Source: an uncultured delta proteobacterium (lineage in GTDB: Bacteria > Desulfobacterota > Binatia > JACPRU01). Taken from it: 64,000 bases of DNA. Positions within the stretch are counted from its first letter, which is position 1; each line of letters starts with the position of its first letter. Below are positions 1 to 64,000 of this stretch, piece after piece. The notes beneath the pieces were generated by a model. The model made no database searches and was not told the DNA's origin. It was given only the letters and a program-made list of their open reading frames with translations. The translations under genes were made by a program, and so were the position numbers. The stretch spans positions 192,001-256,000 of the forward strand of contig CAVUWD010000019.1 of the NCBI GenBank assembly GCA_963745025.1, in the 5' to 3' direction.

Positions 1-1152
1 CGCGGCGTGCTCGAGAGCGACGATACGCGGCACATGGTCGCGGCCCTCGAGCGACTCGGCTTCGCGATCCAGTGGAATCGTCCGACGGCGACGATCGAGG
101 TAGGCGGCCGCGGCGGGCTGATCCCCGCGCCAGGCGCGGAGCTCTTCGGCGGAAACGCCGGTACGACCGTCCGCTTCCTCACCAGTCTCGTGGCGCTCGG
201 CCGCGGGCGGTTCCGGATCGACGGAGACGTGCGGATGCGCGAGCGGCCCATCCAGGATCTGCTCGATGCGCTGACGGCGCTCGGAGTCGCCGCGGTGAGC
301 GAACGCGGCAACGGCTGCCCACCGGTGATCGTCGAGGCGGCCGGGATACCGGGAGGAGGGGCGCGTGTCGCCGGCGAGACCTCGAGTCAGTTCACGAGCT
401 CGATCCTGCTGGTCGCGCCGTATACAGCGCGCGGCGTGCGTCTGACGATCGTCGGCACGCCGGTCGGCGCGCCGTTCGTCGACATGACGCTCGGCCTCAT
501 GCGCCGCGCTGGCGTCGAGACCGATCGGCAAGGTGACACGATTTCGGTCGCGCCGGGACAGCGCTATCGGAGCGGAGAGGCGACGATCGAGCCCGACGCG
601 ACGGCCGCTTCCTATTTTCTCGCCGCCGCCGCTCTCGTTGGCGGGGAAGTGAACGTCCGCGGGATCGGCGCTCGTTCGCTGCAAGGAGACGTCGCGTTCG
701 CCGACGTGCTTTCGCGAATGGGTGCCGAGGTGCGGCGCGAAGCGGATGGGATCGTCGTGCGCGGCAGAGAGCTCCGCGGCGTCGATTTCGACTTCCGTGG
801 GATCTCCGACACGTTTCTCACCGCCGCGGCGCTCGCGCCGTTCGCCTCTTCGCCTACCCGCCTCCGCGGCATCGGCCATACCCGTCGACAGGAGACGGAT
901 CGCGTGTCCGCGGTGGCACGCGAGCTCTCGCGGCTGGGCGTCCACGTTCGCGAGTCGGAGGATGAGCTCGTGATCGAGCCCTCTCCGGTGCACGGTGGCG
1001 AAATCGAGACGTACGACGATCACCGCATGGCGATGAGCTTCGCGCTGATCGGCCTTCGGGTGCCGGGGATCCGCATCCGCAATCCTGGTTGCGTGGACAA
1101 GACGTTCCCGGATTTCTTCCGATGTTTGGAGTCCCTGCGGCAAGCCGACTAG
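1..1152 (+). CDS. aroA: 3-phosphoshikimate 1-carboxyvinyltransferase (EPSP synthase), 5' end outside window
   Basis: Motifs GNAGTTVRFL, RMRERPI, SSQF, RRQETDR, DDHRMAMSF, KTFPDFF. Confidence 0.97.
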   Translation, partial: RGVLESDDTRHMVAALERLGFAIQWNRPTATIEVGGRGGLIPAPGAELFGGNAGTTVRFLTSLVALGRGRFRIDGDVRMRERPIQDLLDALTALGVAAVSERGNGCPPVIVEAAGIPGGGARVAGETSSQFTSSILLVAPYTARGVRLTIVGTPVGAPFVDMTLGLMRRAGVETDRQGDTISVAPGQRYRSGEATIEPDATAASYFLAAAALVGGEVNVRGIGARSLQGDVAFADVLSRMGAEVRREADGIVVRGRELRGVDFDFRGISDTFLTAAALAPFASSPTRLRGIGHTRRQETDRVSAVARELSRLGVHVRESEDELVIEPSPVHGGEIETYDDHRMAMSFALIGLRVPGIRIRNPGCVDKTFPDFFRCLESLRQAD

Positions 1153-1162
1153 GCTCGGACGG

Positions 1163-1858
1163 ATGCGGCCGAAGGGATTGATCATCGCCATCGACGGGCC
1201 TGCCGGGGCGGGAAAGAGCACGGTGGCCCGAGAGCTCTCGCGGCGGCTCGGCTACGTCTATGTCGACACCGGCGCCATGTACCGGGTCGTCGGCCTGCTC
1301 GCTCGCGAGCGGGGCATCGGCCCCGACGAGGGGGCGCGGCTCGGCGAACTGGCCGATGGCCTCGACATCCGCTTCGAGGCGCGGCCCGAAGCCAACCAAG
1401 CGGTCTACGCCGACGGACGCGACGTGACGGCGGCGATTCGCGACCAGCCGATCGGCGAATGGGCCTCCAAAGTCTCGACCCAGGGGGAAGTTCGCGAGCG
1501 CATGGTTGCCGCGCAACGCCGCATCGCTCGCGAAGGCGGGGCGGTGCTCGAGGGTCGCGACATCGGTACGGTGGTATTCCCCGACGCCGACCTCAAGTTC
1601 TATCTGGATGCTTCCGCCGAGGAGCGGGGCCTCCGTCGCTACGGTCAGCTCCGCGAACGCGGCGAGCCTGCGGTGCTCGCCGAGATCGTCGCCGAAATCG
1701 CGGAGCGCGACCGGCGGGATCGGTCGCGCGCGCACTCGCCGTTACGTCGCGCGCCCGACGCCGAGCGAGTCGATACGACGCGCCGTTCAGCGGAAGAGGT
1801 CCTCGCGCTCCTGCTCGAGCGCTGTCGTGAACGGCTTCAGGGGCAACAAAAGCCTTGA
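1163..1858 (+). CDS. cmk: Cytidylate kinase
   Basis: IAIDGPAGAGKST P-loop, DTGAMYR, EGRDIGTVVFPDA; aroA-cmk-rpsA synteny. Confidence 0.97.
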   Translation: MRPKGLIIAIDGPAGAGKSTVARELSRRLGYVYVDTGAMYRVVGLLARERGIGPDEGARLGELADGLDIRFEARPEANQAVYADGRDVTAAIRDQPIGEWASKVSTQGEVRERMVAAQRRIAREGGAVLEGRDIGTVVFPDADLKFYLDASAEERGLRRYGQLRERGEPAVLAEIVAEIAERDRRDRSRAHSPLRRAPDAERVDTTRRSAEEVLALLLERCRERLQGQQKP

Positions 1859-1994
1859 ATCGAACGAGGCACAGATGTAGAGAAAGAAGGCTTAAGCTGC
1901 CGACGCCGCCGACAAGCCCGTACATTCCTGCCGTAGTGCTTGAGCGGTGACGAGCGTCTTGCGAGAAATCGGGAAAGGGGATCTCAAAAAATCA

Positions 1995-3750
1995 ATGGAT
2001 AGTGACAAGGACCAACATTCATCCGCGCCCAAACGCGAGGAGGTGGAAGATTTCGGGGCGCTGTTCGAAAACAGCCTGAAGACCATCAAGCCCGGGGAAG
2101 TCGTACGAGGACACGTCGTGCAGGTGACGCGCGATTACGTCACGGTCGACATCGGCTACAAGTCCGAAGGCCAGATCCCGATCCAGGAGTTTCTCGGCCG
2201 CGACGGCGACGTCGACGGTGCACGAAGGCGACGAGGTCGACGTCTACTTCGAGTCGAGCGACAGGAGAGAACGGCGGCATCGTCGCTGTCGCGCCAGAAG
2301 GCCGAGCAGCTCAAGGTGTGGCGCGACATCGAGCAGGCCTTCGAGGCGCGACGGCGCCGTCGAGGGCACGATCGTCGGCAAGGTGAAGGGCGGCCTCAAG
2401 GTCGACATCGGCGTCGCCGCGTTCCTGCCCGGGCTCGCATGCCGACATCCGTCCCGCCCGCAATCTCGATCGCTACATCGGCCAGCGCGGCCGCTTCGCC
2501 ATCCTCAAGTTCAATCGCTCGCGCGGCAACGTGGTCGTTTCGCGCCGCGCCGTGCTCGAGCGCGAGCGCGACGGCGCTCAAGGAAGAGACGCTCAAGGTG
2601 CTCGAGGAGGGCGTCATCCTCGAGGGCACGTGAAGAACATCACCGACTACGGCGCCTTCGTCGATCTCGGCGGCATCGACGGCCTGCTGCACGTCACCGA
2701 CATGTCGTGGGGACGGGTGTCGGCATCCGTCCGAGGTGCGTCAACGTCGGCGACAGCGTGAAGGTCGTCGTGCTCAAGTACGATCCCGAGCGCGAGCGCG
2801 TCTCGCTCGGCATGAAGCAGATCATGCCCGATCCGTGGAGCGACGGTCGCGCGAGCGCTATCCGATCGGCACGCGCGTGCACGGCAAGGTCGTGAGCCTC
2901 ACCGACTACGGCGCGTTCGTCGAGCTCGAGCAGGGCGTCGAGGGCCTGGTCCACGTCTCCGAGATGTCGTGGACCAAGCGGGTCACGCATCCGCTCGAAG
3001 GTCTTGCGAGGTGACAGGAGGTCGACGTGCAGGTGCTCGACGTCGATCCGCAGAACCGGCGCATCTCGCTCGGGCTGAAGCAGACCGAGCCGAATCCGTG
3101 GGAGATGGTGCGCGTCAACCACCCGGTCGGCAGTCACGTCACGGGGCAAGGTGAAGAGCATCACCGACTTCGGCATCTTCGTCGGGGTCGACGAAGGCAT
3201 CGACGGGCTGGTGCACGTCTCCGATCTCCACTGGACGAAGAAGATCAAGCACCCCTCCGAGCTCTACAAGAAGGGCGACGACGTCGAGGCGGTCGTGCTC
3301 GGCGATCGACGTCGACAACGAGCGCATCTCGCTCGGCATCAAGCAGCTGACTCGACGATCCGTGGGCGACGCGTCCCGCGAGCGCTATCCCGTCGGCAGC
3401 CGCGTGCACGGCAAGGTGACCAGCGTCACCGACTTCGGCGTCTTCGTCGAGATCGAGGAGGGCATCGAGGGTCTCATCCACGTCTCGCAGCTCTCGACCG
3501 AGCGCGTCGACAAGCCGCAGAGCCTCTACAAGCCCGGCGACGAGGTCGAGGCCGAGGTCACCAGCATCGACCCGCAAGGAGCGCCGATCGGCTCTGTCGA
3601 TCAAGGCGCTGCGTCGCTCGCGAGGAGCGCGCCGAAGTCGAGACCTACCTTCGTCGCGAACGCGAGAACGCGCGCTTCTCGTTCGAGGACATCCTGAGCG
3701 AGGAGTTGCCGCTCGACCGCGACGAGAACGCCGAGACGAAGAAGCCCTAG
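1995..3750 (+). CDS. rpsA: 30S ribosomal protein S1, multiple frameshifts (probably sequencing error)
   Basis: S1 repeats spread over several frames: [78 protein letters not shown]. Confidence 0.95.
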
Positions 3751-3764
3751 GCTCCGGCGTCGCC

Positions 3765-4655
3765 ATGCCACGACGTCACCCGATCCTCAGGGGCCTGTTG
3801 GTTCTGTCAGCGATCGGGTTCGTCGTCATCGTGGCGCTCGCCGCGTTCTCCTATCTGAAGAGCGAGGGCATCGCCCTTCTCTCGAAGAATGCCGTGGCGA
3901 TCGTCACGGTCGAGGGCGTGATCGAGAATTCGCGCGAGATCGTTCGCACGCTCGACCGGTTGGCGAAGAACGACGGCGTCCGTGCGGTCGTGCTGCGCGT
4001 CGACTCGCCGGGCGGGGCGGTTGCTCCTTCGCAGGAAATCTACGATGCGGTGCTGCGCGTGCGCGAGAAGAAGCCGGTCGTCGCCTCGCTCGGCGGCGTC
4101 GCCGCTTCGGGTGGCTATTACGTCGCCAGTGGATGCGATGTGATCGTCGCCAATCCCGGGACGCTCACCGGCTCGATCGGCGTGATCCTGCAGACGGGCA
4201 ACGTCTCCGAGCTTCTGAAAAAGGTCGGCATCCAGGGAGTGATCGTCAAGGCCGGTAAGTTCAAAGACATCGGATCGCCGCTGCGGGAGATGAGCGAGGA
4301 AGAGAAACGCTTGCTCGATGATTTGCTGCAGAACGTTCATACGCAGTTCATCGCGGCCGTCTCCAGAGGTCGGAAGCTGCCGGTGGAGCAGGTGCGGCAA
4401 CTCGCCGACGGCCGGATCTATTCGGGTGAGCAAGCGCACGACCTGAAGCTGGTCGACCAGCTGGGCGGGCTCCGCGACGCGGTTCAGCTCGCGGCGGAGC
4501 GCGCGGGCATCTCCGGCGAGCCGAGCTGGATCGAGATCGAGAAGCGCCAGCCGCCGTGGTGGTGGCGGCGCCTGACTGGCCTCATGGAGAACGGACCGGA
4601 GAGCTTTGGCGGCCTCCAATTTCTCTTCTCCGGCCCCTGGGGCACGTCCGGGTAA
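3765..4655 (+). CDS. sppA: Signal peptide peptidase SppA (36K type, S49)
   Basis: N-terminal TM helix, LRVDSPGG, AASGGYY, TGSIGV, DGRIYSG. Confidence 0.95.
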   Translation: MPRRHPILRGLLVLSAIGFVVIVALAAFSYLKSEGIALLSKNAVAIVTVEGVIENSREIVRTLDRLAKNDGVRAVVLRVDSPGGAVAPSQEIYDAVLRVREKKPVVASLGGVAASGGYYVASGCDVIVANPGTLTGSIGVILQTGNVSELLKKVGIQGVIVKAGKFKDIGSPLREMSEEEKRLLDDLLQNVHTQFIAAVSRGRKLPVEQVRQLADGRIYSGEQAHDLKLVDQLGGLRDAVQLAAERAGISGEPSWIEIEKRQPPWWWRRLTGLMENGPESFGGLQFLFSGPWGTSG

Positions 4656-4844
4656 TCCTCCCGCCGCAGAATGATGCGACCGCTTTCGCATCGTTGCGCG
4701 ATCGCACCGAGGGATGCCGACGCGGCCTGGCGCGCGACCCACCGCCGCGGCCCAGATGACCCAGATTTGCCATACCCCTCGCGGGTTGACGTCGGCGGGC
4801 CGACAGAGCGAAAGTAGCGAACAAATCCGAGGCGAGGGCGTCAG

Positions 4845-5189
4845 ATGACCAAACGCGAGCTGATCGACGAGGTGATGAAGCTCTACCCACGCTTCTCACG
4901 GCGCGACGCCGAGATCATGGTCAACGCCGTGTTCGACAGCATGACCGAGGCGCTCTCGCGCGACGAGCGCATCGAAGTCCGCGGGTTCGGTAGCTTCGTC
5001 GTCAAGCATCGCCAAGCGCGCGAAGGCCGAAATCCAAAGACCGGGGAGCTCGTGTCGGTGGCCGCCAAGCGACTGCCATTCTTCAAAGTGGGCAAGGAGC
5101 TGAAGCTCCGCGTCGACGGCCGGCCCGTTCCCGACTCCGATGACGGCGGCAGCACGATCAGCGGCGGAGAGGAATTCCACGAGGGCTAA
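4845..5189 (+). CDS. ihfB: Integration host factor beta subunit
   Basis: MTKRELI, RIEVRGFGSF, GRNPKTGE, PFFKVGKELK; follows rpsA-sppA. Confidence 0.9.
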   Translation: MTKRELIDEVMKLYPRFSRRDAEIMVNAVFDSMTEALSRDERIEVRGFGSFVVKHRQAREGRNPKTGELVSVAAKRLPFFKVGKELKLRVDGRPVPDSDDGGSTISGGEEFHEG

Positions 5190-5273
5190 TGCCCTTCGTC
5201 GGCCGTTGCCTTCGATCGCGACCAACGGGAGCGATCTGGTTAATTGCCGCTGCGATCGGGCGTCGAAGACGCC

Positions 5274-5780
5274 ATGAAGGTGCTGTGGGCACCCTGGCGG
5301 ATGACTCTGATCTCCGCACCGAAGCAGAAGGGGTGTATCTTCTGCCAGTTACCGCGCGGCAAGAGCGCTCGCGACGGCTTGGTCCTCGTGGTCACCCGCT
5401 CCTCGGTCGTGATGTTGAACAAGTTTCCTTACAACAGCGGCCATCTGATGGTCGCACCGCGGCGCCACCTCGCCGATCTCGAGCGACTCACGGCCGCGGA
5501 GCGTCGGGAGATCGGTGACACGCTTCATCGCGCCGCGGCGATTGTCCGGCGCGAATTCCGTCCGCACGGCATGAACATTGGGATGAATCTCGGCGCAGCC
5601 GCCGGCGCGGGCATCGCCGATCATCTTCACTGGCACGTCGTGCCACGCTGGAACGGCGACACCAACTTCATGCCCGCGCTCGGCGCCGTGAAGGTCATGC
5701 CGGAGCACCTGCTCGAAACCTACGATCGCCTCCACACGCACTTCGCGCCGTGGCCGAGGAGAGCGCCGAAACGACGCTGA
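5274..5780 (+). CDS. HIT-family protein (Ap4A phosphorylase/FHIT-like)
   Basis: LWAPWR, CIFC, LNKFPYNSGHLMV, HLHWHVVPRW.GD.NFM. Confidence 0.9.
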   Translation: MKVLWAPWRMTLISAPKQKGCIFCQLPRGKSARDGLVLVVTRSSVVMLNKFPYNSGHLMVAPRRHLADLERLTAAERREIGDTLHRAAAIVRREFRPHGMNIGMNLGAAAGAGIADHLHWHVVPRWNGDTNFMPALGAVKVMPEHLLETYDRLHTHFAPWPRRAPKRR

Positions 5781-5853
5781 TTCCGGCCGGGTTGCCCCTG
5801 TGGAACGCGGCCCCTATAATCCCTCGCATCCGACGATTCTCTCGGCTCCGCAC

Positions 5854-7271
5854 ATGACGAGACCACAGAAGACTCTGGGCGACTTGAAGCGCGCCGGCAT
5901 CCACGTCCTTCCGGTTCGCGAGGAGATGCGCCGCAACCTCATCGATCGCATGACGCGCCGCGAGCGTATTCTGCCGGGCATCATCGGCTACGACGACACC
6001 GTCGTCCCGGAGATCGAGAACGCGATCCTCGCCGGTCACCACATGGTGTTCCTCGGCGAGCGCGGCCAGGCGAAGAGCCGCATCATCCGCGGCCTCGTCG
6101 ACGCTGCTCGACGCGGACGTCCCGGTCGTCGCCGGCTGCGAGATCAACGACGATCCCTTCGCGCCGATCTGCCGCGCGTGCCGCCGCCGCGCTCGCCGAG
6201 CGAGGGCGACGCGCTGCCGATCGCCTGGCTCGGCGCGCGACGCACCGCTACGGCGAGAAGCTCGCCACGCCCGACGTCTCGATCGCCGACCTGATCGGCG
6301 AGATCGACCCGGTGAAGGTCGCCGAGGGCCGCTACCTCGCCGACGAGGAGACCATCCACTACGGGCTCGTGCCGCGCACCAACCGCGGCATCTTCGCCAT
6401 CAACGAGCTGCCCGACCTGACCGAGAAGGTGCAGGTCGGTCTCTTCAACCTGATGGAGGAGAAGGACGTCCAGATCAAAGGCTACAAGGTCCGTCTGCCG
6501 CTCGACGTGGTCATCGTCGCCAGCGCGAACCCCGAGGACTACACCAGCCGCGGCCGCATCATCACGCCGCTCAAGGACCGCTTCGACGTGCAGATCCGCA
6601 CTCACTATCCGCGCACGATCGAGGACGAGATCGCCATCATGGAGCAGGAGGTGCCGGCGCGCGACCGCGCACGCCGCGGCCGCTGCGCGTTCCGCCGTTC
6701 CTGAAGGAGATCCTCGCCCAGCTGACGATCGAGGCGCGGGCCTCGAACGAGATCAACCAGTCGTCGGGCGTGAGCGTGCGCGTCACCATCAACAACTACG
6801 AGAGCCTTCTCTCGAACGCCGAGAAGCGCGCGCGTGCGACTCGGCGAGCCGGAGATCGTTCCGCGCCTCAGCGACCTGCCAGCTCTGTCTCGCCTCGACG
6901 GCCGGCAAGATCGAGCTCGAGTACGTCGGCGAGGACGAAGGAGGAAGAGGATCTGATCGAGCGTCTGATCAACCGCGCCGATCCTCAAGATCTTCGACAA
7001 GTACCTGAAGGTCGAGGAGCTGCAAGCAGGTCATCGAGTACTTCGAGGCGGGCTGGGGCGTCGAGGTGTCCGACACGATGCCCGTCGGAGGACTATCTGC
7101 GAGGGCATTCGAGCCGATTCCCGGGCCTCCGCGAGGGCATTCGCGCGCTCGGACCCTTCGAGAGCCCGGGGCTGCATGGCCGCCGCTACCGAGTTCGTGC
7201 TCGAGGGGCTGCATCTCCACCAGAAGCTCAACAAGGAACAGGAGGGCGCTCGGTACGTGTATCGGGCATAG
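5854..7271 (+). CDS. Magnesium-chelatase-like AAA+ ATPase, frameshifted
   Basis: Walker-A variant [44 protein letters not shown] across frames; TAG at 7269-7271. Confidence 0.88.
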
Positions 7272-7274
7272 GAT

Positions 7275-7335
7275 GGGCTAGGGGCTGCGGGAAAGGCATC
7301 ACAGGGTCTTTCTGTAGCCGGTAGCCCGTAGCCGG
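7275..7335. repeat. Heptamer-armed palindromic intergenic element, copy 1
   Basis: GGGCTA/GGCTGC left arm, core GAAAGGCATCACAGGGTCTTTC, right arm of GTAGCCG-like units; resembles copies at 38938, 43401, 45139. Confidence 0.7.
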
Positions 7336-7342
7336 CGTTTCC

Positions 7343-8930
7343 ATGTTCCGCAGCCGATACACCCGCTGGGACGGCAGTCAGCGGATCCAGCTGACGCCGT
7401 CGCAAGTCTTCGAAAAGCTCTCGGAGTACCTCTCGTTCACCGACGACCTGCAGCAGGCGATGGACTGGCTGCTGCGTCAGGGAATGGAGTGGGAGGGTGC
7501 GCGGGTCGTCGGTCTCGACGATCTGCTCGAGCAGTTGCGCGAGGAGATGCGCAAGCGTTACCGCGAGTTCAACCTGGACCATTCGCTCGACGACGCTGCG
7601 CGACAAGCTCGACGGAGATCGTCGATCTCGAACGCTCGGCCCTGGAGCAGATGGGCGAACGCGGAAACGAGAAGCGCGAGTTTCTCGACCGGCTGCCGTT
7701 GCGCCTCGCCAGGCGATCGAGCAGCTTCAGCAATACCGATTCGAGGATCGCGACGCGGAGCGGGATTTTCGAGAACCTCCTCGAGGAGCTCGGTAACATC
7801 CGCGATCTCGAGGAGTTCCAGTCGGCGGTACGGGGATCTCTTCCACGGACAACAGTCGCTCGAATACGGCGAGGCCGTCGAACTGATGCGCGAGATGGAG
7901 CGGTTGAAGAAGCTCGAGGAAGATCTCTTCTCGGGGAACCTCGGCGGCCTGGATCTCGAGTCGATCCGCGAGCTGCTCGGCGCCCAGGCTGCGCAGGACG
8001 TGCAGACGCTGCAGCGGATCATGAAGATGCTCGGGGACTCGGGTTACGTCCTGCAGCAAAGCGGCCGCCAGAAGCTTTCGCCGAAGGGCGTCCGCAAGAT
8101 CGGGCAGCTCGCGCTGCGCGACATCTACGAGAATCTGCTTCGCGATCGGCTCGGGGATCATTCGGCGGACCAGCGGGGCCCGGTCGAGATTCGTCCGGAA
8201 GAGAGTCGCCCCTACGAATACGGCGACCCGCTCCACCTCGACCTCGTGGCGACCCTGAAGAAGGCGCTGACCCGCCGCCGGGGCACGCCGCTGGCGCTCG
8301 AGCCGGGCGACTTCGAGATCTTGCGTACGGACGCGACGACGACGACGTCCACCGTGCTGCTCCTCGACATGAGCTGGTCGATGAGCTGGGAGGGGCGATT
8401 CGCGGCGGCGAAGAAGGTGGCGATGGCGCTCGAGAGCTTGCTGCGCTCGCGCTATCCGCGTGACTACTTCGGCATGGTCGGATTCTTCACGCGCGCCGTG
8501 GAGCTCAAGCTGAGGGACCTGCCCGAGGCCTAGCTGGAACATGGGCGACCCGTTCACGAATCTCCAGGACGGCCTTCGGCTGGCGGGGGATCTCCTGGCG
8601 AAGCATCCGAGCCGCAACCGACACATCATCGTCATCACCGACGGACAACCGACCGCGTATTTCTCGCGGGGCCGCCTCTACTGCGAATGGCCGCTGTCGT
8701 TCGGCGGCATCAGCACGCGCGCCGCGGCGGAGACGCTGAAGGAGGTCGAGCGGGTGACGCGGCGAGGCATCGTGATCAACACGTTCATGCTCGACGACAG
8801 CCCACCGCTACGCGCGTTCGTCGAACGCATGACGCGCATCAACAAGGGCCGAGCGCTGTACACCCGACCGGACCACCTCGGCGAATACCTGCTGATCGAC
8901 TATCTGGGACGACGCCGGAAGAAGGTGTGA
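7343..8930 (+). CDS. VWA-domain partner of the AAA+ ATPase, frameshifted
   Basis: RYTRWDG start, MIDAS motifs LLLDMSWSM and ITDGQPT, TNLQDGL; +1 shift at about 8531 and indels at about 7600-7830. Confidence 0.88.
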
Positions 8931-9015
8931 GCGCCGCCGCCACCAACCTTCCGTAGCGAGTCCGCTGCCCAAGAAGTCCGCTGGTCGAAGCCTCCCTCTT
9001 GCGCTTGAGGGACCC

Positions 9016-9043
9016 TTGACGACGCCAAGCTCGGTCTTACCTT
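9016..9043 (+). promoter_or_regulatory. Possible sigma70 promoter for the hsp20 pair
   Basis: TTGACG-16 nt-TACCTT upstream of SD AAGGAGG and ATG 9074. Confidence 0.4.
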
Positions 9044-9073
9044 GTGGTGCGTTGGGTGAACAAGGAGGTGTTT

Positions 9074-9520
9074 ATGCCGCTCATTCGATTCTCGCCCGAT
9101 CTCGATCCGGTAGACGGCTTGCTCTCATTGCAGCGGGAGCTGGGTCGCGTACTCGAGAGCCCGTTTGGTTCCGAACTCGGCCCGTCGGGTCGAGGGGTCT
9201 ACCCGCCGATGAACGCATTCTCCGACCGCGAGGACTACGTGCTTCGCATGGAGGTTCCGGGGATCGCCCCGGAGAATCTCAAGATCGAGAGTCACGGCAG
9301 GACACTGACCGTGTCTGGAAAGCGCGAGATCAAGACCCCCGAAAACGGCAGCTTCCATCGTCGTGAACGCGATAGTGGTGAGTTTTCGCGCTCGTTGCAG
9401 CTTCCGTCCGAGCTAGATCTCTCGCGGGCAGAGGCCTCGTGCAAGCACGGAATTCTCACGATTCGCCTGCCGAAGAAGGAAGAGGCGAAGCCGCGACAGA
9501 TCACGGTTCATGCCGTGTGA
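9074..9520 (+). CDS. Hsp20/alpha-crystallin small heat shock protein
   Basis: YPPMN, MEVPG, LTVSGKR, RERDSGEFSRSLQLP, GILTIRLPK. Confidence 0.95.
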   Translation: MPLIRFSPDLDPVDGLLSLQRELGRVLESPFGSELGPSGRGVYPPMNAFSDREDYVLRMEVPGIAPENLKIESHGRTLTVSGKREIKTPENGSFHRRERDSGEFSRSLQLPSELDLSRAEASCKHGILTIRLPKKEEAKPRQITVHAV

Positions 9521-9557
9521 GAAGCGCGCCAACCGCTTCGCAAAGGAGGAAATGGGC

Positions 9558-9956
9558 ATGACGGAACAAGAACTGCCCGTACGGAGCAAGCAGGAAGTCA
9601 GCCGCGAGGAACCGACACGACCCGGCCGGACGTATCAGCCCGACGTAGACATCTACGAGACTCCTAATGCCCTTTGGCTGTGGGCGGACATGCCGGGCGT
9701 GGACGGAACACAGATCAACGTGAACCTCGCCGACGGCGTGCTGACGCTCGAGGGGAGGGTGGCTCTCGAGGACTACAAAAATCTGTCCCCTATCTACACC
9801 GAATACAACGTAGGGAACTATCTGCGCCGATTCATGATCTCGAGCGACATCAACACGGACGAGATCAAAGCGCGGGTGACGAACGGCGTGCTCGAGCTCG
9901 AGCTCCCGAAGACGGAGCGAGCGAAGCCACGCCGGATCTCCGTCTCGACCGCCTAG
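9558..9956 (+). CDS. Hsp20/alpha-crystallin small heat shock protein
   Basis: PDVDIYET, ADMPGV, GVLTLEG, NGVLELELPK; SD AAAGGAGG. Confidence 0.95.
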   Translation: MTEQELPVRSKQEVSREEPTRPGRTYQPDVDIYETPNALWLWADMPGVDGTQINVNLADGVLTLEGRVALEDYKNLSPIYTEYNVGNYLRRFMISSDINTDEIKARVTNGVLELELPKTERAKPRRISVSTA

Positions 9957-9996
9957 TCAACGCGATCCACGACTCTGGTCCGAAGCTCCAATCGGG

Positions 9997-10028
9997 GGGG
10001 TAGCACCAGCAGCGGTGCTCCCCCTCTT
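9997..10028 (+). terminator. Possible intrinsic terminator after the hsp20 genes
   Basis: GGGG(T)AGCACC / GGTGCTCCCC stem with only a weak TCTT tail. Confidence 0.35.
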
Positions 10029-10083
10029 CGCATCTTCCGGGCCGCGTGGTTGAAGCGGATGAAGGACTTGAGGAGAGGCGAAG

Positions 10084-10422
10084 ATGAACTGGACTTTGGT
10101 CGGATCGCTGATGGCTCTGGTCAGCGTCGGTGCGGGGGCATTCGGTGCCCATGGTCTGAAGTCCCACATCACGGTCGCGCGAATGGAGACCTTCGAGGTC
10201 GCCGTTCGTTACCAGATGTATCACGCGGTCGGTTTGATGCTGGCCGGGATTCTCGATGCCCAGCAGGCAGGGTGGTGCTTCTCCGGCGGGATTCTAATAT
10301 TCTCTGGAAGCCTGTACCTCTTGGTCTTGACGGAGCAGCGCTGGCTCGGAGCGATTACGCCCGTGGGCGGCTTCCTGTTTCTGGTCGGCTGGCTGCTCCT
10401 GGCCATTCACTCGAAAGAGTGA
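10084..10422 (+). CDS. DUF423 (YgdD/TMEM256) membrane protein
   Basis: GAFGAHGL, AVRYQMYHA, FSGSLY, GAITPVGG. Confidence 0.93.
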   Translation: MNWTLVGSLMALVSVGAGAFGAHGLKSHITVARMETFEVAVRYQMYHAVGLMLAGILDAQQAGWCFSGGILIFSGSLYLLVLTEQRWLGAITPVGGFLFLVGWLLLAIHSKE

Positions 10423-10449
10423 AATGAATCCCTGACAGAGTTCGGGGGC

Positions 10450-11994
10450 TCACTCAGGCCGCTCCGGAGCGACTGCGGGGTAGAGAGTCACGCTGCGGAA
10501 GGGCTCGCGACCGCGGCTCTCGGAGCCGAGGCCACGTTCCGCCGCGAGTATGTGCTGGAGCCTCCGCTCGGGCGCGGGCCGCGGCGGCAGTACGACCGGC
10601 CGATTCTCTGCTGAGACGGTCTCGGCGGCACGCTCTGCTTCGATTCGCGCCGCCTCGTAGGAGTGCTCGACCGCGAAGAGCCTCGACAGCAGCTCCTCGA
10701 TCTGCGCTTGCGTGTTGCTGCTGATGGCCATCACGGGAAGGCCCCGACGCTGCGCCTCGAGAAGCTTCGGCGGGGATTTACGGAGCAGGCTGCGCAGCGT
10801 CAGCACGAGGTCGGCATCCTTGAGATGAGGGGTGACGGCCGTCGCCACTCCGAGGGCACGGATCGCCCGCTCGAGCCGGCTGTAGCTCACGCCATAGGGA
10901 AAGATTCTCCGCGGAGCCTCGCTGCGGGACGGGTCGGCGGCACGCCCGCTTGGCCGGGCGGGCGGGGCGGCGGTGTGAATCTCGACGCTCCCATCGTCGC
11001 GCCGCTCGCGAATCTCGGGCGGCTCGGGGCGTCCTGCGAGCAGGGCGTCGACCGCCTCGGCAACGTTGTCGCAGACGGCGAACCGACGATGGCTCTGGAT
11101 CTCGATCAAGACGTCGAACGTCGGTGAGGCTCGGCGCTCGAGCACCGTCTTCTGGGTGCGGCGCCGACGCGCCTCCTCGTCTCCGAGCGTGACGGCTTCG
11201 ACACCGCCCAGGAGGTCCGCCAGCGTGGGATTCGCGAGCAGATTCTCGAGCGTCGTACCGTGCGCGGTGGCGATCAGCTGAACGCCCCGCTCGGCAATCG
11301 TGCGCGCTGCGAGCGCCTCGGCATGGGTGCCGATCTCGTCGACCACCACAACCTCCGGCATGTGGTTTTCGACGGCCTCGATCATCACCGAATGCTGAAG
11401 CTCCGAGGAAGGCACCTGCAGGCGTCTCGCCTTGCCGATCCCGGGATGCGGGATGTCGCCGTCCCCGGCGATCTCGTTGGAGGTGTCGACGATGACGACG
11501 CGCTTGCCGAGATCGTCGGCGAGGACGCGCGCCGCTTCGCGGAGAAGTGTGGTTTTGCCGACCCCGGGCTTGCCGAGCAGCAGCACGCTCTCGCCGCGGG
11601 CGAATAGATCTCGAACGATGTGAATCGTCCCGGTCACGGCGCGGCCGACTCGACAGGTGAGCCCGACGACCTCTCCGCGCCGGTTGCGCAGCGCTGCGAT
11701 GCGGTGGAGCGTACCCTCGATGCCCGCGCGGTTGTCGGACCCGAAGCTGCCGATGCGTGAGATCGTGTGGGCGATCTCGTCGTGCGACACCGGGTCACTA
11801 CCGAGCGGCCGTGCGCCGTAGGTGTAACGCGCTTCCGGAGCGCGACCGAGATCAAGGATGATCTCGAGAAGCGTGGACGGATCCTCGCTCTCCAGCGGAT
11901 GGCGCACGCGCTCGGGGAGCACGGCGAACAGCAGGCCGAGATCGTCGATCCGGACCTGCGCGGGCTCCTCGGGCCTAGGGTTGGTGGCGACCAT
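10450..11994 (-). CDS. Ycf45/SpoIIIAA-like AAA ATPase with C-terminal R3H-like domain
   Basis: LHRI, GLTCRVGR, GKPGVGKTT, DTSNEIAGDGD, EAVENHMP, RRLQH. Confidence 0.9.
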   Translation of the reverse strand: MVATNPRPEEPAQVRIDDLGLLFAVLPERVRHPLESEDPSTLLEIILDLGRAPEARYTYGARPLGSDPVSHDEIAHTISRIGSFGSDNRAGIEGTLHRIAALRNRRGEVVGLTCRVGRAVTGTIHIVRDLFARGESVLLLGKPGVGKTTLLREAARVLADDLGKRVVIVDTSNEIAGDGDIPHPGIGKARRLQVPSSELQHSVMIEAVENHMPEVVVVDEIGTHAEALAARTIAERGVQLIATAHGTTLENLLANPTLADLLGGVEAVTLGDEEARRRRTQKTVLERRASPTFDVLIEIQSHRRFAVCDNVAEAVDALLAGRPEPPEIRERRDDGSVEIHTAAPPARPSGRAADPSRSEAPRRIFPYGVSYSRLERAIRALGVATAVTPHLKDADLVLTLRSLLRKSPPKLLEAQRRGLPVMAISSNTQAQIEELLSRLFAVEHSYEAARIEAERAAETVSAENRPVVLPPRPAPERRLQHILAAERGLGSESRGREPFRSVTLYPAVAPERPE

Positions 11995-12108
11995 CGCCGC
12001 CAGTATATCCTAGGCGTTTGATGGCGGAATTGAAAATCGGTTTTCGGTCGCGGCTCGAAGGCCGACGGACGTTTCGACTTTGGCCGGTCCTCGGGCTAAA
12101 CAACGGCC

Positions 12109-12909
12109 ATGGAGCGGCACCTTCAGGTAGCAATCGCGGCGGCACGAGCCGCAGGCGAGATCGCGATGCGCCATTTCCGTACCGGCGTGGCGGTCGAGAC
12201 CAAGGCCGATCGCTCGCCCGTCACTGAGGCCGACCGCGCCTGCGAGCGAAAGATCGTCGAGATTCTTCGCGGCGCATTCCCCGCTTACGGATTCTTTGGC
12301 GAAGAGTTCGGAGAGGAATCGGGTCGGACCACGAAGCGCTGGATCATCGACCCGATCGACGGGACGAAGAGCTTCGTGCGGGGCATCCCGTTCTTCGCGA
12401 CCCTCATCGGTCTCGAAGAAGACGGCGAAGTCACGGTAGGCGTGGTCCACGCGCCGGCCACGAGCGAGCTTCTCTATGCGACCCGAGGCGGCGGAGCCTA
12501 CGACGAGGCGGGCAAGCGTTTGCGCGTGAGCGACGTCGACCGGCTCTCGGCCGCGATGGTGAGCTTCGGCGGTCTCAAGATCTTCCGGCGCGGCCGTTGG
12601 TCGGCCTTCGAGCGGCTCGTCGAGGCGACCGCGCGCCAGCGGGGTTACGGCGACTATCTCGGCAGCACGGCGGTCATCCGCGGCTGGAGCGAGGCCATGC
12701 TGGAGCTCGACGTCAAGCCCTGGGACCTGGCCCCGCTCAAGATCCTCGTCGAGGAGGCGGGTGGCCGTCTGACGGATTTTTCCGGGCAGGTTACGATCTA
12801 CGGCGGCTCAGCCGTCGTCACCAACGGTAGGATCCACGATCAGGTGCTCGAGATCCTCGACGCGACGGCTCCGCCGAATCTCGTCAACCGTAGCGACGCT
12901 CGAGCTTGA
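12109..12909 (+). CDS. Inositol monophosphatase family, HisN-like histidinol-phosphatase
   Basis: KADRSPVTEAD, GEE, WIIDPIDGTKSFVRG, KPWDLAP. Confidence 0.88.
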   Translation: MERHLQVAIAAARAAGEIAMRHFRTGVAVETKADRSPVTEADRACERKIVEILRGAFPAYGFFGEEFGEESGRTTKRWIIDPIDGTKSFVRGIPFFATLIGLEEDGEVTVGVVHAPATSELLYATRGGGAYDEAGKRLRVSDVDRLSAAMVSFGGLKIFRRGRWSAFERLVEATARQRGYGDYLGSTAVIRGWSEAMLELDVKPWDLAPLKILVEEAGGRLTDFSGQVTIYGGSAVVTNGRIHDQVLEILDATAPPNLVNRSDARA

Positions 12910-13423
12910 TCGAGCAGGTTCCCGCCTTGAGCCTGAGCGTGATCGACGTCCCCGCCTGCGCGACAGGAATCTTCATCTCCGCGCACGCTTCTTGCTGTTG
13001 GTCGGGCCCGAGGAAGCCACGGAACGCGAACACGACGACCTCTTCTGCCTGCGTGTCGATCTCGACGACGAAAGGTCCCGGCTTGACCAACTTGGCTTCG
13101 CCGAGAAATCGTCCCGGACATTTCGGGAAGAAGAAGAGCTGCGGCGAGCACGCTTCGTAGACCGCCACCCCGAGAGGCATGTGCTGAAGCGTTGGGAACG
13201 TCTGCAGCGGACGGGGCTTGGCGGGCTTCGCGACCGACTCTCCCGATTGCGGCGTTGCGGCGGCACTCGGCATGGAGGGAGTCGGCGTAGGCTCGACGAC
13301 GTCCTCGACCATCCCGATCAGCCGGATGCTCTCGCGAGGGGCTTTGAGGGCCGGCGTGCACGCGATGGCGCCAGCGAAAAGCACAACCGCCGCTACCCCG
13401 ACGCTCTTCTCCCGCAACGTCAT
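12884..13423 (-). CDS. Hypothetical lipoprotein
   Basis: Signal peptide with lipobox-like AIAC, Pro/Ala linker, four further Cys. Confidence 0.65.
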   Translation of the reverse strand: MTLREKSVGVAAVVLFAGAIACTPALKAPRESIRLIGMVEDVVEPTPTPSMPSAAATPQSGESVAKPAKPRPLQTFPTLQHMPLGVAVYEACSPQLFFFPKCPGRFLGEAKLVKPGPFVVEIDTQAEEVVVFAFRGFLGPDQQQEACAEMKIPVAQAGTSITLRLKAGTCSIKLERRYG

Positions 13424-13433
13424 TCGGATGAGA

Positions 13434-13655
13434 TCAGGAAGCCGCGCGACGAACCGGTTTGCGCTTCGTGTCGTCGCTCGAGCCGAAGAGATTCGTCATC
13501 GCGTCTTTGAGGCTCTCATAGCAGGGCCGGCACATCTCGGAGCGCCAGTTCCAAGCGGCGAGGCTCGGCCGCTCGCGGCTCTCGACGGTAACTTCGATGA
13601 GGTCGTCGGGTCCTTCGACCTCCGTATTACAACGATCGCAGTAGAAGCGGACCAT
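13434..13655 (-). CDS. Small zinc-ribbon hypothetical protein
   Basis: CDRC...CRPC; SD GAGGAG before ATG. Confidence 0.7.
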   Translation of the reverse strand: MVRFYCDRCNTEVEGPDDLIEVTVESRERPSLAAWNWRSEMCRPCYESLKDAMTNLFGSSDDTKRKPVRRAAS

Positions 13656-13873
13656 GCTTTTTCTCCTCGCGCCGACCGGCCTACTCATGCCGCAAATTCG
13701 CGGGAAAGGGAACTGTGGGGCGTATTCTCATCGCGTTGGACGATGGCTCTTGGCAGGCCGCTCACCGTGAAGCCGTTGGGGGGCTAGAAATATCGCCGCC
13801 GCCGGCGCAGCGAGGCGGCAACCGAGCTTCTGGAGGGGAGGGGCGATCGCGAACGGTGTGGCGAAGTGCGCCG

Positions 13874-15097
13874 CTACGACAGCTCGCGGCTCGAGTACCC
13901 GAAGATGCGCCGAGCGACGATCAGCATGTTGATCTGCTGCGTCCCTTCAAAGATGTCGTTGATCTTCGCGTCGCGCATCCACTTCTCGACCAAGAGCGAG
14001 CGCGAGTAGCCGAGCGGGCCGAGGATTTCGACTGCCTTCTGAGTGATCTGCGTGACCGCGAGACCGGCCTTGGCCTTGGCCATCGAGGCTTCGAGATTGT
14101 TGGGTATGCCGCGGTCCATCATCCATGCGGCCCTCCAGGTGAGCAGGCGGGCGGCTTCGAGAAGCGTTTCCATCTCCATGAAGTCACGCTCGACGGCGGC
14201 GAGCTTCGAGGCGGGGATGCCGTAACGAATCGGGATTCCCTCCTTTTGCAGCGTCTCGCGTAGGAACTCGATCGTCGCTCGACCGATTCCGATTGCGCTC
14301 GCGGCCACGGCCGGTCGGGTCGCGTCGAAGGTGGCCATTACCCCCTTGAAGCCTTCGGAAGTCCTGGGGATCTCCGGGCTGCCGAGAATGTTGTCGAGCG
14401 GCACGCGGCAATCCTCGAGGATGAGCATCGCCGTGTCCGAGGCGCGTATGCCGAGCTTGTGCTCGAGCTTTGCGACGCCGATGCCCGGCGTGCCGTGCTC
14501 GACGATGAACGCTTTGATGCCGACGCGTCCGGCCGACTTGTCCACGGTCGCCCAGACCACCACGAAGCCTTCCGATTCGAGCAGCGCCTTGTGTCCCGCG
14601 GTGCAGAAGATCTTTGTGCCGTTCAGCACCCAGTGATCCCCGTCCCGCACCGCCGTCGTTTGGATCGCGGAGGAGTCCGAGCCACAGCCGGGCTCGGTGA
14701 TGGCCATCGCGGCCCACTTCGGCTTTCCGCTGCGGAACCGGGAGAGGAAGCGAGCCTTCTGCTCCGGAGTTCCCGCAGCGGCGACGGCGGCACCGCCGAG
14801 CCCGGGGCCTGCCATCGACAGATAGAGCCCGGCGTCGCCCCAAGACAGCTCCTCGATCGACACGGCGAGCTGGAGGTTGCGTTCGGGTGCGGGCCCATCC
14901 TCCTTCGTCGGCTTCTTTCCGGCTAGATTGGCGTCCGAGCCCTGCGTCGCTTGCCACATGAAATCGATGAAGTCCCAGGGAATCGTGTGCTCTTCCTCGT
15001 CGAATTGGCGGGACACGGGGCGCATGAACGCTTCGGCTGCCCCGTGAACCATCGCCTTCAGATTTTGGGCGGCCTCGGACAGCTCGAAATCGATCAT
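13874..15097 (-). CDS. Acyl-CoA dehydrogenase (FadE23-like)
   Basis: EELSWGDAG, AMAITEPGCGSD, KLGIRASDT, IFEGTQQI with catalytic Glu. Confidence 0.95.
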   Translation of the reverse strand: MIDFELSEAAQNLKAMVHGAAEAFMRPVSRQFDEEEHTIPWDFIDFMWQATQGSDANLAGKKPTKEDGPAPERNLQLAVSIEELSWGDAGLYLSMAGPGLGGAAVAAAGTPEQKARFLSRFRSGKPKWAAMAITEPGCGSDSSAIQTTAVRDGDHWVLNGTKIFCTAGHKALLESEGFVVVWATVDKSAGRVGIKAFIVEHGTPGIGVAKLEHKLGIRASDTAMLILEDCRVPLDNILGSPEIPRTSEGFKGVMATFDATRPAVAASAIGIGRATIEFLRETLQKEGIPIRYGIPASKLAAVERDFMEMETLLEAARLLTWRAAWMMDRGIPNNLEASMAKAKAGLAVTQITQKAVEILGPLGYSRSLLVEKWMRDAKINDIFEGTQQINMLIVARRIFGYSSRELS

Positions 15098-15129
15098 CGG
15101 GGTTCCTCCCTACCAATCGGTGCGGGGTC

Positions 15130-16260
15130 TCAAACGATCGCCATGCCCTCGAAGCTCGCGAAGCCTCGCGCGTTGCGAAGCCAGAGCTCGACGAGGTGGT
15201 CGCGGATGTAGCCGTGCCCGCCGAGGACCTGCACGGCATTGTCGGTGACTTTCAGCGCCATGTTCGCGGCGTAGTGCTTCGCGAGGTACGCCTCGCGGGT
15301 GGCGTCCTCGCCGCGGTCGAGCTTCCAGGCGGCTTCCCACACGAGCAGCCGCGTGGCATCGATCTCGATCGCCATCTCGGCAAGCATGAACGCGATCGCC
15401 TGCTTCTGTGCGATCGCGACGCCGAAGGCCCTCCGCTCCTTCGCGTAGTCGCGCGCATAGTCGAAGGCGGCGCGCGCCACACCCACCGCGAGCGCGCCGA
15501 GCGCGACCCGAGAGCAGTTCATGAGTCGCGCGAAATCGATGCCGCGATCGCCACCCAGCCGGCATTCCGCGCCGACGCGCACGTCGCTCAGCGTAATCTC
15601 GTGCGAGCGAAGCGCCTTGATCCCCATGTTCTTCTCCGGCGGGCCGATCTCGAGCCCCGGAGCGCCGCGCTCGACGAGGAACGCTCCCACCGCCCGATAG
15701 CCTTCAGCTGGGTTCTCGGACGGCGGTCGATCGGCGTGCCGCGCATAGACGAGCACGGTCTCCGAGCCGTCGGCGAGCGGCACGAACGCCTTTCGCCCGC
15801 GCAGCACGAAGCCATTCTTCTCCGCGATCGCGGTGGTCGTCAACGCGGAGAGGTCGAAGTGAAGGCTCGGCTCCACGACGGCGGCGGTCGCCGCGCGGAA
15901 CTCCGCCTGTGTGAAGGCAGGCAGGAGACGCTTCTTCTGGTCTTCGGTTCCATGCTCGAGAAGCGGGTGGACGAGGAGGCGGGGGGCAAGCACGTGGAGC
16001 GCGATCGACAGATCGCCGTAACCGAGCTCCTCGAGCACGATCGCGCCAGTGAGCGCGGAACGGGCATCGCCGAAGCCTCCGTAGGACTCGGGGATCACGC
16101 CGGCCACGAGCCCGAGCTTCCACGCCTTGGCGACTACCGATTCCGGAGCCTCTCCCCGTTCGTCTGCGTCGCGCGCCAGCGGGCGTATCTGCTCGATGGC
16201 GAACGCGGCGACAGTCTCCTGGAGGAGTCTCTGATCTTCGCTGAGCTCGAAGCTGACCAT
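15130..16260 (-). CDS. Acyl-CoA dehydrogenase (FadE24-like, short C-terminus)
   Basis: EELGYGD, RRAFGVAIAQKQ, AVQVLGGHGY; ends shortly after FEG. Confidence 0.93.
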   Translation of the reverse strand: MVSFELSEDQRLLQETVAAFAIEQIRPLARDADERGEAPESVVAKAWKLGLVAGVIPESYGGFGDARSALTGAIVLEELGYGDLSIALHVLAPRLLVHPLLEHGTEDQKKRLLPAFTQAEFRAATAAVVEPSLHFDLSALTTTAIAEKNGFVLRGRKAFVPLADGSETVLVYARHADRPPSENPAEGYRAVGAFLVERGAPGLEIGPPEKNMGIKALRSHEITLSDVRVGAECRLGGDRGIDFARLMNCSRVALGALAVGVARAAFDYARDYAKERRAFGVAIAQKQAIAFMLAEMAIEIDATRLLVWEAAWKLDRGEDATREAYLAKHYAANMALKVTDNAVQVLGGHGYIRDHLVELWLRNARGFASFEGMAIV

Positions 16261-16329
16261 CGATTCACTCCTGTGTCGGTTCGTTGCGTGAGGTCTTGCT
16301 CGGTCGACGGGCGCGGCCTGCGCCGAGCC

Positions 16330-16496
16330 AGATCGAGAACTGTTCGGTCGCCGCGTGCATCGTCGGGAAACAGGCCCTTGGTCTGGCGGACGCGCACAGT
16401 ATTGGCGAGGAACTCGTGGAAGCGACGCATCATCTACCGGAAGCGCTCAGACAGAGCCGCGTGGGTATCGGGAGCTTCGACCGTCGGCGTGACCAT
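16330..16496 (-). pseudogene. Possible decayed TetR-type ligand-binding domain
   Basis: MVTPTVEAPDTHAALSERFR*MMRRFHEFLANTVRVRQTKGLFPDD with in-frame TAG at 16434-16436; no HTH found. Confidence 0.3.
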
Positions 16497-16599
16497 GAAC
16501 CGTCGATGATGGCTGCGGGTTGCCTGCTCGACGCACGTGTCGGCGCCGGCGTGGAGCGCCGCTGCGCGATGTGTCAACGCAAAATCCTCGAGGTGCAGC

Positions 16600-17388
16600 T
16601 CAATTCCGGAAGATCCTCCGAACCTGCTCGGACGAAGCCGTGGCGCGCAGCAGCACGCCCGGGGCGGCATCGCCGGGAGGGGCCATGAAATCGCCCGGAC
16701 CACGGTACTGAAGCACTGCGTGGGGCAAGGCCTCGGCGAACCAGTAGGTGGCGTCTCCTGCGGTGCCGCTCTTCGGGCGAACCCGCAGCCGGAGCGCTGG
16801 CACGCGGGTGCCGAGCACCTCGAGCGTCTCTTTACCATCGAAGGCGACCTCTACCGGCACCGCGGAATTCCGCAGCCAGACGTGGATCGGAACAGGAGGA
16901 TGGTCCGCGGTGAAGCTCGAGAGCGCGGTGCAGAGCGCGAGATAGGTATAGGTGTCGGCCGGAACTTGCGCGGGCTCGCCCGTCAGCGGGTTCGAGCCCC
17001 CGGACTGGAAGACGACCGTGGTTTCTTCCGGTGTCTCGAGGTGACGGTGAATGCGATGGAAGCCGAGCATGCGCATGCGACCTCCCTCCTCGGCGAGAAG
17101 CAGGATGGTTTCGCGACGGTCGCCGTTGGCAAGCGGCAGGGTCATGCTCGTCTTGCGGTAGTTCTGCCCGTTAACCGTGGCCTCCTCCGTTTGCAGCCGG
17201 CCGCTCTCGATCTCGCGCAAGCTCTCCGGGAGGGCCTGCGCTCCGCCAGCCGGCAGGATCTCGAAGTTGACCCACAGCGAGCGCTCGGGAGGCAAGGGCG
17301 AGAGCGGCAGTAGCTCGGCCAAGGCGGGGGTGCAGGAGAGGGCCGACGCCATCGCGAGCCAGACGAGAGCGAACGAAGCTCGCTTCAG
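16600..17388 (-). CDS. Exported hypothetical protein (start uncertain)
   Basis: Signal-peptide-like KRASFALVWLAMASALSCTPALA, beta-rich body. Confidence 0.6.
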   Translation of the reverse strand: MKRASFALVWLAMASALSCTPALAELLPLSPLPPERSLWVNFEILPAGGAQALPESLREIESGRLQTEEATVNGQNYRKTSMTLPLANGDRRETILLLAEEGGRMRMLGFHRIHRHLETPEETTVVFQSGGSNPLTGEPAQVPADTYTYLALCTALSSFTADHPPVPIHVWLRNSAVPVEVAFDGKETLEVLGTRVPALRLRVRPKSGTAGDATYWFAEALPHAVLQYRGPGDFMAPPGDAAPGVLLRATASSEQVRRIFRN

Positions 17389-18060
17389 TCGTGACCCCCT
17401 CCGTCGCGGAACGACACGAGCTCCAGCGTGGTGACGGGTCTCGCCCGCTCTTTGGCGTGAACTTCGCTCTTCACGAGCCCGACGCCCGGCGCATACCAGT
17501 CGGCGTAGCGGAACGTCACCTCGTCTTGCGGCGAGCGCATCGAGCGCGACGCCAGAACGCCCTCCAAACGGAGGCATCCGGGGAAGATTCCCGCGCGCAC
17601 ACGCACCACCTCGGCACGCGGTTGCGCGACCGGAACCATCAGCGCCCGGTATCCGCTCCCGGCGTCGGCGCGCAAGATGTCGAAGTCGCTTTCCCACTCG
17701 CGATGCTCGTTCGGGTCTGCCGGCGGCACCTTCTCTCCTCCTTTGCCGAGAGAAAGCTCACGGAGCTCGCCGCCGACGTCGTAGTTCAGTGCCGAAAACT
17801 TATAGAGAAATGGACCGCGACGGTAGTAGACGATGGAATGCAGACCGACGTCGAGATCGAATTCACCGCGTACCCCCAAGCGCTCGAGCACAACCCGACC
17901 TTCGGCATCCCGAACCTGATGGACTCCAGAGCGTGCCGGGATCCAGCGGGAAGAATTCGCCGCGGTGGGCGATCCCGTTGGCCGGGCTAGACCGCAGATC
18001 CGCGCAGCCGCAGAGCCCAGCGGCCGTCCACAGAAAAGCAATCGGGATCCAGAGCCGCAG
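17385..18060 (-). CDS. Hypothetical lipoprotein, frameshift near 17925 (start approximate)
   Basis: Lipobox LCGC and FFPLDPGTLW in one frame, continuing to V.VRAGIF..C and WYAPGVGLVK in another. Confidence 0.6.
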
Positions 18061-18199
18061 GTGTATGGAACCTCCCGTTCGGTCCCCGCCGCAGCGGGCT
18101 GAGGCTCGAACGATACGCAGGCAATCGAATCGAGGCAATCGGATCGATTGACCGAAGCGGGCCGGCGCGCCTATGGTACGCCTCGACTAGGCGGCTTTC

Positions 18200-18751
18200 A
18201 TGCATCTCACGCGATTGCTGGGCGTGATCGTGTTGATCGCCGCGGGATCCGGGCCCGCGCGCGCGGACATCTTCGTCTGGCGTGACGCCGCGGGGGTCAG
18301 TCACTACACGAACGACCTGGCGAACGTACCGCCGGAGTACCGGGCGGAAGCGATGACCGTGGCGAAGGACTGGGCGCGGGCGGCGCCTCCGCCCGAGCCG
18401 GTCGCGATGCCGGCAGTGGCGACCGTCGCGGTGAATCCGGGCGCTCTGCCAGCGGCCCGCGATGGTTACGAGGCGGCGTACCTCGCGGGATTTCGTGCTG
18501 GCAAGCATGGCGAACCCGCGTACGGCGGTCCTCCAGCTAGCGCAGCTTCGGTGGCGCAGAACGAGGAGGTCCCGCCGCAGAGCGGCGTGGTCGCAGATCG
18601 TCTCGTGCCGGTGCTGGTCGATCGGCGCCAGTCGCGAGCGCCCCAGCGCGATGCGAGCCGAGACGACGACCTTCGTGATCGGTTCTCACCCTCGGAGCCC
18701 TCACCGTTTCTGCAGGGCCCGGCCGGCTCCCCGCCGGTCTCTGCCCGCTGA
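18200..18751 (+). CDS. DUF4124-domain exported protein
   Basis: Signal peptide then ADIFVWRDAAGVSHYTNDLANVP. Confidence 0.8.
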   Translation: MHLTRLLGVIVLIAAGSGPARADIFVWRDAAGVSHYTNDLANVPPEYRAEAMTVAKDWARAAPPPEPVAMPAVATVAVNPGALPAARDGYEAAYLAGFRAGKHGEPAYGGPPASAASVAQNEEVPPQSGVVADRLVPVLVDRRQSRAPQRDASRDDDLRDRFSPSEPSPFLQGPAGSPPVSAR

Positions 18752-18868
18752 CGAGTTCGCTTCGCGAATCGTCAGCCGGCTACTGGAGATGGCCGGCAGC
18801 TGCAGCAAGTGGAGGAAGGTCCCGCCCTGTTGAGGACGGCCCGCCAAGTCAACGCTGCGCAGGGTGAC

Positions 18869-19585
18869 TCAGGGGAAGATACGGAAGATACGGAAGATAC
18901 GATCGACGAGCTGGTCGAGGTGGGTGATCACGGCCGCACTCGACACGCCGCGGCGATCGAGCTGCAGGGCGGCGAGCCCCGCCTCCGTTGCGGCGCGACG
19001 GTCGAGTGGCTCGGAGTCGCCGACGTGCAGCGTTGCGGCGCCCGGGGTGGCGATCGCGCAAAGGGCTGCCTCGAAGATTCGGCGATCGGGCTTTGCGAAC
19101 CCGCACTCGCTGGACAGCACGACCGCGTCGAACGCCGAGGCGAGACCGAGCGCATCAAGAAGGCGTCGCAAGCGGCCGTCGAAGTTCGAGACGACCCCGA
19201 GTCGTAGACCGCGGTCGCGAAGCAGGCGGAGCACGGGCTTCACGTCCGCGTAGGTGCGCCACGCTGCGGCCGTGGCGTAATGTTCGAAGACGCCGGCGAA
19301 GGCGCTGTCGAGCGCCACGGGTGACGTGTCGACGCGCGCGCGCGCAAACGCATCGAAAACCAAGCGTCTCCACCACGCGCGCTCCAACGACGCCAACTCA
19401 CCGGCTGGGGCATGCGGAAATGCGAGCGGTGTCGATGCGGCGAAGGCGGCGCGGAAGGCGTCGTCGAGCACGAGCGGCTCGGCCGAAACCCCCTCCTGGC
19501 GGGCGAATCGTGCGTAGGTCTCCCCGACGGGCTCGGCGACGTCGAACAGCGTTCCGGCGGCGTCGAAGAGGACCGTACGGATCAC
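18869..19585 (-). CDS. HAD-IA hydrolase (REG-2-like)
   Basis: FDAAGTL, VVSNFD, KPD, HVGDS. Confidence 0.92.
   Translation of the reverse strand: MIRTVLFDAAGTLFDVAEPVGETYARFARQEGVSAEPLVLDDAFRAAFAASTPLAFPHAPAGELASLERAWWRRLVFDAFARARVDTSPVALDSAFAGVFEHYATAAAWRTYADVKPVLRLLRDRGLRLGVVSNFDGRLRRLLDALGLASAFDAVVLSSECGFAKPDRRIFEAALCAIATPGAATLHVGDSEPLDRRAATEAGLAALQLDRRGVSSAAVITHLDQLVDRIFRIFRIFP
18874..18900. repeat. 9-bp tandem repeat (GGAAGATAC)x3
   Basis: Perfect triplication encoding RIFRIFRIF at the HAD C-terminus. Confidence 0.9.
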
Positions 19586-20490
19586 GTCGCGAGCTCGAAT
19601 CCCTGCACCCAGTCCTCGACCGGCACCTGCCAGAACTGGATCAGCACGCCGAATGCGGACCGCGGGTGCAGAAAGGCGGTTCGCCGGCCTGGTGCGAAGT
19701 CGAAGCGGTCGACGATCGCGGCTCCGGCGCGTTCGAATGGGGCGAGCGCGGCGTCCAGATCCTCGACGTCGATCGACAGATGATGCATCCCTTCCCCGCG
19801 TCGAGCGAGGAAGCGCGAGAGAAAGCTCTCGGGCCGCGCCGGTTCCATCAACTCGAGGCGGTAGTCGCGAAGTCGCATCTGTAACAGCCGAAAGCTCCGG
19901 TCGTAGCCGAGATGCGGCTCGACCTCGAGGCGGCCGGCGAAGTGGCGTTCGAAGAAGGCGAGGGCGGGCCCGACGCGCTCGAGGGCGAGAGAGAGATGGT
20001 CTACCTGCCAGCGCACGCCGTTCTTGGCGACGATTCCGCCAGTGCTCGGGGCCTCGAGCGCGGCGGAGTCCTGTTGCTGCCAGAATTGGATCAGCGTCCC
20101 GAATGCCGAGCGCGGATGAACGAACGCGGTCTTGTGGCCGTCTCCTTCATCGAAACGGTCGACGATCCGAACCCCGTCGGACTCGAGTCGCTCGAGCTGC
20201 GGATCGAGCCGCTCGATCTCGAAGGACAGATGATGAAATCCCTCACCACGCTTGGCGAGGAACCGCTCGACGAAGCTCGCGGGGCGAGCGCTCTCGATGA
20301 GCTCGATCTTGAAGCTCCCGATCGTGAAGTCCGTCCAGGAGAATTCCGGCCGCTCGCCGTATCCGACCCGCTCCGGCTCGTTCAACCGAGCCGGAAAATA
20401 CTCGAGAAAGAAGTCAAGCGCCTGATTGATCGAGCGGACGGCGATCGATACGTGGTCGACGCGCAAATTGGGAACGCTCGGCGAGGTCAT
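19582..20490 (-). CDS. Tandem two-domain VOC protein (methylmalonyl-CoA epimerase-like)
   Basis: Two copies of VDH.S.A ... EL.E ... RFLA.RGEG.HHLS ... TAF.HPRSAFG.LIQFWQ. Confidence 0.85.
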   Translation of the reverse strand: MTSPSVPNLRVDHVSIAVRSINQALDFFLEYFPARLNEPERVGYGERPEFSWTDFTIGSFKIELIESARPASFVERFLAKRGEGFHHLSFEIERLDPQLERLESDGVRIVDRFDEGDGHKTAFVHPRSAFGTLIQFWQQQDSAALEAPSTGGIVAKNGVRWQVDHLSLALERVGPALAFFERHFAGRLEVEPHLGYDRSFRLLQMRLRDYRLELMEPARPESFLSRFLARRGEGMHHLSIDVEDLDAALAPFERAGAAIVDRFDFAPGRRTAFLHPRSAFGVLIQFWQVPVEDWVQGFELAT

Positions 20491-20581
20491 CCAGCGAACG
20501 CTAGGGGAGGCACCGGGTCGAGTCAATTCAGGTCCGTCGCTTGACTTCTTGCAAAGGCCAGTGACGCTGTCGGTAGCGCCA

Positions 20582-21340
20582 ATGAGCCTCGATCGAGTGC
20601 GAGTCGTGCTGGTCCGCGCAAAGAGCCCCGGGAACGTCGGGTCGGTCGCGCGAGCGATGAAGAACATGGGGCTCTCGGACCTCCGCGTGGTGGCGCCGCG
20701 ACGGTATCGGGCACGCTCGGCAGCGGCGATGGCCGTGCACGCGTCGGACGTGCTCGAGCGCGCGAAACGGTGCGCGTCGCTCGGGGAAGCGATCGCTGAT
20801 TGCGGCTGGGTCGTCGGTACGACGTGCCGGCCCGGTCCCTATCGGGCACGCGCGTTGACCCCGCGCGAGGCCGCGCCGCAGATCCTCTCGGTGCTCTCCG
20901 GGAATCGCGTCGCGCTCGTATTCGGTCCGGAAGATCATGGTCTCTCGAACGACGAGCTCAAGCTCTGCCACGAGCTCGTCACGGTCCCTACCGACTCCGG
21001 CTATCCTTCGCTGAATCTCGCCCAGGCGGTGCTCGTTTGCCTCTACGAGCTGATGCTCGCTCGGCACCCGTGCCGCTCGCCGGCTCGGGCGCTGGCGACC
21101 TCGGATCGCCTCGAGCGCATGTACGCGAACCTCGGCCACGCGCTCGTCCGCATCGGCTTCCTCCACGGAACGAACCCCGAGCACATCATGTTCACGGTGC
21201 GCCGCATCTTCGGGCGCGCGCGGCTCGATGCGCGCGAGGTCGCGATCTGGCTCGGGATCGCGCGGCAGATCGAGTGGTTCGCCGAAGCGGGTCGAGGCGT
21301 CGTCGAGGAGAAGCTGAAGAAGGGAATTCGCCTGAAGTAG
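20582..21340 (+). CDS. trmJ: SPOUT RNA methyltransferase, TrmJ/TrmH family
   Basis: PGNVGSVARAMKNMG, LVFGPEDHGLSN, SLNLAQAV. Confidence 0.88.
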   Translation: MSLDRVRVVLVRAKSPGNVGSVARAMKNMGLSDLRVVAPRRYRARSAAAMAVHASDVLERAKRCASLGEAIADCGWVVGTTCRPGPYRARALTPREAAPQILSVLSGNRVALVFGPEDHGLSNDELKLCHELVTVPTDSGYPSLNLAQAVLVCLYELMLARHPCRSPARALATSDRLERMYANLGHALVRIGFLHGTNPEHIMFTVRRIFGRARLDAREVAIWLGIARQIEWFAEAGRGVVEEKLKKGIRLK

Positions 21341-21355
21341 ACGCTGGCGCCCGGC

Positions 21356-21832
21356 TCAGCGCGCGGCGGGCGCCGTGCTGGCGCAGCGAATCGTGAATTG
21401 ATCGCCGTCCGTCGAGTACTGGAGCGGCTTGCCGCTCACCGGATCGAACGGTACCCGATCGACGTACGGCCCGACGAGCTCTGCGAGCGTCGCGGGGGGA
21501 TGGCCATGGTCTGCGACGTAGGCGACGACCTCCCAGTAGGCCCGATTGGTCGCGGCGGTGCAGGTTTTCGGTCGTGAGGCTTGCGCCGCCAGTGGCCTCG
21601 TCGCGACGGCTTGCTTTTGGCGCTCGTAAAGATAGACGAAGAGGGCCGTCTCCAGGGTGATCAGCACCAAGCCGAGGCGGATGAACGTACGAATCGGTCT
21701 CTGCTCGCCGCGTTTGCGTAACTCCTCTTCGGCACGGAGGTCTTCTTCTCTCGCCTGCCGAGCGAGTTGATGGATCGCCTTGCCAAAGTCCGGGGGGAGG
21801 GGGCCACCCGGGGGCGGAGGGGTGAGGCTCAT
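21356..21832 (-). CDS. Membrane-anchored hypothetical protein with pseudopilin GspG-like C-terminus
   Basis: Single TM; GHPPATLAELVGPYVDRVPFDP.SGKP..Y. Confidence 0.6.
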   Translation of the reverse strand: MSLTPPPPGGPLPPDFGKAIHQLARQAREEDLRAEEELRKRGEQRPIRTFIRLGLVLITLETALFVYLYERQKQAVATRPLAAQASRPKTCTAATNRAYWEVVAYVADHGHPPATLAELVGPYVDRVPFDPVSGKPLQYSTDGDQFTIRCASTAPAAR

Positions 21833-21862
21833 GCCGTCATTGTTCCGTCGGGGCAACATGGA

Positions 21863-22258
21863 TCAGGTGCAGGCGCCGGACGTCACGGCGAAGACGCCGT
21901 TCTCGAGCTTGAAGCAGTCGCCGCCCACCTGATAGGTCTTGATGACGTACTCGTTCGGGGCGGGGAACTCGATCGTTCCGAAGGTGCCCGGAGACGTCTT
22001 TCCTCCCGGAATCGCCGGCTGCCCACCGGTGTCGAGTACAGGGCCGCCGTTGCCGGTGAACGGAGAAATGACGGGTGGCGAGGGTTGGGTCGAGACCATG
22101 TCCACGCCAGGGGCCAGTGCCCGCGCATCGCTCGCCGCGGTCGCGTTCAGTGCCGTGCTCTTGAACAAGCCGAAGTTCGAGAGAGCCAGGGTGGCGAGAA
22201 TTGCGATGATCGCAACCACTAGCAGCAGCTCGACGATCGTGAACCCGGAGTCCTTCAT
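21863..22258 (-). CDS. Type IV pilin-like protein
   Basis: Class III signal MKDSG^FTIVELLLVVAIIAILA; C-terminal Cys pair; SD AGGGAGG. Confidence 0.9.
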   Translation of the reverse strand: MKDSGFTIVELLLVVAIIAILATLALSNFGLFKSTALNATAASDARALAPGVDMVSTQPSPPVISPFTGNGGPVLDTGGQPAIPGGKTSPGTFGTIEFPAPNEYVIKTYQVGGDCFKLENGVFAVTSGACT

Positions 22259-22456
22259 GGCTCCCTCCCTGTACCCGTTGGCGCTCAGTGTTCCACACGG
22301 CCCACTCCGCGCGCAAACCCAGCAACCGAGATGCCCACCGCGAAGCCCACGGTTCCACGGGTGCACGTCACAAGCTCGTTTCGTCTCGAGCCAGGACCTT
22401 GCGACCCGCGAACGATTCTGGTTGTTGTGACGCGACATTCCCCAAGGAGCCGATGA

Positions 22457-22762
22457 ATGGGAACGTTCGTCAAAGTCGCCGAGACCAAGGACCTCGCACC
22501 CGGTGCCGGGAAGACCGTCGAAGTGAACGGGAGGGAAGTAGCGCTCTTCAACGTAGGGGGCTCGTTCTACGCGGTGGACAATACTTGCAAACATCGCGGC
22601 GGCTCTCTCGGCGAAGGCGAGGTCGACGGCGCCGTGGTGACCTGCCCTCTGCACGCCTGGACCTACGATGTGACGACGGGTGAGTGCTTCGACGACCCCG
22701 CCTGCTCGATTGACCGCTTCGCGGTGAAAATCGAGGGCGACGACGTCCTCATCGAGCTGTAA
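22457..22762 (+). CDS. Rieske [2Fe-2S] ferredoxin
   Basis: CKH...CPLH; SD AAGGAG. Confidence 0.93.
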   Translation: MGTFVKVAETKDLAPGAGKTVEVNGREVALFNVGGSFYAVDNTCKHRGGSLGEGEVDGAVVTCPLHAWTYDVTTGECFDDPACSIDRFAVKIEGDDVLIEL

Positions 22763-22766
22763 GCCT

Positions 22767-22865
22767 CTGGAACTCTTCGCGACCATGGAGCCCGAAGACC
22801 ACGAGCAGGTGGTCTTCTGCCGCGACCGTTCGACCGGGCTGCGGGCGATCGTAGCCATTCGATGA
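22767..22865 (+). pseudogene. N-terminal remnant of a Leu/Phe/Val dehydrogenase
   Basis: LELFATMEPEDHEQVVFCRDRSTGLRAIVAIR* resembles the LeuDH N-terminus; TGA overlaps the next ATG. Confidence 0.7.
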
Positions 22866-23965
22866 TTCCTCCGAGTCCCTTTGCCGAGCTCGCGCGAGCG
22901 CGCGGAGCCGTATTCCGCGATTACGGGGGTCTCGCGCTCGTCGAGACGTACGGCGATCCGTTGGCGGAATGCACGGCGGTGCGTGCCGGCGCGGGGCTCT
23001 TCGATCTCTCGTTCCGGACGACGCTTCAGTTCACCGGACCAGATCGCACGACGTTTCTCCACAACCTGCTCTCGAACGACATCGCCGCGTTGCGCCCCGG
23101 TACGGGCTGCTATGCGACACTGCTGACGCGCGAGAGCAAGGTGGTGGCCGACGCCAACGTCTTCTGCATGGAAGACAGCATCCGGCTGGACCTGGACCTG
23201 CGAGTGAAAGACCGGGCGCGCGCGCATCTGGAAAAGTTTCTCGTCGCCGACGACGTCGAGATCGAGGACCGAACCGAGTCGGAGACGTCGCTCGGAGTTC
23301 ATGGCCCGCGCTCGAGCGAGATCTTGAGGGCGACGCTCGCCGCCGACGTTCCGGCCGCGGCCCTCCAGCACGTGACGGGAACGATTGCCGGCGCGCCCGT
23401 GCTCGTGGCGCGCGTCGAGTGGACGGGCGATCCGGGGTTCGACGTGACGGTCGCGCGCGCGGAGGGTCCGGCGGTGTGGCTGGCGCTGCTCGCCGCGGGG
23501 GCTCCGCTCGGGCTTCGGCCGGCGGGGATGGCCGCCGCCGAGATCTTGCGTCTCGAGGCCGGCATTCCCTACGTCGACGTCGACTTCGACGAGAGCCACC
23601 TGGTGCTCGAGGCCGGGCTCGAGCGTGGGATCAACTTTCAAAAGGGATGCTATCTCGGGCAGGAGATCGTCGAGCGCGCTTCGGCTCGGGGCCACGTGAA
23701 CAAGCGGCTCGTCGGCCTGCGGATCCACGGGGAGCGGACGCCCGCTCGAGGCGCTCGGATCCTAAAGGACGGAAGCGAGACCGGCCGGGTCACGAGCGCG
23801 GTCTTCTCTCCAAGCCTGCGGGCGCCGATCGCGCTTGGTTACGTGCGGCGCGACGCGATCGCCCCAGGTAGCCGGATCGACGTCGAGATCTCCGGCACGA
23901 CGGCGGTTGCGGAGGTGGTTGCCTTGCCGTTCTACCGCGGCGAAGGCAGAAAGAATCGGACATGA
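22862..23965 (+). CDS. YgfZ/GcvT-family folate-binding protein
   Basis: GLFDLS, LRLEAGIP, signature KGCYLGQE. Confidence 0.92.
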   Translation: MIPPSPFAELARARGAVFRDYGGLALVETYGDPLAECTAVRAGAGLFDLSFRTTLQFTGPDRTTFLHNLLSNDIAALRPGTGCYATLLTRESKVVADANVFCMEDSIRLDLDLRVKDRARAHLEKFLVADDVEIEDRTESETSLGVHGPRSSEILRATLAADVPAAALQHVTGTIAGAPVLVARVEWTGDPGFDVTVARAEGPAVWLALLAAGAPLGLRPAGMAAAEILRLEAGIPYVDVDFDESHLVLEAGLERGINFQKGCYLGQEIVERASARGHVNKRLVGLRIHGERTPARGARILKDGSETGRVTSAVFSPSLRAPIALGYVRRDAIAPGSRIDVEISGTTAVAEVVALPFYRGEGRKNRT

Positions 23966-23989
23966 TGTGAGAAATCAGGAGGAAGCCAG

Positions 23990-24130
23990 ATGCCTCAACT
24001 CGGAAAACGGTATGTCTGCGAGAGCTGCGGGACCGAGATTCTCTGCAACAAGCCGGGGACGGGAGCGACGTCCTGCTGCGAGCAGGACATGAAGCTCAAG
24101 GAAGCCAAGCCGCTACCCTCCTCGGATTGA
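23990..24130 (+). CDS. Desulforedoxin-type mini-protein A (46 aa), absent from ORF track
   Basis: MPQLGKRYVCESCGTEILCNKPGTGATSCCEQDMKLKEAKPLPSSD; CxxC-x15-CC; SD AGGAGG; stop overlaps next start. Confidence 0.85.
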   Translation: MPQLGKRYVCESCGTEILCNKPGTGATSCCEQDMKLKEAKPLPSSD

Positions 24131-25593
24131 CCGTCAGGCCCTTGAGGGCCGATCTCATTCTCCTCGGCCACGTGTGGACCGGGGACCGAGAGCGCCCGCA
24201 CGCCCGGGCGGTCGCGGTGCTCGGCGCCCGGATCGCCGCCGTCGGCGACGAGGGGGAGATCCTCCGCCTGCGCGGCGCCGCCACGGAGGTGCTCGGCGGC
24301 CGCGACGCCACGATCCTCCCGGGATTCGTCGACGCGCATCTCCATCTCCTCGCCCTCGCGCGGCGCGCCGAGGAGGTCGACTGCTCGAGGGAGAGCGTGC
24401 GCTCGGTGGCGGAGCTCGTCGCGAAGATCCGCGCGGCCGCTGCGTCGCGACCTCCCGGGAGCTGGATCCGCGCGTTCGGTTACGACGAGTTCTTTCTCGA
24501 GGAGAAGCGTCCACCCCGCGTGGCCGATCTCGACGCGGCGGCCCCCGCCCATGCGGTTCGCTTGTTGCACCGCACGGGACACGCCGCCGTGCTCAACACG
24601 GTGGCGTGTCAGAGGCTCGGCATGGCGCCCTGCGAGGTGATCTACGAGCCGGCGGGTCTGTTGCGCGGCCGGATTCCCGCCCCGTCCGCCGCCGAAGCGA
24701 AGAGGCTCGTCGCGGCCGCTTCCGATCGACTGCTCGCCTCGGGCATCACGATGTTCCACGACCCGTCGCCCGGCCAGAGCGCGGCCGACATCGAGCATTT
24801 GCGAGCGTGGGTCGAGGAGGGGACGATCCGCCAGCGGGTGATTGCGCTCGGCGCCAGCACGGGCTTCGAGCCGGGCGACCGAGCCAGTCGATGGTTTCGC
24901 CACGCGGGTGTGAAGATCATGATCGGTGAAGCCGGCGACGCCGACGAGATCGCCGCGCAAGTTGCCGCGGCGGATCGTCGTGGGGCGCAAGTCGCGCTGC
25001 ACGCCGTCGAGGGGGCCGCGCTCGTGGTGGCGATCGAGGCGCTACGCCGGCTCGGTCCGGCCCGCACGCGGGCGCGGCGCCATCGCATCGAGCATGCCGC
25101 GCTTTGTCCGCCGCCGCTCTGCGAGGCGATCGCCGAAAGCGGCGCCGCTGTCGTCACCCACCCGGGCTTCCTTCGCCGCTTTGGGGAGAAATATCGAAGC
25201 GAGCTTCGTCGCGAAGAGGAGGATTGGCTCTATCCCTTACGACGCTTTCTCGATTCTGGAGTTCCGCTCGCGTTCGGGTCCGATGCACCGATTGCCCCGC
25301 CTTCGCCTCTGGACAACGTCAGCGCCGCGCTCTTGCGAGAGAGCGAAGGGGGAGCGCGGCTCGGGCCCTCGCAACGGATTCTCGCGGCCGAAGCGCTGGC
25401 GCTGCACACGCAGGGCGGCGCGTGGGTGGGCGGGCTCGACTCGATCTGCGGGTCGCTGGCGCCGGGCCGGCTCGCCGATCTCGTCGTGGTCGATCGTGAT
25501 CCGCTCGAGGTCCCGCCCGCGGAGATCGCCGCCATCCGGGTCCGGGCGACGGTGATCGAAGGGCGCGTCGTTTGGAGACGTGGCGACGTATGA
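24127..25593 (+). CDS. Amidohydrolase family 3 (YtcJ-like)
   Basis: PGFVDAHLH, HAVEG, RHRIEH, FGSDAP, GRLADLVV. Confidence 0.92.
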   Translation: MTVRPLRADLILLGHVWTGDRERPHARAVAVLGARIAAVGDEGEILRLRGAATEVLGGRDATILPGFVDAHLHLLALARRAEEVDCSRESVRSVAELVAKIRAAAASRPPGSWIRAFGYDEFFLEEKRPPRVADLDAAAPAHAVRLLHRTGHAAVLNTVACQRLGMAPCEVIYEPAGLLRGRIPAPSAAEAKRLVAAASDRLLASGITMFHDPSPGQSAADIEHLRAWVEEGTIRQRVIALGASTGFEPGDRASRWFRHAGVKIMIGEAGDADEIAAQVAAADRRGAQVALHAVEGAALVVAIEALRRLGPARTRARRHRIEHAALCPPPLCEAIAESGAAVVTHPGFLRRFGEKYRSELRREEEDWLYPLRRFLDSGVPLAFGSDAPIAPPSPLDNVSAALLRESEGGARLGPSQRILAAEALALHTQGGAWVGGLDSICGSLAPGRLADLVVVDRDPLEVPPAEIAAIRVRATVIEGRVVWRRGDV

Positions 25594-26306
25594 GTGCATT
25601 TCGCACGATCCTCTTCGAACGCCGCGGGCAGGTGGCGTGGGTCACCCTCAACCGTCCCGACGTGCGCAACGCCTACAACACCGAGATGCGCGACGACCTC
25701 CACGCCGCGCTCTCGACCGTTCGAGACGACGAGTCGCTGCGTGCGCTCGTCCTCCGCGGCGCCGGTCCCGCGTTCTGCTCCGGCGGGGACATCCGCGAGT
25801 TCGGATCGGCTCCGTCGCCGGTCGTCGCTCGCGAGGTGCGCTGGCGGCGAGACGTATGGGGGCTCCTCCGCTCGCTGCGCCAGCCGACGATCGCGGCGAT
25901 TCACGGTCACGCCGCCGGCAGCGGCCTCGAGATGGCGCTGCTCTGCGACTTCCGTATCGCCGCAACCGATGCGATTCTTTCGCTGCCCGAGACCGGTCTC
26001 GGCATGATCCCCGGCGTCGTCGGCACGCAGACCGCCCCGCGGGCGATCGGCGTCGGGCGGACGCTCGACCTGGTATTGACCGGCCGGCAGATTGACGCTC
26101 GCGAGGCTCGCCGTGTAGGAGTCGTGGGCTCGGTGGTGTCGTCGGCGCGCCTAGCGGACGAGGCGAACCGGCTGGCGCGCCGGTTGGTGAAGCTCGACGG
26201 AGAGTTGATTTCCCGAGTGAAGAATCTCGTCGTTCGCGGCCTCGATCTACCGCTCACACTGGCGCTTGCTCGAGAGCGTCTCGTCGCAGGGAGAACGAAT
26301 CCATGA
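25590..26306 (+). CDS. Enoyl-CoA hydratase/crotonase
   Basis: LNRPDVRNA, AFCSGGD, GSGLEMAL, LPETGLGMIPG (both catalytic Glu present). Confidence 0.92.
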   Translation: MSAFRTILFERRGQVAWVTLNRPDVRNAYNTEMRDDLHAALSTVRDDESLRALVLRGAGPAFCSGGDIREFGSAPSPVVAREVRWRRDVWGLLRSLRQPTIAAIHGHAAGSGLEMALLCDFRIAATDAILSLPETGLGMIPGVVGTQTAPRAIGVGRTLDLVLTGRQIDAREARRVGVVGSVVSSARLADEANRLARRLVKLDGELISRVKNLVVRGLDLPLTLALARERLVAGRTNP

Positions 26307-27853
26307 ATACCGCAAGCTTTCTCAGCATCCCGGCTTCGATGTTCGGCGACCAGGAGATCCTGGTGTTCGGCCCGCACCGGCGCTGTTACGGAGAGTTGCT
26401 CTCGCGCGTGCGCCGGCTCGCCGCCTCGATGCGGCAGGCGGGCATCGGCAAGGGGGACGTGGTCGCCGCGCTGCAGACGAACTCCGACACGTACCTCGAG
26501 ACGTATTACGCGAGCGCGACCCTGGGCGCCGTCTTCGTTCCGCTCAACTACCGAGCGAAGCCGCCGGAACTCGAATACGCGATCGCGACGGCGAAGACGA
26601 AGATGATCTTCGTCGGTGACCGCTACGCCGACCTGTTCGAAGCGCTTCGGCCGAAGCTGCCGTCGATCGCCTCCATCGTGACATACGAGAGCGGGGATTC
26701 GGGCTGGCTACGCTACGAAGAGCTCCTCGAGAACCAGGAAGAAGTCGAGGATACCGACGTCGAGGAGAGCGACGTCTCGATCCTCATGTACACGAGCGGG
26801 ACGACCAGTCTGCCGAAAGGCGTGCTCCTCACCCACGGCGATTTCACCGCGTACGTCACCAACACCATCGAGCTCGCCGACGGCTCCGACCGGGGCACCG
26901 CGCTCGTTTCCGTGCCATTTTACCACATCGCCGGCACCACGCAGATGATGACCACGATGTGGTCGGGGCGCCGACTGGTGATTCGTCCGCAGTTCCAAGC
27001 GACGGAGTGGCTGGAGACGGTTCAGCGCGAGTCTGTCACGCACGCGATCGTCGTGCCGACGATGCTCAAGCAGATCGTCGACCATCCCGACCTCGAGAAG
27101 TACAATCTGTCGACGCTCACGAATCTCTCGTACGGCGGCGCGCAGATGCCGTTGCCCGTGATTCGCCGCGCGATCGAGCGGCTGCCGAAGACGATCGGCT
27201 TCGTCAACGCCTACGGTCAGACCGAGACCACTTCGACGCTGACGATCCTCGGTCCCGACGATCATCGGCTGGAGGGTTCGCGCGAAGAGGTCGAAAAGAA
27301 GGTGCGCCGCCTGGCCTCGATCGGCAAGCCGCTGCCCGACGTCGAGGTCCGGGTCGTGGACGACGCCGGCAACCCGTTGCCGGCGGGCGAGGTCGGCGAG
27401 ATCGTGGTTCGTACGCCGCGCATGATGAAGGGCTATGCGACCGAGAGCGGCGCCGCGATGAGCCTGCTCGAGGGCGGATGGCTCCGCACCCGCGACATGG
27501 GCTGGGTCGACGAGGACGGCTACATCTATCTCGCGGGCCGCAAGGACGACATGATCATCCGCGGCGGCGAGAACATCGCGCCCGCCGAGGTCGAAGCCGT
27601 GTTGCAGAGTCATCCGGGCGTCGACGACGTCGCGGTGTTCGGCGTGCCGAGCGACGAGTGGGGGCAGATCGTCGCCGCCGCGGTCGTACTCCGGAGCGAA
27701 GGATCTCTCTCGGCGCAGGACCTCGCCGAGTTCTGCAAGCAACGGCTGGCGAGCTTCAAGAAGCCCGAGAAGATCTTGTTCATGCCGGAGCTGCCGCGCA
27801 ATCCGCTCGGCAAGGTGCTCAAGAAAGATCTGAAGCAGCAATTCGGAGACTGA
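26303..27853 (+). CDS. Acyl-CoA synthetase (AMP-forming)
   Basis: YTSGTTSLPKG, YGQTET, TRD, GRKDDMIIRGGENI, PRNPLGK. Confidence 0.95.
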   Translation: MNTASFLSIPASMFGDQEILVFGPHRRCYGELLSRVRRLAASMRQAGIGKGDVVAALQTNSDTYLETYYASATLGAVFVPLNYRAKPPELEYAIATAKTKMIFVGDRYADLFEALRPKLPSIASIVTYESGDSGWLRYEELLENQEEVEDTDVEESDVSILMYTSGTTSLPKGVLLTHGDFTAYVTNTIELADGSDRGTALVSVPFYHIAGTTQMMTTMWSGRRLVIRPQFQATEWLETVQRESVTHAIVVPTMLKQIVDHPDLEKYNLSTLTNLSYGGAQMPLPVIRRAIERLPKTIGFVNAYGQTETTSTLTILGPDDHRLEGSREEVEKKVRRLASIGKPLPDVEVRVVDDAGNPLPAGEVGEIVVRTPRMMKGYATESGAAMSLLEGGWLRTRDMGWVDEDGYIYLAGRKDDMIIRGGENIAPAEVEAVLQSHPGVDDVAVFGVPSDEWGQIVAAAVVLRSEGSLSAQDLAEFCKQRLASFKKPEKILFMPELPRNPLGKVLKKDLKQQFGD

Positions 27854-28605
27854 TGGCGCGACGCAGCCGAGCGGTGACGTTCGACCGGCGAGGGCATCTC
27901 GCCGAGCTGGTCCTGGACCTCCGCGAGAGCGGGGGCCGCTTCACGCCCGAGTCCGCCGTGGCGTTCTCGGAGGCCTGCACTCGATGCGACGACGAAGAGG
28001 TCTGGGTGGTGCTGTTGCGTTCGGCGGCTCCCGACCTCTGCATCGGCCTCGAGGGCCGGTTCTCCGATTGGCCGCGGGTCTCGGGCACCGACTTCGTGAC
28101 CTCGCTGGCGTCGATCCGCCAGCCGGTTGTGCTTGCCGTGCGGCGTCGCGCCGAGGCCGAAGGCTTCGAGTTCGCGCTGGCCGCCGATCTCCGCGTCGTC
28201 GAGCCGCGGACCCGGTTCTTGATGCCGCAGGTGGCGGCCGGGACCCTGCCGGGCTTCGGCGGCACCCAGCGCCTGCCCCGACTCGTCGGGGTCGAGCGAA
28301 CGCTGCGCGCGCTGCTACTCGGCGAGCCGATCTCGGGCAGGAAGGCGGTCGAGTGGGGACTCGCGACGCGCCTCGAGGCACGTGCCGATCGCGCGGCGCT
28401 CCGGCTCGCGAAGACGCTTCTCGAGCGTGGTCCACTCTCCCTCCGTTTTGCGAAGGAAGCCGTACGCCGCTCGTTGGATCTCGCTCTTGACGACGGTGCG
28501 CGTTTCGAGCACGACCTCTACGTGTTGCTCGAGACGACGCGCGACCGCGCCGAGGGAGTCGACGCGTTTCTCGGCAAGCGAAAACCGAAATTTCGAGGAC
28601 AATAG
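27853..28605 (+). CDS. Degenerate crotonase-fold protein
   Basis: EGFEFALAADLR, MPQVAAGTLPGFGGTQRLPRLVG, EGVDAFLGKRKPKF; ATG overlaps ligase stop. Confidence 0.88.
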   Translation: MARRSRAVTFDRRGHLAELVLDLRESGGRFTPESAVAFSEACTRCDDEEVWVVLLRSAAPDLCIGLEGRFSDWPRVSGTDFVTSLASIRQPVVLAVRRRAEAEGFEFALAADLRVVEPRTRFLMPQVAAGTLPGFGGTQRLPRLVGVERTLRALLLGEPISGRKAVEWGLATRLEARADRAALRLAKTLLERGPLSLRFAKEAVRRSLDLALDDGARFEHDLYVLLETTRDRAEGVDAFLGKRKPKFRGQ

Positions 28606-28615
28606 GAGACCGGTG

Positions 28616-28735
28616 ATGCCGAACCAGCTGGGAAAGATGTACGTCTGCGCGAAGTGTGGAGCTCAAGTGATCGTCACCAAGGCGGGCAGCGGCTCGCTCC
28701 AGTGCTGTGGTCAGCCGATGGAGCAAAAGAAGTAG
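28616..28735 (+). CDS. Desulforedoxin-type mini-protein B (39 aa)
   Basis: MPNQLGKMYVCAKCGAQVIVTKAGSGSLQCCGQPMEQKK; CxxC-x15-CC; SD AGGAG. Confidence 0.88.
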   Translation: MPNQLGKMYVCAKCGAQVIVTKAGSGSLQCCGQPMEQKK

Positions 28736-29326
28736 ATGGCCCGCCTTCGGCCGCTCGAGGGGCGTGACGCAGGGCTCGTCACGAGGGCCGTTCAGGCTGT
28801 CTTCCGCCTCGCTCTCGGCCGCGAACTCAACCCGTACAAGCTGGAAGCGTATGCGCCGCGCACGGTGCTCGCGTCGTTTCTGTCGAACACCCTGATGACG
28901 ACCGGGCGTTGGGCGCTGGCGGGGGATTTCCGGCAGATGATCCGCGTCCGCGTCGCGGCGCTCAACGGATGCCCGTTCTGAATGGACATCAACGCCGCCG
29001 TGGGCGGCCAGCGCGGGCTGCCTCAGGAGAAGATCGATGCGGCGCTCGGCGTGCGCTCGGCCGACGCGGCCGGCCTTTCGAGCCGCGAGCGACTCGCCCT
29101 CGAATACAGCGATCGGGTGAGCGCCACGCCGGTCGACGTCCCCGACGACTTCTTCGCGCGACTCGCCGCCGAGTTCTCGGAACGAGAGATCGTCGAGCTA
29201 ACCGCTACGATCGCCCACGAGAACTACAATTCCAAGTTCAATCGGCCACTGCGGATCGAAGCGAACAACTTCTGCCAGATCCCTCTGCCGACGCCGGAAG
29301 AGCTGGCGGCAAGGAGAGCCGGATGA
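28736..29326 (+). CDS. AhpD/carboxymuconolactone decarboxylase-family protein, candidate selenoprotein (CxxU)
   Basis: RVAALNGCPF-TGA(28979-28981)-MDINAAVG in one frame; C-half LSSRERLALEY...FSEREIVELT..IAHENY.SKFN. Confidence 0.82.
28982..29010 (+). promoter_or_regulatory. Candidate bacterial SECIS hairpin
   Basis: GCCGCC(28994-28999)-GUG-GGCGGC(29003-29008); loop starts with G, 18 nt after UGA. Confidence 0.6.
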
Positions 29327-29600
29327 ACGACCGCGAGGCGATCCGCGAGGAACTGGACGAGAGATCCTCGCGACGCACGAGCGCTTCTCGAGAGCATTTC
29401 GACCCGGTTGCCGCTGATGGATCTCGACCAACGCGAGCGATATCTGACGCTGGTTTCCCTGCAGGTCACGAAGATCGAGCGAATCGAAACGCCGCTTCGA
29501 CTGGCGCTTCGCGAAACGGCTGCCGAAGTCCCGCCGATCCTGATGCAGGAGCTTTCCGGCGGCCGAGGACTCAGGCGAGGAGTTCCTCGAGCGCTCGCCA
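29323..29600 (+). CDS. Small helical hypothetical protein, frameshifted (end approximate)
   Basis: MNDREAIREELDE then LPLMDLDQRERYLTLVSLQVTKIE in a shifted frame; ATGA overlap with upstream stop. Confidence 0.4.
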
Positions 29601-30248
29601 GTCGACCGCGGCGTAGGAAGGATAGACGCGGTCGGCATCGCGGAGCGCTTCGGCGGGAAACGAGTGCGGCAGCGCCACGACGCGGATCCCGGCGGCTCGG
29701 GCGGCAGTGATCCCTTTCGGAGCGTCCTCGACGGCGAGGCACTGGCGCGCGTCGAGGTCGCGGAGCGCTCCGCGGCGCAGCCGCGCGACGGCCAGGCGGT
29801 AGCCCTCCGGATCGGGCTTCCCCGCCCGCACGTCCTCGGCACTGACGATCAGCGGAAAGAAGCGCTCGAGGCCGGACCGAGCGAGAACCGAAGTGATCTC
29901 GTTCCGAAGCGCGCCGCTGACGATCATGAGCGCCGCGCGCTCGGCCGCGGCGGCGACGAATCCTTCGACGCCGGGACAGAGCGGCACGCCGCGAGCGAGC
30001 CGTACGGCCATCGCGGCGCTCTTCTCTCGGACGAGCCCCGCGACGTCGTCTCGAAGATCGGGGCGTTCGAAGTCTTCGACCATGCGCCTGACGCATTCCC
30101 GATCCGTGAGCGCCAGGTAGCGCTCGTAGTAGATGGGTTCGGCGAGCACGATGCCGCGTCTTGCCAGGACTTCGGCGAAGGCGGCGTAGTGAAGCGGCTC
30201 GCTGAGCGCGATGGTGCCGTCGAAATCGAAGAGAATCGCGCGAAGCAT
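29571..30248 (-). CDS. HAD-IA phosphatase (beta-PGM/CbbY-like)
   Basis: FDFDGT, IVSG, GKPDPEGY, VEDAPKG. Confidence 0.92.
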   Translation of the reverse strand: MLRAILFDFDGTIALSEPLHYAAFAEVLARRGIVLAEPIYYERYLALTDRECVRRMVEDFERPDLRDDVAGLVREKSAAMAVRLARGVPLCPGVEGFVAAAAERAALMIVSGALRNEITSVLARSGLERFFPLIVSAEDVRAGKPDPEGYRLAVARLRRGALRDLDARQCLAVEDAPKGITAARAAGIRVVALPHSFPAEALRDADRVYPSYAAVDWRALEELLA

Positions 30249-30304
30249 CGTCTGTTGACTTTCGGACGCCGACTCTGAACTGTCGGCCCGAGGGCGAACC
30301 AGAG

Positions 30305-30649
30305 ATGAACGACGATTGCGTGTTCTGCAAGATCGTCACGGGAGCGATTCCCGCGAAGTTCGTGCACCAGGAGGACGAGCTGGTGGCGATCGAGGACCTC
30401 CATCCTCAGGCGCCCACGCACCTGCTCGTGATCCCCAAACGCCACATCCCCACGGTGCTCGACCTGAAGCCCGAGCACGCGCGGCTGCTCGGGCGGATCT
30501 TCGAGACCGCGAATCGGCTGGCGCTCGATCGCACGCTCGAAGGTGGGTTCCGCGTCGTCGTCAACAATGGACCGGGCGGCGGTCAAACCGTCTATCACCT
30601 CCACTTCCATCTACTCGGTGGCCGACCAATGCGGTGGCCGCCGGGGTGA
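30305..30649 (+). CDS. hinT: Histidine triad nucleotide-binding protein (Hint)
   Basis: DCVFCKIV, PQAPTH, GQTVYHLHFHLLGGR. Confidence 0.93.
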   Translation: MNDDCVFCKIVTGAIPAKFVHQEDELVAIEDLHPQAPTHLLVIPKRHIPTVLDLKPEHARLLGRIFETANRLALDRTLEGGFRVVVNNGPGGGQTVYHLHFHLLGGRPMRWPPG

Positions 30650-31110
30650 AGGTGAAGAAGAAGCAGGACGTCCGGCCCGAGGTCATCGTCTATACCGACG
30701 GGGCGTGCTCCGGAAATCCCGGACCCGGAGGATGGGCCGCGGTGCTCCGCTACGGCGATCACGAGCGCGAGATCTCCGGCGGCGAGTCGCACACGACGAA
30801 CCAAAAGATGGAGCTCACCGCGGCCATCGAGGCGCTGCGTGCCCTCGGGCGCCCCTGTCGCGTGCGCCTGCACAGCGATAGCGCCTACCTGGTGAACTGC
30901 TTCCGGCAACGCTGGCACGAGACGTGGATTCGCAACGGCTGGATGAGCCGCAACAAGACGCCGGTCACCAACCGCACGCTTTGGGAGGAGCTCATCCGCC
31001 TCGCCGAGATTCACGATGTCGAGTGGATCAAAGTGGCCGGCCATTCGGGTGATCCGCTGAACGAGCGTTGCGACGCGCTCGCCCGCGCCGAGATCGAGCG
31101 CGTCGCATGA
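30646..31110 (+). CDS. rnhA: Ribonuclease HI
   Basis: YTDGACSGNPGPGGW, TTNQKMEL, DSAY, GHSG..NERCD. Confidence 0.96.
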   Translation: MKVKKKQDVRPEVIVYTDGACSGNPGPGGWAAVLRYGDHEREISGGESHTTNQKMELTAAIEALRALGRPCRVRLHSDSAYLVNCFRQRWHETWIRNGWMSRNKTPVTNRTLWEELIRLAEIHDVEWIKVAGHSGDPLNERCDALARAEIERVA

Positions 31111-31224
31111 AGGGCCTGGCCACCGGTTTGATCCGGCGGGGTCGATTGCGCGCCGAGGGTGAGCGGATGCGGAGCGAGATGCGCGCTCGCTTCTCCGAAC
31201 GGCCCGGTGAGGCGCGCAGGGAAT

Positions 31225-33000
31225 CTAGCTGACTAGCTTGGCGGAAAGGATCCGCGCGGTGTTGAACACGCGCTGGTCCTGCCGGAGGCGGCAGAAGCCG
31301 GTGAGGTAACGCCCGTCGAAGCTCGACGGCTCGACGATCCGGCGAGTCACACCCTGAAAACCGTCGTACTCGATCTCCATCGGCGTGTGATTCTCGACCG
31401 CCGTGAGTAGCAACGCGCGGATGTCTTCGCTGTCGCGCGCCTCGGTCGGCGCCTTGGGCTTCCTTTTCGCGCTCTTGCCGTGCACGCGCAGGAGCTTTTC
31501 GACCAGCGACTCGAGCTCTTGGGCGCGCGTCGGCGCCCCCGTGTCCTCTCGCCGTGTGAGCTCGAGAGCGAGGATCTCCTCGAGCGCGGCGAGCGCCGAG
31601 AGGTCGAAGTCGGGATCCACCTCGCGCGCCAGTTTGGTCGCCGCGCGCACCGCCGCATAGATCTCCTCGAACTCGGGGCGCGTGAGCGTGAGCTGTGCGC
31701 CGCGGGCGGTCACCTGCACCTTGTCGGTTCCCGCCGACGAGACGCTGTAGCCGGCCTTGCGGAGCTCTCTTCCGAGGGTCGCGAGGTCGACGTTCGACGT
31801 GAGCAGCGCGAGCGCATCGCCGATGCGGCGCTGGATGTAGGGGGCGAAGCGCGGATTGGCTTCGAGCTCACCGAGCAGCGTGCCCTCGCGGGCCTCGATG
31901 TAGGGCCCGGCGACGCCGATCCGCACCTCTCCGTGGCGGCCCTCGCAGTCCTCGACGAGCTGGCGCACGGTGGCCGGTACGCCGGTCCCGCTCACCGATT
32001 CGAGGAATGCGAGCAGCTCGCCGGCGGAGAATCCACGGTCGAGCGCGTTCATCAGCGAGTCCCACGTGATCGCGAACGCCGTGTAGATGTCGACCGAGCG
32101 CAGATCGCCAAGCCGGGCGAGGTTCAGGTAGACACCCGGGTCGAGGTCCGGCGGCGCGAGAATCTCGAGATTCGGCTGCAGCGTCACACGGGCCGCGGAA
32201 TCCGAGAGCGCGGTGCCGAAGCTCTGGATGATCCCCGGCCAATTCTCCGTGAGCACCAGTCGGCCGAGCGGTGAGACGCGAAACGCTTCCGCCTCCGAGA
32301 CGGCCGGCGGACGCCGTACCAGCGGTTCCACCAGTCCGAGCCAGGCGAGCGGACCAGCGAGCATTCGCCGCAGCAGCGTTGCCGGCGAGACGCGTCCGCC
32401 GTAGCGCGACATGGCGCCGTCGTCGGCGCCGCGACCGCGCGCCTGGAGGCTTCGGTCGAGTCGAGACAGCAGCGTGCCGATCTCGATCGATTCGCCTTCT
32501 GGTGCGGCGAGCAATTCTTCGCAGAGGCGGCGGCGTCGTGCCTCTAGCCCCGGGTCGGCCGAGATGTATTCGCGCCGGACGAGTGACAGCACGTCGGGAT
32601 CGGCGAGCGATTCGTTCCAGAGCGCGGTGCGCAGCCAGAAATGGTGGACCGAGCGGAGCAGGCGCTCCGGCTGCCAGAGCCGGATCAGATTCGGCCGGCT
32701 GATTTCCCAGCGATCCTCGCCCTCGAAGAGCACGCGGCGATCGATGAGGAAGACGCCGAGGAAGCTCGCGTACTCCTCGTCGCTTCGGCGCAGGAAGGGC
32801 GCGATCCGTTGGGTCGTCTTCTTGCCGATGCCACCGGTCGCGACCCGCTTCGTCGAGACGCGCTCGAAGTGGCCGGCAAACGTCAAGAGATCCCGGGCGA
32901 AGGTGTCGAAGGCCTCGCTGCGCTCGCGCAGGACGGCCGCGGCGGACGCCGCGACCGGCCGTGCCGGCTTTGCCTTGATCGTCTTGTTCGCGCGAGGCAT
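31225..33000 (-). CDS. XPB-associated protein: helicase-associated (Helicase_C_3-like) domain plus C-terminal WYL domain
   Basis: VTLQPNLEILAP...SLMNALDRG...GVPATVRQLVED; C-term IEY..RRIVEP..LTGFCRLRQDQRVFNTARI. Confidence 0.82.
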   Translation of the reverse strand: MPRANKTIKAKPARPVAASAAAVLRERSEAFDTFARDLLTFAGHFERVSTKRVATGGIGKKTTQRIAPFLRRSDEEYASFLGVFLIDRRVLFEGEDRWEISRPNLIRLWQPERLLRSVHHFWLRTALWNESLADPDVLSLVRREYISADPGLEARRRRLCEELLAAPEGESIEIGTLLSRLDRSLQARGRGADDGAMSRYGGRVSPATLLRRMLAGPLAWLGLVEPLVRRPPAVSEAEAFRVSPLGRLVLTENWPGIIQSFGTALSDSAARVTLQPNLEILAPPDLDPGVYLNLARLGDLRSVDIYTAFAITWDSLMNALDRGFSAGELLAFLESVSGTGVPATVRQLVEDCEGRHGEVRIGVAGPYIEAREGTLLGELEANPRFAPYIQRRIGDALALLTSNVDLATLGRELRKAGYSVSSAGTDKVQVTARGAQLTLTRPEFEEIYAAVRAATKLAREVDPDFDLSALAALEEILALELTRREDTGAPTRAQELESLVEKLLRVHGKSAKRKPKAPTEARDSEDIRALLLTAVENHTPMEIEYDGFQGVTRRIVEPSSFDGRYLTGFCRLRQDQRVFNTARILSAKLVS

Positions 33001-33007
33001 GTCCCGC

Positions 33008-34735
33008 TCAGCCCGTGTCCGAGGAGCGCCGGTCACCCGCGGCGTCCGCGGTTTGCGCCAGCGGCGTCCAGGCGCGGATCTCGTACTGGTAGCCCTGTTC
33101 GGTGAGGAAGCGCTGGCGGTTCTGCGCGAACTCCTGATCACGCGTGTCGCGTGTCACCAGCGCATAGAAGCGCGCCTGGTTCGCATCGGCCTTGGGGCGC
33201 AGGATGCGGCCGAGCCGCTGCGCCTCCTCCTGCCGCGATCCGAACGTTCCGGAGACCTGAATCGCCACGTTGGCGTCGGGCAGATCGATCGCGAAGTTGG
33301 AGACCTTCGAAACGATCAGCAGGTTCAGCTCCGATCCTCGGAACTTCTCGTAGAGAACGTCGCGCTCGGCCTGTGGCGTCTTTCCGGTGATGAGGGGTGC
33401 GCCCGTGTCGGCGGCGATCGCTTCGAGCTGATCGATGTACTGCCCGATCACCAGCACCTTGTCGCCGCGGTGTTCTGCGAGGAGCGCGGCGAGGAGTTCC
33501 CGCTTCAAGGGGTTGGTGGAGGAGATGCGGAACTTGGCGCGCGCATCGGCGACCGCGTATTGGCGACGCGACTCCGCAGTCAACGGGATGCGGATCTCGG
33601 TGCAGCGGGCAGTGGCGATCCACCCCTGACGCTCCAGATCCTTCCACGGAACGTCGTAGCGCTTAGGACCGATCAAGGTGAAGACGTCGTCCTCGCCGCC
33701 GTCCTCGCGGACGAGCGTCGCGGTCAAGCCCAGCCGGCGGCGCGCCTGCAGGTCGGCGGTGGCGCGGAACACGGGCGCCGGCAGAAGATGGACTTCGTCG
33801 TAGATGATGAGGCCCCAGTCCCGCTCGGCGAAGAGCTTGAAGTGAAGGAACTCTTCGTTCTTGCCGCGCCGGTAGGTGAGCAGCTGGTACGTACTCAGCG
33901 TCACGGGACGGATCTCCTTCTCGTGGCCGCTGTACTCGCCGATTTGATCGGCGGTCAGGTCCGTCTTGTCGAGAATCTCGTCACGCCACTGGCGCAGGGC
34001 GCTGACGTTCGCCGTCAGAATCAGCGTCTGGGTCTGGAGCTTCGCCATCACGCCGAGGCCGACGATCGTCTTGCCCGCGCCGCACGGCAGCACGATCACC
34101 CCCGAACCGCCGCGGTTCGAGCCGTCGGCGTGGAAGAGACGCACCGCCTCCTCTTGATAGTGGCGCAGGAGGAATGGCCGGCCGGCGATCGTGTCGTTGC
34201 GAAGCTCGATCGTGAGCGGCGCACCATCGACGTAGCCGGCGAGGTCTTCGACCGGAAAGCCGGCCTTGATCAACGCTTGCTTGAGCGTGCCACGCACCCC
34301 TGGCTTGACCGCCAGCGAGCGGGCGTCGATCGGCGCGTCGAGGCACGGCTCCACCGCCTTGAGCCGCGAGATCTCCTCCAGCAACCACGCTTCATCGGAC
34401 TCGAGGACGAGCCGGTCATCCGCGCCGCGCACCAGCCGAAGCTTGCCGTAGCGGCCGACGATGTCCTCGACGTCGAAGCGCACGTTTTGCGGCACGGGGT
34501 ACTTCGAAAGCTCGTCGAGCGCGGTTAGAATGTGCGCTGCCGCGAGTCCTGCGGCCGCCGCGTTCCATAGCGAGAGCGGCGAGAGCCGGTACGTGTGGAT
34601 GTGTTCCGGGCTCTTCTCCAGCTCCGCGAAGCGGGAAATCGAGTCGCGCGCCTCCTCGTAACTAGGATGGGCGGTTTCGAGGAGAATCGTACGATCGGAC
34701 TGGACGATCAGTGGGCCTTGGGAGCGTTCTGGCAA
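33008..34735 (-). CDS. XPB/Rad25-family DNA helicase
   Basis: PLIVQSDRTILLE, LPCGAGKT, DEVH, LGLTAT, QRLGRILR. Confidence 0.95.
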   Translation of the reverse strand: MPERSQGPLIVQSDRTILLETAHPSYEEARDSISRFAELEKSPEHIHTYRLSPLSLWNAAAAGLAAAHILTALDELSKYPVPQNVRFDVEDIVGRYGKLRLVRGADDRLVLESDEAWLLEEISRLKAVEPCLDAPIDARSLAVKPGVRGTLKQALIKAGFPVEDLAGYVDGAPLTIELRNDTIAGRPFLLRHYQEEAVRLFHADGSNRGGSGVIVLPCGAGKTIVGLGVMAKLQTQTLILTANVSALRQWRDEILDKTDLTADQIGEYSGHEKEIRPVTLSTYQLLTYRRGKNEEFLHFKLFAERDWGLIIYDEVHLLPAPVFRATADLQARRRLGLTATLVREDGGEDDVFTLIGPKRYDVPWKDLERQGWIATARCTEIRIPLTAESRRQYAVADARAKFRISSTNPLKRELLAALLAEHRGDKVLVIGQYIDQLEAIAADTGAPLITGKTPQAERDVLYEKFRGSELNLLIVSKVSNFAIDLPDANVAIQVSGTFGSRQEEAQRLGRILRPKADANQARFYALVTRDTRDQEFAQNRQRFLTEQGYQYEIRAWTPLAQTADAAGDRRSSDTG

Positions 34736-35074
34736 GCGACCTCCGGACGTAGGAGGAAAAACGTATCTTATAGCAATACTTTCGGCGCGCTGCACGTCCG
34801 GTGACGCGGTTCCGTCGAGGCACGATCGTGGCCGCCCCGGCCCCTCCTCCCGCCATCGCCCCGCCCCTCCGGCAAAGCGGGGTGTCGCTTCCCTCCGCGC
34901 CACGAGAGGATTCCTGAAGCCGTGGGCGGGGGACGCGGGAAGACGCACGTTGACTGGTTTTCAGGCAGTCGTTATACGATCGTGAACTCCGTAGCGGGAA
35001 GCCATCGTGAACGCATCGTCCGAGAAACTCTGGCGCAGATCGTGGAGGCGCTCGGCTCACCCCCCAGGAGGTAG

Positions 35075-36733
35075 ATGAAGGAATTCATCCATTCGCTCCT
35101 GAGCGAAGCCTTCGTAAAGGCCAAAGAGGGGGGAGAGCTGAAAACATCGGATCTCCCCCCTCTTGCTATCGAGGTCCCGAAGGATCCAGCTCACGGTGAC
35201 CTCGCGTCGAACGTAGCGCTCGTTCTGGCACGCTCCGAAGGGCGCCCGCCGCGGCAGATTGCCGAGACGCTGCAGAGGCATCTGCGCCAGACGGACGATG
35301 TCGCGAGCGTCACGGTCGCGGGCCCGGGCTTCCTGAACTTCAAGCTCGCGCGGGAATTCTGGTGGAAGCGGCTCGCGGGGGCACGTTCGGCCGGAGCGCG
35401 CTTCGGCAGGCCGACCGTGGCACGGCGGCTCAAGATACAGGTCGAGTTCGTAAGCGCCAATCCGACCGGCCCGCTCACCGTCGGGCACGGGCGCAATGCC
35501 GTGCTCGGCGACTCGATCGCGCGCCTGCTCGAGGCGTGCGGTCACGAGGTCGTGCGCGAGTATTACTTCAACAATGCGGGTCGGCAGATGCAGGTGCTCG
35601 GCGAATCGGTGCGTGCCCGCTACCTCGAACATCTCGGTCTGCCATCGAGCTTTCCGGAGGACGGCTACCAGGGCGACTACATCCGCGAGATCGCCGCCGA
35701 CCTCGAGGCGAAGCACGGCGCCACCCTCGCCGGCGCGACCGATCACAAGCCGTTCCAGCAGCATGCCGAGCGGGCGATCTTCGCCGACATTGCGGCGACG
35801 CTCGAGCGCATGCGCATCCGCTTCGACGTGCACTTCAACGAGGATTCGCTCTACCGCGACGGCTCGATCGAGCGCGTGCTCGCCGACCTTCGCGCCGCCG
35901 GCGTGGTCTACGACAAGGACGGTGCGCAGTGGCTCCGCCTGACGGCGCTCGGGCTCACCGATGACAAAGTGCTCGTCAAGAGCTCCGGCGAGCCCGCCTA
36001 TCGCCTTCCCGACATCGCCTATCACAAGAACAAGCTCGAACGGGGCTTCGATCGAATCGTCGACGTGCTCGGCGCGGACCACATCGCCGAGCACCAGGAG
36101 GTGAAAGCGGCTCTGCGCGCGCTCGGGCTCGACGACTCGCGCGTGCACGGCATCATCTATCAGTTCGTCACGCTGCTGCGCGCCGGGCAGCTGGTGAAGA
36201 TGTCGACCCGAAGGGCCGAATATGTAACGCTCGACGAACTCGTCGCCGAGGTCGGGGCGGACGTCGTGCGCTTTCTCTTCCTCACTCGCAAGGCGGACAC
36301 GCACCTCGAGTTCGATCTCGATCTGGCCAAGCAGCAGTCGATGGAGAACCCCGTCTACTACGTGCAGTATGCGCACGCGCGGATCGCCAACATCCTGCGC
36401 AAGGCGGAGAGCGAGGGGATTCACGAGGCCGCGTCCGATGGAACGCCGCTCCACCGGCTGGTCCAGGAGGACGAGATGACGATCATCCGGCGCCTGGTCG
36501 AATTCCCGGATCTCGTCGCCGAAGCGGCCGCGGAGCTCGAACCGCACCGCGTCACCTTCTACTTGCTCGACCTCGCCGCGGCGTTTCACGGCTACTACAA
36601 TCGTCGGGAGAACCGAGTGGTGAGCGAGGATCATGAGCTTTCTCGAGCGCGCCTTTACCTGGTCGGGGTTGTCCGCCACGTGCTGGCGAGCGGCCTCGCG
36701 CTGCTTGGCGTGGGCGCCCCGGAGCGGATGTAG
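35075..36733 (+). CDS. argS: Arginine-tRNA ligase
   Basis: VEFVSANPTGPLTVGHGR, KMSTR, YVQYAHAR, GAPERM. Confidence 0.98.
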   Translation: MKEFIHSLLSEAFVKAKEGGELKTSDLPPLAIEVPKDPAHGDLASNVALVLARSEGRPPRQIAETLQRHLRQTDDVASVTVAGPGFLNFKLAREFWWKRLAGARSAGARFGRPTVARRLKIQVEFVSANPTGPLTVGHGRNAVLGDSIARLLEACGHEVVREYYFNNAGRQMQVLGESVRARYLEHLGLPSSFPEDGYQGDYIREIAADLEAKHGATLAGATDHKPFQQHAERAIFADIAATLERMRIRFDVHFNEDSLYRDGSIERVLADLRAAGVVYDKDGAQWLRLTALGLTDDKVLVKSSGEPAYRLPDIAYHKNKLERGFDRIVDVLGADHIAEHQEVKAALRALGLDDSRVHGIIYQFVTLLRAGQLVKMSTRRAEYVTLDELVAEVGADVVRFLFLTRKADTHLEFDLDLAKQQSMENPVYYVQYAHARIANILRKAESEGIHEAASDGTPLHRLVQEDEMTIIRRLVEFPDLVAEAAAELEPHRVTFYLLDLAAAFHGYYNRRENRVVSEDHELSRARLYLVGVVRHVLASGLALLGVGAPERM

Positions 36734-36738
36734 GAGGA

Positions 36739-37410
36739 ATGGTGATGCGCAGTCGAGACGGCATCGATCAAAGCGGCAAGTTCGAAATTTCCGCCACCGG
36801 CGTTCTGCTCCTCGCCATTGCCACGATGGTCGCGAGCGGGATCGTCTTCCTGCTCGGGATCTACGTCGGTAAGAGCATGGTCGAGCAACGCCTCGCGCAG
36901 GAAAGCCGCGTGGTGCGCTTGCCGGTACCGACGCCCAGCGCCGGCGGTAGCGGGAAAGGAGACGAAGTCGACGTCACGTTCTGGGACAAGCTCGGCAAGG
37001 GCGAAGCGACGCCTCCACCGGCGGCCGCGCCGAGCCCGACGGCCGCCGAGACGCCGCTGCGCGTCTCGCCGCTCGGCGCCACGCCGACGCCGCCTCCGAC
37101 GGAGCGCAAGGTGGAGGCCCCGCCGACGCCCGCGCCGACCCGCCCGCCGCCGGCCGTCGTCGAAGGGGGTAGCTTCCAGGTCCAGGTCAATGCGATGGCC
37201 GACAAGGCGCGTGCCGACGAGCTCGTCCAAGACCTGAAGAGTCTCGGTTACGTTTCCTTCATTTCTCCGGCGCGGGTCGGCGACAAGACGCTCTATCGCG
37301 TGCGGGTCGGGAATCTCCCATCGGTGGAAGCGGCCAAGCAGGCGGTCACGCGATTGCGAGAGCAGGGCTATCCGAATGCCTTCTTGGCCGCCGAGGTGAA
37401 CGACCGTTGA
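36739..37410 (+). CDS. SPOR-domain cell-division protein (FtsN/DedD-like)
   Basis: TM anchor, Pro-rich linker, FQVQV...YRVRVG; argS synteny. Confidence 0.88.
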   Translation: MVMRSRDGIDQSGKFEISATGVLLLAIATMVASGIVFLLGIYVGKSMVEQRLAQESRVVRLPVPTPSAGGSGKGDEVDVTFWDKLGKGEATPPPAAAPSPTAAETPLRVSPLGATPTPPPTERKVEAPPTPAPTRPPPAVVEGGSFQVQVNAMADKARADELVQDLKSLGYVSFISPARVGDKTLYRVRVGNLPSVEAAKQAVTRLREQGYPNAFLAAEVNDR

Positions 37411-38918
37411 GCGCGATGACCGGCACGATTCGCCCGACCTACGACGACTTCGTCGGCCTCGCCGCGCGGGGCAACGTCGTGCCGATCACCTGTGAGATTC
37501 TCGGCGACCTCGAGACTCCCGTCTCGGCCTTCCTCAAGCTCCACCGCGGGCGCCACGGGTTCCTACTCGAGAGCGTCCAGGGCGGAGAGAAATGGGGGCG
37601 GTATAGCTTCCTCGGGACCGAGCCCGACAGGGTGTGGACCGCTCGCGGTCATTCGATCGAGGTGTGCACCCGAAGCGGCGAGGTAGAGCGGCGCGAGGTT
37701 CCGGACGTGCTCGGCGCGCTGCGAGAATGGCTCCACTCCTATCGCACCGTATCGCTGCCCGACCTGCCCCGATTTTCGGGGGGGGCCGTCGGCTACCTCG
37801 GCTACGATCTGGTGCGTCACTTCGAGCGTCTGCCGGCGCGCGCCGTCGATGATCTCCAGCTGCCGGACGCGATGCTCGTCCTGGCCGACCGGTTGCTGGT
37901 CTTCGACAACGTCACGCAGAGAATTCGTCTGATCGCCAACGTCTTCCTCGAGGAGGACTCCGACCTGCGGGCCAGCTACGACGCCGCCGTGGCGGCGATC
38001 GAGGAGTGGCTCGAGCGCCTGCGCGGGCCCGTTCCGGGAAAAGGGTCTGGTCCCTTCTCCTGCGCGGGAAAGAGGCCTGGTCCCTTTCCCGAGCTGCGCT
38101 CGAATCTCAGCCAGGCCGAGTACGAGGCGATGGTCCGGCGCGCCAAGGAATACGTCCATGCGGGCGACGTCATCCAGGTGGTGCTCGCGCAGCGCTTCGA
38201 AGGCGCGCTCGGCGCCTCGCCGTTCGACGTTTATCGGAGCCTGCGCTCGATCAATCCGTCTCCGTACCTCTTCTTTCTCGATCTCGGCGAGTTCTCGCTG
38301 GCGGGCGCGTCGCCGGAAGTGATGGTGCGCGTCGAAGGCGGTGAAGTCACCGTGCGTCCGATCGCCGGCACGCGTCCGCGCGGCACCGTGGAGAGTGACG
38401 ATCTCGCGCTCGAGCGGGAGCTCTTGAACGATCCGAAGGAGATTGCCGAGCACGTCATGCTGGTGGATCTCGGTCGCAACGACGTCGGGCGGGTCGCCGC
38501 GATCGGCTCGGTGGAAGTCACCGAGCGGCTGGTCGTCGAGCGTTACTCGCACGTCATGCACATCGTCTCCAACGTGCGCGGCCGGCTGGAGGCGGGCAAG
38601 GATGCGTTCGACGCGTTTCGCGCGACGTTTCCGGCGGGCACGCTCTCGGGGGCGCCGAAGATTCGCGCCATGGAAATCATCGAGGAGCTCGAGCCCGTGC
38701 GGCGCGGGGTCTACGGCGGGGCCGTCGGCTATTTCGACTTCTCCGGCAACATGGACACCGGGATCGCGATTCGCACCGCGCTCTGCAAGAACGGGCGCGT
38801 CTACGTGCAGGCGGGTGCCGGCATCGTCGCCGATTCGGTCCCCGAGCGGGAGCATCTGGAGTGTTTGAACAAAGCGCGAGGGATGTTTCAGGCGTTACGA
38901 TTGGCGGAAGAGCTGTGA
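37407..38918 (+). CDS. trpE: Anthranilate synthase component I
   Basis: [34 protein letters not shown]. Confidence 0.96.
38036..38090. repeat. Intragenic pair of palindromes in trpE (30-bp period)
   Basis: GGGAAAAGGGTCTGGTCCCTTCTCC and GGGAAAGAGGCCTGGTCCCTTTCCC. Confidence 0.75.
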
Positions 38919-38937
38919 AGAGTATGAAGAAGAAGAG

Positions 38938-39024
38938 GGGCTACCGGCTACCGACTCCCGGCTACCGCCAAAGACTTCACGGGGTCTTTTGCGGAAGCCG
39001 GAAGCCGGCAGCCGGCAGCCGGCT
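38938..39024. repeat. Heptamer-armed palindromic intergenic element, copy 2
   Basis: (GGCTACC)n - AAAGACTTCACGGGGTCTTT - (GGAAGCC/GGCAGCC)n. Confidence 0.85.
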
Positions 39025-39030
39025 GTGCCT

Positions 39031-39600
39031 ATGATCCTGATGATCGACAACTACGACTCCTTCACCTACAACCTCGTCCAGTATCTTGGCGAGCTCGGTG
39101 CGGAGGTCGTGGTGCGCCGTAACGACGCGATCGGGCTCGACGACGTCGAGGCGCTACGGCCGGCGGCGGTGGTGATTTCGCCGGGCCCGCGCACGCCGAA
39201 CGAGGCGGGGATTTCGGTGCCGCTGTTCCAGCGCTTCGCCGGCCGCTTCCCGATTCTCGGCGTTTGCCTCGGGCACCAGTCGCTCGGCGCGGCCTTCGGG
39301 GGCGAGATCGTCCTGGCCGCGCGCATCATGCACGGCAAGACGTCGCCGATCGAGCACGACGACAAGACGATCTTCAAAGACCTGCCGAATCCGTTCGACG
39401 CCACGCGCTATCATTCTCTGGTCGTCCGGCGCGAGACGTTGCCCGCGTGTCTGGAGATCAGTGCGTGGACCCGCGAGGGCGAGATCATGGGACTCCGCCA
39501 TCGCAGCCAACCGCTCGAGGGCGTCCAGTTTCACCCCGAATCGATTCTGACCCTCGAGGGTAAGCGCTTGCTCCGAAACTTTCTGAACCGTCTCGGCTGA
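39031..39600 (+). CDS. trpG: Anthranilate synthase component II
   Basis: [28 protein letters not shown]. Confidence 0.95.
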
Positions 39601-39606
39601 CCTGAC

Positions 39607-40632
39607 GTGACGATCCGCGACGCCATCCCTCGCCTGCTCGAGGGCCGGAATCTCTCCGAGGACGAGACTGCGGAGGTCATCGGCGAGGTCATGGAGGGCC
39701 AGGCCACGCCGGCTCAAATCGGCGCCCTTCTAGTTCTGTTGCGACGCAAAGGCGAGACGGTCGAGGAGATCACCGGCGCGGCACGCGCGATGCGGGCGAA
39801 GGTCACCGCCGTGCATTGCGAGGACGCGACCGTGCTCGATACCTGCGGCACCGGAGGAGACGGTTGTCGTACGTTCAACGTCTCGACCGCAGCCGGGCTG
39901 GTCGCAGCGGCGGCGGGATGCGCGGTGGCCAAACACGGCAACCGCTCGATCTCTGGCGCCGTCGGGGGCGCAGACGTGCTCGAGCGCCTCGGCGTTTGCA
40001 TCGATGTGGGAGTCGAGCAAACCGAGACGATGCTGCGCGAGACCGGCTTCGGCTTCCTCTTCGCCCCGCTCCTCCACGGAGCGATGCGGCATGCCGCAGG
40101 ACCACGGCGGGAGATCGGAGTTCGCACGATCTTCAACCTCCTCGGGCCACTGACGAACCCGGCGGGTGCGCGCCATCATCTGCTCGGTGTGTTCGATGCG
40201 CGCTGGGTCGAGCCCCTGGCGCACGTGCTCGGCCGTCTCGGATCGGCGCACGCGCTCGTGGTCCACGGCGACGACGGCCTGGATGAGCTCACCACCACCG
40301 CGGCGAGCGAGGTGGCCGAGCTTCGCGGGGGCGAGGTCCGACGGTTCCGGGTCGATCCCGAGGCATTCGGTCTGAAGCGCGCTCGCCTCTCGGACCTGCA
40401 GGTGGAGACCGCCGACCAGAGCGCAGAGATCATCCGGGACGTGCTTGCGGGCGAAACCGGACCGGCGCGCGACGTGGTGCTCTTGAACGCGGGCGCGGCG
40501 ATCTACGCCGCCGATCGCGCGACGACGATCGAAACCGGGATAGCGGCGGCACGCGCCGCGATCGATACGGGACGTGCGCGCGAAACGCTTGAGCGGGTGG
40601 CGCGCACGAGCCATGGGGGAGGGCGCACGTGA
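39607..40632 (+). CDS. trpD: Anthranilate phosphoribosyltransferase
   Basis: DTCGTGGD, NVST, KHGNRS, FNLLGPLTNP, GLDE. Confidence 0.97.
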   Translation: MTIRDAIPRLLEGRNLSEDETAEVIGEVMEGQATPAQIGALLVLLRRKGETVEEITGAARAMRAKVTAVHCEDATVLDTCGTGGDGCRTFNVSTAAGLVAAAAGCAVAKHGNRSISGAVGGADVLERLGVCIDVGVEQTETMLRETGFGFLFAPLLHGAMRHAAGPRREIGVRTIFNLLGPLTNPAGARHHLLGVFDARWVEPLAHVLGRLGSAHALVVHGDDGLDELTTTAASEVAELRGGEVRRFRVDPEAFGLKRARLSDLQVETADQSAEIIRDVLAGETGPARDVVLLNAGAAIYAADRATTIETGIAAARAAIDTGRARETLERVARTSHGGGRT

Positions 40633-41399
40633 TCCTCGACGACATCGTGGCGGCCAAGCGCGACGAGATTGTCGAGCACAAGCGTCAGCGACCGCTCGCG
40701 GCGTTGGTGGATGTCGAGTTCTACCGCGCTCCCCGCCGAGGCTTCGCGGCCGCCCTCGCCGAGACGGGTCGCGCCATCATCGCGGAAGTGAAGAAGGCTT
40801 CGCCTTCGCGAGGCTTGATCCGGGCCGACTTCGATCCGGTGGCGATCGCGCGCGGTTATCAGAGAGCCGGCGCGCGGGCGATCTCGGTGTTGACCGACGC
40901 GCCGTTTTTCCAGGGGAGCCTCGCCTATCTGGAGGCGATCCGGCGCGTCGCGGATTTGCCGCTGCTGCGCAAGGACTTCGTTCTCGACCCGTACCAGCTC
41001 CACGAGGCGCGCGCCTTCGGCGCGGACGCGGTGCTGCTGATCTGCGCGATCCTCGGTGACGGCTCCCTGCGGGAGCTGCTGGCGCTTTCAGATCGCCTCG
41101 AGCTCGACGCTCTCGTCGAGGTCCACTCGCGCGAAGAGCTCGAGCGAGCGACGCGATCGGGCGCCTCGCTCATCGGCATCAACAACCGCGATCTCCGCAC
41201 GTTCGTGACCCGCTTGGAGGTCGCCGAATCGCTCGCTCCGCTTGCACCACCGGGGGCGACGGTCGTCGCTGAGAGCGGCCTCAAGACGACCGCTGACCTT
41301 GAGCGTCTCGAGGCGGCCGGGGTGCGCGCCTTTCTCATCGGTGAGACGCTGATGGCCGCGTCCGATCCGGAAGTCGCGCTGCGCGAGCTCTTACCTTGA
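40629..41399 (+). CDS. trpC: Indole-3-glycerol-phosphate synthase
   Basis: IAEVKKASPS, LRKDF, GINNRDL, ESG. Confidence 0.97.
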   Translation: MILDDIVAAKRDEIVEHKRQRPLAALVDVEFYRAPRRGFAAALAETGRAIIAEVKKASPSRGLIRADFDPVAIARGYQRAGARAISVLTDAPFFQGSLAYLEAIRRVADLPLLRKDFVLDPYQLHEARAFGADAVLLICAILGDGSLRELLALSDRLELDALVEVHSREELERATRSGASLIGINNRDLRTFVTRLEVAESLAPLAPPGATVVAESGLKTTADLERLEAAGVRAFLIGETLMAASDPEVALRELLP

Positions 41400-41404
41400 G
41401 CGAG

Positions 41405-41590
41405 TACGGTAGGAGGTCGGGTTTCGCACGAAGATATGGGATACGAGGCATCGTCACCCTCGCGCGCTTCGGTTGCGGTCGCGAGGCTGCGTTGCGTGAA
41501 CTACGGTAGGAGCTCGGGTTCCGCACGAAGGTATGAGATACGAGGCATCGTCGCCAGCGCGCGTCTCGGTTGCAGTGCGAAGCTTCGTTG
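41405..41590. repeat. Diverged 97-bp tandem duplication between trpC and trpF
   Basis: TACGGTAGGAG..CGGGTT.CGCACGAAG.TATG.GATACGAGGCATCGTC starting at 41405 and 41502. Confidence 0.9.
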
Positions 41591-41598
41591 AGGAGATC

Positions 41599-42216
41599 GT
41601 GTCGGTTCGGGTGAAGATCTGCGGCGTGACCACGGTGGAGGACGCGCTCCTCTGCGCGGACGCCGGCGCCGACGCCATCGGGCTCAATTTCTGGAGCGGC
41701 TCGAAGCGTCGAATCGACGTCGAGCGCGCCGCGGCAATCGCCCGCGCGCTGCCGCCGTCCGTGTTGAAGGTGGGGGTGTTCGTCAACGCCGAACGGGCCG
41801 CGATCGAACGAGCGATTGCCGGCGCATGTCTCGATGCCGTTCAACTCCACGGCCACGAGGCCCCGGAGCACTGTCGCGGGTTCGCCGTCCCGGTGATCAA
41901 GGCGATCCGCGTGACGCTCGGAGGCGAATCGCCTTCGGTGATCGCAGAACGCTTCGCCGTGGATTACATTCTGCTCGATGCCGATTGTGGCGGGGAATAC
42001 GGCGGCAGCGGACGCTCATTCGATTGGCAGCGAGCGGCAGGCGTGGCGCCGGGGCGTCTGTTTCTGGCCGGCGGCCTGCGCCCGGAAAACGTGGCGGCGG
42101 CGATTCGCATGGCGGGCCCCTACGGCGTCGACACCGCAAGCGGCGTCGAGAGCACGCCTGGGCGCAAGGACCCGATGCTGGTGAGGGAGTTCATTCACAA
42201 TGCCAAGCATGCCTGA
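41599..42216 (+). CDS. trpF: Phosphoribosylanthranilate isomerase
   Basis: [29 protein letters not shown]. Confidence 0.96.
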
Positions 42217-43394
42217 CCGCAGCGGCCACTACGGAGAGTTCGGCGGGCGCTACGTGTCGGAAACGCTGATGCCCGCGCTCCTCGAACTCGAGGCGGCATA
42301 TCGGGAGTCGCGGCGCGATGCGGGCTTCCAGGCCGAGGTGCGCGAGCGTTTGCGTCACTACGTCGGCCGCCCGACGCCGCTCTACTTCGCCGAGAATCTG
42401 ACGCTGCGGCTTGCCGGCGGGCGGATCTACCTGAAGCGCGAAGACCTCTGTCACACCGGCGCGCACAAGATCAATAACACGATCGGCCAGGGTCTACTGG
42501 CCCGGCGGATGGGCAAGCGGCGAATCATTGCCGAGACCGGCGCGGGCCAGCACGGCGTCGCGACCGCGACCGTGGCCGCGCTGCTTGGAATGGACTGCGA
42601 GATCTTCATGGGCAGGGAAGACGTCCACCGGCAGTCGCTCAACGTCTTCCGCATGAAGCTGCTCGGCGCGAGGGTGCGCGTCGTCGAGTCCGGAACCCAG
42701 ACGCTCAAGGACGCGATGAACGAAGCGCTCCGCGATTGGATCGCGACCGTCGAGACGACGTTCTACTGTATCGGCTCGGTGGCCGGCCCGCACCCCTATC
42801 CGCAGATCGTTCGTGACTTCCAATCGGTGATCGGGCGAGGAGTCGCGCCGGCAGATCCTGCGCGCGGCTGGGCGGTTGCCCGACGCGCTGGTCGCCTGCG
42901 TCGGCGGCGGCAGCAACGCGATCGGACTCTTCCATCCTTTTCTCGACGAGGCCACGGTGACGATGTACGGTGTCGAGGCGGCCGGTCGCGGTCTCGACAG
43001 CGGCCAGCACGCGGCGACGCTCGCGCGCGGTCAGATCGGCGTCCTGCACGGCAACAAGACCTACCTCCTGCAAGACGAACTCGGTCAGATCCGCCCGACG
43101 CACTCCATCTCCGCCGGGCTCGACTACCCGGGCGTCGGACCCGAGCACAGCTACTTGAGGGATACGGGACGCGTGGAGTACGTCGTGGCCACGGACGAGG
43201 AGGCGATCGCGGCGCTGCAGCTCTTGACCGAGACCGAGGGAATCATTCCGGCGCTCGAGAGCGCGCATGCGGTGGCGTTCGCCGCCCGCCTCGCTCCCAA
43301 GCTCGACAAGGACAAGATCGTGATCGTCAATCTCTCCGGCCGGGGCGACAAGGACATGGCGACCGTCGCGGATCACCTCGGGGTGACGCTGTGA
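42209..43394 (+). CDS. trpB: Tryptophan synthase beta chain, frameshift near 42840
   Basis: [18 protein letters not shown]; then [26 protein letters not shown] in a shifted frame. Confidence 0.96.
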
Positions 43395-43400
43395 AGGGAA

Positions 43401-43478
43401 GGTTACGGGCTACCGACCACCCGCTGCCGGCAAAGACATCACGGAATGTCTTGCGCAAGCCGGACGCCGGTAGACGGT
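43401..43478. repeat. Heptamer-armed palindromic intergenic element, copy 3
   Basis: GGGCTACCG...CAAAGACATCACGGAATGTCTTG...CCGGTAGACGG. Confidence 0.75.
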
Positions 43479-43483
43479 TCTCG

Positions 43484-44311
43484 ATGTCGCGCATCGCAGA
43501 AAAATTCGCCGAGCTCCGCTCGCGCGGAGAGGCGGGATTCATTCCGTTTCTGACCTTCGGCGATCCGGAGGCCGAGTTGACCGTTCCGCTCCTCGAAGCG
43601 CTCGACCGCGCCGGCGCCGATCTCATCGAGATCGGGGTGCCGTTCAGCGATCCGATGGCCGACGGGCCGGTACTGCAACGCGCGGCCGAGCGCGCGCTCG
43701 CGGGCGGCGCCTCGCTGCGCGGCTGCCTCGATGCGGTCGTCGAGTTCCGCCGCGGATCCGACGTGCCGATCATCTTGTTCGGGTACTACAATCCGATCTT
43801 CCGTTACGGCCTCGAGCGATTCGCGGCCGACGCCCGGACGGCCGGGGTCGACGGGGTTCTCTGCGTCGATTTGCCGCCCGAGGAGTCCGTCGATCTCGAT
43901 CGCCTGGCCCGCGCTCAGGGACTCGACGTCATCTATCTACTCGCCCCGACGAGCACGCTCGGTCGCATGCGCAAGGTGCTCTCACGCGCTCGTGGCTTCG
44001 TCTACTTCGTCTCGGTTGCCGGTGTGACGGGAGCCCGCGCCGCGCTGCCGCAGAATCTCGAGACGCTCATTCGCTCGGTCAAGCGGTTGACGTCGATGCC
44101 GATCGGCGTCGGCTTCGGCATTTCCACCCCGGAGCAGGCCGCCCGCGTGGCGACCTTCGCGGACGCGGTGATCGTCGGCAGCGCGATCGCTCGCGTGGTC
44201 GAAGAGTGCCCGCCGGACGGGGATCTGGTCGGCGAGGTCGAAGCGTTCGCCGGGTCGCTGGCCGCGGCCGTGCGCGGTGCGCGAATCTACGGTGCGGAGG
44301 GTCGGCGATGA
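43484..44311 (+). CDS. trpA: Tryptophan synthase alpha chain
   Basis: [28 protein letters not shown]. Confidence 0.97.
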
Positions 44312-45132
44312 GCCCGCAGGCCAGGAAATCCCGATCCGCCGGCGCGGCGCCTGCGGATCATCCCTGGGTGAAGTGTCCGGGCTGCCAGGAGATCCTGTTT
44401 CGCAAAGAGATCGAGCGCAAGCTTAACGTGTGCCCGAAGTGCGGTCACCACTTGCGCCTGACCGTCGACCAGCGCCTCGTGCTGCTCGCCGATCGGGGCT
44501 CCTTCGAAGAGACCGACGCCGCGATGGCGGCGGCCGACCCGCTCGGCTTTCACGACTCGATGCCCTACCCGCAGCGCATCGGCGATGCCAGAGCGCGCAC
44601 CGGCAAGAACGAAGCGCTGCTCACCGGCTTCTGTACGATCGGGGGACAGCGGATCGCGCTGGCGCTGTTCGACTTCGGCTTTCTCGGTGGCAGCATGGGC
44701 TCGGTGGTGGGTGAGAAGCTCACACGCCTAGCGGAGCGGGCGCTCGCCGAGCGGGTTCCGCTCGTGGTGGTCGCAGCATCGGGCGGCGCGCGGATGCAGG
44801 AAGGGATTCTCTCGCTGATGCAAATGGCCAAGGTGAGCGCCGTGCTGGGGCGTCTGCGCGACCAGGGTGTGCCGTACGTCTCCGTCCTCACCGATCCGAC
44901 CACCGGTGGCGTAGCTGCCTCGCTGGCGATGCTCGGTGATCTCAACGTCGCCGAACCCGGCGCGCTGATCGGTTTCGCCGGTCCGCGGGTGATCGAGCAA
45001 ACGATCGGCCACACGCTCCCCGAAGGGTTCCAGACCTCCGAGTTCTTGCTCGCGCACGGTATGGTCGATCTGGTGGTGGAGCGGCGCGCGTTGAAGGCGA
45101 CGCTGGCGAAGATCCTTTCGTGGATGACCTAA
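44308..45132 (+). CDS. accD: Acetyl-CoA carboxylase carboxyltransferase beta
   Basis: WVKCPGC...[29 protein letters not shown]. Confidence 0.97.
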
Positions 45133-45138
45133 AGAAGA

Positions 45139-45202
45139 CGGCTGCCGGACACCGGCTACCGCAGAAGACACCGCGATGCCGGTAGACGGTAGCCGGTAGC
45201 CG
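45139..45202. repeat. Heptamer-armed palindromic intergenic element, copy 4
   Basis: CGGCTGCCGG..CCGGCTACCG-AGAAGAC..-CCGGTAGACGGTAGCCGGTAGCCG; flanked by ATGACCTA direct repeats. Confidence 0.8.
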
Positions 45203-45209
45203 ATCGCGA

Positions 45210-46481
45210 ATGACCTACGCAGAGACCCTCTCGTGGCTTTACCGCCTGGAGGTGAGCCGCGGTTGGGACTTGAAGCTCGAATCGGTGCGGGCGGCGCTCG
45301 AGAGGCTAGGCTCGCCGGAGCGAAAATTCCCTTCGCTTCACGTCGCGGGCACCAACGGCAAAGGCTCGACCGCGGCGATCGCACACGCGGTGCTCTCGCG
45401 ACATGGACTTCGCGCCGGCCTCTTCACCTCGCCGCATCTCAGCGATTTTCGCGAGCGGGTCCGAGTCGGCGACGAATGGATCCCCGAGGCCGGGGTGGTC
45501 GAGCTCGTGGAGGAGATTCGCGAGCGGCTCTTCGAATCGGGCGTGGAGCTCACGTTCTTCGAGCTGATCACGGTCCTGGCGTTCCTTTACTTCGCTCGGG
45601 CTCGGGTCGATGCGGCGGTGGTCGAAGTCGGGCTCGGCGGCCGTCTCGACGCCACCAACGTGCTCATGCCGCGCGCGACGGCCGTGACCACGATCGGCTT
45701 CGACCACGAGCGCTACCTCGGCACGACGATCGCTTCGATCGCCGCCGAAAAGGCGGGGATCTTCAAGCCTGGCGTCCCGGCGATCGTCGGCCGCATGGAT
45801 CGCGAAGCGGAGGCGGTGCTCGCGCGCATCGCCGCGACACAGCCATGCCCGTATCATCTCTACGGCCGTGAGTTCCGCGCGGAGATTGCGGCGGCGGGAT
45901 TCGACTACCACGGGCGGCGCACGATCCGTGATCTCCGCCCGGCGCTCGCCGGCCGCTTCCAGGTCGACAATGCGGCGGTCGCGCTGGCAGCGCTCGAGGA
46001 AGGGGGATGGCTCGAGGGGATCGCCGAAGAGACGATCCGCACGGCAGTCGGAACCGTGCGCTGGCCGGGCCGCCTCGAGGTGATCCGCGAGCGGCCACGC
46101 GTCGTCCTCGACGGCGCGCACAATCCGGCGGGCGTTGCTGCCCTGGTCCGCGAGCTGCCGAGGCTTGCAGGCGGCCGGCCCGTGCATCTCGTGTTCGGCG
46201 TGCTCGCCGACAAGCGCTGGTCGGAGATGGTCGAACGGCTGGCCCCAGCCGTGGTCGACGTCGCCGTCGTTCCGGTGGTCGAGCGGCGCTCGGAGAGTCC
46301 CGCACGCGTGGGGGAGCTCTTTCGTCGGTTCGTGCCGACCCGGATCGAGCGCAGCGCGACGACAGCCATCGAACGGCTGCTCGAGGATCCGGGCAATCGT
46401 GACGACGTCATCCTCGTCGCCGGATCGCTCTTCTTGGTCGGCGAGGCGCGTGCCCATCTCGAGGCGCCCGTAACCGCCTAA
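45210..46481 (+). CDS. folC: Folylpolyglutamate synthase/dihydrofolate synthase
   Basis: HVAGTNGKGS, TSPHL, EVGLGGRLDATN, WPGRLE, DGAHN, GSLF. Confidence 0.97.
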   Translation: MTYAETLSWLYRLEVSRGWDLKLESVRAALERLGSPERKFPSLHVAGTNGKGSTAAIAHAVLSRHGLRAGLFTSPHLSDFRERVRVGDEWIPEAGVVELVEEIRERLFESGVELTFFELITVLAFLYFARARVDAAVVEVGLGGRLDATNVLMPRATAVTTIGFDHERYLGTTIASIAAEKAGIFKPGVPAIVGRMDREAEAVLARIAATQPCPYHLYGREFRAEIAAAGFDYHGRRTIRDLRPALAGRFQVDNAAVALAALEEGGWLEGIAEETIRTAVGTVRWPGRLEVIRERPRVVLDGAHNPAGVAALVRELPRLAGGRPVHLVFGVLADKRWSEMVERLAPAVVDVAVVPVVERRSESPARVGELFRRFVPTRIERSATTAIERLLEDPGNRDDVILVAGSLFLVGEARAHLEAPVTA

Positions 46482-46483
46482 CC

Positions 46484-46706
46484 TCGATCCAAAATTCGCG
46501 CGGGTGGCGTCGGCGTCGGGCACCCGCGCCGCGCGCAGCGAGTGCGGGGCGAAGTCCGGAGGCTACTCCAGCGGCATGCCCCTCGATGGGAGATGAGTCG
46601 CAACCGACGCGAGCGACCGGAAGGACCCCGGAGCGGCTAGGAGGGGCGCCCAGCGAGCACGGCGCGGGCTGCGCCGACGGCAGGACCCGGGCAAATTTCC
46701 GATCGA
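46484..46706. mobile_element. MITE-like element with imperfect terminal inverted repeats
   Basis: Left TCGATCCAAAATTCGCGCGGGTGGCGTCGGCG versus reverse complement of right end TCGATCGGAAATTTGCCCGGGTCCTGCCGTCGGCG. Confidence 0.55.
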
Positions 46707-46789
46707 CGGCGCATCACGGCAAATTCGCAGCGGGGCCAACTTCCCTTCGCCCCGATCTTCGTGGTACGACGCGCCCGCGTCGTCGGGGG

Positions 46790-49700
46790 ATGATGAGGGC
46801 AGTTCGGACACTTGTGCTGATCGTAACGCTCGCGCTTGCCGCGACGTGGCTTCCGACCTCGGCAGAGGGAGGCAGCGAGCGCTCCCCGTTCGGTGACCTG
46901 CGGGTGCGCTCCCAAACCGATGCGACCGAGATCTCGCTCGAGATTCCGAAGGCGATCGTCGAGCAAGACAGAACGCAAAGGCGCCCGGGTTTGTCGCCGT
47001 TGGGTCAGCCCGCTCGCGTGACGCAGCGGCCCGAGCGGACCACGACGCCGGGGGTGGCCGCAAAGCCGGAAGCGATCGAAACCCCCGAGCCGATGCCCAC
47101 GCCGCCAGCCGAGGCGACACCTGCCGCGGGCGCGGTCCGGCCCAAGTCGACGCCCAAGCCAGAGCTTCGTCCGGGCGCTGTGACGGTGAACGAGATCCAT
47201 CTCTTCTTCCCCGGTGTGACGATTCCACGGGCGCGACTGATCACGATCGACGATCATGTCGTCCAAGAGGCGCGGCTCTTTCCCGACGAAGGCGGCGTCA
47301 GCATGACGGTCGTGGCCCGGCGGCCGATCTATTACGTGGTATCGCGCGACGGTGGCGAGCTGCACATCCGCGTCGAGCCGGGTACGCTCCTCGCCGCGGA
47401 GCCGACGGGACCCGTCGTCGTGCGAGCCCCGGAGGTGACGGGCGGGGTGAAGGCACCGAAAGCCCGTGGGCCCAGGGGCGAATCGGCCTCTCCGATCCAA
47501 GGCGAGCAGCTGATGCCGAAGGTCTCGATGCCGGCGCTCCGCAAGGGAGAGGGGCTCACCGTCGATGCAGAGCATCTCAGTACGGACGAGGAAAAGAACG
47601 AGCTCGTCGCCCAAGGGCACGTGACGATCGCGCGTGCCGGCTCACTGCTCACCGCCGACGAGGTGCGCATCAACCGCGACACACAGCGAGCGGAAGCGAA
47701 GGGCAACGTTCAGTTCACCGACCCGCAGGGAACGATTCAAGCCAGTGGCTTCGCCGGCAATCTGGAGGACGAGACCGGCGAACTGACCGACGGCACCGTC
47801 TACTTGAGCTCGAATCACCTCACGATCTCAGGCGAGAAGATCGAGAAGTCGTTTGGCCAGACGTATCACATCGAGAACGGGGAGTTCACGACGTGCCAGT
47901 GCGGCGCGGGAGCGCCGAGTTGGTCGATCGCCGGCAAATCGGTGGACATCACCCTCGACGGCTACGGGCTCGTCGACCGGCCGAAGCTCAAGGTGCTGGA
48001 CACCCCGATCCTCTATCTTCCCTACTTCAGCTTCCCGGCCAAGAAGACGCGTCAGACCGGCCTGCTCTCGCCGCTCTACGGCTACTCGAAGAAGCGGGGC
48101 TTCACGTACCTGCAACCCATCTACGTGGCGCTCAACAAGAGCGTAGACTTCACCGTGGCCCCGGACATCGCGACCTCCGCGCGTCTGGGCGTCATCGGCG
48201 AGGTTCGCTACGCAATCGACGAGCGCTCCAAGGGCATCGTCGACGTCTCGTACTTCAACGAGTTCCTTCGCAACAACGCGAACCAGGACGTCGTCGATAC
48301 GAGCGTCGCCAACCCGACGATTCCGCAGAACCGCTGGAGCGTCACGGCAGACATTCGTCAGGACCTGCCGTTCGAACTGCGCGGCTTCGTCGATGCCCTG
48401 GCGGTCTCCGACGACTTCTTCCTGCGCGAGATCCCGACAGCCTCGTTCGATCCGGAATATGCGCGATCGCTGCGCACTAGCCTCTTCGATACGACGCGCG
48501 GCGGGCTCTACCGCTACTGGGACCACGCCACGCTGATCACCCAAGTCCAGTATTTCCAGGACTTCGTCCAGCCGCAGGACCAGACGTTTCAGAAGTTTCC
48601 GCAGCTACAGTTCTTCACCTCGGATCGCTTCCTCGATCGTCATCTGAAGCTCGGCATGGTCGACGACTTCACCAATTTCGTGCGCAAGCAGGGCTTCGAC
48701 GGGCCACGGCTCGACCTCAACCCTCAAGCCGAGGTGCCGTTCCGCTGGAAGGAGTATTTGAACGGCAGCATCGGCCTCCAGGGGCGCGAGACCGCCTATC
48801 ACATGAACAACACGGATCTGCTGCTGCCGGCCACGACCCCGACCCCGGGGTCGAGCGGCGGGCCGACGCCGGCGCCGACACCGCTCGGAAAGAATCCGAC
48901 CCGCGAGCTCTACGCGGCGTCCGCGACGCTCGGCACGCAACTCTCTCGTACCTTCGACATCGGCGGCGAGCACCTCCAGAAGCTCAAGCACACGATCGAG
49001 CCCGAAGTGGACTACCTCTACATTCCGGACGTCAACCAGAACGATCTCCCGACCTACGACTTCGTCGACAAGATCGACCGCCGGAACCTCATCACCTACG
49101 GGTTCACGAGCCGTCTGCTCGCCAAGCTCGACCGTGCCCCGCCGGTCGACACGCGACGGCCGCTGTCCTACGGCGATCTCAATTCATTCAGCGGTGTGAC
49201 GCCCTCACCGTTCGGTGACGAGGACCAGCGCGGCGGGCTCGCCGCGCTCGGAAACCCGAGCCTGTCCGGGCCGACCCCGAGCGGGATCGGCGTCGACACG
49301 GAGGAGACGCAGAAGGAGGGCGTCGAGGGGATGCCCACGACCGACCAGAACCAGAGCGCCGAGGAGCGCGCGGCTCAGCGCGCCGAGGAGAAGTCGGCGG
49401 TCTCGAACGTCGTCGAATGGGCCCGACTGCAGATCTTCCAGAGCTACGACATCCGCGACAGCCTGCAGTCGTCGACGGGGCCCGACGCGAACGATCACTT
49501 CTCCGACGTCGACGTCCACATGCGGCTGCGTCCACACGAGGCGTTCGACTTGATCTACGATTCCACCGTCAACGCCCGAGATGCCCGCTTGACGTCCGCC
49601 AACGTCGGCGTGGTGCTGCGCGATCCGCGGGAGCGGTCCACGGAGGGTTTCCTCCGCTCCGCGGGGCGCGCGTCGCTCGGCGTGTCGTACCGCTTCATCT

Positions 49701-49954
49701 CGGACCAGACGTTGCAGGAAGTGGACGGCGGGATCGTGGTGCCGCTGGCGGACACGCTGTCCACCTTCTATCAGACCCGCTACGACGCGCTCGCAGGAAT
49801 CTTCCTCGAGAAGACCGGCGGCTTTCGCCTGACGTCTCAGTGTCAGTGCTGGATCGCCGACCTGTCGGTAACCGATCTCATCAATCCTCCGGAAACCCAG
49901 CTTCGCTTCCAGGTGACGCTCGTCGGGCTCGGGTCGATCGGCCGCACCCGTTGA
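46790..49954 (+). CDS. lptD: LPS-assembly protein LptD with long N-terminal extension
   Basis: Signal peptide; OstA-like AQGHVTI/LTADEV; FTTCQC, PILYLPY, RQTGLL, HTIEP, QCQCW, final strand FQVTLVGLG. Confidence 0.9.
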   Translation: MMRAVRTLVLIVTLALAATWLPTSAEGGSERSPFGDLRVRSQTDATEISLEIPKAIVEQDRTQRRPGLSPLGQPARVTQRPERTTTPGVAAKPEAIETPEPMPTPPAEATPAAGAVRPKSTPKPELRPGAVTVNEIHLFFPGVTIPRARLITIDDHVVQEARLFPDEGGVSMTVVARRPIYYVVSRDGGELHIRVEPGTLLAAEPTGPVVVRAPEVTGGVKAPKARGPRGESASPIQGEQLMPKVSMPALRKGEGLTVDAEHLSTDEEKNELVAQGHVTIARAGSLLTADEVRINRDTQRAEAKGNVQFTDPQGTIQASGFAGNLEDETGELTDGTVYLSSNHLTISGEKIEKSFGQTYHIENGEFTTCQCGAGAPSWSIAGKSVDITLDGYGLVDRPKLKVLDTPILYLPYFSFPAKKTRQTGLLSPLYGYSKKRGFTYLQPIYVALNKSVDFTVAPDIATSARLGVIGEVRYAIDERSKGIVDVSYFNEFLRNNANQDVVDTSVANPTIPQNRWSVTADIRQDLPFELRGFVDALAVSDDFFLREIPTASFDPEYARSLRTSLFDTTRGGLYRYWDHATLITQVQYFQDFVQPQDQTFQKFPQLQFFTSDRFLDRHLKLGMVDDFTNFVRKQGFDGPRLDLNPQAEVPFRWKEYLNGSIGLQGRETAYHMNNTDLLLPATTPTPGSSGGPTPAPTPLGKNPTRELYAASATLGTQLSRTFDIGGEHLQKLKHTIEPEVDYLYIPDVNQNDLPTYDFVDKIDRRNLITYGFTSRLLAKLDRAPPVDTRRPLSYGDLNSFSGVTPSPFGDEDQRGGLAALGNPSLSGPTPSGIGVDTEETQKEGVEGMPTTDQNQSAEERAAQRAEEKSAVSNVVEWARLQIFQSYDIRDSLQSSTGPDANDHFSDVDVHMRLRPHEAFDLIYDSTVNARDARLTSANVGVVLRDPRERSTEGFLRSAGRASLGVSYRFISDQTLQEVDGGIVVPLADTLSTFYQTRYDALAGIFLEKTGGFRLTSQCQCWIADLSVTDLINPPETQLRFQVTLVGLGSIGRTR

Positions 49955-50683
49955 TGAAGGGCGTCGTTCTCGCCGGCGGCCTCGGCACCCGGCTCGATCC
50001 GCTGACGCGGGTGACGAACAAGCACTTGCTGCCGGTCTACGACCGGCCGATGATCTTCTATCCGCTGTGGACGCTGATCAACGCGGGGATCGAGGAGATC
50101 CTCATCGTCACCGGCGGCAGCAACGCGGGAGATTTTCTCCGACTGCTCGGCAATGGCGCGGAGTTCGGCCTCAAGCACTTGAACTACACGTACCAGCAAG
50201 GAGAGGGCGGCATCGCCGCGGCACTGTCGCTCGCGGAGCATTTCGCCGAGGGCGAAAAGGTCTGCGTGATCCTCGGCGACAACATCATCGAGCGCAACAT
50301 CCAGCGCGCCGCCGCCGCCTTTCGCAGTCAAGCGCGCGGCGCGAAGATCCTGCTCAAGCGGGTGCCGGACCCGCAGCGCTTCGGGGTGGCGGTGCTACGC
50401 GGCAAGACGCGTCGAGCGAATCGTCGAGAAGCCGCGCCGGCCGCCGAGTCGCTACGCGGTGACGGGCATCTATTTCTTCGATGGCGCGGTGTTCGACTAC
50501 GTGCGCGATTTGAAGCCATCGAAGCGGGGCGAGCTCGAGATCACCGACGTGAACAATCGGTACATCGCAGCGGGCACGATGACGTACGAGATACTTCGCG
50601 GCTGGTGGACCGACGCGGGGACGTTCGAGTCACTGCACCGTGCCAGCCGCCTGGTTGCGCGCGGAGGGGCGAATAAGATGTAG
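49954..50683 (+). CDS. rfbA: Glucose-1-phosphate thymidylyltransferase, frameshift near 50410
   Basis: GVVLAGGLGTRL, KHLLPVYD, LGDN, PSKRGELEITD, WTDAGT. Confidence 0.9.
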
Positions 50684-50685
50684 GG

Positions 50686-50794
50686 GATGGGACGTTCCTG
50701 ACCTTCGTAACCTTCGTCGCGTCCTTGTCCTCAGTGCTCCATTTCATGAATACGGTGACGTATTCTGTGCCATTGCGACGCGGAACGTCCCATC
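50686..50794. repeat. 109-bp element with perfect 13-bp terminal inverted repeat
   Basis: GATGGGACGTTCC (50686-50698) ... GGAACGTCCCATC (50782-50794). Confidence 0.75.
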
Positions 50795-50842
50795 GGGGCG
50801 GTGGAACCGCCGCATGTTTTCTGACATCTTTGCCCCCGCCGC

Positions 50843-50986
50843 ATGATCCGCGACGTCCACGTCAGGAAGCTCGCCGTCCACAACGATGACCGAGGCACGT
50901 TGATGGAGGTGCTGCGCGCCGAGGCCCTCCTCTTCGAGAGCACCACCTGGGCCATTCCCGTCGACGAAGAACCGATCGAAGCATGA
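50843..50986 (+). pseudogene. Truncated dTDP-4-dehydrorhamnose 3,5-epimerase (RmlC-like) remnant
   Basis: MIRDVHVRKLAVHNDDRGTLMEVLR resembles the RmlC N-terminal D.RG.f.E motif; 47 aa only; lies between rfbA and rfbB. Confidence 0.65.
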
Positions 50987-51992
50987 AGCTCTGCGTGACG
51001 GGTGGAGCGGGCTTCATCGGCTCGAATTTCGTGCGCTACATGCTCGGTCGCCATGCCGACGTTCAGGTGACGACCCTCGATTGGCTGACGTATGCCGGAA
51101 ACCTCGCAAACCTCGAGTCGGTGCGCGACGATCCGCGCCATCGGTTCGTGCGCGCCGACGTCGCCGATCCCGCGGCCGTCGACGACGCGCTCGACGAGGG
51201 TGTCGACGCGATCGTTCATTTCGCCGCCGAGAGTCACGTCGATCGCTCGATCGGCGATGCCGCCCCGTTCCTTCGCACCAACGTGGCGGGGACCGGCGCG
51301 CTGCTCGAAGCCGCCCGTCGGCGTGGGGTGGCCCGCTTCCTGCACGTCTCCACCGACGAGGTTTACGGCAGCCTCGGGCCCGACGACCGCGCGACGGAGG
51401 ATGCCCCGCTGCGCCCGACGAGCCCGTATGCGGCCAGCAAGGCGGCGTCGGATCTGCTCGCGCTCTCCTACGCGCGGACCTATGGTCTCGACGTCGTCGT
51501 CACGCGTTGCTCGAACAACTTCGGTCCGTTCCAATTTCCCGAGAAGATGATTCCACTGTTCATCACCAACGCGATGGCGGACCAGGCGTTGCCGCTATAT
51601 GGTGACGGCGGAAACGTTCGCGATTGGATCTACGTCGAAGATCACTGCGCGGCGCTCGACCGCGCGCTCGTTCGCGGACGCAGCGGAGAAGTCTACAACA
51701 TCGGCGCGGGAAACGAGTGGACGAACCGCGCGCTCACCGACGAGATTCTTCGCCGCCTCGGCAAGTCGAGCGACCTGGTGCGCTCCGTGGCGGACCGTCC
51801 TGCGCACGACCGCCGCTACGCGCTCGATTCGACGAAATTCCAGCGCGAAACCGGCTGGGCTCCTGCGCACGCGTTTTCGGCGGCGCTCGACCGCACGATC
51901 GACTGGTACCGGCAGAACGAACACTGGTGGCGGACGATCAAGAACGGAGAGTACCAACGCTTCTATCAACTCTGGTATGGAGAGCGCCTGAA

Positions 51993-51996
<4 letters not shown>
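50983..51996 (+). CDS. rfbB: dTDP-glucose 4,6-dehydratase
   Basis: TGGAGFIGSNF, FAAESHVDRSI, STDEVYG, YAASK, QFPEK. Confidence 0.96.
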
Positions 51997-53404
<1,408 letters not shown>

Positions 53405-53423
53405 GCGGTGGGCCCGACGAAGA

Positions 53424-54395
53424 ATGAGATTCTTCATCACCGGCATCTCCGGGTTCGCGGGGTCGCATCTCGCGCGCTTCTTGCTCGACCGCGGGCACGT
53501 CGTCACGGGCGCGGCGCGCGAGCCGGGCTCGTTGGCCGCGCTCCATCGCCGCTACGGCGAGCGGTTCCCGCCGAGCGCCGTGGGTCTCTTTGACATCCGC
53601 GATGGCGCGGCGCTGCGCGCGGCGCTCTCGCGCGCCGAGCCCGACGGCGTCTATCACCTGGCCGCGTTGAGCTTCGTTCCGAGGACCTTCGAGCGCCCCG
53701 AGCTCGCCTACGAGGTCAACTTTCTCGGCTCGATCGAGCTCCTGGCGGCGGTCCGGGACGTCGCCCCCCGCGCGCGTGTGGTGCTCGTGACCTCCGGGGA
53801 AGTCTACGGTTGGATCGATTCCGCGCGGGACCTTCCGCTGGCGGAGAGCCAGCCGCTACGGCCGCTGTCGCCCTACAGCGTGGCGAAGGCGGCGGCGGAT
53901 CTCGCCGGGTTCCAATTCTTCTGGTCCGATTCGCTCGATGTCGTGCGCGCTCGACCGTTCAACCACACGGGACCCGGCCAGACGGCGGAATTCGTCTGCT
54001 CCGAGTTCGCCCGAGCGTTGGCGGCCGCCGAGTCCGGATGCGGCCCGAAGCGGCTGCAGGTCGGGAACTTGGAGGTCGAGCGCGACTTCAGCGACGTCCG
54101 CGACGTGGTGCGCGGCTACCTGTCGCTGTTCGAGAAGGGCAGGGCGGGCGAGGCGTACAATCTCGGCTCGGGCCGAACGACCCGCTTGCGGGCCGTGCTC
54201 GACGAGCTTCGGGCTCAATGCCGCGTTCCCGTCGAGGTGGACGTCGATCCGCAGAAGCTGCGCCCCCGTGAGGTGACTCGCGTGGTCGGCTCGATCGAGA
54301 AAATCGGCCTTGACACGGGTTGGCGGCCCGAAATTCCGCTGCGGCAGACCCTCGCCGATCTGCTGCAGTACTGGCGTCAGGAGCTGAACCGGTGA
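53424..54395 (+). CDS. rmd: GDP-4-keto-6-deoxy-D-mannose reductase (Rmd-like)
   Basis: ITGISGFAG, HLAALSFV, SGEVYG, PYSVAK, RPFNHTGPGQ, RDFSDVRD; adjacent to gmd. Confidence 0.78.
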   Translation: MRFFITGISGFAGSHLARFLLDRGHVVTGAAREPGSLAALHRRYGERFPPSAVGLFDIRDGAALRAALSRAEPDGVYHLAALSFVPRTFERPELAYEVNFLGSIELLAAVRDVAPRARVVLVTSGEVYGWIDSARDLPLAESQPLRPLSPYSVAKAAADLAGFQFFWSDSLDVVRARPFNHTGPGQTAEFVCSEFARALAAAESGCGPKRLQVGNLEVERDFSDVRDVVRGYLSLFEKGRAGEAYNLGSGRTTRLRAVLDELRAQCRVPVEVDVDPQKLRPREVTRVVGSIEKIGLDTGWRPEIPLRQTLADLLQYWRQELNR

Positions 54396-55087
54396 AACGC
54401 TGCTCGGGTCTCTCGCTGGTGATGCCTGCGTACAACGAGGAAGCGAACGTCGCGGCGGCCATCCGTGCATGCGCGGCGGCCGGCGAGACGTTCGCCGAGG
54501 ACTACGAAGTGATCGTCGTCGACGACGGCAGCCGGGACCGCACGGCCGATTGCGTGCGCGAAGAAGCGCAGGCGAATCCGCGTGTCCGGCTGATTTCGCT
54601 GCCGCAGAATCGCGGATTCGGCGGCGCGCTCAAGACGGGACTCAACGCGGCCGAGAAGCCGCTCGTCTTCTACACGGATTCCGACCTGCAGTTCGACCTC
54701 CAGGAGATCGCTGGGCTGCTCGAGAAGATCGACGAATGCCCGGTCGTGGTCGGCTACCGGGTGAACCGCCAGGACCATTTCGTTCGCAAGTTGAATGCGT
54801 GGGCGTGGGGCCGCCTGCAGTGGGTGCTCTTCGGCCTCGACGTCCGCGACATCGACTGCGGCTTCAAGCTCTTCCGCCGCGAGGTCCTGCAGGCGATGCC
54901 GATGCGCTCGGACGGCGCGTTCATCTCCACCGAGATCTTGCTGCGCGCCCGGGCGGCGGGACATCGCATCGGCGAAGTTCCCGTGCGGCACTATCCCCGC
55001 AAGGCCGGCGCCCCCACGGGCGCCAACCTGTCGGTGATCCGCAAGGCCTTCCGCGAGCTCTGGGACCTGCGGAAGGAGCTTCGCTAG
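54392..55087 (+). CDS. Glycosyltransferase family 2
   Basis: MPAYNE, VDDGSRD, DSD, DIDCGFKL. Confidence 0.92.
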   Translation: MKRCSGLSLVMPAYNEEANVAAAIRACAAAGETFAEDYEVIVVDDGSRDRTADCVREEAQANPRVRLISLPQNRGFGGALKTGLNAAEKPLVFYTDSDLQFDLQEIAGLLEKIDECPVVVGYRVNRQDHFVRKLNAWAWGRLQWVLFGLDVRDIDCGFKLFRREVLQAMPMRSDGAFISTEILLRARAAGHRIGEVPVRHYPRKAGAPTGANLSVIRKAFRELWDLRKELR

Positions 55088-55923
55088 TGGCGGTCTCCGT
55101 CTCGCAGCGCGTGGCCAGCCGCGCATCCGGTCCGTCGTTCGCCGCCCTCACCATGGTGGCGGACCTCGTGCGCCACCGCTCGCTCGTGCTGGCGCTTCTT
55201 GAGCGTGAGCTGAAGGCTCGCTACCGCGGGTCCATCCTCGGCTTCGTCTGGACCTTCCTGAATCCCTTGCTGTTGATGGCGGTCTACGCGCTGGTGTTTC
55301 GCTTCTACATGCGGATCGCGGTGCCGAACTACGCGCTCTTCTTGCTCGCCGGCTTGCTGCCGTGGACGTGGTTCTCGTCTTCGCTCGCCGACGGCACCAA
55401 CGCCATCGTCGGCGGCAGCTCGCTCGTCACCAAATCGTTGTTTCCCACCGAGATCCTGCCGGCCGTGGTCGTGCTCTCCAACATGGTGAACTTCGCCCTG
55501 AGCATCCCGCTCCTCGCCCTCGCCGGCTGGGCGTACGGCGTCCCGTTCAACCCGGTCGCCTGGCTGTGGCTCGTGCCGGTGATGGTACTCCAATGCGTGT
55601 TCACGCTCGGCCTCGTGCTGTCGCTCGCCGCGCTGAACGTGCACTATCGGGATGTGCAGCACGTGGTGGCAAATCTGCTCCTCTTGTGGTTTTTTTTGAC
55701 CCCGATCGTCTACCCCGCCTCGCAAGTTCCCGAGCGGCTGCATCTGCTCCTCTGGGCGAACCCCGTGGCGCTGTTCACCGCAATCTACCGCGACATCTTC
55801 GTCACGCCGGCATGGCCGAACCTCGAAGCCTTCGGCGCGCTGACGATCTACGCACTCGCCTCGATCCTCGTGGGAGCGAAAATCTTCGATGGCTACCGCG
55901 ACACCTTCCCCGAGCTCGTCTGA
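55087..55923 (+). CDS. wzm: Polysaccharide ABC transporter permease (alternative ATG at 55153)
   Basis: RELKARYRGS.LG..W..LNPL, YRDV, TPIVYP, NP. Confidence 0.93.
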   Translation: MAVSVSQRVASRASGPSFAALTMVADLVRHRSLVLALLERELKARYRGSILGFVWTFLNPLLLMAVYALVFRFYMRIAVPNYALFLLAGLLPWTWFSSSLADGTNAIVGGSSLVTKSLFPTEILPAVVVLSNMVNFALSIPLLALAGWAYGVPFNPVAWLWLVPVMVLQCVFTLGLVLSLAALNVHYRDVQHVVANLLLLWFFLTPIVYPASQVPERLHLLLWANPVALFTAIYRDIFVTPAWPNLEAFGALTIYALASILVGAKIFDGYRDTFPELV

Positions 55924-57151
55924 CGCCGCGCCGGCGCTGGCGCGGGCGCGCGGCGCGGCTCCGAGCGGCGTCGCCTCGGCGCCGCAGCCGCCGGCAATCC
56001 GCCTGGCGGGCGTGCGCAAGCGCTTTCGCAAATACACGGTGCGCGGCGGCTACACCACGCTCAAGACCTCGCTCGTGAAGCGCATGTTTCGCGCGAAGTT
56101 CCCGGTCGGCAACTACCTCGACGTGTTGAACGGGATCGATCTGGAGATCCCGGCCGGGCTCACGCTCGGCATCATCGGGCGCAACGGGTCCGGGAAAAGC
56201 ACGCTCCTGAAGATCATGGCGGGGATCATCCGGCCGGATCAGGGCGAGGTCGAGGTGCGGGGGCGGGTGTCCCCGCTGATCGAGCTCGGCGCCGGCTTCC
56301 ATCCGGAGTTTTCGGGACGGGAGAACGTGTATCTCAACGGGTTGGTCATCGGCATGAGCAAGGCCGAGACCGAGGAACGCTACGATTCGATCGTGGAGTT
56401 CGCGGGGCTCGCCGACGTCATCGACGATCCGGTACGCACGTACTCGTCGGGGATGTACATGCGTCTCGCCTTTTCGGTCGCCGTGCATGCCGACCCCGAG
56501 GTGTTGTTGATCGACGAGATCCTCGCGGTCGGCGACGAATCGTTCATCGGCAAGTGCTACGAGCGGATCGCGGCCTTTCAGGAAGCCGGCAAGACGATCG
56601 TCATGGTCTCGCACGGCCTCGAGTCGATCGAGCGGTGGTGTCACGAGGCCATCTGGATCGACGAGGGACGCATCGCCGCACGGGGCTATCCGGCCGAGGT
56701 GGTACGTCTCTACCACGCGGCCATCACGCCGGCACAGAAGGGCCCCCTGCGCGAGCGATCGCTGCGCGACAGCCTGACGCCGGGAAGGCTCGCCGCGACG
56801 ATCCGCGTGGTGGATCCTCCGGTACGCACGTCCGAGCCGTGGCACTACGTGATGCGAGCCCTTCTCGAGGTCGAGAACGTCGGCGACACCGTGTGGCGCG
56901 CTCTGCCGCCCACCCGACGCGGTACCGTCATGGTGGGCGGTCGACTCCACTCGGGCGAGCGTTTTCTCGGCGAGATCCTGCGGGCGCTGATCCCGCGTGA
57001 CGTCTATCCGCGGGAACGCGCCTCTGTGGAGCTCAAGTTCAAGCTGCCTGGGCCCGGACGCTACTTGGTGGACGTCGATCTCGTCGACGAAGGAATCTGC
57101 TGGTTCGTCGAGCACGGGTCGCAGACGCTTCGGCTTGAAATCACGATCTAA
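55889..57151 (+). CDS. wzt: Polysaccharide ABC transporter ATPase with C-terminal Ig-like domain
   Basis: GRNGSGKST, YSSGM, DEILAVGD, VSH; beta-sandwich tail of about 120 aa. Confidence 0.93.
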   Translation: MATATPSPSSSDAAPALARARGAAPSGVASAPQPPAIRLAGVRKRFRKYTVRGGYTTLKTSLVKRMFRAKFPVGNYLDVLNGIDLEIPAGLTLGIIGRNGSGKSTLLKIMAGIIRPDQGEVEVRGRVSPLIELGAGFHPEFSGRENVYLNGLVIGMSKAETEERYDSIVEFAGLADVIDDPVRTYSSGMYMRLAFSVAVHADPEVLLIDEILAVGDESFIGKCYERIAAFQEAGKTIVMVSHGLESIERWCHEAIWIDEGRIAARGYPAEVVRLYHAAITPAQKGPLRERSLRDSLTPGRLAATIRVVDPPVRTSEPWHYVMRALLEVENVGDTVWRALPPTRRGTVMVGGRLHSGERFLGEILRALIPRDVYPRERASVELKFKLPGPGRYLVDVDLVDEGICWFVEHGSQTLRLEITI

Positions 57152-57159
57152 GTGCCGAT

Positions 57160-57429
57160 GTACCCGTTCAGTCTTCGTAGCAACGCCGCGAACTCCGAGG
57201 AGCGCTGGAGTTTCCCGCCGGGCCGTACTCGGCCCGACAGGAAACTCCAGCCACCGCGCGGAGGCGTCCCCTCCTGCGTAGCGCGGAACGCAACAACCCT
57301 CGGCGCTGGTCTATTGCCTTCCGCGCTCCGCGCGGTTGCGGTCGGTCGTGATCGACCCGAGTACGGGCCGATCATGACCGACCGCGCTCTCCGCCTTGCC
57401 GAAGGGTCGTGCGAAAACTGAGGGGGTAC
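57160..57429. mobile_element. Structured multi-hairpin intergenic element, copy 1 (270 bp)
   Basis: Complementary ends, three internal hairpins, homology to 63059-63309, flanking GTGCCGAT / GTGCCGGT. Confidence 0.8.
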
Positions 57430-58458
57430 GTGCCGGTCCGTATCGAAGAGATCATCGAGCGTATCCGACGGGAGATCGCCGACGAGGCAAACGCCGCGCC
57501 GACCGATCGTTCCGCTCCCTCCGACGTCGACCGATTGCCGGCGATCGCCACGCGGCCGGAGCTCGACTACCTGAATCGGAACTGGCACCTCTTCGATCCG
57601 CTCTCGGAGATGCGCTCGCATCGGCGCTGGTTTGGCCCGCTCGTGGTGAGCTTGCGTTGGAAGCTCCGCCGGGTGGTGCTCGGGGTGCTCGATCGCTACT
57701 TCGAGAAGGAGCGGCTGTTTCTGATCGAGCTCGTGCGCTTCAACAATGCGCTCGCCGAGCGCAGCGACCGGCTGCTTCGCGAGGTGACGGAGCGCACGAA
57801 AGCGGTCGCGGAGCGAAACGACCTCTTTCTCGGCGCCCTCGACGTTCGCCTCGAGGCGCTCGAGGCGCGGGAGCAGTTGCGCCGGGTGCTCGTGGATTCG
57901 CCCCGGGGGCTCGCACCGCAGGCCGGCGACGCCGAGGAGTCCGTGCTCGCGGAGATGGCGATCGCGGTCGGCGCCGGTCTCGGGGAGCGCGTCCGGCCGT
58001 TCGGCGACTATCTCCGTTCCCCGGGGTCCGTTCTCTTGCTCGGTTGCGGCGACGGCGAGGTCTTCGAGGCGCTCGACGGAATCGCCGCGACGGGCGTGGA
58101 GGCGAGTGCGTCGCTGGTCGACGAGTGTCGCTCGCGGGGATTCGCGGCCGAGGTCGCGGCGCTGCGCTCCTACCTGGAGGCGGTGCCGGAGGGCTCGCTC
58201 GGGGGTCTGGTGATCACGCGGGTCGTCGATCGCCATCCACTCGCGGCGTGGCCGCGCCTCGTCGCAGCGGCATGGCGGTCGCTGCGGCCCGGGGGAATGG
58301 TCCTGTTCGAGGGGCTCGCGGACGAGGGCGCCGCCGCCCGGCTGCGCTGGCTCGCCGGGCGGCAGCGGTTCACGGTCGTCGATGCCCGCGAGTTCCCCGG
58401 TGATGGACGCGCGCCGCGGGAGCGCGTCCTCGTCTGTCGGCGTGTCGAGGCGACGTGA
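57430..58458 (+). CDS. Coiled-coil plus SAM-methyltransferase-like protein (putative chain terminator)
   Basis: Helical heptad-like N-half; VLLLGCGDGE, LRPGG; directly after wzm-wzt. Confidence 0.7.
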   Translation: MPVRIEEIIERIRREIADEANAAPTDRSAPSDVDRLPAIATRPELDYLNRNWHLFDPLSEMRSHRRWFGPLVVSLRWKLRRVVLGVLDRYFEKERLFLIELVRFNNALAERSDRLLREVTERTKAVAERNDLFLGALDVRLEALEAREQLRRVLVDSPRGLAPQAGDAEESVLAEMAIAVGAGLGERVRPFGDYLRSPGSVLLLGCGDGEVFEALDGIAATGVEASASLVDECRSRGFAAEVAALRSYLEAVPEGSLGGLVITRVVDRHPLAAWPRLVAAAWRSLRPGGMVLFEGLADEGAAARLRWLAGRQRFTVVDAREFPGDGRAPRERVLVCRRVEAT

Positions 58459-60101
58459 GCGCGCAAAGAAGACGGCTCGCCTTCGTCGGCCCGCTTCCGC
58501 CGGTGCGCAGCGGGATTGCCGATTATGCCCGCGACCTGCTGCCCCACCTCGTCGAGGATTTCGAGGTCGAGGTCTTCGTCGACGATCGGCATCCCCTCGT
58601 GGCGGAAGGCGCGTACGGCACACTTCGCCTGCATCCGGGCGCGGAGCTCGGGCGCCGCTTCGCCGACTTCGACTGCGTCGTTTACCAGATGGGCAACAAT
58701 CTCCATCATCGCTTTGTGCTCGAGCTCGCCCGCGAGTTGCCGGGGATCGTCGTTCTGCACGACCTCGTTCTTCATCATCTCTACGAGGAGATCGCCGGCC
58801 TCGAGGACGAGTGGGAGCCTTATGGCGAGGCGCTGCGCGAGGGCTACGGCCCGATCGGTGGCGCGGTCGTGCAATGGAAGCGCTGGCGTCTCGCCTCGGA
58901 GCGCGAGAACTTCGCGTTGCCGCTCTTCGAGCCGATCGGCGCGCGCAGCCGCGGAGTTCTCGTGCACAGCCGCTCGGCCGAAGCCGAGGTGCGCCGTCGC
59001 TTGCCGCAGACGCCGGTCGAGCGGATTCCGATGGGCATCCCGCGCGAGCCGGAGCTCGACCGCGAGGGCGCGCGCCGCCGCCTCGGCGTATCGCCCGAGC
59101 AGGTGTTGATCGGCGCCTTCGGGTTCCTGACGCCGATCAAGCGGCTCGACGTGCTCGCTACGGCGTTGCGCGCCGCCTGGCGGCATTGTCCGGAGCTCCG
59201 GTTGGTCCTCGTCGGTGAGGCCAGCTCCGGTCTTCGATTGGAAGAGATCGTCACGCCGAGCGAGCTCGCCGGCGGTCGCGTCGAGCACCGCGGATACGTG
59301 GCCGCGGACGAGTATCGTGACTGGATGGCGGCGACCGACGTCGCCGTGAACCTGCGGTTTCCGTCCGCCGGCGAGACCTCGGCGAGCCTGCTCCGCCTTC
59401 TCGGCGACGGAAAATGCACGCTGGTCTCGGCCTACCGGCAGTTTCTCGAGATCCCCGCGGAGGCGGCGGTGCGAATTCCGCTCGGTGCGGAGGAGGAGGG
59501 GACGCTCGTGCGCGAGCTCGTCGCGCTCGCTCGCGATCCCCAGCGCCGGATGCGCATCGGACGGGCGGCCCAGGTGTTCGTCGCCGCCGAGCATTCGATG
59601 GAAGCGGCGGCCGGTGGTTTTTGCGCTGCCGTGCAAAGGATCGCGGTGTCGCGACCGTCGCCTCGGCCGCGCCTGCCGATCTGGCGACCCCCAGCGACGA
59701 GCCGCGGCGCGGCGGTTCATGCGACGGTCCGAGCGTCCGAGCCGCCGGCTCTCCGTTCGCAACCGGGCTCGGCCGTCGAGCTCGAGCTGTCGATTCGGAA
59801 CGATGGAGCGTCTCGCTGGATCTCGACGCCGGAGCGGTTCGGGGGGCACGTCGCGATCGCCGCCGACCTGCTCGGGGCGGGGGGCGAGCTCGTCGCGCGG
59901 CTGCGGCCGACCGCTCTGGTGCGGGACTTGGGCCCGGGCGAGGACGAATCCGTGCGGCTTCGCTTCACCGCCCCGCCCGATCGCGGCGAATACCTCGTCC
60001 AGCCGACGATCGTTCACTTCGGCCGCGGCGGGTCTCGGCCGGCCGGGAATCCGATCCCCCTCCTGGTGGCTCCGGACGCCGCCGGATGCTCTCCGCGCTG
60101 A
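58455..60101 (+). CDS. Glycosyltransferase family 4 with C-terminal Ig-like domain
   Basis: PLPPVRSGIADY, YQMGNN, VVLHD, NLRFPSAGETS. Confidence 0.9.
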   Translation: MSAQRRRLAFVGPLPPVRSGIADYARDLLPHLVEDFEVEVFVDDRHPLVAEGAYGTLRLHPGAELGRRFADFDCVVYQMGNNLHHRFVLELARELPGIVVLHDLVLHHLYEEIAGLEDEWEPYGEALREGYGPIGGAVVQWKRWRLASERENFALPLFEPIGARSRGVLVHSRSAEAEVRRRLPQTPVERIPMGIPREPELDREGARRRLGVSPEQVLIGAFGFLTPIKRLDVLATALRAAWRHCPELRLVLVGEASSGLRLEEIVTPSELAGGRVEHRGYVAADEYRDWMAATDVAVNLRFPSAGETSASLLRLLGDGKCTLVSAYRQFLEIPAEAAVRIPLGAEEEGTLVRELVALARDPQRRMRIGRAAQVFVAAEHSMEAAAGGFCAAVQRIAVSRPSPRPRLPIWRPPATSRGAAVHATVRASEPPALRSQPGSAVELELSIRNDGASRWISTPERFGGHVAIAADLLGAGGELVARLRPTALVRDLGPGEDESVRLRFTAPPDRGEYLVQPTIVHFGRGGSRPAGNPIPLLVAPDAAGCSPR

Positions 60102-60310
60102 TTCTCGCCTCGCTCTTTGGCGTGCCCGGTCTGGCGCTGCTGGCGGGCGGCCGCGCGCGCGGAGAAGCACCGCGAGGGATGGAACACGATCGAGCTCGAC
60201 GCCGACGGCTCGACCGGCGGACCGCCCGGCGCCTCGGCGCGCTCCGCGCGGGGCAGGATACCGCATTCTTTCTCTGGCAGGTGAGCGTGACGGCGGCGCA
60301 CGCTCGATGA
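60086..60310 (+). pseudogene. Possible internally deleted membrane-protein remnant
   Basis: Hydrophobic start MLSALILASLFGVPGLALL then a short beta-like tail (GWNTIEL in an alternate frame). Confidence 0.3.
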
Positions 60311-60317
60311 TCCCCTG

Positions 60318-61837
60318 TTGACGCAGAGCGGCCCGCCGATTACTGCCGCGGCTGTGCCGCAGAGCGATCCGAGAAACCACTTGCTGTGGCCGCTTCTTGC
60401 GAAGAACCTGGTGCGCGGCAGGGCCGAAGAGACCGCGCTGGCGGCGGGCGAGCGCGCGATCTCGTACGGCGAGCTCGCCGCCGCAGTCCGGCGCGGCGGC
60501 GACGAGATCGACGCGCAGTTCGCAGCGGGTGCACGGGTACTGGTCGCCGCTCGCAATCAGCTTCACGTCGGCGTCGCACTGCTCGCGGCGCTCCAGTCGC
60601 GCGCGACTCCGTTGCTCGCGGACCCGACGTCGGTCGAACGGCTGCGTGGGATCGCTCGCGAGTGGCGACTTTCCGGAGCGATCGGCGAAAGTGAGGTCTT
60701 AGAAGCGACTGGCTTGCCGATCATCGGAACGTCGCGCATCGAATCCTGGCTCGGGGCGGCGCACGGCTCGCCACCAGACCTTCTCCCCCCTGCGGTCGCC
60801 GGCGGCGAGCCCAGTTTCTGGACGTTCACCTCGGGAACGATGGGAGAGCCCAAGGCCGTCGTCCATTCGCATCGCGGGCCGTCGGCCGCTTACGCGGCAT
60901 TCGCTAGCGGGGTCGTCCATCTCGGACCCGAGGATGTGACGATCGCGACTGCGGGGCTGCCGTTCGTCTATGCGCTCGGCAACAACTTCTTCTTCCCGCT
61001 GATGGCGGGCGGCACGGCGGTACTTCCATCGGACCTCCTGCTGCCCACGGTTCTCGGCGAGCTCGCGCGCCATGGTGCCAGCGTGCTCGTCGCCGGCCCG
61101 TGGTCGCTGTCGGGCATCGTGCGCCTGGTGCGGCGTGCGCGGTGGGTCGAGGCGATCCGCCGGTTGCGCTGCGTGCTGTCCGCCGGGGAACCGCTGCCGG
61201 AGCGCGTGTTTCTCGAATGGAGGAAGCGATTCGGCAAGGAAGTGCTCGACAACCTCGGCTGCACGGAGATGTTCAACTCGTTCGTGAGCAACACGATGGG
61301 ACGGGCACGGCCGGGATCGCTCGGGGAAGGGGTCCCCGGCTTCGAGATTCAAGTGGGCGGCGAGCCACCCCTGTCGGGCGCGAAGGGCGAGCTTCGCGTG
61401 CGCGGCGACAGCCGCGCGATCGCCGTCGGCCGCGCGGGGAAGCTGGATCCACCCGAGGGCGAGTGGTGCGATACCGGCGACGAGGTGGAAGTCCGCGACG
61501 ATGGAACGCTCGCGTTCCTGGGTCGTCGGGACGACCGTTTCAAGGTGAAGGGGCAATTCCTTCATCCCGTCGAGGTCGAGCGTTCGCTCGCCGAGGTGCC
61601 GGGCGTCGCGGAGTGCCTCGTCGTGGCCGAGCCCGACGCGGACGGCCTGGCCGTGGTCGTTGCCAAGGTCGTCGCCCACGAAGAAGTCACGGGAGGAAGA
61701 GCTGGTGTGCCGCCTGCTCCGGCATGCGCGTGCCCGGCTCCGAGCCGTTCGCGGTGCCGGAGCGCATCGACGTCGTCGAATCGTTGCCGAGGAGCGAGCG
61801 CGGCAAGCTCGTCCGCCGTGCGGCGGTCGACGGCTGA
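60318..61837 (+). CDS. Benzoate-CoA-ligase-like adenylate-forming enzyme, frameshift near 61690
   Basis: FTSGTMGEPKAVVH, YALGN, SAGEPLP, GCTEM, TGD, GRRDDRFKV, LPRSERGK. Confidence 0.85.
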
Positions 61838-62202
61838 GCCCGGGGCCTGCTCGTGATGCGAGGCATGGCCAGCGGGCAGCCGGCATTGTCTTTGCCGCCA
61901 CTCTTCTCTGGTCCGCGCTCGCTCGCGCGGCTGGAGCGTACTGGGGCGACGGAAGCGGGAACGGCGGGCTGGCCGGCCCTGAGCGCTCCCCCATCGTTTG
62001 TCTTGGACCGACAACCAGCTGTTCGGCTCGTTCCGCGGCGCCCGTCATGGACCCCATTCTACGGTGGCCCACGCCGCTCGACCTCGCTGATGACGCTGTG
62101 AACGGGCGCCGCGGGACGGAGGATTGCCGCGCTCCGAGAATGAGCATCGACCCCGCGCCCGGCTCTTTACTTGACGGGCCCGCACCGATATCTCCGGCGC
62201 CA

Positions 62203-62883
62203 ATGAAAATCTCCGTGGTCATCCCGGTCTTCAACGAGCGAGACACGATCGCCGAGATCCTGTCTCGAGTCCGCCGCGCCCTCGACGGAAAAGACTCGGA
62301 GCTCGTCGTCGTCGACGACGGCTCGACCGACGGGACGCGCGAAGCGCTCCGCTCGATTGCGGGAATCCGGCTGATCGAGCACGAGCAGAACCAGGGTAAA
62401 GGAGCGGCGTTGCGCACCGGTTTCGCCGCGGCCAACGGCGACGTCGTGATCGTCCAGGACGCCGACCTCGAATACGACCCGCGGGACTATCCGAAGCTCC
62501 TCGAGCCCATCGAAGACGGCCGCGCCGACGTCGTATTCGGCTCGCGCTTTCTCGGCGGCCCGCACCGGGTGCTCTTCTTCTGGCACTACTTGGCGAACAA
62601 GCTGCTCACCTGGCTGTCGAACGTGTTCACGAACCTGAACCTCTCCGACATGGAGACGGGGTACAAGGTCTTTCGCCGCCCGGTGCTCGAGCGTATCCAC
62701 ATCCGCTCCGACCGCTTCAATTTCGAGCCGGAGATCACGGCGAAGGTGGCCAAGACGCGTTGCCGCGTCTACGAGGTGCCGATCTCGTACAGCGGTCGCA
62801 CCTACGACGAGGGCAAGAAGATCGGCTGGCGCGATGGTCTCTCCGCGCTGTGGACGATCATCAAGTTCCGATTCGTGGATTGA
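62203..62883 (+). CDS. Glycosyltransferase family 2 (polyprenol-phosphate sugar synthase-like)
   Basis: IPVFNE, VDDGSTDGT, QDADLEYDP, DMETGYK, EGKKIGW. Confidence 0.93.
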   Translation: MKISVVIPVFNERDTIAEILSRVRRALDGKDSELVVVDDGSTDGTREALRSIAGIRLIEHEQNQGKGAALRTGFAAANGDVVIVQDADLEYDPRDYPKLLEPIEDGRADVVFGSRFLGGPHRVLFFWHYLANKLLTWLSNVFTNLNLSDMETGYKVFRRPVLERIHIRSDRFNFEPEITAKVAKTRCRVYEVPISYSGRTYDEGKKIGWRDGLSALWTIIKFRFVD

Positions 62884-63058
62884 GATAGGGCTCGAGCGCG
62901 GCTTGCCAAGGTCTCATGTCGTCGAGACCGAGATGCTCGAGGTGCCGGCGGGCGCCCACCCGAGCTGGCCGCGCGCGCCGGTGGTCATGATCGGCCCCAC
63001 GCGACGAGCCTTAGCGGAACGCCGGCAATCGATGCTACAGGAAGCGTCGTTTGAAGAT

Positions 63059-63309
63059 AATGCCTCAGTCTTTGCCTCCGGCGCTCGAGATCGCGAAGCG
63101 CTGGATTTTCCGGTCGGCCCGTACTCGGGTCGACCGGAAAATCCAGCGACCGCGCGCTAGCGCGGAAGGCAATCGACCAACTCGCGGGTTATTGCCTTCC
63201 GCGCTTCGCGCGGTTGCGGTTGGTTGTGATCGACCCGAGTACGGGCCGATCACAACCAACCGCGCTCTCAGGTTCCGAAGCGCTTGAGGCGAAGACCGAG
63301 GCGCTCCCT
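63059..63309. mobile_element. Structured multi-hairpin intergenic element, copy 2 (251 bp)
   Basis: Complementary ends, same hairpins as copy 1, flanked by perfect TTTGAAGAT repeats. Confidence 0.8.
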
Positions 63310-63310
63310 T

Positions 63311-64000
63311 TTGAAGATCCTCCACGTCGATCCCGAGACCTCCTTTGGCGGCGGGGAGCGCCAAGTCGCGGGATTGATCCGCCATCTTGCGAAGCGCGGT
63401 CACGAGAGCATTCTCGCCGCCCCCGCCGAGTCGCGGCTCGCCGCGATCGTTCCCGCTGCGGATGCGCGTCTGCGGCCGCTCGCGATTCGGAGCGACATCG
63501 ATCTGGTCGCGGCTCTCCGGCTGCGGCGGCTGGCTGCGGTCGAGAGCCCGCACATCGTTCATTTCCACACGTCTCGGGCGCACGCGATGAGCCCCTGGCT
63601 TCGGCGGTATGCCGGGCGAGCGATCGTGACTCGGCGCATGGATTATCCGCTCCACCCGGGGCCCTGGACGAACCTTCTCTACAACCGGTCGGTCGCGGCC
63701 GTGGTTGCGATCTCCGAAGAGGTGCGCCGCCGCCTGCTCGCTGCCGGAGTGCGCTCGGAGCGCGTTCGCGTCATCCACAGCGCGGTCGAGCCACCGGCAG
63801 GTTTGCCCGGCCGCGCGGGCCGTGCGGCCGCCCGCAAGCGCTTCGGCATCGACGACGAGCTGGCGATCGGCGTCGTCGCGGCGCTCGAACGACGCAAGGG
63901 ACACGACGTGCTCTTCCGTGCCCTCGCGCGCCTCGCGCCAGCGGGCGGGCTGCGGTTTTGCTGCGTGGTCTGCGGTGCTGGCTCGGAGCGGGCGGCCCTG
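63311..64000 (+). CDS. Glycosyltransferase family 4, runs off the window
   Basis: TTG start; MKILHVD...GGGERQ, HIVHFH, VAIS, ALERRKGH. Confidence 0.9.
   Translation, partial: MKILHVDPETSFGGGERQVAGLIRHLAKRGHESILAAPAESRLAAIVPAADARLRPLAIRSDIDLVAALRLRRLAAVESPHIVHFHTSRAHAMSPWLRRYAGRAIVTRRMDYPLHPGPWTNLLYNRSVAAVVAISEEVRRRLLAAGVRSERVRVIHSAVEPPAGLPGRAGRAAARKRFGIDDELAIGVVAALERRKGHDVLFRALARLAPAGGLRFCCVVCGAGSERAAL

Follow-up and report, generated by a model that had tools for sequence, protein, structure and literature searches.

A predicted AhpD-like CxxU selenoprotein of a Binatia bacterium, split at its UGA codon by gene callers

The locus and its reading frame

We have analysed a 64-kb stretch of genomic DNA (the window) from an uncultured bacterium of the Binatia. 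Positions 28736 to 29326 on the forward strand appear to form a single coding sequence for an AhpD-like protein (PF02627), which would be a selenoprotein of 196 amino acids if the UGA at codon 82 specifies selenocysteine (Sec); the assignment draws on Pfam, fold and dN/dS results. The original prediction had joined the ORF pieces 28736-28981 and 28982-29326 in one frame as NGCPF-UGA-MD, and both coordinates and translation agree with it. The ATG at 28736, the TGA at 28979-28981, the ATG at 28982 and the final TGA at 29324-29326 share one frame, and readthrough of the first TGA yields a 196-residue protein containing NGCPF-U-MDINAAVGG. The redox motif C79-P-F-U82 (28970-28981, forward strand) stands at the start of a helix formed by residues 80-92, and its last codon is the in-frame UGA (28979-28981) that we infer to be Sec codon 82. 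The AUG that follows directly (28982-28984, Met83) is the point at which gene callers restart and is probably no real start codon.

Pfam finds the CMD domain in the joined protein only (residues 65-113, 32.3 bits against a cutoff of 23); neither half-protein alone was matched by Pfam. In comparison with the three nearest relatives, dN/dS lies between 0.06 and 0.11 in both halves; it is higher between less closely related sequences, whose synonymous sites are near saturation. Purifying selection acts on both halves of the gene.

Upstream on the same strand is a cluster (23990-28605) composed of a desulforedoxin-like ORF, an amidohydrolase, an enoyl-CoA hydratase, an acyl-CoA ligase and a further enoyl-CoA hydratase, followed by a 39-aa stand-alone desulforedoxin-like ORF (PF06397; 28616-28735, forward strand), the TAG of which directly adjoins the ATG at 28736. 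The amidohydrolase/enoyl-CoA hydratase/acyl-CoA ligase cluster is in this way bracketed by two desulforedoxin-like ORFs of 38-39 aa (23990-24103 and 28616-28735), both of which are conserved in the related loci L001, L002, L004, L012 and L013. The segment 29323-29570, between the gene and a convergent HAD hydrolase, holds no convincing ORF, and the downstream genes that are kept (HAD, HIT) vary among relatives. A promoter and terminator scan gave nothing beyond chance near the gene.

Codon 82 and the hairpin downstream of it

A genome scan returned 247 related stretches, and the best 80 of these 247 loci were used for a census of codon 82. The codon is TGA in 72 loci, TGC in 7 and TGT in one, and TAA or TAG in none; seven loci that a stricter pattern had failed to match were later resolved and are counted among the 80. 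The alignment of homologues for Cys/UGA pairing that the original prediction called for thus gave 72 TGA codons, eight Cys codons and no other stop, so that UGA, far from being absent from homologues, occupies this position in 72 of 80. The pairing spans many phyla. Readthrough produces AhpD-like proteins in all 80 loci, a few of them short at the N-terminus (contig ends or start choice). In a quick tree, the window gene belongs to a 15-member clade (SH-aLRT 100, stem 1.14) made up of Binatia, other 'Deltaproteobacteria', two Bacillota, one Acidobacteria and one Myxococcales MAG; the labels Binatia or Binatota are attached to syntenic loci whose proteins are 85% and 66% identical.

The same UGA occurs in two cultured strains, Effusibacillus consociatus (L024) and Reyranella soli (L032). 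A Bacillota MAG (L005) carries a second AhpD-like paralogue with CPF-UGA at 2092-2667 on the reverse strand, about 7 kb from the first. This paralogue was the only one of the 49 candidates past the filters of a screen for other UGA readthroughs in which a Pfam domain extended across the UGA; the screen found no further selenoprotein gene in the 64-kb window. In another locus (L018, 5137-6501, forward strand) a frame continues past a TGA whose context is GCT-U and which is followed at 18 nt by a SECIS-like hairpin; it may be a further selenoprotein, and it had no Pfam match.

The protein databases reflect the division of the gene at this codon. MD is the exact start of 116 of the 120 joined-protein matches listed (313 in total), a count that is biased by the length filter of the search and by the behaviour of gene callers. 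Among homologues of the N-terminal half, 93 of 94 terminate at CxF/V and 92 of 94 are 81 aa long. Reading these entries as half-proteins cut at a Sec codon would correct a systematic annotation error affecting about 200 of them. Five Cys-type relatives (P0275, P0285, P0297, P0302 and P0308), 330-357 aa in length, carry about 140 additional residues at the N-terminus; this hydrophobic region, which had no Pfam match, may be a membrane anchor or a partner domain. Fused or longer forms accounted for one match out of 8000 candidates scored, a result that carries little weight, and by Pfam 16 longer representatives contained CMD only, except that one also contained SEC-C.

Downstream of the UGA is a SECIS-type hairpin, GCCGCC-GUG-GGCGGC (28994-29008, forward strand), contained within codons A87-A88-V89-G90-G91. 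Its arms are at 28994-28999 and 29003-29008 and its GTG loop at 29000-29002; the distance from the UGA is 12 nt to the stem and 18 nt to the loop, so the 6-bp GC stem with GUG loop that had been noted after the UGA is present as described. The region has a GC content of 68%, and by itself the hairpin is no more than chance would give. Folds of 39-101 nt of the window sequence had z values of +0.15, -0.87, +0.73 and -0.39 against dinucleotide shuffles, a rival hairpin captured the 3' arm in two of these four folds, and against a null of synonymous codons the hairpin had p = 0.16. Only when relatives are included does it exceed chance.

These comparisons used 73 TGA genes (the 72 loci and the window) and the 8 Cys genes. 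A G at +19/+20 is found in 72 of 73 TGA genes against 1 of 8 Cys genes. Codons +3 to +12 fold better than the synonymous null in 66 of the 73 (mean z -1.25; p <= 0.05 in 20), whereas the same test gave z -0.08 for the Cys genes and between -0.03 and -0.33 for three control regions. At +9, Ser is encoded by AGY in 25 of 25 cases and Arg by AGR in 12 of 12, as compared with 37% and 7% elsewhere in the same genes, the stem here imposing rare codons. The stem varies in sequence, its forms including GCCGCC/GGCGGC, GCTGCC/GGCAGC, TCTGCC/GGCAGA and GCATCC/GGATGC. Stem cells in the fixed register pair in 79.4% of cases against 67.7% when shuffled (0/500), and double changes number 49 against 17.3, with the true register exceeding all six slid registers; the covariation measures that lie above shuffles are inflated by the relatedness of the sequences, and two of the five, both of the count type, do not lie above them. 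RNAalifold gave no structure common to the 73 sequences, presumably because loop lengths differ among subfamilies. Judged from these alignments, the hairpin is conserved at the RNA level, compensatory changes included, and is a clear example of a SECIS embedded in codon usage.

The published bSECIS model specifies a loop of 3-9 nt with G in its first two positions, a stem of at least 4 bp, a spacing of 16-37 nt and an MFE <= -7.5 (PMC13188914). In our own implementation of this model, the bacterial SECIS search that had been proposed, the window passes at a single-sequence specificity that is low (background 26-43%). Among the TGA genes 56 of 73 pass at 16-37 nt and 53 of 73 at 16-20 nt, while 17 of 73 fail; for the Cys genes the corresponding figures are 3 of 8 and 0 of 8. 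Over 1944 background positions the rates are 26% at 16-37 nt and 8% at 16-20 nt; the background figure of 26-43% likewise refers to the full range of 16-37 nt. Rfam had no matches in the 64-kb window.

In bacteria, SelB carrying Sec-tRNA binds a G-loop hairpin; here it would bind the hairpin within the coding sequence and so direct Sec to UGA82. From the sequence comparisons, Sec insertion at UGA82 in the Binatia host appears almost certain, and it is very likely that a single gene, with UGA82 decoded as Sec, gives a single 196-aa CxxU oxidoreductase of the AhpD fold. The central claim of the original prediction, a 196-aa CxxU AhpD/CMD selenoprotein that pipelines would split, is borne out by the UGA/Cys pairing in 80 of 80 loci, the conservation and covariation of the SECIS, the fold, and the splitting seen in databases.

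Fold, known relatives and predicted activity

Modelled by AlphaFold with U as C (pLDDT 96, pTM 0.92), the joined protein is predicted to fold as one all-helical AhpD-like domain with residue 82 within helix 80-92. It matches the structure of Deinococcus radiodurans AhpD (6k40) with Z 21.6 and rmsd 2.3 Å over 181 residues, and those of PA0269, Atu0492 and Bmp8 with Z 17-18. Identity with gamma-carboxymuconolactone decarboxylase was rejected, as CxxU is present and gamma-CMD/4-CMD chains gave Z 5.0-11.2 against 17-21.6 for AhpD-like chains; that enzyme is described as having no CxxC and a different helix motif (PMC3141380).

AhpD-like selenoproteins were held by the original prediction to be known already, and PMC1088965, PMC9312934 and PMC13188914 indeed describe them. 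AhpD-like and CMD-like CxxU proteins were reported in 2005 from the Sargasso Sea selenoproteome (PMC1088965), were counted in ocean metagenomes (PMC2398784) and bacterial genomes (PMC1794560), and appear in reviews (PMC9312934, PMC13188914) and in BSepDB (PMC13326102). As presented in these sources they are computational predictions, and PMC13188914 gives the exact functions of operon-clustered members as not known. The window protein is a member of this broad class of AhpD-fold CxxU selenoproteins (COG2128/YciW, PF02627), sharing with it the CxxU motif, a PF02627 score above cutoff and a downstream G-loop stem-loop; it differs from the known set in that its lineage is Binatia-centred, not marine, and is set apart by profile score. 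For TIGR01926 (peroxidase-related enzyme), the model listed for the AhpD-like family in a 2026 review (PMC13188914), the window protein scored 39.6 against a cutoff of 81.8, and the best of 25 relatives tested scored 56.3. Its best NCBIfam match, common to all 81 aligned proteins, is NF053654 (GroundWater_YciW, 'YciW-related (seleno)protein'), with a score of 110.2 against a cutoff of 310; four clade members tested scored 105-112. Two of 25 relatives tested, both Blastocatellia with the same UGA, pass this model (L028, 326.7; L060, 342.5), and unlike this sister clade the window clade forms a separate branch with a long stem. NF041047 (GSU3128) gave 18.6 against a cutoff of 110, and NF041238 (AhpD-related selenoproteins) did not match the window protein, which falls outside every curated subfamily model tested. 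What would be new here is a Binatia-centred branch of CxxU AhpD selenoproteins, routinely split by gene callers; no new recoding mechanism or protein class is revealed.

Escherichia coli YnjA (b1753) is 31% identical to the window protein over 170 aa, its CEFC aligning with CPFU. Both proteins lack the His of the AhpD relay and possess a C-terminal Cys, but YnjA has Cys in place of Sec, and ynjA adjoins ABC-transporter and sulfurtransferase genes. No functional study of YnjA was found in the literature searched.

C79 and C/U82 are invariant in 81 of 81 aligned sequences. The segment D84-I85-N86 (28985-28993, forward strand) contains an invariant Asp and has Asn at the canonical position of the AhpD catalytic His; E162-N163 (29219-29224, forward strand), a near-invariant pair in the alignment, are candidate active-site residues; and Cys180 (29273-29275, forward strand), kept in 15 of 15 clade members, is a possible third redox Cys. 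In AhpD the relay is reported to consist of Glu36, Cys48, Tyr50, Cys51 and His55, with both Cys and the His invariant and the His and Glu called essential for peroxidase activity (PMC3141380). The window protein shares the fold and the position of CxxC in a helical hairpin with the canonical AhpD proteins (P. aeruginosa PA0269, M. tuberculosis AhpD and D. radiodurans 6k40), but the second Cys is replaced by Sec and the equivalents of the relay are Gln67, Cys79, Phe81, Sec82 and Asn86. Asn86 thus stands at the site of the canonical His, four residues past the second Cys, and Gln67 at that of the Glu, 12 residues ahead of the first. At position 86, His is found in five of the 15 clade members, one of the 58 TGA genes outside the clade and none of the 8 Cys genes, and the relay Glu position is Glu in 4 of the 15. 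Since the His is absent from the Cys genes too, its loss is a trait of the subfamily and not a consequence of Sec. With both His and Glu of the relay missing, peroxidase activity is not to be assumed.

On the evidence of family and motif, we predict that the product is a selenol/thiol oxidoreductase, and some redox activity seems likely. The Sec82 selenolate would attack a hydroperoxide, an oxidised thiol or a similar oxidant, Cys79 would resolve the product into a selenenylsulfide, and a cellular reductant would regenerate the active site; Asp84 and Glu162/Asn163 are candidate substitutes for the missing Glu/His relay.

It is also conceivable, although unlikely, that the selenoprotein is neither a peroxidase nor a disulfide reductase, an alternative that bears only on function and leaves Sec decoding intact. 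It could for example be a reductive dehalogenase resembling the debrominase Bmp8, or an enzyme of the acyl-CoA pathway encoded nearby that receives electrons from the adjacent desulforedoxin-like protein. Bmp8 has the same fold (Z 18.1, rmsd 3.0 Å over 182 residues), CxxC position and profile (E 6.6e-21), Sec-based dehalogenation is carried out by deiodinases, the canonical peroxidase relay is missing, and an ORF of the Fe-Cys4 type adjoins the gene. However, Bmp8 ranked under six other AhpD-like structural entries, is only 18% identical to the window protein and has no matching gene context; the His three residues after its second Cys (6ohi sequence), which we take to be catalytic, corresponds to Ile85. 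The desulforedoxin/acyl-CoA context is found in 6 of 15 clade members, the closest relatives only, and in none of the 66 other loci, so that a functional link is a lead only; the neighbours in other clades are unrelated, and across the family we found no conserved neighbours, the synteny being clade-specific. The oxidoreductase prediction stated above is preferred.

More doubtful is a wider proposal, that YnjA-type selenoenzymes without the Glu/His relay carry out a new chemistry through Sec82, Asp84, Glu162/Asn163 and Cys180, for instance reductive dehalogenation or an acyl-CoA step. They would form a large family, mostly annotated as split genes, in bacteria from soils and sediments (Binatia, Rokubacteria, Acidobacteria, Planctomycetes and Alphaproteobacteria), with a Binatia branch fed by the 39-aa desulforedoxin-like protein, whose ORF would be translationally coupled to the selenoenzyme gene. 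If true, this would amount to a new selenoenzyme activity and a new pairing of carrier and enzyme.

Other readings of the UGA codon and selenocysteine use in the lineage

A truly split gene, in which translation stops at the UGA and restarts at the adjacent AUG to give chains of 81 and 114 aa, whether as the principal outcome or as an alternative that depends on selenium, is very improbable. UGA-AUG is present in all 15 members of the window's clade, the halves are stored as separate proteins in databases, more genes of the window end in TGA (17 of 25) than in any other stop, and the genes nearby touch or overlap one another. Yet only 19 of the 72 TGA loci, among them all of the 14 nearest, have ATG after the UGA; in the other 53 the next codon is CAG, ATC, GTC, ATT, CAA, CTG, GTT, ACC or ACG, and the residue after the UGA is fixed in other clades too (Gln in 25 members). 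Pairing with the anti-Shine-Dalgarno sequence before the internal ATG is weak, with values between -1.1 and -3.3 kcal/mol in all 15 clade members, whereas 13 true starts have a median of -5.7. A genuine stop would be expected to drift to TAA or TAG, as 0 of 72 did, and in the model the break would fall inside the catalytic helix and remove the second redox residue. Some premature termination at low selenium is expected for any selenoprotein; a programmed second product is unsupported, and the suggestion that the AUG might allow a separate C-terminal product does not survive the comparison with the 53 relatives that lack it.

Decoding of the UGA as another residue, namely as Cys by a suppressor-type tRNA, an insertion that is known at UGA, or as Trp or Gly in a reassigned code, is less probable still. 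Full-length database relatives in which C, W and G stand in place of the UGA do exist (P0002, P0003 and P0014, respectively), but the W and G forms (P0003 and P0014) come from protein records only and are probably alternative-code readthroughs made by gene callers. Of 25 clear genes in the window, which together contain 88 TGG codons, 17 end in TGA; the triplet serves as an ordinary stop there, and therefore the code is not reassigned genome-wide. The non-TGA partner in genomes is Cys in 8 of 8 loci, and the G-loop hairpin goes together with TGA, in keeping with SelB. As for a sequencing error or pseudogene, several window genes look frameshifted, so assembly errors exist, but this explanation has a negligible chance of being correct because 72 independent genomes share the TGA, and both halves are under purifying selection.

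The Sec machinery was sought near the gene. No selA, selB, selD or tRNA-Sec was found in the 64-kb window by tblastn of E. coli SelA, SelB and SelD, by ARAGORN or by Rfam; ARAGORN predicted no tRNA of any kind in the window and no tRNA-Sec in the 80 loci. The tblastn searches, over 1.18 Mb of loci together with the window, gave a clear selD in one of 80 loci, and three weak partial matches (two to SelB, one to SelA) are not counted as sel genes. The clear selD is in L060 (Pyrinomonadaceae), at 5-754 on the reverse strand and continuing just upstream, about 9 kb from the AhpD-like gene; its N-terminus reads through an in-frame CAG-TGA in a CxxU-type motif, as in a Sec-type SelD. Sec use is thereby shown in a genome that bears UGA82.

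For the Binatia themselves, no account of selenocysteine use was found among the papers listed in our literature searches, although Haft and Tolstoy 2025 and Deng et al. 2026 may list the clade. The BSepDB list of examined genomes (PMC13326102) contains at least 11 Binatia rows, a list in which Sec users are not indicated, and in PMC9999580 Binatia and selenium were matched in the reference list only. The gene described here points to selenocysteine use in this group.

Elsewhere in the window, genes at 5800-8930 and 42200-43400 on the forward strand (judged by eye to be an ATPase gene, a vWA-type gene and trpB) appear broken into frames, which suggests indel errors in the assembly. At 31225-34948 on the reverse strand an XPB-like helicase lies next to a helicase-associated/WYL-domain gene, an arrangement that is syntenic in L001, L002 and L013.

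Follow-up and report, generated by a model that had tools for sequence, protein, structure and literature searches.

The two inserts located at start codons in the window (the whole 64,000-nucleotide stretch of DNA that was analysed) are copies of a non-coding MITE family with IS66-type ends, which is a known kind of element. The family is very probably moved in trans, and its occurrence at start codons would reflect the insertions that survived rather than any targeting of such sites. The inserts, their flanking repeats and the neighbouring genes are as follows.

55889-57151, + strand: Wzt-like ABC-transporter ATPase gene, 420 aa (PF00005, 74.5 bits), upstream of copy 1
57152-57159, + strand: left target-site duplication of copy 1 (GTGCCGAT), holding the duplicated GTG
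57160-57429, + strand: MITE copy 1, 270 bp, a divergent member scoring 199.7 bits (E 9e-59) with the family profile
57160-57179, + strand: left terminal inverted repeat of copy 1 (GTACCCGTTCAGTCTTCG...)
57410-57429, + strand: right terminal inverted repeat of copy 1 (...GCGAAAACTGAGGGGGTAC), bearing an SD-like motif of the GAGG type right before GTG 57430
57430-57437, + strand: right target-site duplication of copy 1 (GTGCCGGT), which keeps the original bases, also present in genomes G001 and G007
57430-58458, + strand: class I SAM-dependent methyltransferase-like protein, 342 aa (PF08241, 27.4 bits), start GTG 57430-57432
62203-62883, + strand: GT2-family glycosyltransferase gene (PF00535, 140.7 bits), upstream of copy 2
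63050-63058, + strand: left target-site duplication of copy 2 (TTTGAAGAT), with TTG at 63051
63059-63309, + strand: MITE copy 2, 251 bp, near the family consensus (254 bits against the family profile)
63310-63318, + strand: right target-site duplication of copy 2 (TTTGAAGAT), TTG 63311-63313 being the start of the GT4 gene
63311-64000, + strand: GT4-family glycosyltransferase gene (PF13439, 66.8 bits), continuing past the window end

The preliminary description had placed two inserts here within duplications that contain start codons, and both the inserts and the duplicated GTG and TTG could be found. The TAA stop of wzt (57149-57151) directly adjoined the duplicated GTG of copy 1. Copy 2 was flanked on both sides by a perfect TTTGAAGAT repeat, with a spacer of 166 nt between the GT2 gene and the left duplication. 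Comparison with relatives revealed GTG at the homologous position of the methyltransferase in all four relatives having the gene, and the start of the glycosyltransferase (MKILHVD) was TTG in five and ATG in one of the six relatives. Judged by these homologues, the start codons inside the flanking duplications are real and conserved.

A blastn search of the genome revealed 86 merged loci, and an nhmmer profile search of the 5.65-Mb genome, a draft that is 92.65% complete, recovered 101 merged loci, of which 32 were full length (234-279 bp). The element is about 240-270 bp long, with terminal inverted repeats of about 20 bp and an internally palindromic, hairpin-rich core, and copies 1 and 2 could be aligned with each other. 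The terminal inverted repeat consensus over the 102 recognised ends was GTAATGCCTCAGTCTTCGCC, positions 7-15 of which are conserved partly by construction because the same positions served to pick the ends. Among the 50 long copies from a motif-independent profile search, 28 still had both end motifs, and the 14-mer end motif (at most 4 substitutions) was present at 36/50 left ends and 34/50 right ends. The two ends of one copy were no more alike than the ends of different copies (0.52 vs 0.475 for tip positions 1-6 and 0.79 vs 0.755 for the end core). The earlier impression of ends that vary from copy to copy, in contrast to the sequence-conserved ends of transposons, was not confirmed.

Exact flanking repeats of at least 8 nt were present in 17 of the 32 full copies compared to 0.56% of permuted flank pairs, and the mean longest flanking repeat was 7.03 compared to 4.13 in the permuted pairs. 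Clean target duplications were 8-9 bp long, while some repeats could be read as 9-12 nt; the remaining 15 full copies lacked an exact repeat of this length, some having imperfect repeats and a few none. With respect to coding capacity, no reading frame was stop-free in more than 14 of the 32 full copies, and the forward frames were stop-free in 2-6 of them. Copies occurred in both orientations, beside starts and beside stops.

Filled and empty sites could both be observed. Sister genome G001 lacked copy 2 and had one TTTGAAGAT exactly where the element would sit, and contigs from two metagenomes (X1 and X3), likewise empty at this site, joined position 63049 to 63310, with 9 letters fitting both sides. 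A contig from metagenome X4 spanned the filled right junction of copy 2, and the junctions of copy 1 were spanned by contigs in 4/4 metagenome runs. At the junction of wzt and GTG that holds copy 1, G001 carries a MITE of another family, which duplicates TAA and supplies GGGAG. With this insert removed, G001 reads TAAGTGCCGGTCCG at the wzt/methyltransferase junction, in agreement with the earlier proposal that excision of copy 1 restores the wzt-TAA-GTG adjacency. The empty alleles point to mobility of the MITE and, together with the exact repeats in 17/32 full copies, bear out the first view of a mobile element that duplicates its target without a fixed target sequence. The family combines small dispersed copies, absence of coding capacity, conserved inverted repeats, target duplication, ends shared with an IS and presence/absence polymorphism, as is usual for a MITE.

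A candidate partner IS of 1882 bp was present in three copies with 99.9-100% identity, one of them on the contig of the window, some 110 kb upstream of it. The earlier statement that no mobilising enzyme is present is true of the window but not of the contig, which carries an IS66-type transposase outside it. The ORF of this IS matched DDE_Tnp_IS66 (PF03050, 131.3 bits) and zf-IS66 (PF13005, 29.4 bits). It is a single ORF of 468-490 aa, with no tnpA/tnpB, as judged by a Pfam scan of this main ORF, beside which the IS has short overlapping ORFs; the 490-aa frame was intact in the three copies, and approximately 400-790 nt precede the ORF, depending on the start chosen. The IS ends begin GTAAGGCCTCAGTCTCCG... 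and read GTAAGG...CCTTAC, and its insertions made 8-bp duplications (AACGATCG and CTTCTGGA). In ISfinder, IS66/ISBst12 ends begin 5'-GTAA and are accompanied by 8-bp direct repeats. By its single DDE_Tnp_IS66 ORF, GTAA ends and 8-bp duplications, the partner is an ISBst12-like member of the IS66 family. Inverted repeats beginning GTAA are also quoted for the IS66 family in a part of the literature (PMC12888890). ISDge4 of Deinococcus geothermalis, which belongs to the ISBst12 group, resembles the partner IS in the passages describing it, with one DDE_Tnp_IS66 ORF (a 449-aa transposase), GTAA ends (GTAACTGCTCAGCA) and an 8-bp direct repeat (PMC12898284). In our own comparison, the ISDge4 end matched the end found here, GTAAGGCCTCAGTC, at 9/14 positions. 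The window element differs from ISDge4 and IS66 in that it has no transposase and has only about 15 terminal bases in common with the partner IS.

Comparison of the MITE consensus with the IS ends (GTAAGGCCTCAGTCT) revealed 14/15 identical terminal bases at both ends and no match inside the IS; the two differ at position 5 and past position 15. Exact GCCTCAGTCT occurred at 41 sites in the genome, 32 of which were in MITE loci, while six terminate the three IS copies. The preliminary description had regarded a match with known IS-family ends as evidence against its own reading, and such a match is provided by the IS66-family ends. Most likely, the 1882-bp IS supplies the DDE transposase that moves the MITE in trans. 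The same MITE could instead be moved by another IS66-family element with exact GTAATGCC ends, now unassembled or lost, in which case the 1882-bp IS would be a cousin. The end differences given above are in line with such a mover, as is G001, which holds MITE copies without the 1882-bp IS; the one IS66-family transposase recovered from that assembly, which is 82% complete, is 32% identical and belongs to an element with different ends. Draft genomes, moreover, often leave repeats unassembled. A second mover is nevertheless unlikely, since the MITE loci and the 1882-bp IS explain 38 of the 41 exact GCCTCAGTCT sites and no further element carrying the motif could be seen in the assembly.

Analysis of insertion positions revealed no genome-wide start-codon bias in the MITE family, and start-codon targeting is not supported. 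Of 57 start-facing tips, five were at 0-5 nt, one at 11 nt and 50 at least 32 nt from the predicted start, none being at 12-31 nt, while the remaining tip, at -52 nt, belonged to a gene call overlapping the element. These positions depend on genome-wide starts from a home-made gene caller, homologue-checked at the two window sites only, which rewards upstream GAGG and could inflate the start-adjacent count as easily as reflect biology. Another 45 tips faced stop codons. Under a null of uniform gene-sparing insertion (2.74-3.6% per insertion), 2.1-3.7 tips were expected at 0-5 nt, and the probability of at least five was P = 0.06-0.30, the value of 0.06 being that of the most lenient null; the five start-adjacent tips are on the high side of expectation. 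When full copies alone were considered, 3/32 were start-adjacent (P = 0.057). Three of the five start-adjacent copies were at stop/start junctions with a zero-, one- or overlapping-nucleotide spacer (TAA/GTG, TGA-C-GTG and TAGTG).

A new class of element, moving as ssDNA or RNA, recognised through structure rather than sequence and aimed at translation-initiation sites, as was first proposed, could draw on the very stable predicted fold of copy 1 (-170.6 kcal/mol, z = -9.1; 0/200 shuffles as stable) and on the start codons occupied by both window copies. It is highly improbable, however, because the conserved inverted-repeat ends are common to an IS with a DDE transposase, the duplications have a near-fixed length of 8-9 bp as in DDE transposons, and the two ends of one copy have no special likeness. 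In addition, 52 of the 57 start-facing tips were outside 0-5 nt of a predicted start, 45 more tips face stops, and the data can be explained without a reverse transcriptase, HUH or IS110 enzyme. The proposed targeting of initiation sites is not upheld by the tip counts. It is scarcely credible, too, that the repeats are a functional structured RNA, such as a regulatory or ncRNA gene family, and not a transposon. The strong fold and the location inside operons, where co-transcription is a must, would suit such an RNA, but the copies are in both orientations and adjoin starts as well as stops, and target duplications and empty alleles exist. An Rfam search, which the preliminary description had suggested, was run on the window using Rfam 15; it gave 0 matches at gathering score, and the 14 sub-threshold matches were all far below their cut-offs (the best at 22.6 bits against a cut-off of 268).

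For a MITE moved in trans, the events at the window sites may be pictured as follows. An IS66-family DDE transposase of the ISBst12 type, encoded by a single ORF, would move the transposase-less MITE, whose ends mimic those of the IS, and its staggered cut would produce an 8-bp, sometimes 9-bp, target duplication. At a tight junction, insertion would be harmless only if the duplicated 8-9 bp include the start codon and, where a stop codon adjoins it, that stop codon too, in which case the upstream gene would retain its stop and the downstream gene its start. GAGG sits 6 nt from the inverted-repeat tip in the MITE consensus and likewise in the IS; facing outward, it could substitute for the displaced ribosome-binding site. 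The right end of copy 1 does provide an SD-like GAGG, as had been pointed out, and the GAGG of the inverted repeat can presumably act as a ribosome-binding site. Selection would be the filter behind the start-codon position of the two window copies, which are probably found there because only tolerated insertions survive.

A gene-sparing adaptation has also been considered, in which the inverted repeat evolved an outward ribosome-binding site, polarity is avoided through translation that the duplicated start carries across the element, and starts and junctions are preferentially colonised. The spacing of GAGG in the consensus and in the IS, and the five tips at 0-5 nt with none at 12-31 nt, are consistent with this, as are three of the four examined ORFs opened by duplicated starts, which cross the element and stop, relative to the first base of the real start codon, between 26 nt ahead of it and 1 nt past it. 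The duplicated GTG of copy 1 opens a read-through ORF of 89 codons (57152-57421), and the duplicated TTG of copy 2 (63051) opens one of 78 codons (63051-63287). Such an adaptation is decidedly unlikely, however, as the enrichment falls short of significance (P = 0.06-0.30), this GC-rich element commonly has open frames (one of them being stop-free in 14/32 copies) and the fourth examined ORF ends after 37 codons. Furthermore, GAGG belongs to the transposase-binding end common to the IS, so a separate adaptive explanation is unnecessary. It is unlikely that the MITE family is pre-equipped for harmless insertion at starts and tight junctions by the combination of codon-preserving duplication, spaced GAGG and read-through from the left duplicated start. 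In that event, the left duplicated start would carry ribosomes through the folded 250-nt insert, so that translational coupling would be kept and polarity avoided; MITEs of this type would be privileged in reaching the interior of operons and could rewire the coupling between adjacent genes.

The ERIC and Correia elements are small interspersed repeats whose RNA is predicted to be strongly structured. REP units are palindromic, intergenic sequences of 20-40 nt without target duplications, associated with a RAYT (HUH) gene. The present elements resemble REP/BIME in being repeated, palindromic and intergenic but differ by their 240 bp, inverted-repeat ends, 8-bp duplications and IS66-type partner; the 240-bp size and the 8-9-bp duplications do not fit the REP/BIME-RAYT group. 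The pneumococcal BOX, RUP and SPRITE repeats are likewise small, interspersed, strongly structured as predicted RNA and co-transcribed with their neighbours, and where they lie with respect to genes is ascribed to selection on tolerated sites, whereas their hosts, sequences and partner IS families are different (PMC3049150). In the passages of that paper bearing on these repeats, no discussion of start-codon duplication was found, and the literature searched contained no description of a MITE with IS66 or ISBst12-type ends. A close parallel is MITEPsy1 of Pseudomonas syringae, described in part of PMC3189936 as short, non-coding, dispersed in several copies and presumably mobilised in trans, with inverted repeats that are almost the same as those of an IS resident in the genome and a duplication length typical for that IS. 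Transposition of MITEPsy1 was experimentally shown (PMC3189936), whereas the mobility of the present family is read from empty alleles. MITEPsy1 is IS5-like and 100 nt long and duplicates 4 nt of its target, CTAG or YTAA (PMC3189936), in contrast to the approximately 240 bp, IS66-type GTAA ends, 8-9-bp duplications and lack of a fixed target observed in the present family.

The two structured inserts in the window belonged to a real, well-delimited and ordinary MITE family, a MITE being a small non-coding element moved in trans, and their mechanism is not new. The sequence agreed with the preliminary description as regards the extent of both inserts and their flanking repeats.

Inserts in the window and the genes next to them
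57149-57151, TAA stop of a Wzt-like ABC-ATPase gene (PF00005, 74.5 bits), upstream of copy 1 and followed directly by GTGCCGAT
57160-57429, MITE copy 1, between GTGCCGAT (57152-57159) and GTGCCGGT (57430-57437)
downstream of copy 1, methyltransferase-like gene (PF08241), opened by GTGCCGGT
63059-63309, MITE copy 2, between perfect TTTGAAGAT repeats (63050-63058 and 63310-63318)
63311, TTG start of a GT4 glycosyltransferase gene (PF13439, 66.8 bits)

The two copies could be aligned along their entire length. The predicted fold of copy 1 reached -170.6 kcal/mol (z = -9.1), a value equalled by none of 200 shuffles; the strong fold was due to the inverted ends together with two internal hairpins of approximately 48 nt, which were mutual reverse complements. 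No Rfam match was obtained over the whole 64-kb window at the gathering score, and the 14 matches from a permissive scan of 57000-57600 were all far below threshold and were read as noise. Comparison with relatives revealed that both starts were genuine: the GT4 gene began with TTG in five of six relatives and with ATG in the sixth (MKILHVD), while the methyltransferase gene began with GTG in all four relatives holding it, with upstream sequence that varied between them. In all four metagenome runs, the summed contig depth at 62113-62574 was many-fold higher than elsewhere in the window, and numerous contigs ended loosely there; a conserved GT2 domain that draws in contigs of other organisms is the probable cause.

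The genome carrying the window consisted of 5.65 Mb in 20 contigs, with 92.65% completeness and 66% G+C content. Copy 1 alone gave 84 matches in this genome when both strands were counted, and blastn with both copies gave 86 merged loci. An nhmmer profile of 254 positions, built from 28 copies showing both end motifs, produced 208 hits that merged into 101 loci, 32 of them full length (covering profile positions ≤8 to ≥246). Each locus also scored on the opposite strand because the internal hairpins are reverse-complementary. The family, at about 100 loci, made up roughly 0.4% of the genome. Its left end was GT(A/G)ATGCCTCAGTCTTCGCC and its right end GGCGAAGACTGAGGCGTTAC, the latter being extended in one sub-family. 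The consensus over 102 recognised ends was GTAATGCCTCAGTCTTCGCC, in which positions 7-15 are partly conserved by construction, since the ends were chosen by a 9-mer with two mismatches allowed. The ends had been described as differing between copies and lacking sequence conservation; they were found to be conserved, and the very strings reported already share TCAGTCTT. Among 21 copies, the two ends of the same copy were 0.52 identical at the tip (the outermost end of the terminal inverted repeat) and 0.79 in the core, against 0.475 and 0.755 for ends of different copies. Same-copy ends were therefore no more alike than different-copy ends, so nothing indicated that pairing is maintained in place of sequence, and covariation preserving structure across the ends of individual copies was rejected. 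A conserved ORF within the element was likewise rejected, as no frame was free of stops in more than 14 of the 32 full copies.

Analysis of the borders revealed an exact direct repeat of at least 8 nt in 17 of the 32 full copies, compared to 0.56% of permuted left/right flank pairs, and the mean longest flank repeat was 7.03 nt against 4.13 nt upon permutation. Where the ends were canonical (GTAA...TTAC), an 8-bp repeat abutted the element, such as GGCGGGAG, CTTCTCGA, CGCGCGCG or GATCGTCC. Several flank repeats were 9 bp long and a few were 10-12 bp, while in the remaining 15 full copies they were imperfect or absent; that of copy 1 was imperfect, with 7/8 positions matching. The family showed all the testable features by which bacterial MITEs are defined. 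At one copy (C20:81141-81390, on another contig of the genome), 18 nt of the right flank matched, at all but two positions, the left flank joined to the left end of the element, so the target there resembled the element's own end.

Since the GTAA ends and the duplications of 8 bp were reminiscent of the IS66 family, the genome was searched for PF03050. Four matches were obtained, three of which were identical 490-aa open frames (133.2 bits), each within an IS of 1882 bp.

Copies of the 1882-bp IS
C19:80230-82111, on the window's own contig, approximately 110 kb upstream of the window
C6:484414-486295 and C6:486304-488185, a head-to-tail pair on another contig

These three copies were 99.9-100% identical to one another, with the ends GTAAGGCCTCAGTCTCCGTAGGGG... 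and ...GGAGACTGAGGCCTTAC and flanking 8-bp repeats AACGATCG and CTTCTGGA. The pair was separated solely by the 8 bp CTTCTGGA, which recurred after the second copy. The ORF contained a DDE_Tnp_IS66 domain (131.3 bits) and a zf-IS66 domain (29.4 bits), and nothing further. On C19 the transposase, of 468-490 aa, is encoded at 80635-82038. The description of ISDge4, of the ISBst12 group, gives ends GTAACTGCTCAGCA, a 449-aa protein and an 8-bp repeat (PMC12898284), and GTAA-initial ends are among those quoted for the IS66 family (PMC12888890). In size and in its single ORF the 1882-bp IS resembled the ISBst12 group as set out for ISDge4, and it showed the testable defining features of an ISBst12-type IS66-family IS.

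The MITE consensus and the IS were identical at 14/15 terminal bases at both ends, and no internal similarity was found between them past those 15 bases. Exact GCCTCAGTCT sites numbered 41 in the genome, of which 32 lay in MITE loci, six were the six IS ends and three lay elsewhere. The preliminary description, which proposed a start-codon-targeting element moving as ssDNA or RNA, had named a match to the ends of a known IS family as an observation that would speak against it, and such a match is given by these terminal bases and by 38/41 GCCTCAGTCT sites. It had correctly noted that the window holds no mobilising enzyme; the candidate sits on the same contig. Judged from the sequence, the transposase of the 1882-bp IS would be the enzyme that moves the MITE in trans. 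A closer, unassembled partner is a possible alternative, in that the sister genome of the same genus (G001) also holds the MITE and the IS66-type element found there has other ends. That element was present in three copies (G001 C27:14668-17107, C27:438610-441049 and C13; L066, L067, L059); it measured 2432 bp, had GTAACCGTTCAC ends, was flanked by an 8-bp duplication (GAATGAAA) and encoded a transposase of 478 aa. With this length, these ends and a protein only 32% identical to the transposase of the window's genome, it was itself rejected as the partner. The literature searched contained no account of the family, of a MITE with IS66/ISBst12-type ends, or of a MITE duplication over a start codon. 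A MITE family with such ends deserves an entry in an IS database, and in annotation both the family and its IS66-type candidate partner merit masking or labelling in this uncultured lineage.

Empty alleles in relatives could be found for copy 2. In the sister genome the left flank, a single TTTGAAGAT and the right flank were contiguous, and contigs from two public metagenome runs (X3 and X1) joined 63049 to 63310, skipping 260 letters, with nine letters fitting both sides. The X3 contig was 1516 nt long with a shorter side of 255 letters, and the shorter side of the X1 contig was 25 letters. A contig from a third run (X4, 63255-63407) spanned the filled right junction; copy 2 is therefore polymorphic among close relatives. 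The left junction of copy 1 was bridged in X1, X3 and X4 and its right junction in X1 and X2, the X3 version lacking 18 nt at 57258 and being nearer to the family's usual length. The bridged junctions, imperfect duplication and divergent sequence suggest that copy 1 is an older insertion. Of the 41 genomes searched, only the window's genome, the sister genome and, weakly, one other (G005) were hit by the MITE portion of the queries. An exact scan of 185,579 species genomes with the 24-nt core returned three stretches, all in one MAG (uncultured delta proteobacterium).

Start-codon targeting was evaluated with a custom gene caller that scored codon log-odds and the type of start codon and gave a bonus for an SD; the 5471 genes it called occupied 82.8% of the genome. 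In three of the 32 full copies, namely the two window copies and C18:2191-2464, an end was no further than 8 nt from a predicted start; the caller's SD bonus gives an advantage to starts that closely follow the inverted-repeat GAGG, and starts were checked against homologues at the two window sites only. The 102 recognised tips came from 77 of the 101 loci; 57 faced a gene start and 45 a stop, and 14 of the latter were no more than 11 nt from the stop codon. Start-facing tips lay at -52, 0, 1, 3, 4, 5 and 11 nt, with none at 12-31 nt and the rest at 32-1289 nt. Under a null of uniform insertion over all 8-nt windows sparing both neighbouring genes, 2.74% of windows held a start codon, or 3.6% when the 45 nt upstream of starts were also barred. 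The targeting proposed in the preliminary description was not demonstrated genome-wide, as five tips were observed at 0-5 nt from a start against 2.1-3.7 expected (P(≥5) = 0.06-0.30); for the full copies alone (n = 32), P(≥3) was 0.057. The distances were bimodal, with 5/57 at 0-5 nt and 15/57 clustered 53-63 nt upstream of predicted starts. Spacers of this cluster differed in sequence, many bearing -35-like and -10-like hexamers. The 12-31-nt gap and the 53-63-nt cluster would fit exclusion of the MITE from promoter and leader regions; the cluster may lie where short promoters begin on their upstream side, or the gene caller may have produced it artificially.

The start codon lay inside the duplication in four of the five start-adjacent copies, three of which occupied junctions without spare room.

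Tight junctions occupied by the MITE
copy 1, TAA|GTG
C11:88057, TGA-C-GTG, duplication CGTGAC[G/C]C
C2:29054, TAGTG with stop and start overlapping, duplication about CTAGTGCG

Such a junction could take up a 250-bp insert with both genes whole only if a staggered cut of 8 bp spanned the start codon. The outward end of the MITE, ...CTGAGGCGTTAC, sets GAGG 6 nt from the tip, a spacing that may be workable for a start codon early in the duplication. We infer that the location of the start-adjacent copies reflects a filter of tolerated sites, a reading supported by an unrelated MITE at the same wzt|GTG junction in the sister genome. This 191-bp element (L036:2025-2215; G001:C9:69640-69830, minus strand) had 22-nt inverted ends (GTGCTC[A/C]CTTTCGGAAATACGG), duplicated TAA or CTAA, and terminated in GGGAGCAC just before TAAGTG, with GGGAG close ahead of the GTG; it was present at 16 places in the sister genome and at none in the window's genome. 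A distribution shaped by tolerated sites and strong folding upon co-transcription are well documented for MITEs (PMC3049150, PMC3189936). The window copies offer a clean natural case in which target duplication lets a transposon occupy a start codon or a zero-spacer stop/start junction while both genes stay intact.

The left duplicated starts also opened reading frames through the elements. In copy 1 the duplicated GTG headed an 89-codon ORF (57152-57421) with its stop 11 nt before the real GTG, and in copy 2 the duplicated start headed a 78-codon ORF (63051-63287) ending 26 nt before the TTG. A 94-codon ORF whose stop overlapped the real GTG was seen at C11:88057, and the one at C2:29054 was merely 37 codons long. 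On the boldest reading, such read-through could prevent ribosomes from leaving the transcript and so maintain coupled translation; three cases out of four were not taken as evidence, because one frame is open in 14/32 copies anyway. The ORFs at 57152-57421 and 63051-63287 are likely to be mis-annotated, and such spurious frames of 78-89 codons should not be called genes.

Follow-up and report, generated by a model that had tools for sequence, protein, structure and literature searches.

Correia, ERIC and RUP sequences are bacterial MITEs. REP and REPIN sequences are intergenic palindromes that lie in inverted pairs, show compensatory change, and are present in tens to hundreds of copies. To our knowledge, the elements of the REP/RAYT and IS200/IS605 types have neither target duplications nor terminal inverted repeats of ~20 bp.

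The systems closest to the element analyzed here are a MITE and a group of insertion sequences. MITEPsy1 of Pseudomonas syringae, which is IS5-like and has a 4-nt duplication, was trapped during transposition (PMC3189936). ISDge4 of Deinococcus geothermalis belongs to the ISBst12 group and is described as having the ends GTGACTACTCAGCA and GTAACTGCTCAGCA, a transposase of 449 residues, and an 8-bp direct repeat (PMC12898284). Repeats of 8 bp are also given for other members of the IS66 family in a second report (PMC3281130). In addition, two reports on inverted repeats state that template switching between the arms homogenizes the arms and inverts the spacer (PMC8604942, PMC8794818).

Here we describe selfish DNA of a known kind that forms a new family, with ends of the IS66/ISBst12 type. 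Like MITEPsy1 and other bacterial MITEs, the element is short, non-coding and intergenic, has ends like those of a resident insertion sequence and a target duplication typical of the family of that insertion sequence, is present in some close relatives and absent in others at a given site, and has a strong potential for foldback. Unlike MITEPsy1 (IS5-like, with a 4-nt duplication), it is of the IS66 type and makes an 8-bp duplication. A search of the full-text literature, ISfinder and subscription journals aside, found no published IS66-type MITE with three internal covarying hairpins. The family is a new example of a MITE that is linked to the single-ORF IS66 elements and has a high copy number; its host is an uncultured bacterium of sediment and wetland. 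Because its ends match those of the insertion sequence, 8-bp duplications flank it, and a related genome has an empty site, we read it as a MITE moved in trans. We consider it probable that an IS66-family transposase moves it and that the arms of its hairpins are matched at the level of DNA, and not via a strand-specific transcript.

Two copies of a MITE in the window

The DNA that we analyzed, referred to below as the window, is a stretch of 64,000 nt (G000:C19:192001-256000) of the source assembly, G000, which has 5.65 Mb in 20 contigs and a G+C content of 66%. An initial annotation of the window had marked 57204..57385 as an element with a conserved fold. The hairpins are where that annotation placed them. 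However, the 182 nt that it flagged are only the core of a longer element that has terminal inverted repeats and is flanked by 8-bp duplications (Table 1). The unit repeated in both hairpin-rich stretches of the window is a non-coding element of 240-270 bp. It has no coding capacity; the ORFs that cross the window copies are mere extensions of neighboring frames.

Table 1. Positions of the two MITE copies and their parts, numbered from the first nucleotide of the window.
Feature	Coordinates	Strand	Remarks
Left target-site duplication, copy 1	57152..57159	.	GTGCCGAT; 7/8 match to GTGCCGGT, directly outside the terminal repeats
MITE copy 1, whole	57160..57429	+	270 nt; profile match end to end
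Left terminal inverted repeat, copy 1	57160..57180	+	Degenerate; aligned with insertion-sequence ends and other MITE ends
Hairpin A, copy 1	57204..57251	+	Loop TACT
Hairpin B (central), copy 1	57254..57335	+	Outer stem CCGCGCGG/CCGCGCGG, inner stem AGCGCGGAA..TTCCGCGCT
Hairpin C, copy 1	57338..57385	+	Loop AGTA
Right terminal inverted repeat, copy 1	57409..57429	-	From alignment of ends
Right target-site duplication, copy 1	57430..57437	.	GTGCCGGT; the GTG start codon of a methyltransferase gene downstream lies within it
Left target-site duplication, copy 2	63050..63057	.	TTTGAAGA; 8/8 match to 63310-63317
MITE copy 2, whole	63058..63309	+	252 nt; best match of the covariance model, 190 bits
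Hairpin A, copy 2	63100..63147	+	From sequence and fold
Hairpin B (central), copy 2	63150..63213	+	From sequence and fold
Hairpin C, copy 2	63216..63263	+	From sequence and fold
Right target-site duplication, copy 2	63310..63317	.	TTTGAAGA; the TTG start codon (63311-63313) of a family-4 glycosyltransferase gene downstream lies within it

Copies 1 and 2 are identical in 84% of the columns of a pairwise alignment. A repeat finder reported an 80-nt direct repeat between them (93% identity) and reported each copy as a long imperfect palindrome; the palindrome arms of copy 2 are at 63097-63156 and 63207-63266 and are 72% complementary. Copy 1 begins with GTACCCGTTCAGTC and ends with GAGGGGGTAC, and its hairpin B holds a private insertion of 18 nt.

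The base changes that the initial annotation had listed between the two copies are present in the sequence. Hairpin C differs by two C-G to T-A swaps and one G-T to G-C change, and hairpin A by one G-C to T-A swap. The tips CCGTACTCGG (hairpin A) and CCGAGTACGG (hairpin C) are reverse complements of each other, and the central AGCGCGGAA..TTCCGCGCT hairpin exists as it was quoted.

Contigs from three public metagenome runs (X1, X3, X4) enter copy 1 from both flanks, indicating that its junctions are not an artefact of the assembly. In the four metagenome runs examined, no contig spans or skips copy 1, and the metagenome depth goes up over hairpin C, as expected of a repeat.

Copy number, ends and target duplications

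The family is dispersed in the source assembly. BLAST found it at 88 places and a first profile model found 96 non-overlapping loci. The count rose to 102 loci with an end-to-end profile, and 41 of these run from terminal repeat to terminal repeat (228-352 nt). All but one of the 96 loci (95/96) are outside ORFs as called by a crude, GC3-based caller that was made for this analysis. A degenerate version of the tip pattern, compared to a wider set of genome contigs, detected the family at 7 of 75 loci among the matches listed, all in one MAG; most of the matches listed were single chance matches. A search of a plasmid collection for the element gave no match.

We mapped the ends of the element using 60 aligned copies with 70 nt of flanking DNA. 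Conservation goes well past the hairpins; its left limit is GTAAYGCCTCAGTCTTCGCC and its right limit is the reverse complement of that sequence. These are the consensus ends of terminal inverted repeats of ~20 bp that begin with GTAA.GCCTCAGTC. The ends of the MITE are GTAAYGCCTCAGTC... The repeats are degenerate in many copies, and the terminal helices are just 59-74% paired.

An 8-bp duplication flanks many of the end-to-end copies. It is perfect (8/8) in 9 of the 41 and matches at 7 of 8 positions in another 9, compared to 0.6% (8/8) and 2.2% (7/8) when flanks were deliberately mis-paired. In the other 23 of the 41 copies, no clear duplication was detected within 3 nt of the expected offset. 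Some of these 23 belong to a subfamily in which the right end is 8 nt longer, and its duplications are therefore displaced beyond the offsets that were scanned. Overall, the copies are short (MITEs are under about 600 bp), non-coding and dispersed, with inverted ends, a duplication of fixed length, and filled and empty sites in relatives, and there is an autonomous element with matching ends. These are the features of a MITE that can be judged from sequence.

A resident IS66-family insertion sequence with matching ends

The putative partner was located by searching the source assembly for the end motif outside the MITE family. It is an insertion sequence of 1,882 bp at G000:C19:80230-82111, with two more copies in tandem on contig C6. 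It has perfect 19-bp ends, GTAAGGCCTCAGTCTCCGT, and a flanking 8-bp duplication, AACGATCG. Its one ORF of 468 residues (G000:C19:80635-82038) matches the Pfam families PF03050 DDE_Tnp_IS66 (6.2e-38) and zf-IS66 (1.1e-06) and the NCBIfam model NF033517, 'IS66 family transposase' (1.4e-64; 218.5 bits, cut-off 180). A small ORF upstream scored 27.0 bits with DUF6788, just below the cut-off of 27.2. The transposases of the three copies are 100% identical.

A single long DDE_Tnp_IS66 ORF, ends of the form GTAA/GTRA, and an 8-bp duplication are characteristic of the ISBst12 group. Judged from these features, the insertion sequence is a member of this single-ORF group of the IS66 family. Its layout is equivalent to that described for ISDge4: ISDge4 has the ends GTRACTNCTCAGCA and the resident insertion sequence has the ends GTAAGGCCTCAGTC..., each with one IS66-family transposase and an 8-bp duplication.

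The ends of the insertion sequence and the MITE agree at 15 of the first 16 positions, and the match extends over GTAA.GCCTCAGTCT. In contrast to the resident insertion sequence, the MITE is 240-270 bp long, has no ORF, is present in ~100 copies (versus 3), and has an interior without counterpart. Hairpins A, B and C were not found in the insertion sequence; the best score obtained there with the covariance model (described below) was 12.9 bits (E 0.07). Since only the terminal repeat is common to the two elements, the interior of the MITE appears to be of separate origin, and we infer mobilization by the 468-residue transposase from the ends alone. In the mechanism that we propose, this DDE transposase would bind the terminal repeats of the MITE in trans, and insertion would occur via staggered cuts 8 bp apart.

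The MITE family is also present in a second genome of the same genus (G001, 82% complete). The only IS66-family relatives detected there have 31-32% identity and different ends (GTAACCGTTCAC). This result, like the absence of the hairpins from the insertion sequence, counts against the proposed mechanism.

Comparison of sites in related genomes

Insertion sites of the MITE differ between the two genomes of the genus. In G001, the sequence around copy 2 is uninterrupted, with one TTTGAAGA in place of the element and its two duplications (a clean empty site). For copy 1, the place corresponding to the duplication reads TAAGTGCCGGTCCG in G001, and a different insert of 187 nt with its own inverted ends is 3 nt away. 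We examined 15 copies in G001, and for 10 of them both flanks were collinear in the source assembly. Seven of these 10 have no family member at the corresponding site. The other three sites are occupied in the source assembly, where one partner is just a remnant of 65 nt, another is partial, and the third is rearranged. There was one usable orthologous pair, L211 in G001 and a copy on contig C13 of the source assembly. The two differ at three compensated pairs in hairpin A, and they appear to belong to different subfamilies, so that gene conversion or a second insertion is inseparable from change in place.

The comparison at the level of the taxonomic family covered eight genomes, the whole order in the genome set searched. 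The covariance model recovered copies in G000 and G001 and diverged relatives in two other genera, with six matches in G005 (best E 1e-12) and one weak match in G004. A BLAST-type query at the level of the class matched 0 of 33 genomes; BLAST also overlooked the relatives within the family that the covariance model found.

Conserved fold of the element

Folded as single-stranded DNA, each whole copy is far more stable than expected. The value for copy 2 is -111.9 kcal/mol (z -15.4) and that for copy 1 is -92.4 kcal/mol (z -8.9), and none of 200 shuffled sequences folded as well as either. The predicted fold has four branches: the terminal repeats and linkers pair to form an outer stem, and hairpins A, B and C branch off from it. 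The same four-way shape is predicted for divergent subfamilies.

Of 59 copies that include hairpins A, B and C, we used 56 to measure covariation and omitted the three with large insertions (L114, L130 and L137). Two-sided change was seen in 30 of the 51 pairs that RNAalifold predicted. We also tested a structure of 87 pairs, those common to the minimum-energy folds of two copies. In the alignment, 87.7% of cells in this structure were paired, compared to 80.9% after column shuffles (0 of 500 reached the observed value) and 33-39% with slid partners. Pairing was strongest in the two flanking hairpins: 96.3% in hairpin A, where 17 of 22 pairs have two-sided change, and 96.9% in hairpin C, where the number is 10 of 17. 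The helices of hairpin B are mostly invariant and have little covariation. The initial annotation had inferred a conserved fold and had named a covariance model on many copies as the check. With many copies, and with such a model (169 positions and 72 pairs of the core), the conserved fold is confirmed: in hairpins A and C together, 27 of 39 pairs have two-sided change and 96-97% are paired, indicating that compensatory change conserves the self-complementarity of both.

We counted changes on a FastTree phylogeny by Fitch parsimony, scoring a compensated double change wherever both partners changed on one branch and pairing was kept. There were 74 compensated double changes and 56 pair-breaking single changes in hairpins A and C. 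In the outer helices, these numbers were 13 and 170. On terminal branches, stems had 2.3 changes per column and unpaired positions had 6.6; that is, stems changed approximately three times more slowly. The slower change of the stems would also be expected from selection on resident copies.

The tips of hairpins A and C are one 20-mer in opposite orientations, facing inward from each end of the element. They are far more conserved than the lower stems; exact occurrences of CCGAGTACGG number 56 among the C hairpins and 25 among the A hairpins. One non-Watson-Crick position is conserved as well, as G·T on the plus strand in hairpin A and as G·T on the minus strand in hairpin C. In a few copies the tip is flipped (two C hairpins and one A hairpin among 56 of each, or 3 of 112). 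The inverted arrangement of the tips fits a transposon that has inverted ends and is therefore two-fold symmetric.

How the arms might be kept matched

The layout of the element is symmetric about its center: terminal repeat, linker, hairpin A, palindrome B, hairpin C, linker, terminal repeat. Either strand could fold into the four-way structure, with the terminal repeats paired together. We suggest that the arms are kept matched in two ways. First, a change on one arm would be copied to the other, by template switching or by repair in an extruded hairpin. Second, lineages that keep the foldback would go on transposing. The first of these resembles the published cases of template switching, in which one event reportedly can alter both arms and can invert the spacer. 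Compensated double changes are common here and 3 of 112 tips are inverted, although the individual switching events are putative. Intra-hairpin conversion had been given in the initial annotation as an alternative to a conserved structure, and the flipped tips are consistent with it. However, template switching leaves the conservation of the tip sequence unexplained. Because the tips are more conserved than the lower stems, arm-to-arm correction alone is insufficient. Judging from the sequences, this conservation points to sequence-specific recognition by some factor, and the tips may have a role in single-stranded DNA or in recognition by a protein.

It is possible, but in our view rather unlikely, that the hairpins as a whole are a structure-dependent cis-element for mobilization, with the tips of A and C serving as recognition sites, identical in sequence and opposite in orientation, for the transposase or for a factor of the host. 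An extruded or single-stranded four-way junction would unite the terminal repeats, and selection among transposing lineages would keep the stems and tips matched. The conservation of the tips relative to the lower stems, the four-way fold predicted in divergent subfamilies, and the excess of compensated double changes in A and C over those in the outer helices would all be expected. In addition, the tip 10-mer occurs 82 times within the family and 20 times outside it, where 24 are expected. It is not enriched elsewhere and is therefore specific to the element and not a general operator. Furthermore, at one locus in another genus (L175 in G005), the loops are TTTTT in hairpin A and AAAAA in hairpin C; they have different letters and are still reverse complements of each other. 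These loops would fit a functional pairing, and they would also fit a common binding protein.

Several findings argue against such a cis-element. The partner insertion sequence has no such hairpins, and copies with flipped tips occur. The most recently amplified subfamily (ends GTGATGCC...) has A·C mismatches at two positions of hairpin C, in 6 and 8 copies, indicating that perfect pairing is unnecessary for spread. Lastly, two relatives in G005 (L182 and L185) have intact ends and an 8-bp duplication (TGCGATCT in L185) without a full hairpin C.

A more specific version is that hairpins A and C are matched, structure-specific recognition modules that let an IS66-family transposase, or a cooperating host factor, move a very short element; we regard this as a doubtful proposal. 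It would include two further ideas. One, which also seems to us improbable, is that the element acts as a folded four-way DNA junction with both ends paired. The other is that the loops co-evolve as reverse complements, as TACT/AGTA in the source genus and TTTTT/AAAAA in the other, and we hold this with little confidence. If true, such modules would mean that transposition in the IS66 family, which is poorly understood, has a step that depends on structure.

Effects on neighboring genes

Both window copies are inside a polysaccharide-synthesis gene cluster, exactly at the start codons of a methyltransferase gene and a glycosyltransferase gene. From their positions in the sequence, the copies may change the coupling and translation of these two genes, and sister genomes differ at both sites.

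We consider it very unlikely that the host keeps resident copies for a benefit, either because the outward terminal repeat supplies a Shine-Dalgarno-like GAGG or because the element buffers mRNA decay between cistrons. At both window copies, the downstream start codon is inside the right duplication and a GAGG is 4-11 nt upstream in the terminal repeat. Among 26 element ends with a gene-like frame open across the boundary, the first start codon is 0-8 nt from the end in nine, although this denominator is biased to short distances. However, the majority of copies are away from start codons, and the high turnover between the two species argues against long-term retention.

Strand symmetry and the possibility of a structured RNA

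In the initial annotation, the paired tips had been interpreted as protein-recognition or kissing loops in a structured RNA or single-stranded DNA motif. We regard it as highly improbable that the element functions as a structured RNA, whether from the outset or by later change, either as a cis-acting mRNA element or as an sRNA, with A and C as such loops. The strong covariation is what would be expected of an RNA, hairpins A and C have complementary loops, and both window copies are within co-directional gene clusters and would be co-transcribed with them. Nevertheless, the orientation of the element relative to genes is random. Between co-directional genes, 25 copies are in the same orientation as the genes and 26 are in the opposite orientation. 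Further copies are between divergent genes (27) and convergent genes (18).

Neither strand folds better than the other. With RNA parameters, the mean fold is -157.3 kcal/mol for the plus strand and -159.2 kcal/mol for the minus strand. The more stable strand is plus in 23 and minus in 33 of the 56 copies (p = 0.11). In the stems of A and C, with the conserved wobble position left out, G·U pairs are no more favored than A·C mismatches (37 versus 38). Searches with the covariance model gave a hit on each strand of every copy.

The loops give no support to kissing. The predicted loops of the formed stems A and C are 4 nt, which is short for a loop-loop contact. When the A loop is TGCT (8 copies) or GATT (6-7 copies), the C loop stays AGTA, indicating an absence of covariation between the two loops in the source assembly. 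A search of the window with Rfam gave no match at gathering thresholds. The best matches below threshold were to generic families of long hairpins and were far below their cut-offs (for example, Ms1, with 31 versus 162 bits). Scans of the element revealed neither a sigma-70-like promoter nor any terminator-like site in excess of chance. Finally, the terminal repeats, the target duplications and the empty site indicate that the element spreads as DNA. Thus, the data give no support to an RNA structure whose loops kiss or act as a recognition pair.

For genome scans, this family is a warning. Compensatory change in an intergenic repeat, even when it is strong and statistically clean, is insufficient on its own as evidence for an RNA gene; the covariation seen here is in a DNA transposon in which both strands are alike.

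Counted separately, hairpin A has 28 G·U and 17 A·C, and hairpin C has 9 G·U and 21 A·C. These counts hint that each hairpin favors the strand reading inward from its own end of the element. However, they are dominated by a few changes that are subfamily-wide, and one subfamily contradicts the trend, so we give the hint no weight.

Comparison to REP elements and a further repeat fragment

It is exceedingly unlikely that the element is REP/REPIN-like and moved by a Y1 (RAYT-type) transposase, or is an ORF-less IS200/IS605 derivative recognized via subterminal single-stranded DNA hairpins: its intergenic palindromes form an inverted pair and the source assembly has two Y1_Tnp genes above the Pfam cut-off, but the element has 8-bp duplications and terminal inverted repeats of ~20 bp, no hairpin core adjoins either Y1 gene (best E 0.13), and its ends match an IS66-family element instead. 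The element is like REP and REPIN sequences in having inverted pairs of intergenic palindromes, compensatory change and a similar copy number. It is unlike them in its terminal inverted repeats, its 8-bp duplications and the location of its copies, none of which is beside a Y1 transposase gene. Identity as a REP/REPIN with a RAYT, considered as a candidate, is contradicted by the target duplications, and no Y1 gene is adjacent.

The initial annotation had also listed a partial inverted fragment at 62983-62997, upstream from copy 2. The fragment is an exact 15-mer as stated. It is a putative member of the family; the family profile gave only -0.7 bits there. A diverged form of this stretch is present at the equivalent place in the related genome, G001.

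Insertion of the MITE at start codons

For both MITE copies in the window, the insertion falls exactly on the start codon of the gene downstream. Before insertion of copy 1, the site was a TAAGTG junction, in which the stop codon of an ABC-transporter ATPase gene lies directly against the GTG that starts a methyltransferase gene. The duplication at copy 2 contains the TTG start codon of a family-4 glycosyltransferase gene. In each case, the outward-facing end of the MITE has a GAGG 4-11 nt upstream of the start of the downstream gene. Genome-wide, 26 MITE ends are crossed by an open gene-like frame, and at 9 of these the first start codon is ≤8 nt from the end of the element, although the denominator of 26 is biased.

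The place occupied by copy 1 contains a different insert, 187 nt long, in the same-genus genome G001 (locus L108, orthologous to window ~57152). This insert lies 3 nt away from the position of copy 1; it shows a 7-8-bp duplication, TAAGTGC, and inverted ends of its own, approximately CTTTCGGAAATACGG. A search with the insert gave no match in the genome under study at E 1e-6. It looks like a second miniature element, unrelated to the MITE, that used nearly the same target.

Locations of the MITE copies and the other features described
Feature	Location
MITE copy 1	window 57160-57429
Copy 1 insertion point	window 57149-57159, 57430-57440
MITE copy 2	window 63058-63309
Copy 2 insertion point (duplication)	window 63310-63317
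187-nt insert, G001	L108:2275-2461
Diverged MITE relative, G005	L185:1461-1700
Diverged MITE relative, G005	L182
Tandem insertion sequences (outside the window)	L032, G000:C6:484416-488183
75-nt units	window 41405-41479, 41502-41576
~262-nt tandem repeats	window 2600-3520
Planctomycetota repeat, among the matches listed	L050, L053, L057, L061, L067, L080, L084, L087, L089, L090, L092, L095, L099, L105

Related elements and a hairpin found in Planctomycetota

Two diverged relatives of the MITE are present in G005, a genome from another genus of the same family. Both have GTAACGCCTCAGTC ends and an 8-bp duplication and retain hairpins A and B, with a short unrelated stem where hairpin C would be. 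No IS66-family transposase similar to those of the genome under study was found in G005 (84% complete) at E 1e-20.

Among the matches listed, Planctomycetota records, named as Phycisphaerales and Tepidisphaerales MAGs, contain a separate family of multi-hairpin repeats. The first hairpin of this repeat is the 20-nt TCGATCCGAGTACGGATCGA, which is also present in the MITE. After it come a second hairpin, whose loop is GTAC, and a third, CATGGGC..GCCCATG. The first hairpin may be shared with the MITE by chance, through convergence or through common descent.

Tandem IS66-family insertion sequences

On contig C6, two IS66-family insertion sequences are arranged head to tail, ~15 bp apart. The two encode identical transposases, suggestive of either a tandem-dimer intermediate or activity in the very recent past.

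Other repeats in the window

The window also contains two copies of a 75-nt unit, 97 nt apart and 87% identical. This unit had 13 BLAST matches over the genome under study (77-100% identity) and nothing at threshold in Rfam. It is another dispersed repeat family, with no relation to the MITE. Elsewhere in the window, the repeat finder reported four tandem repeats of ~262 nt (families D1-D4), which may be the repeated domains of a putative ribosomal protein S1-type gene.
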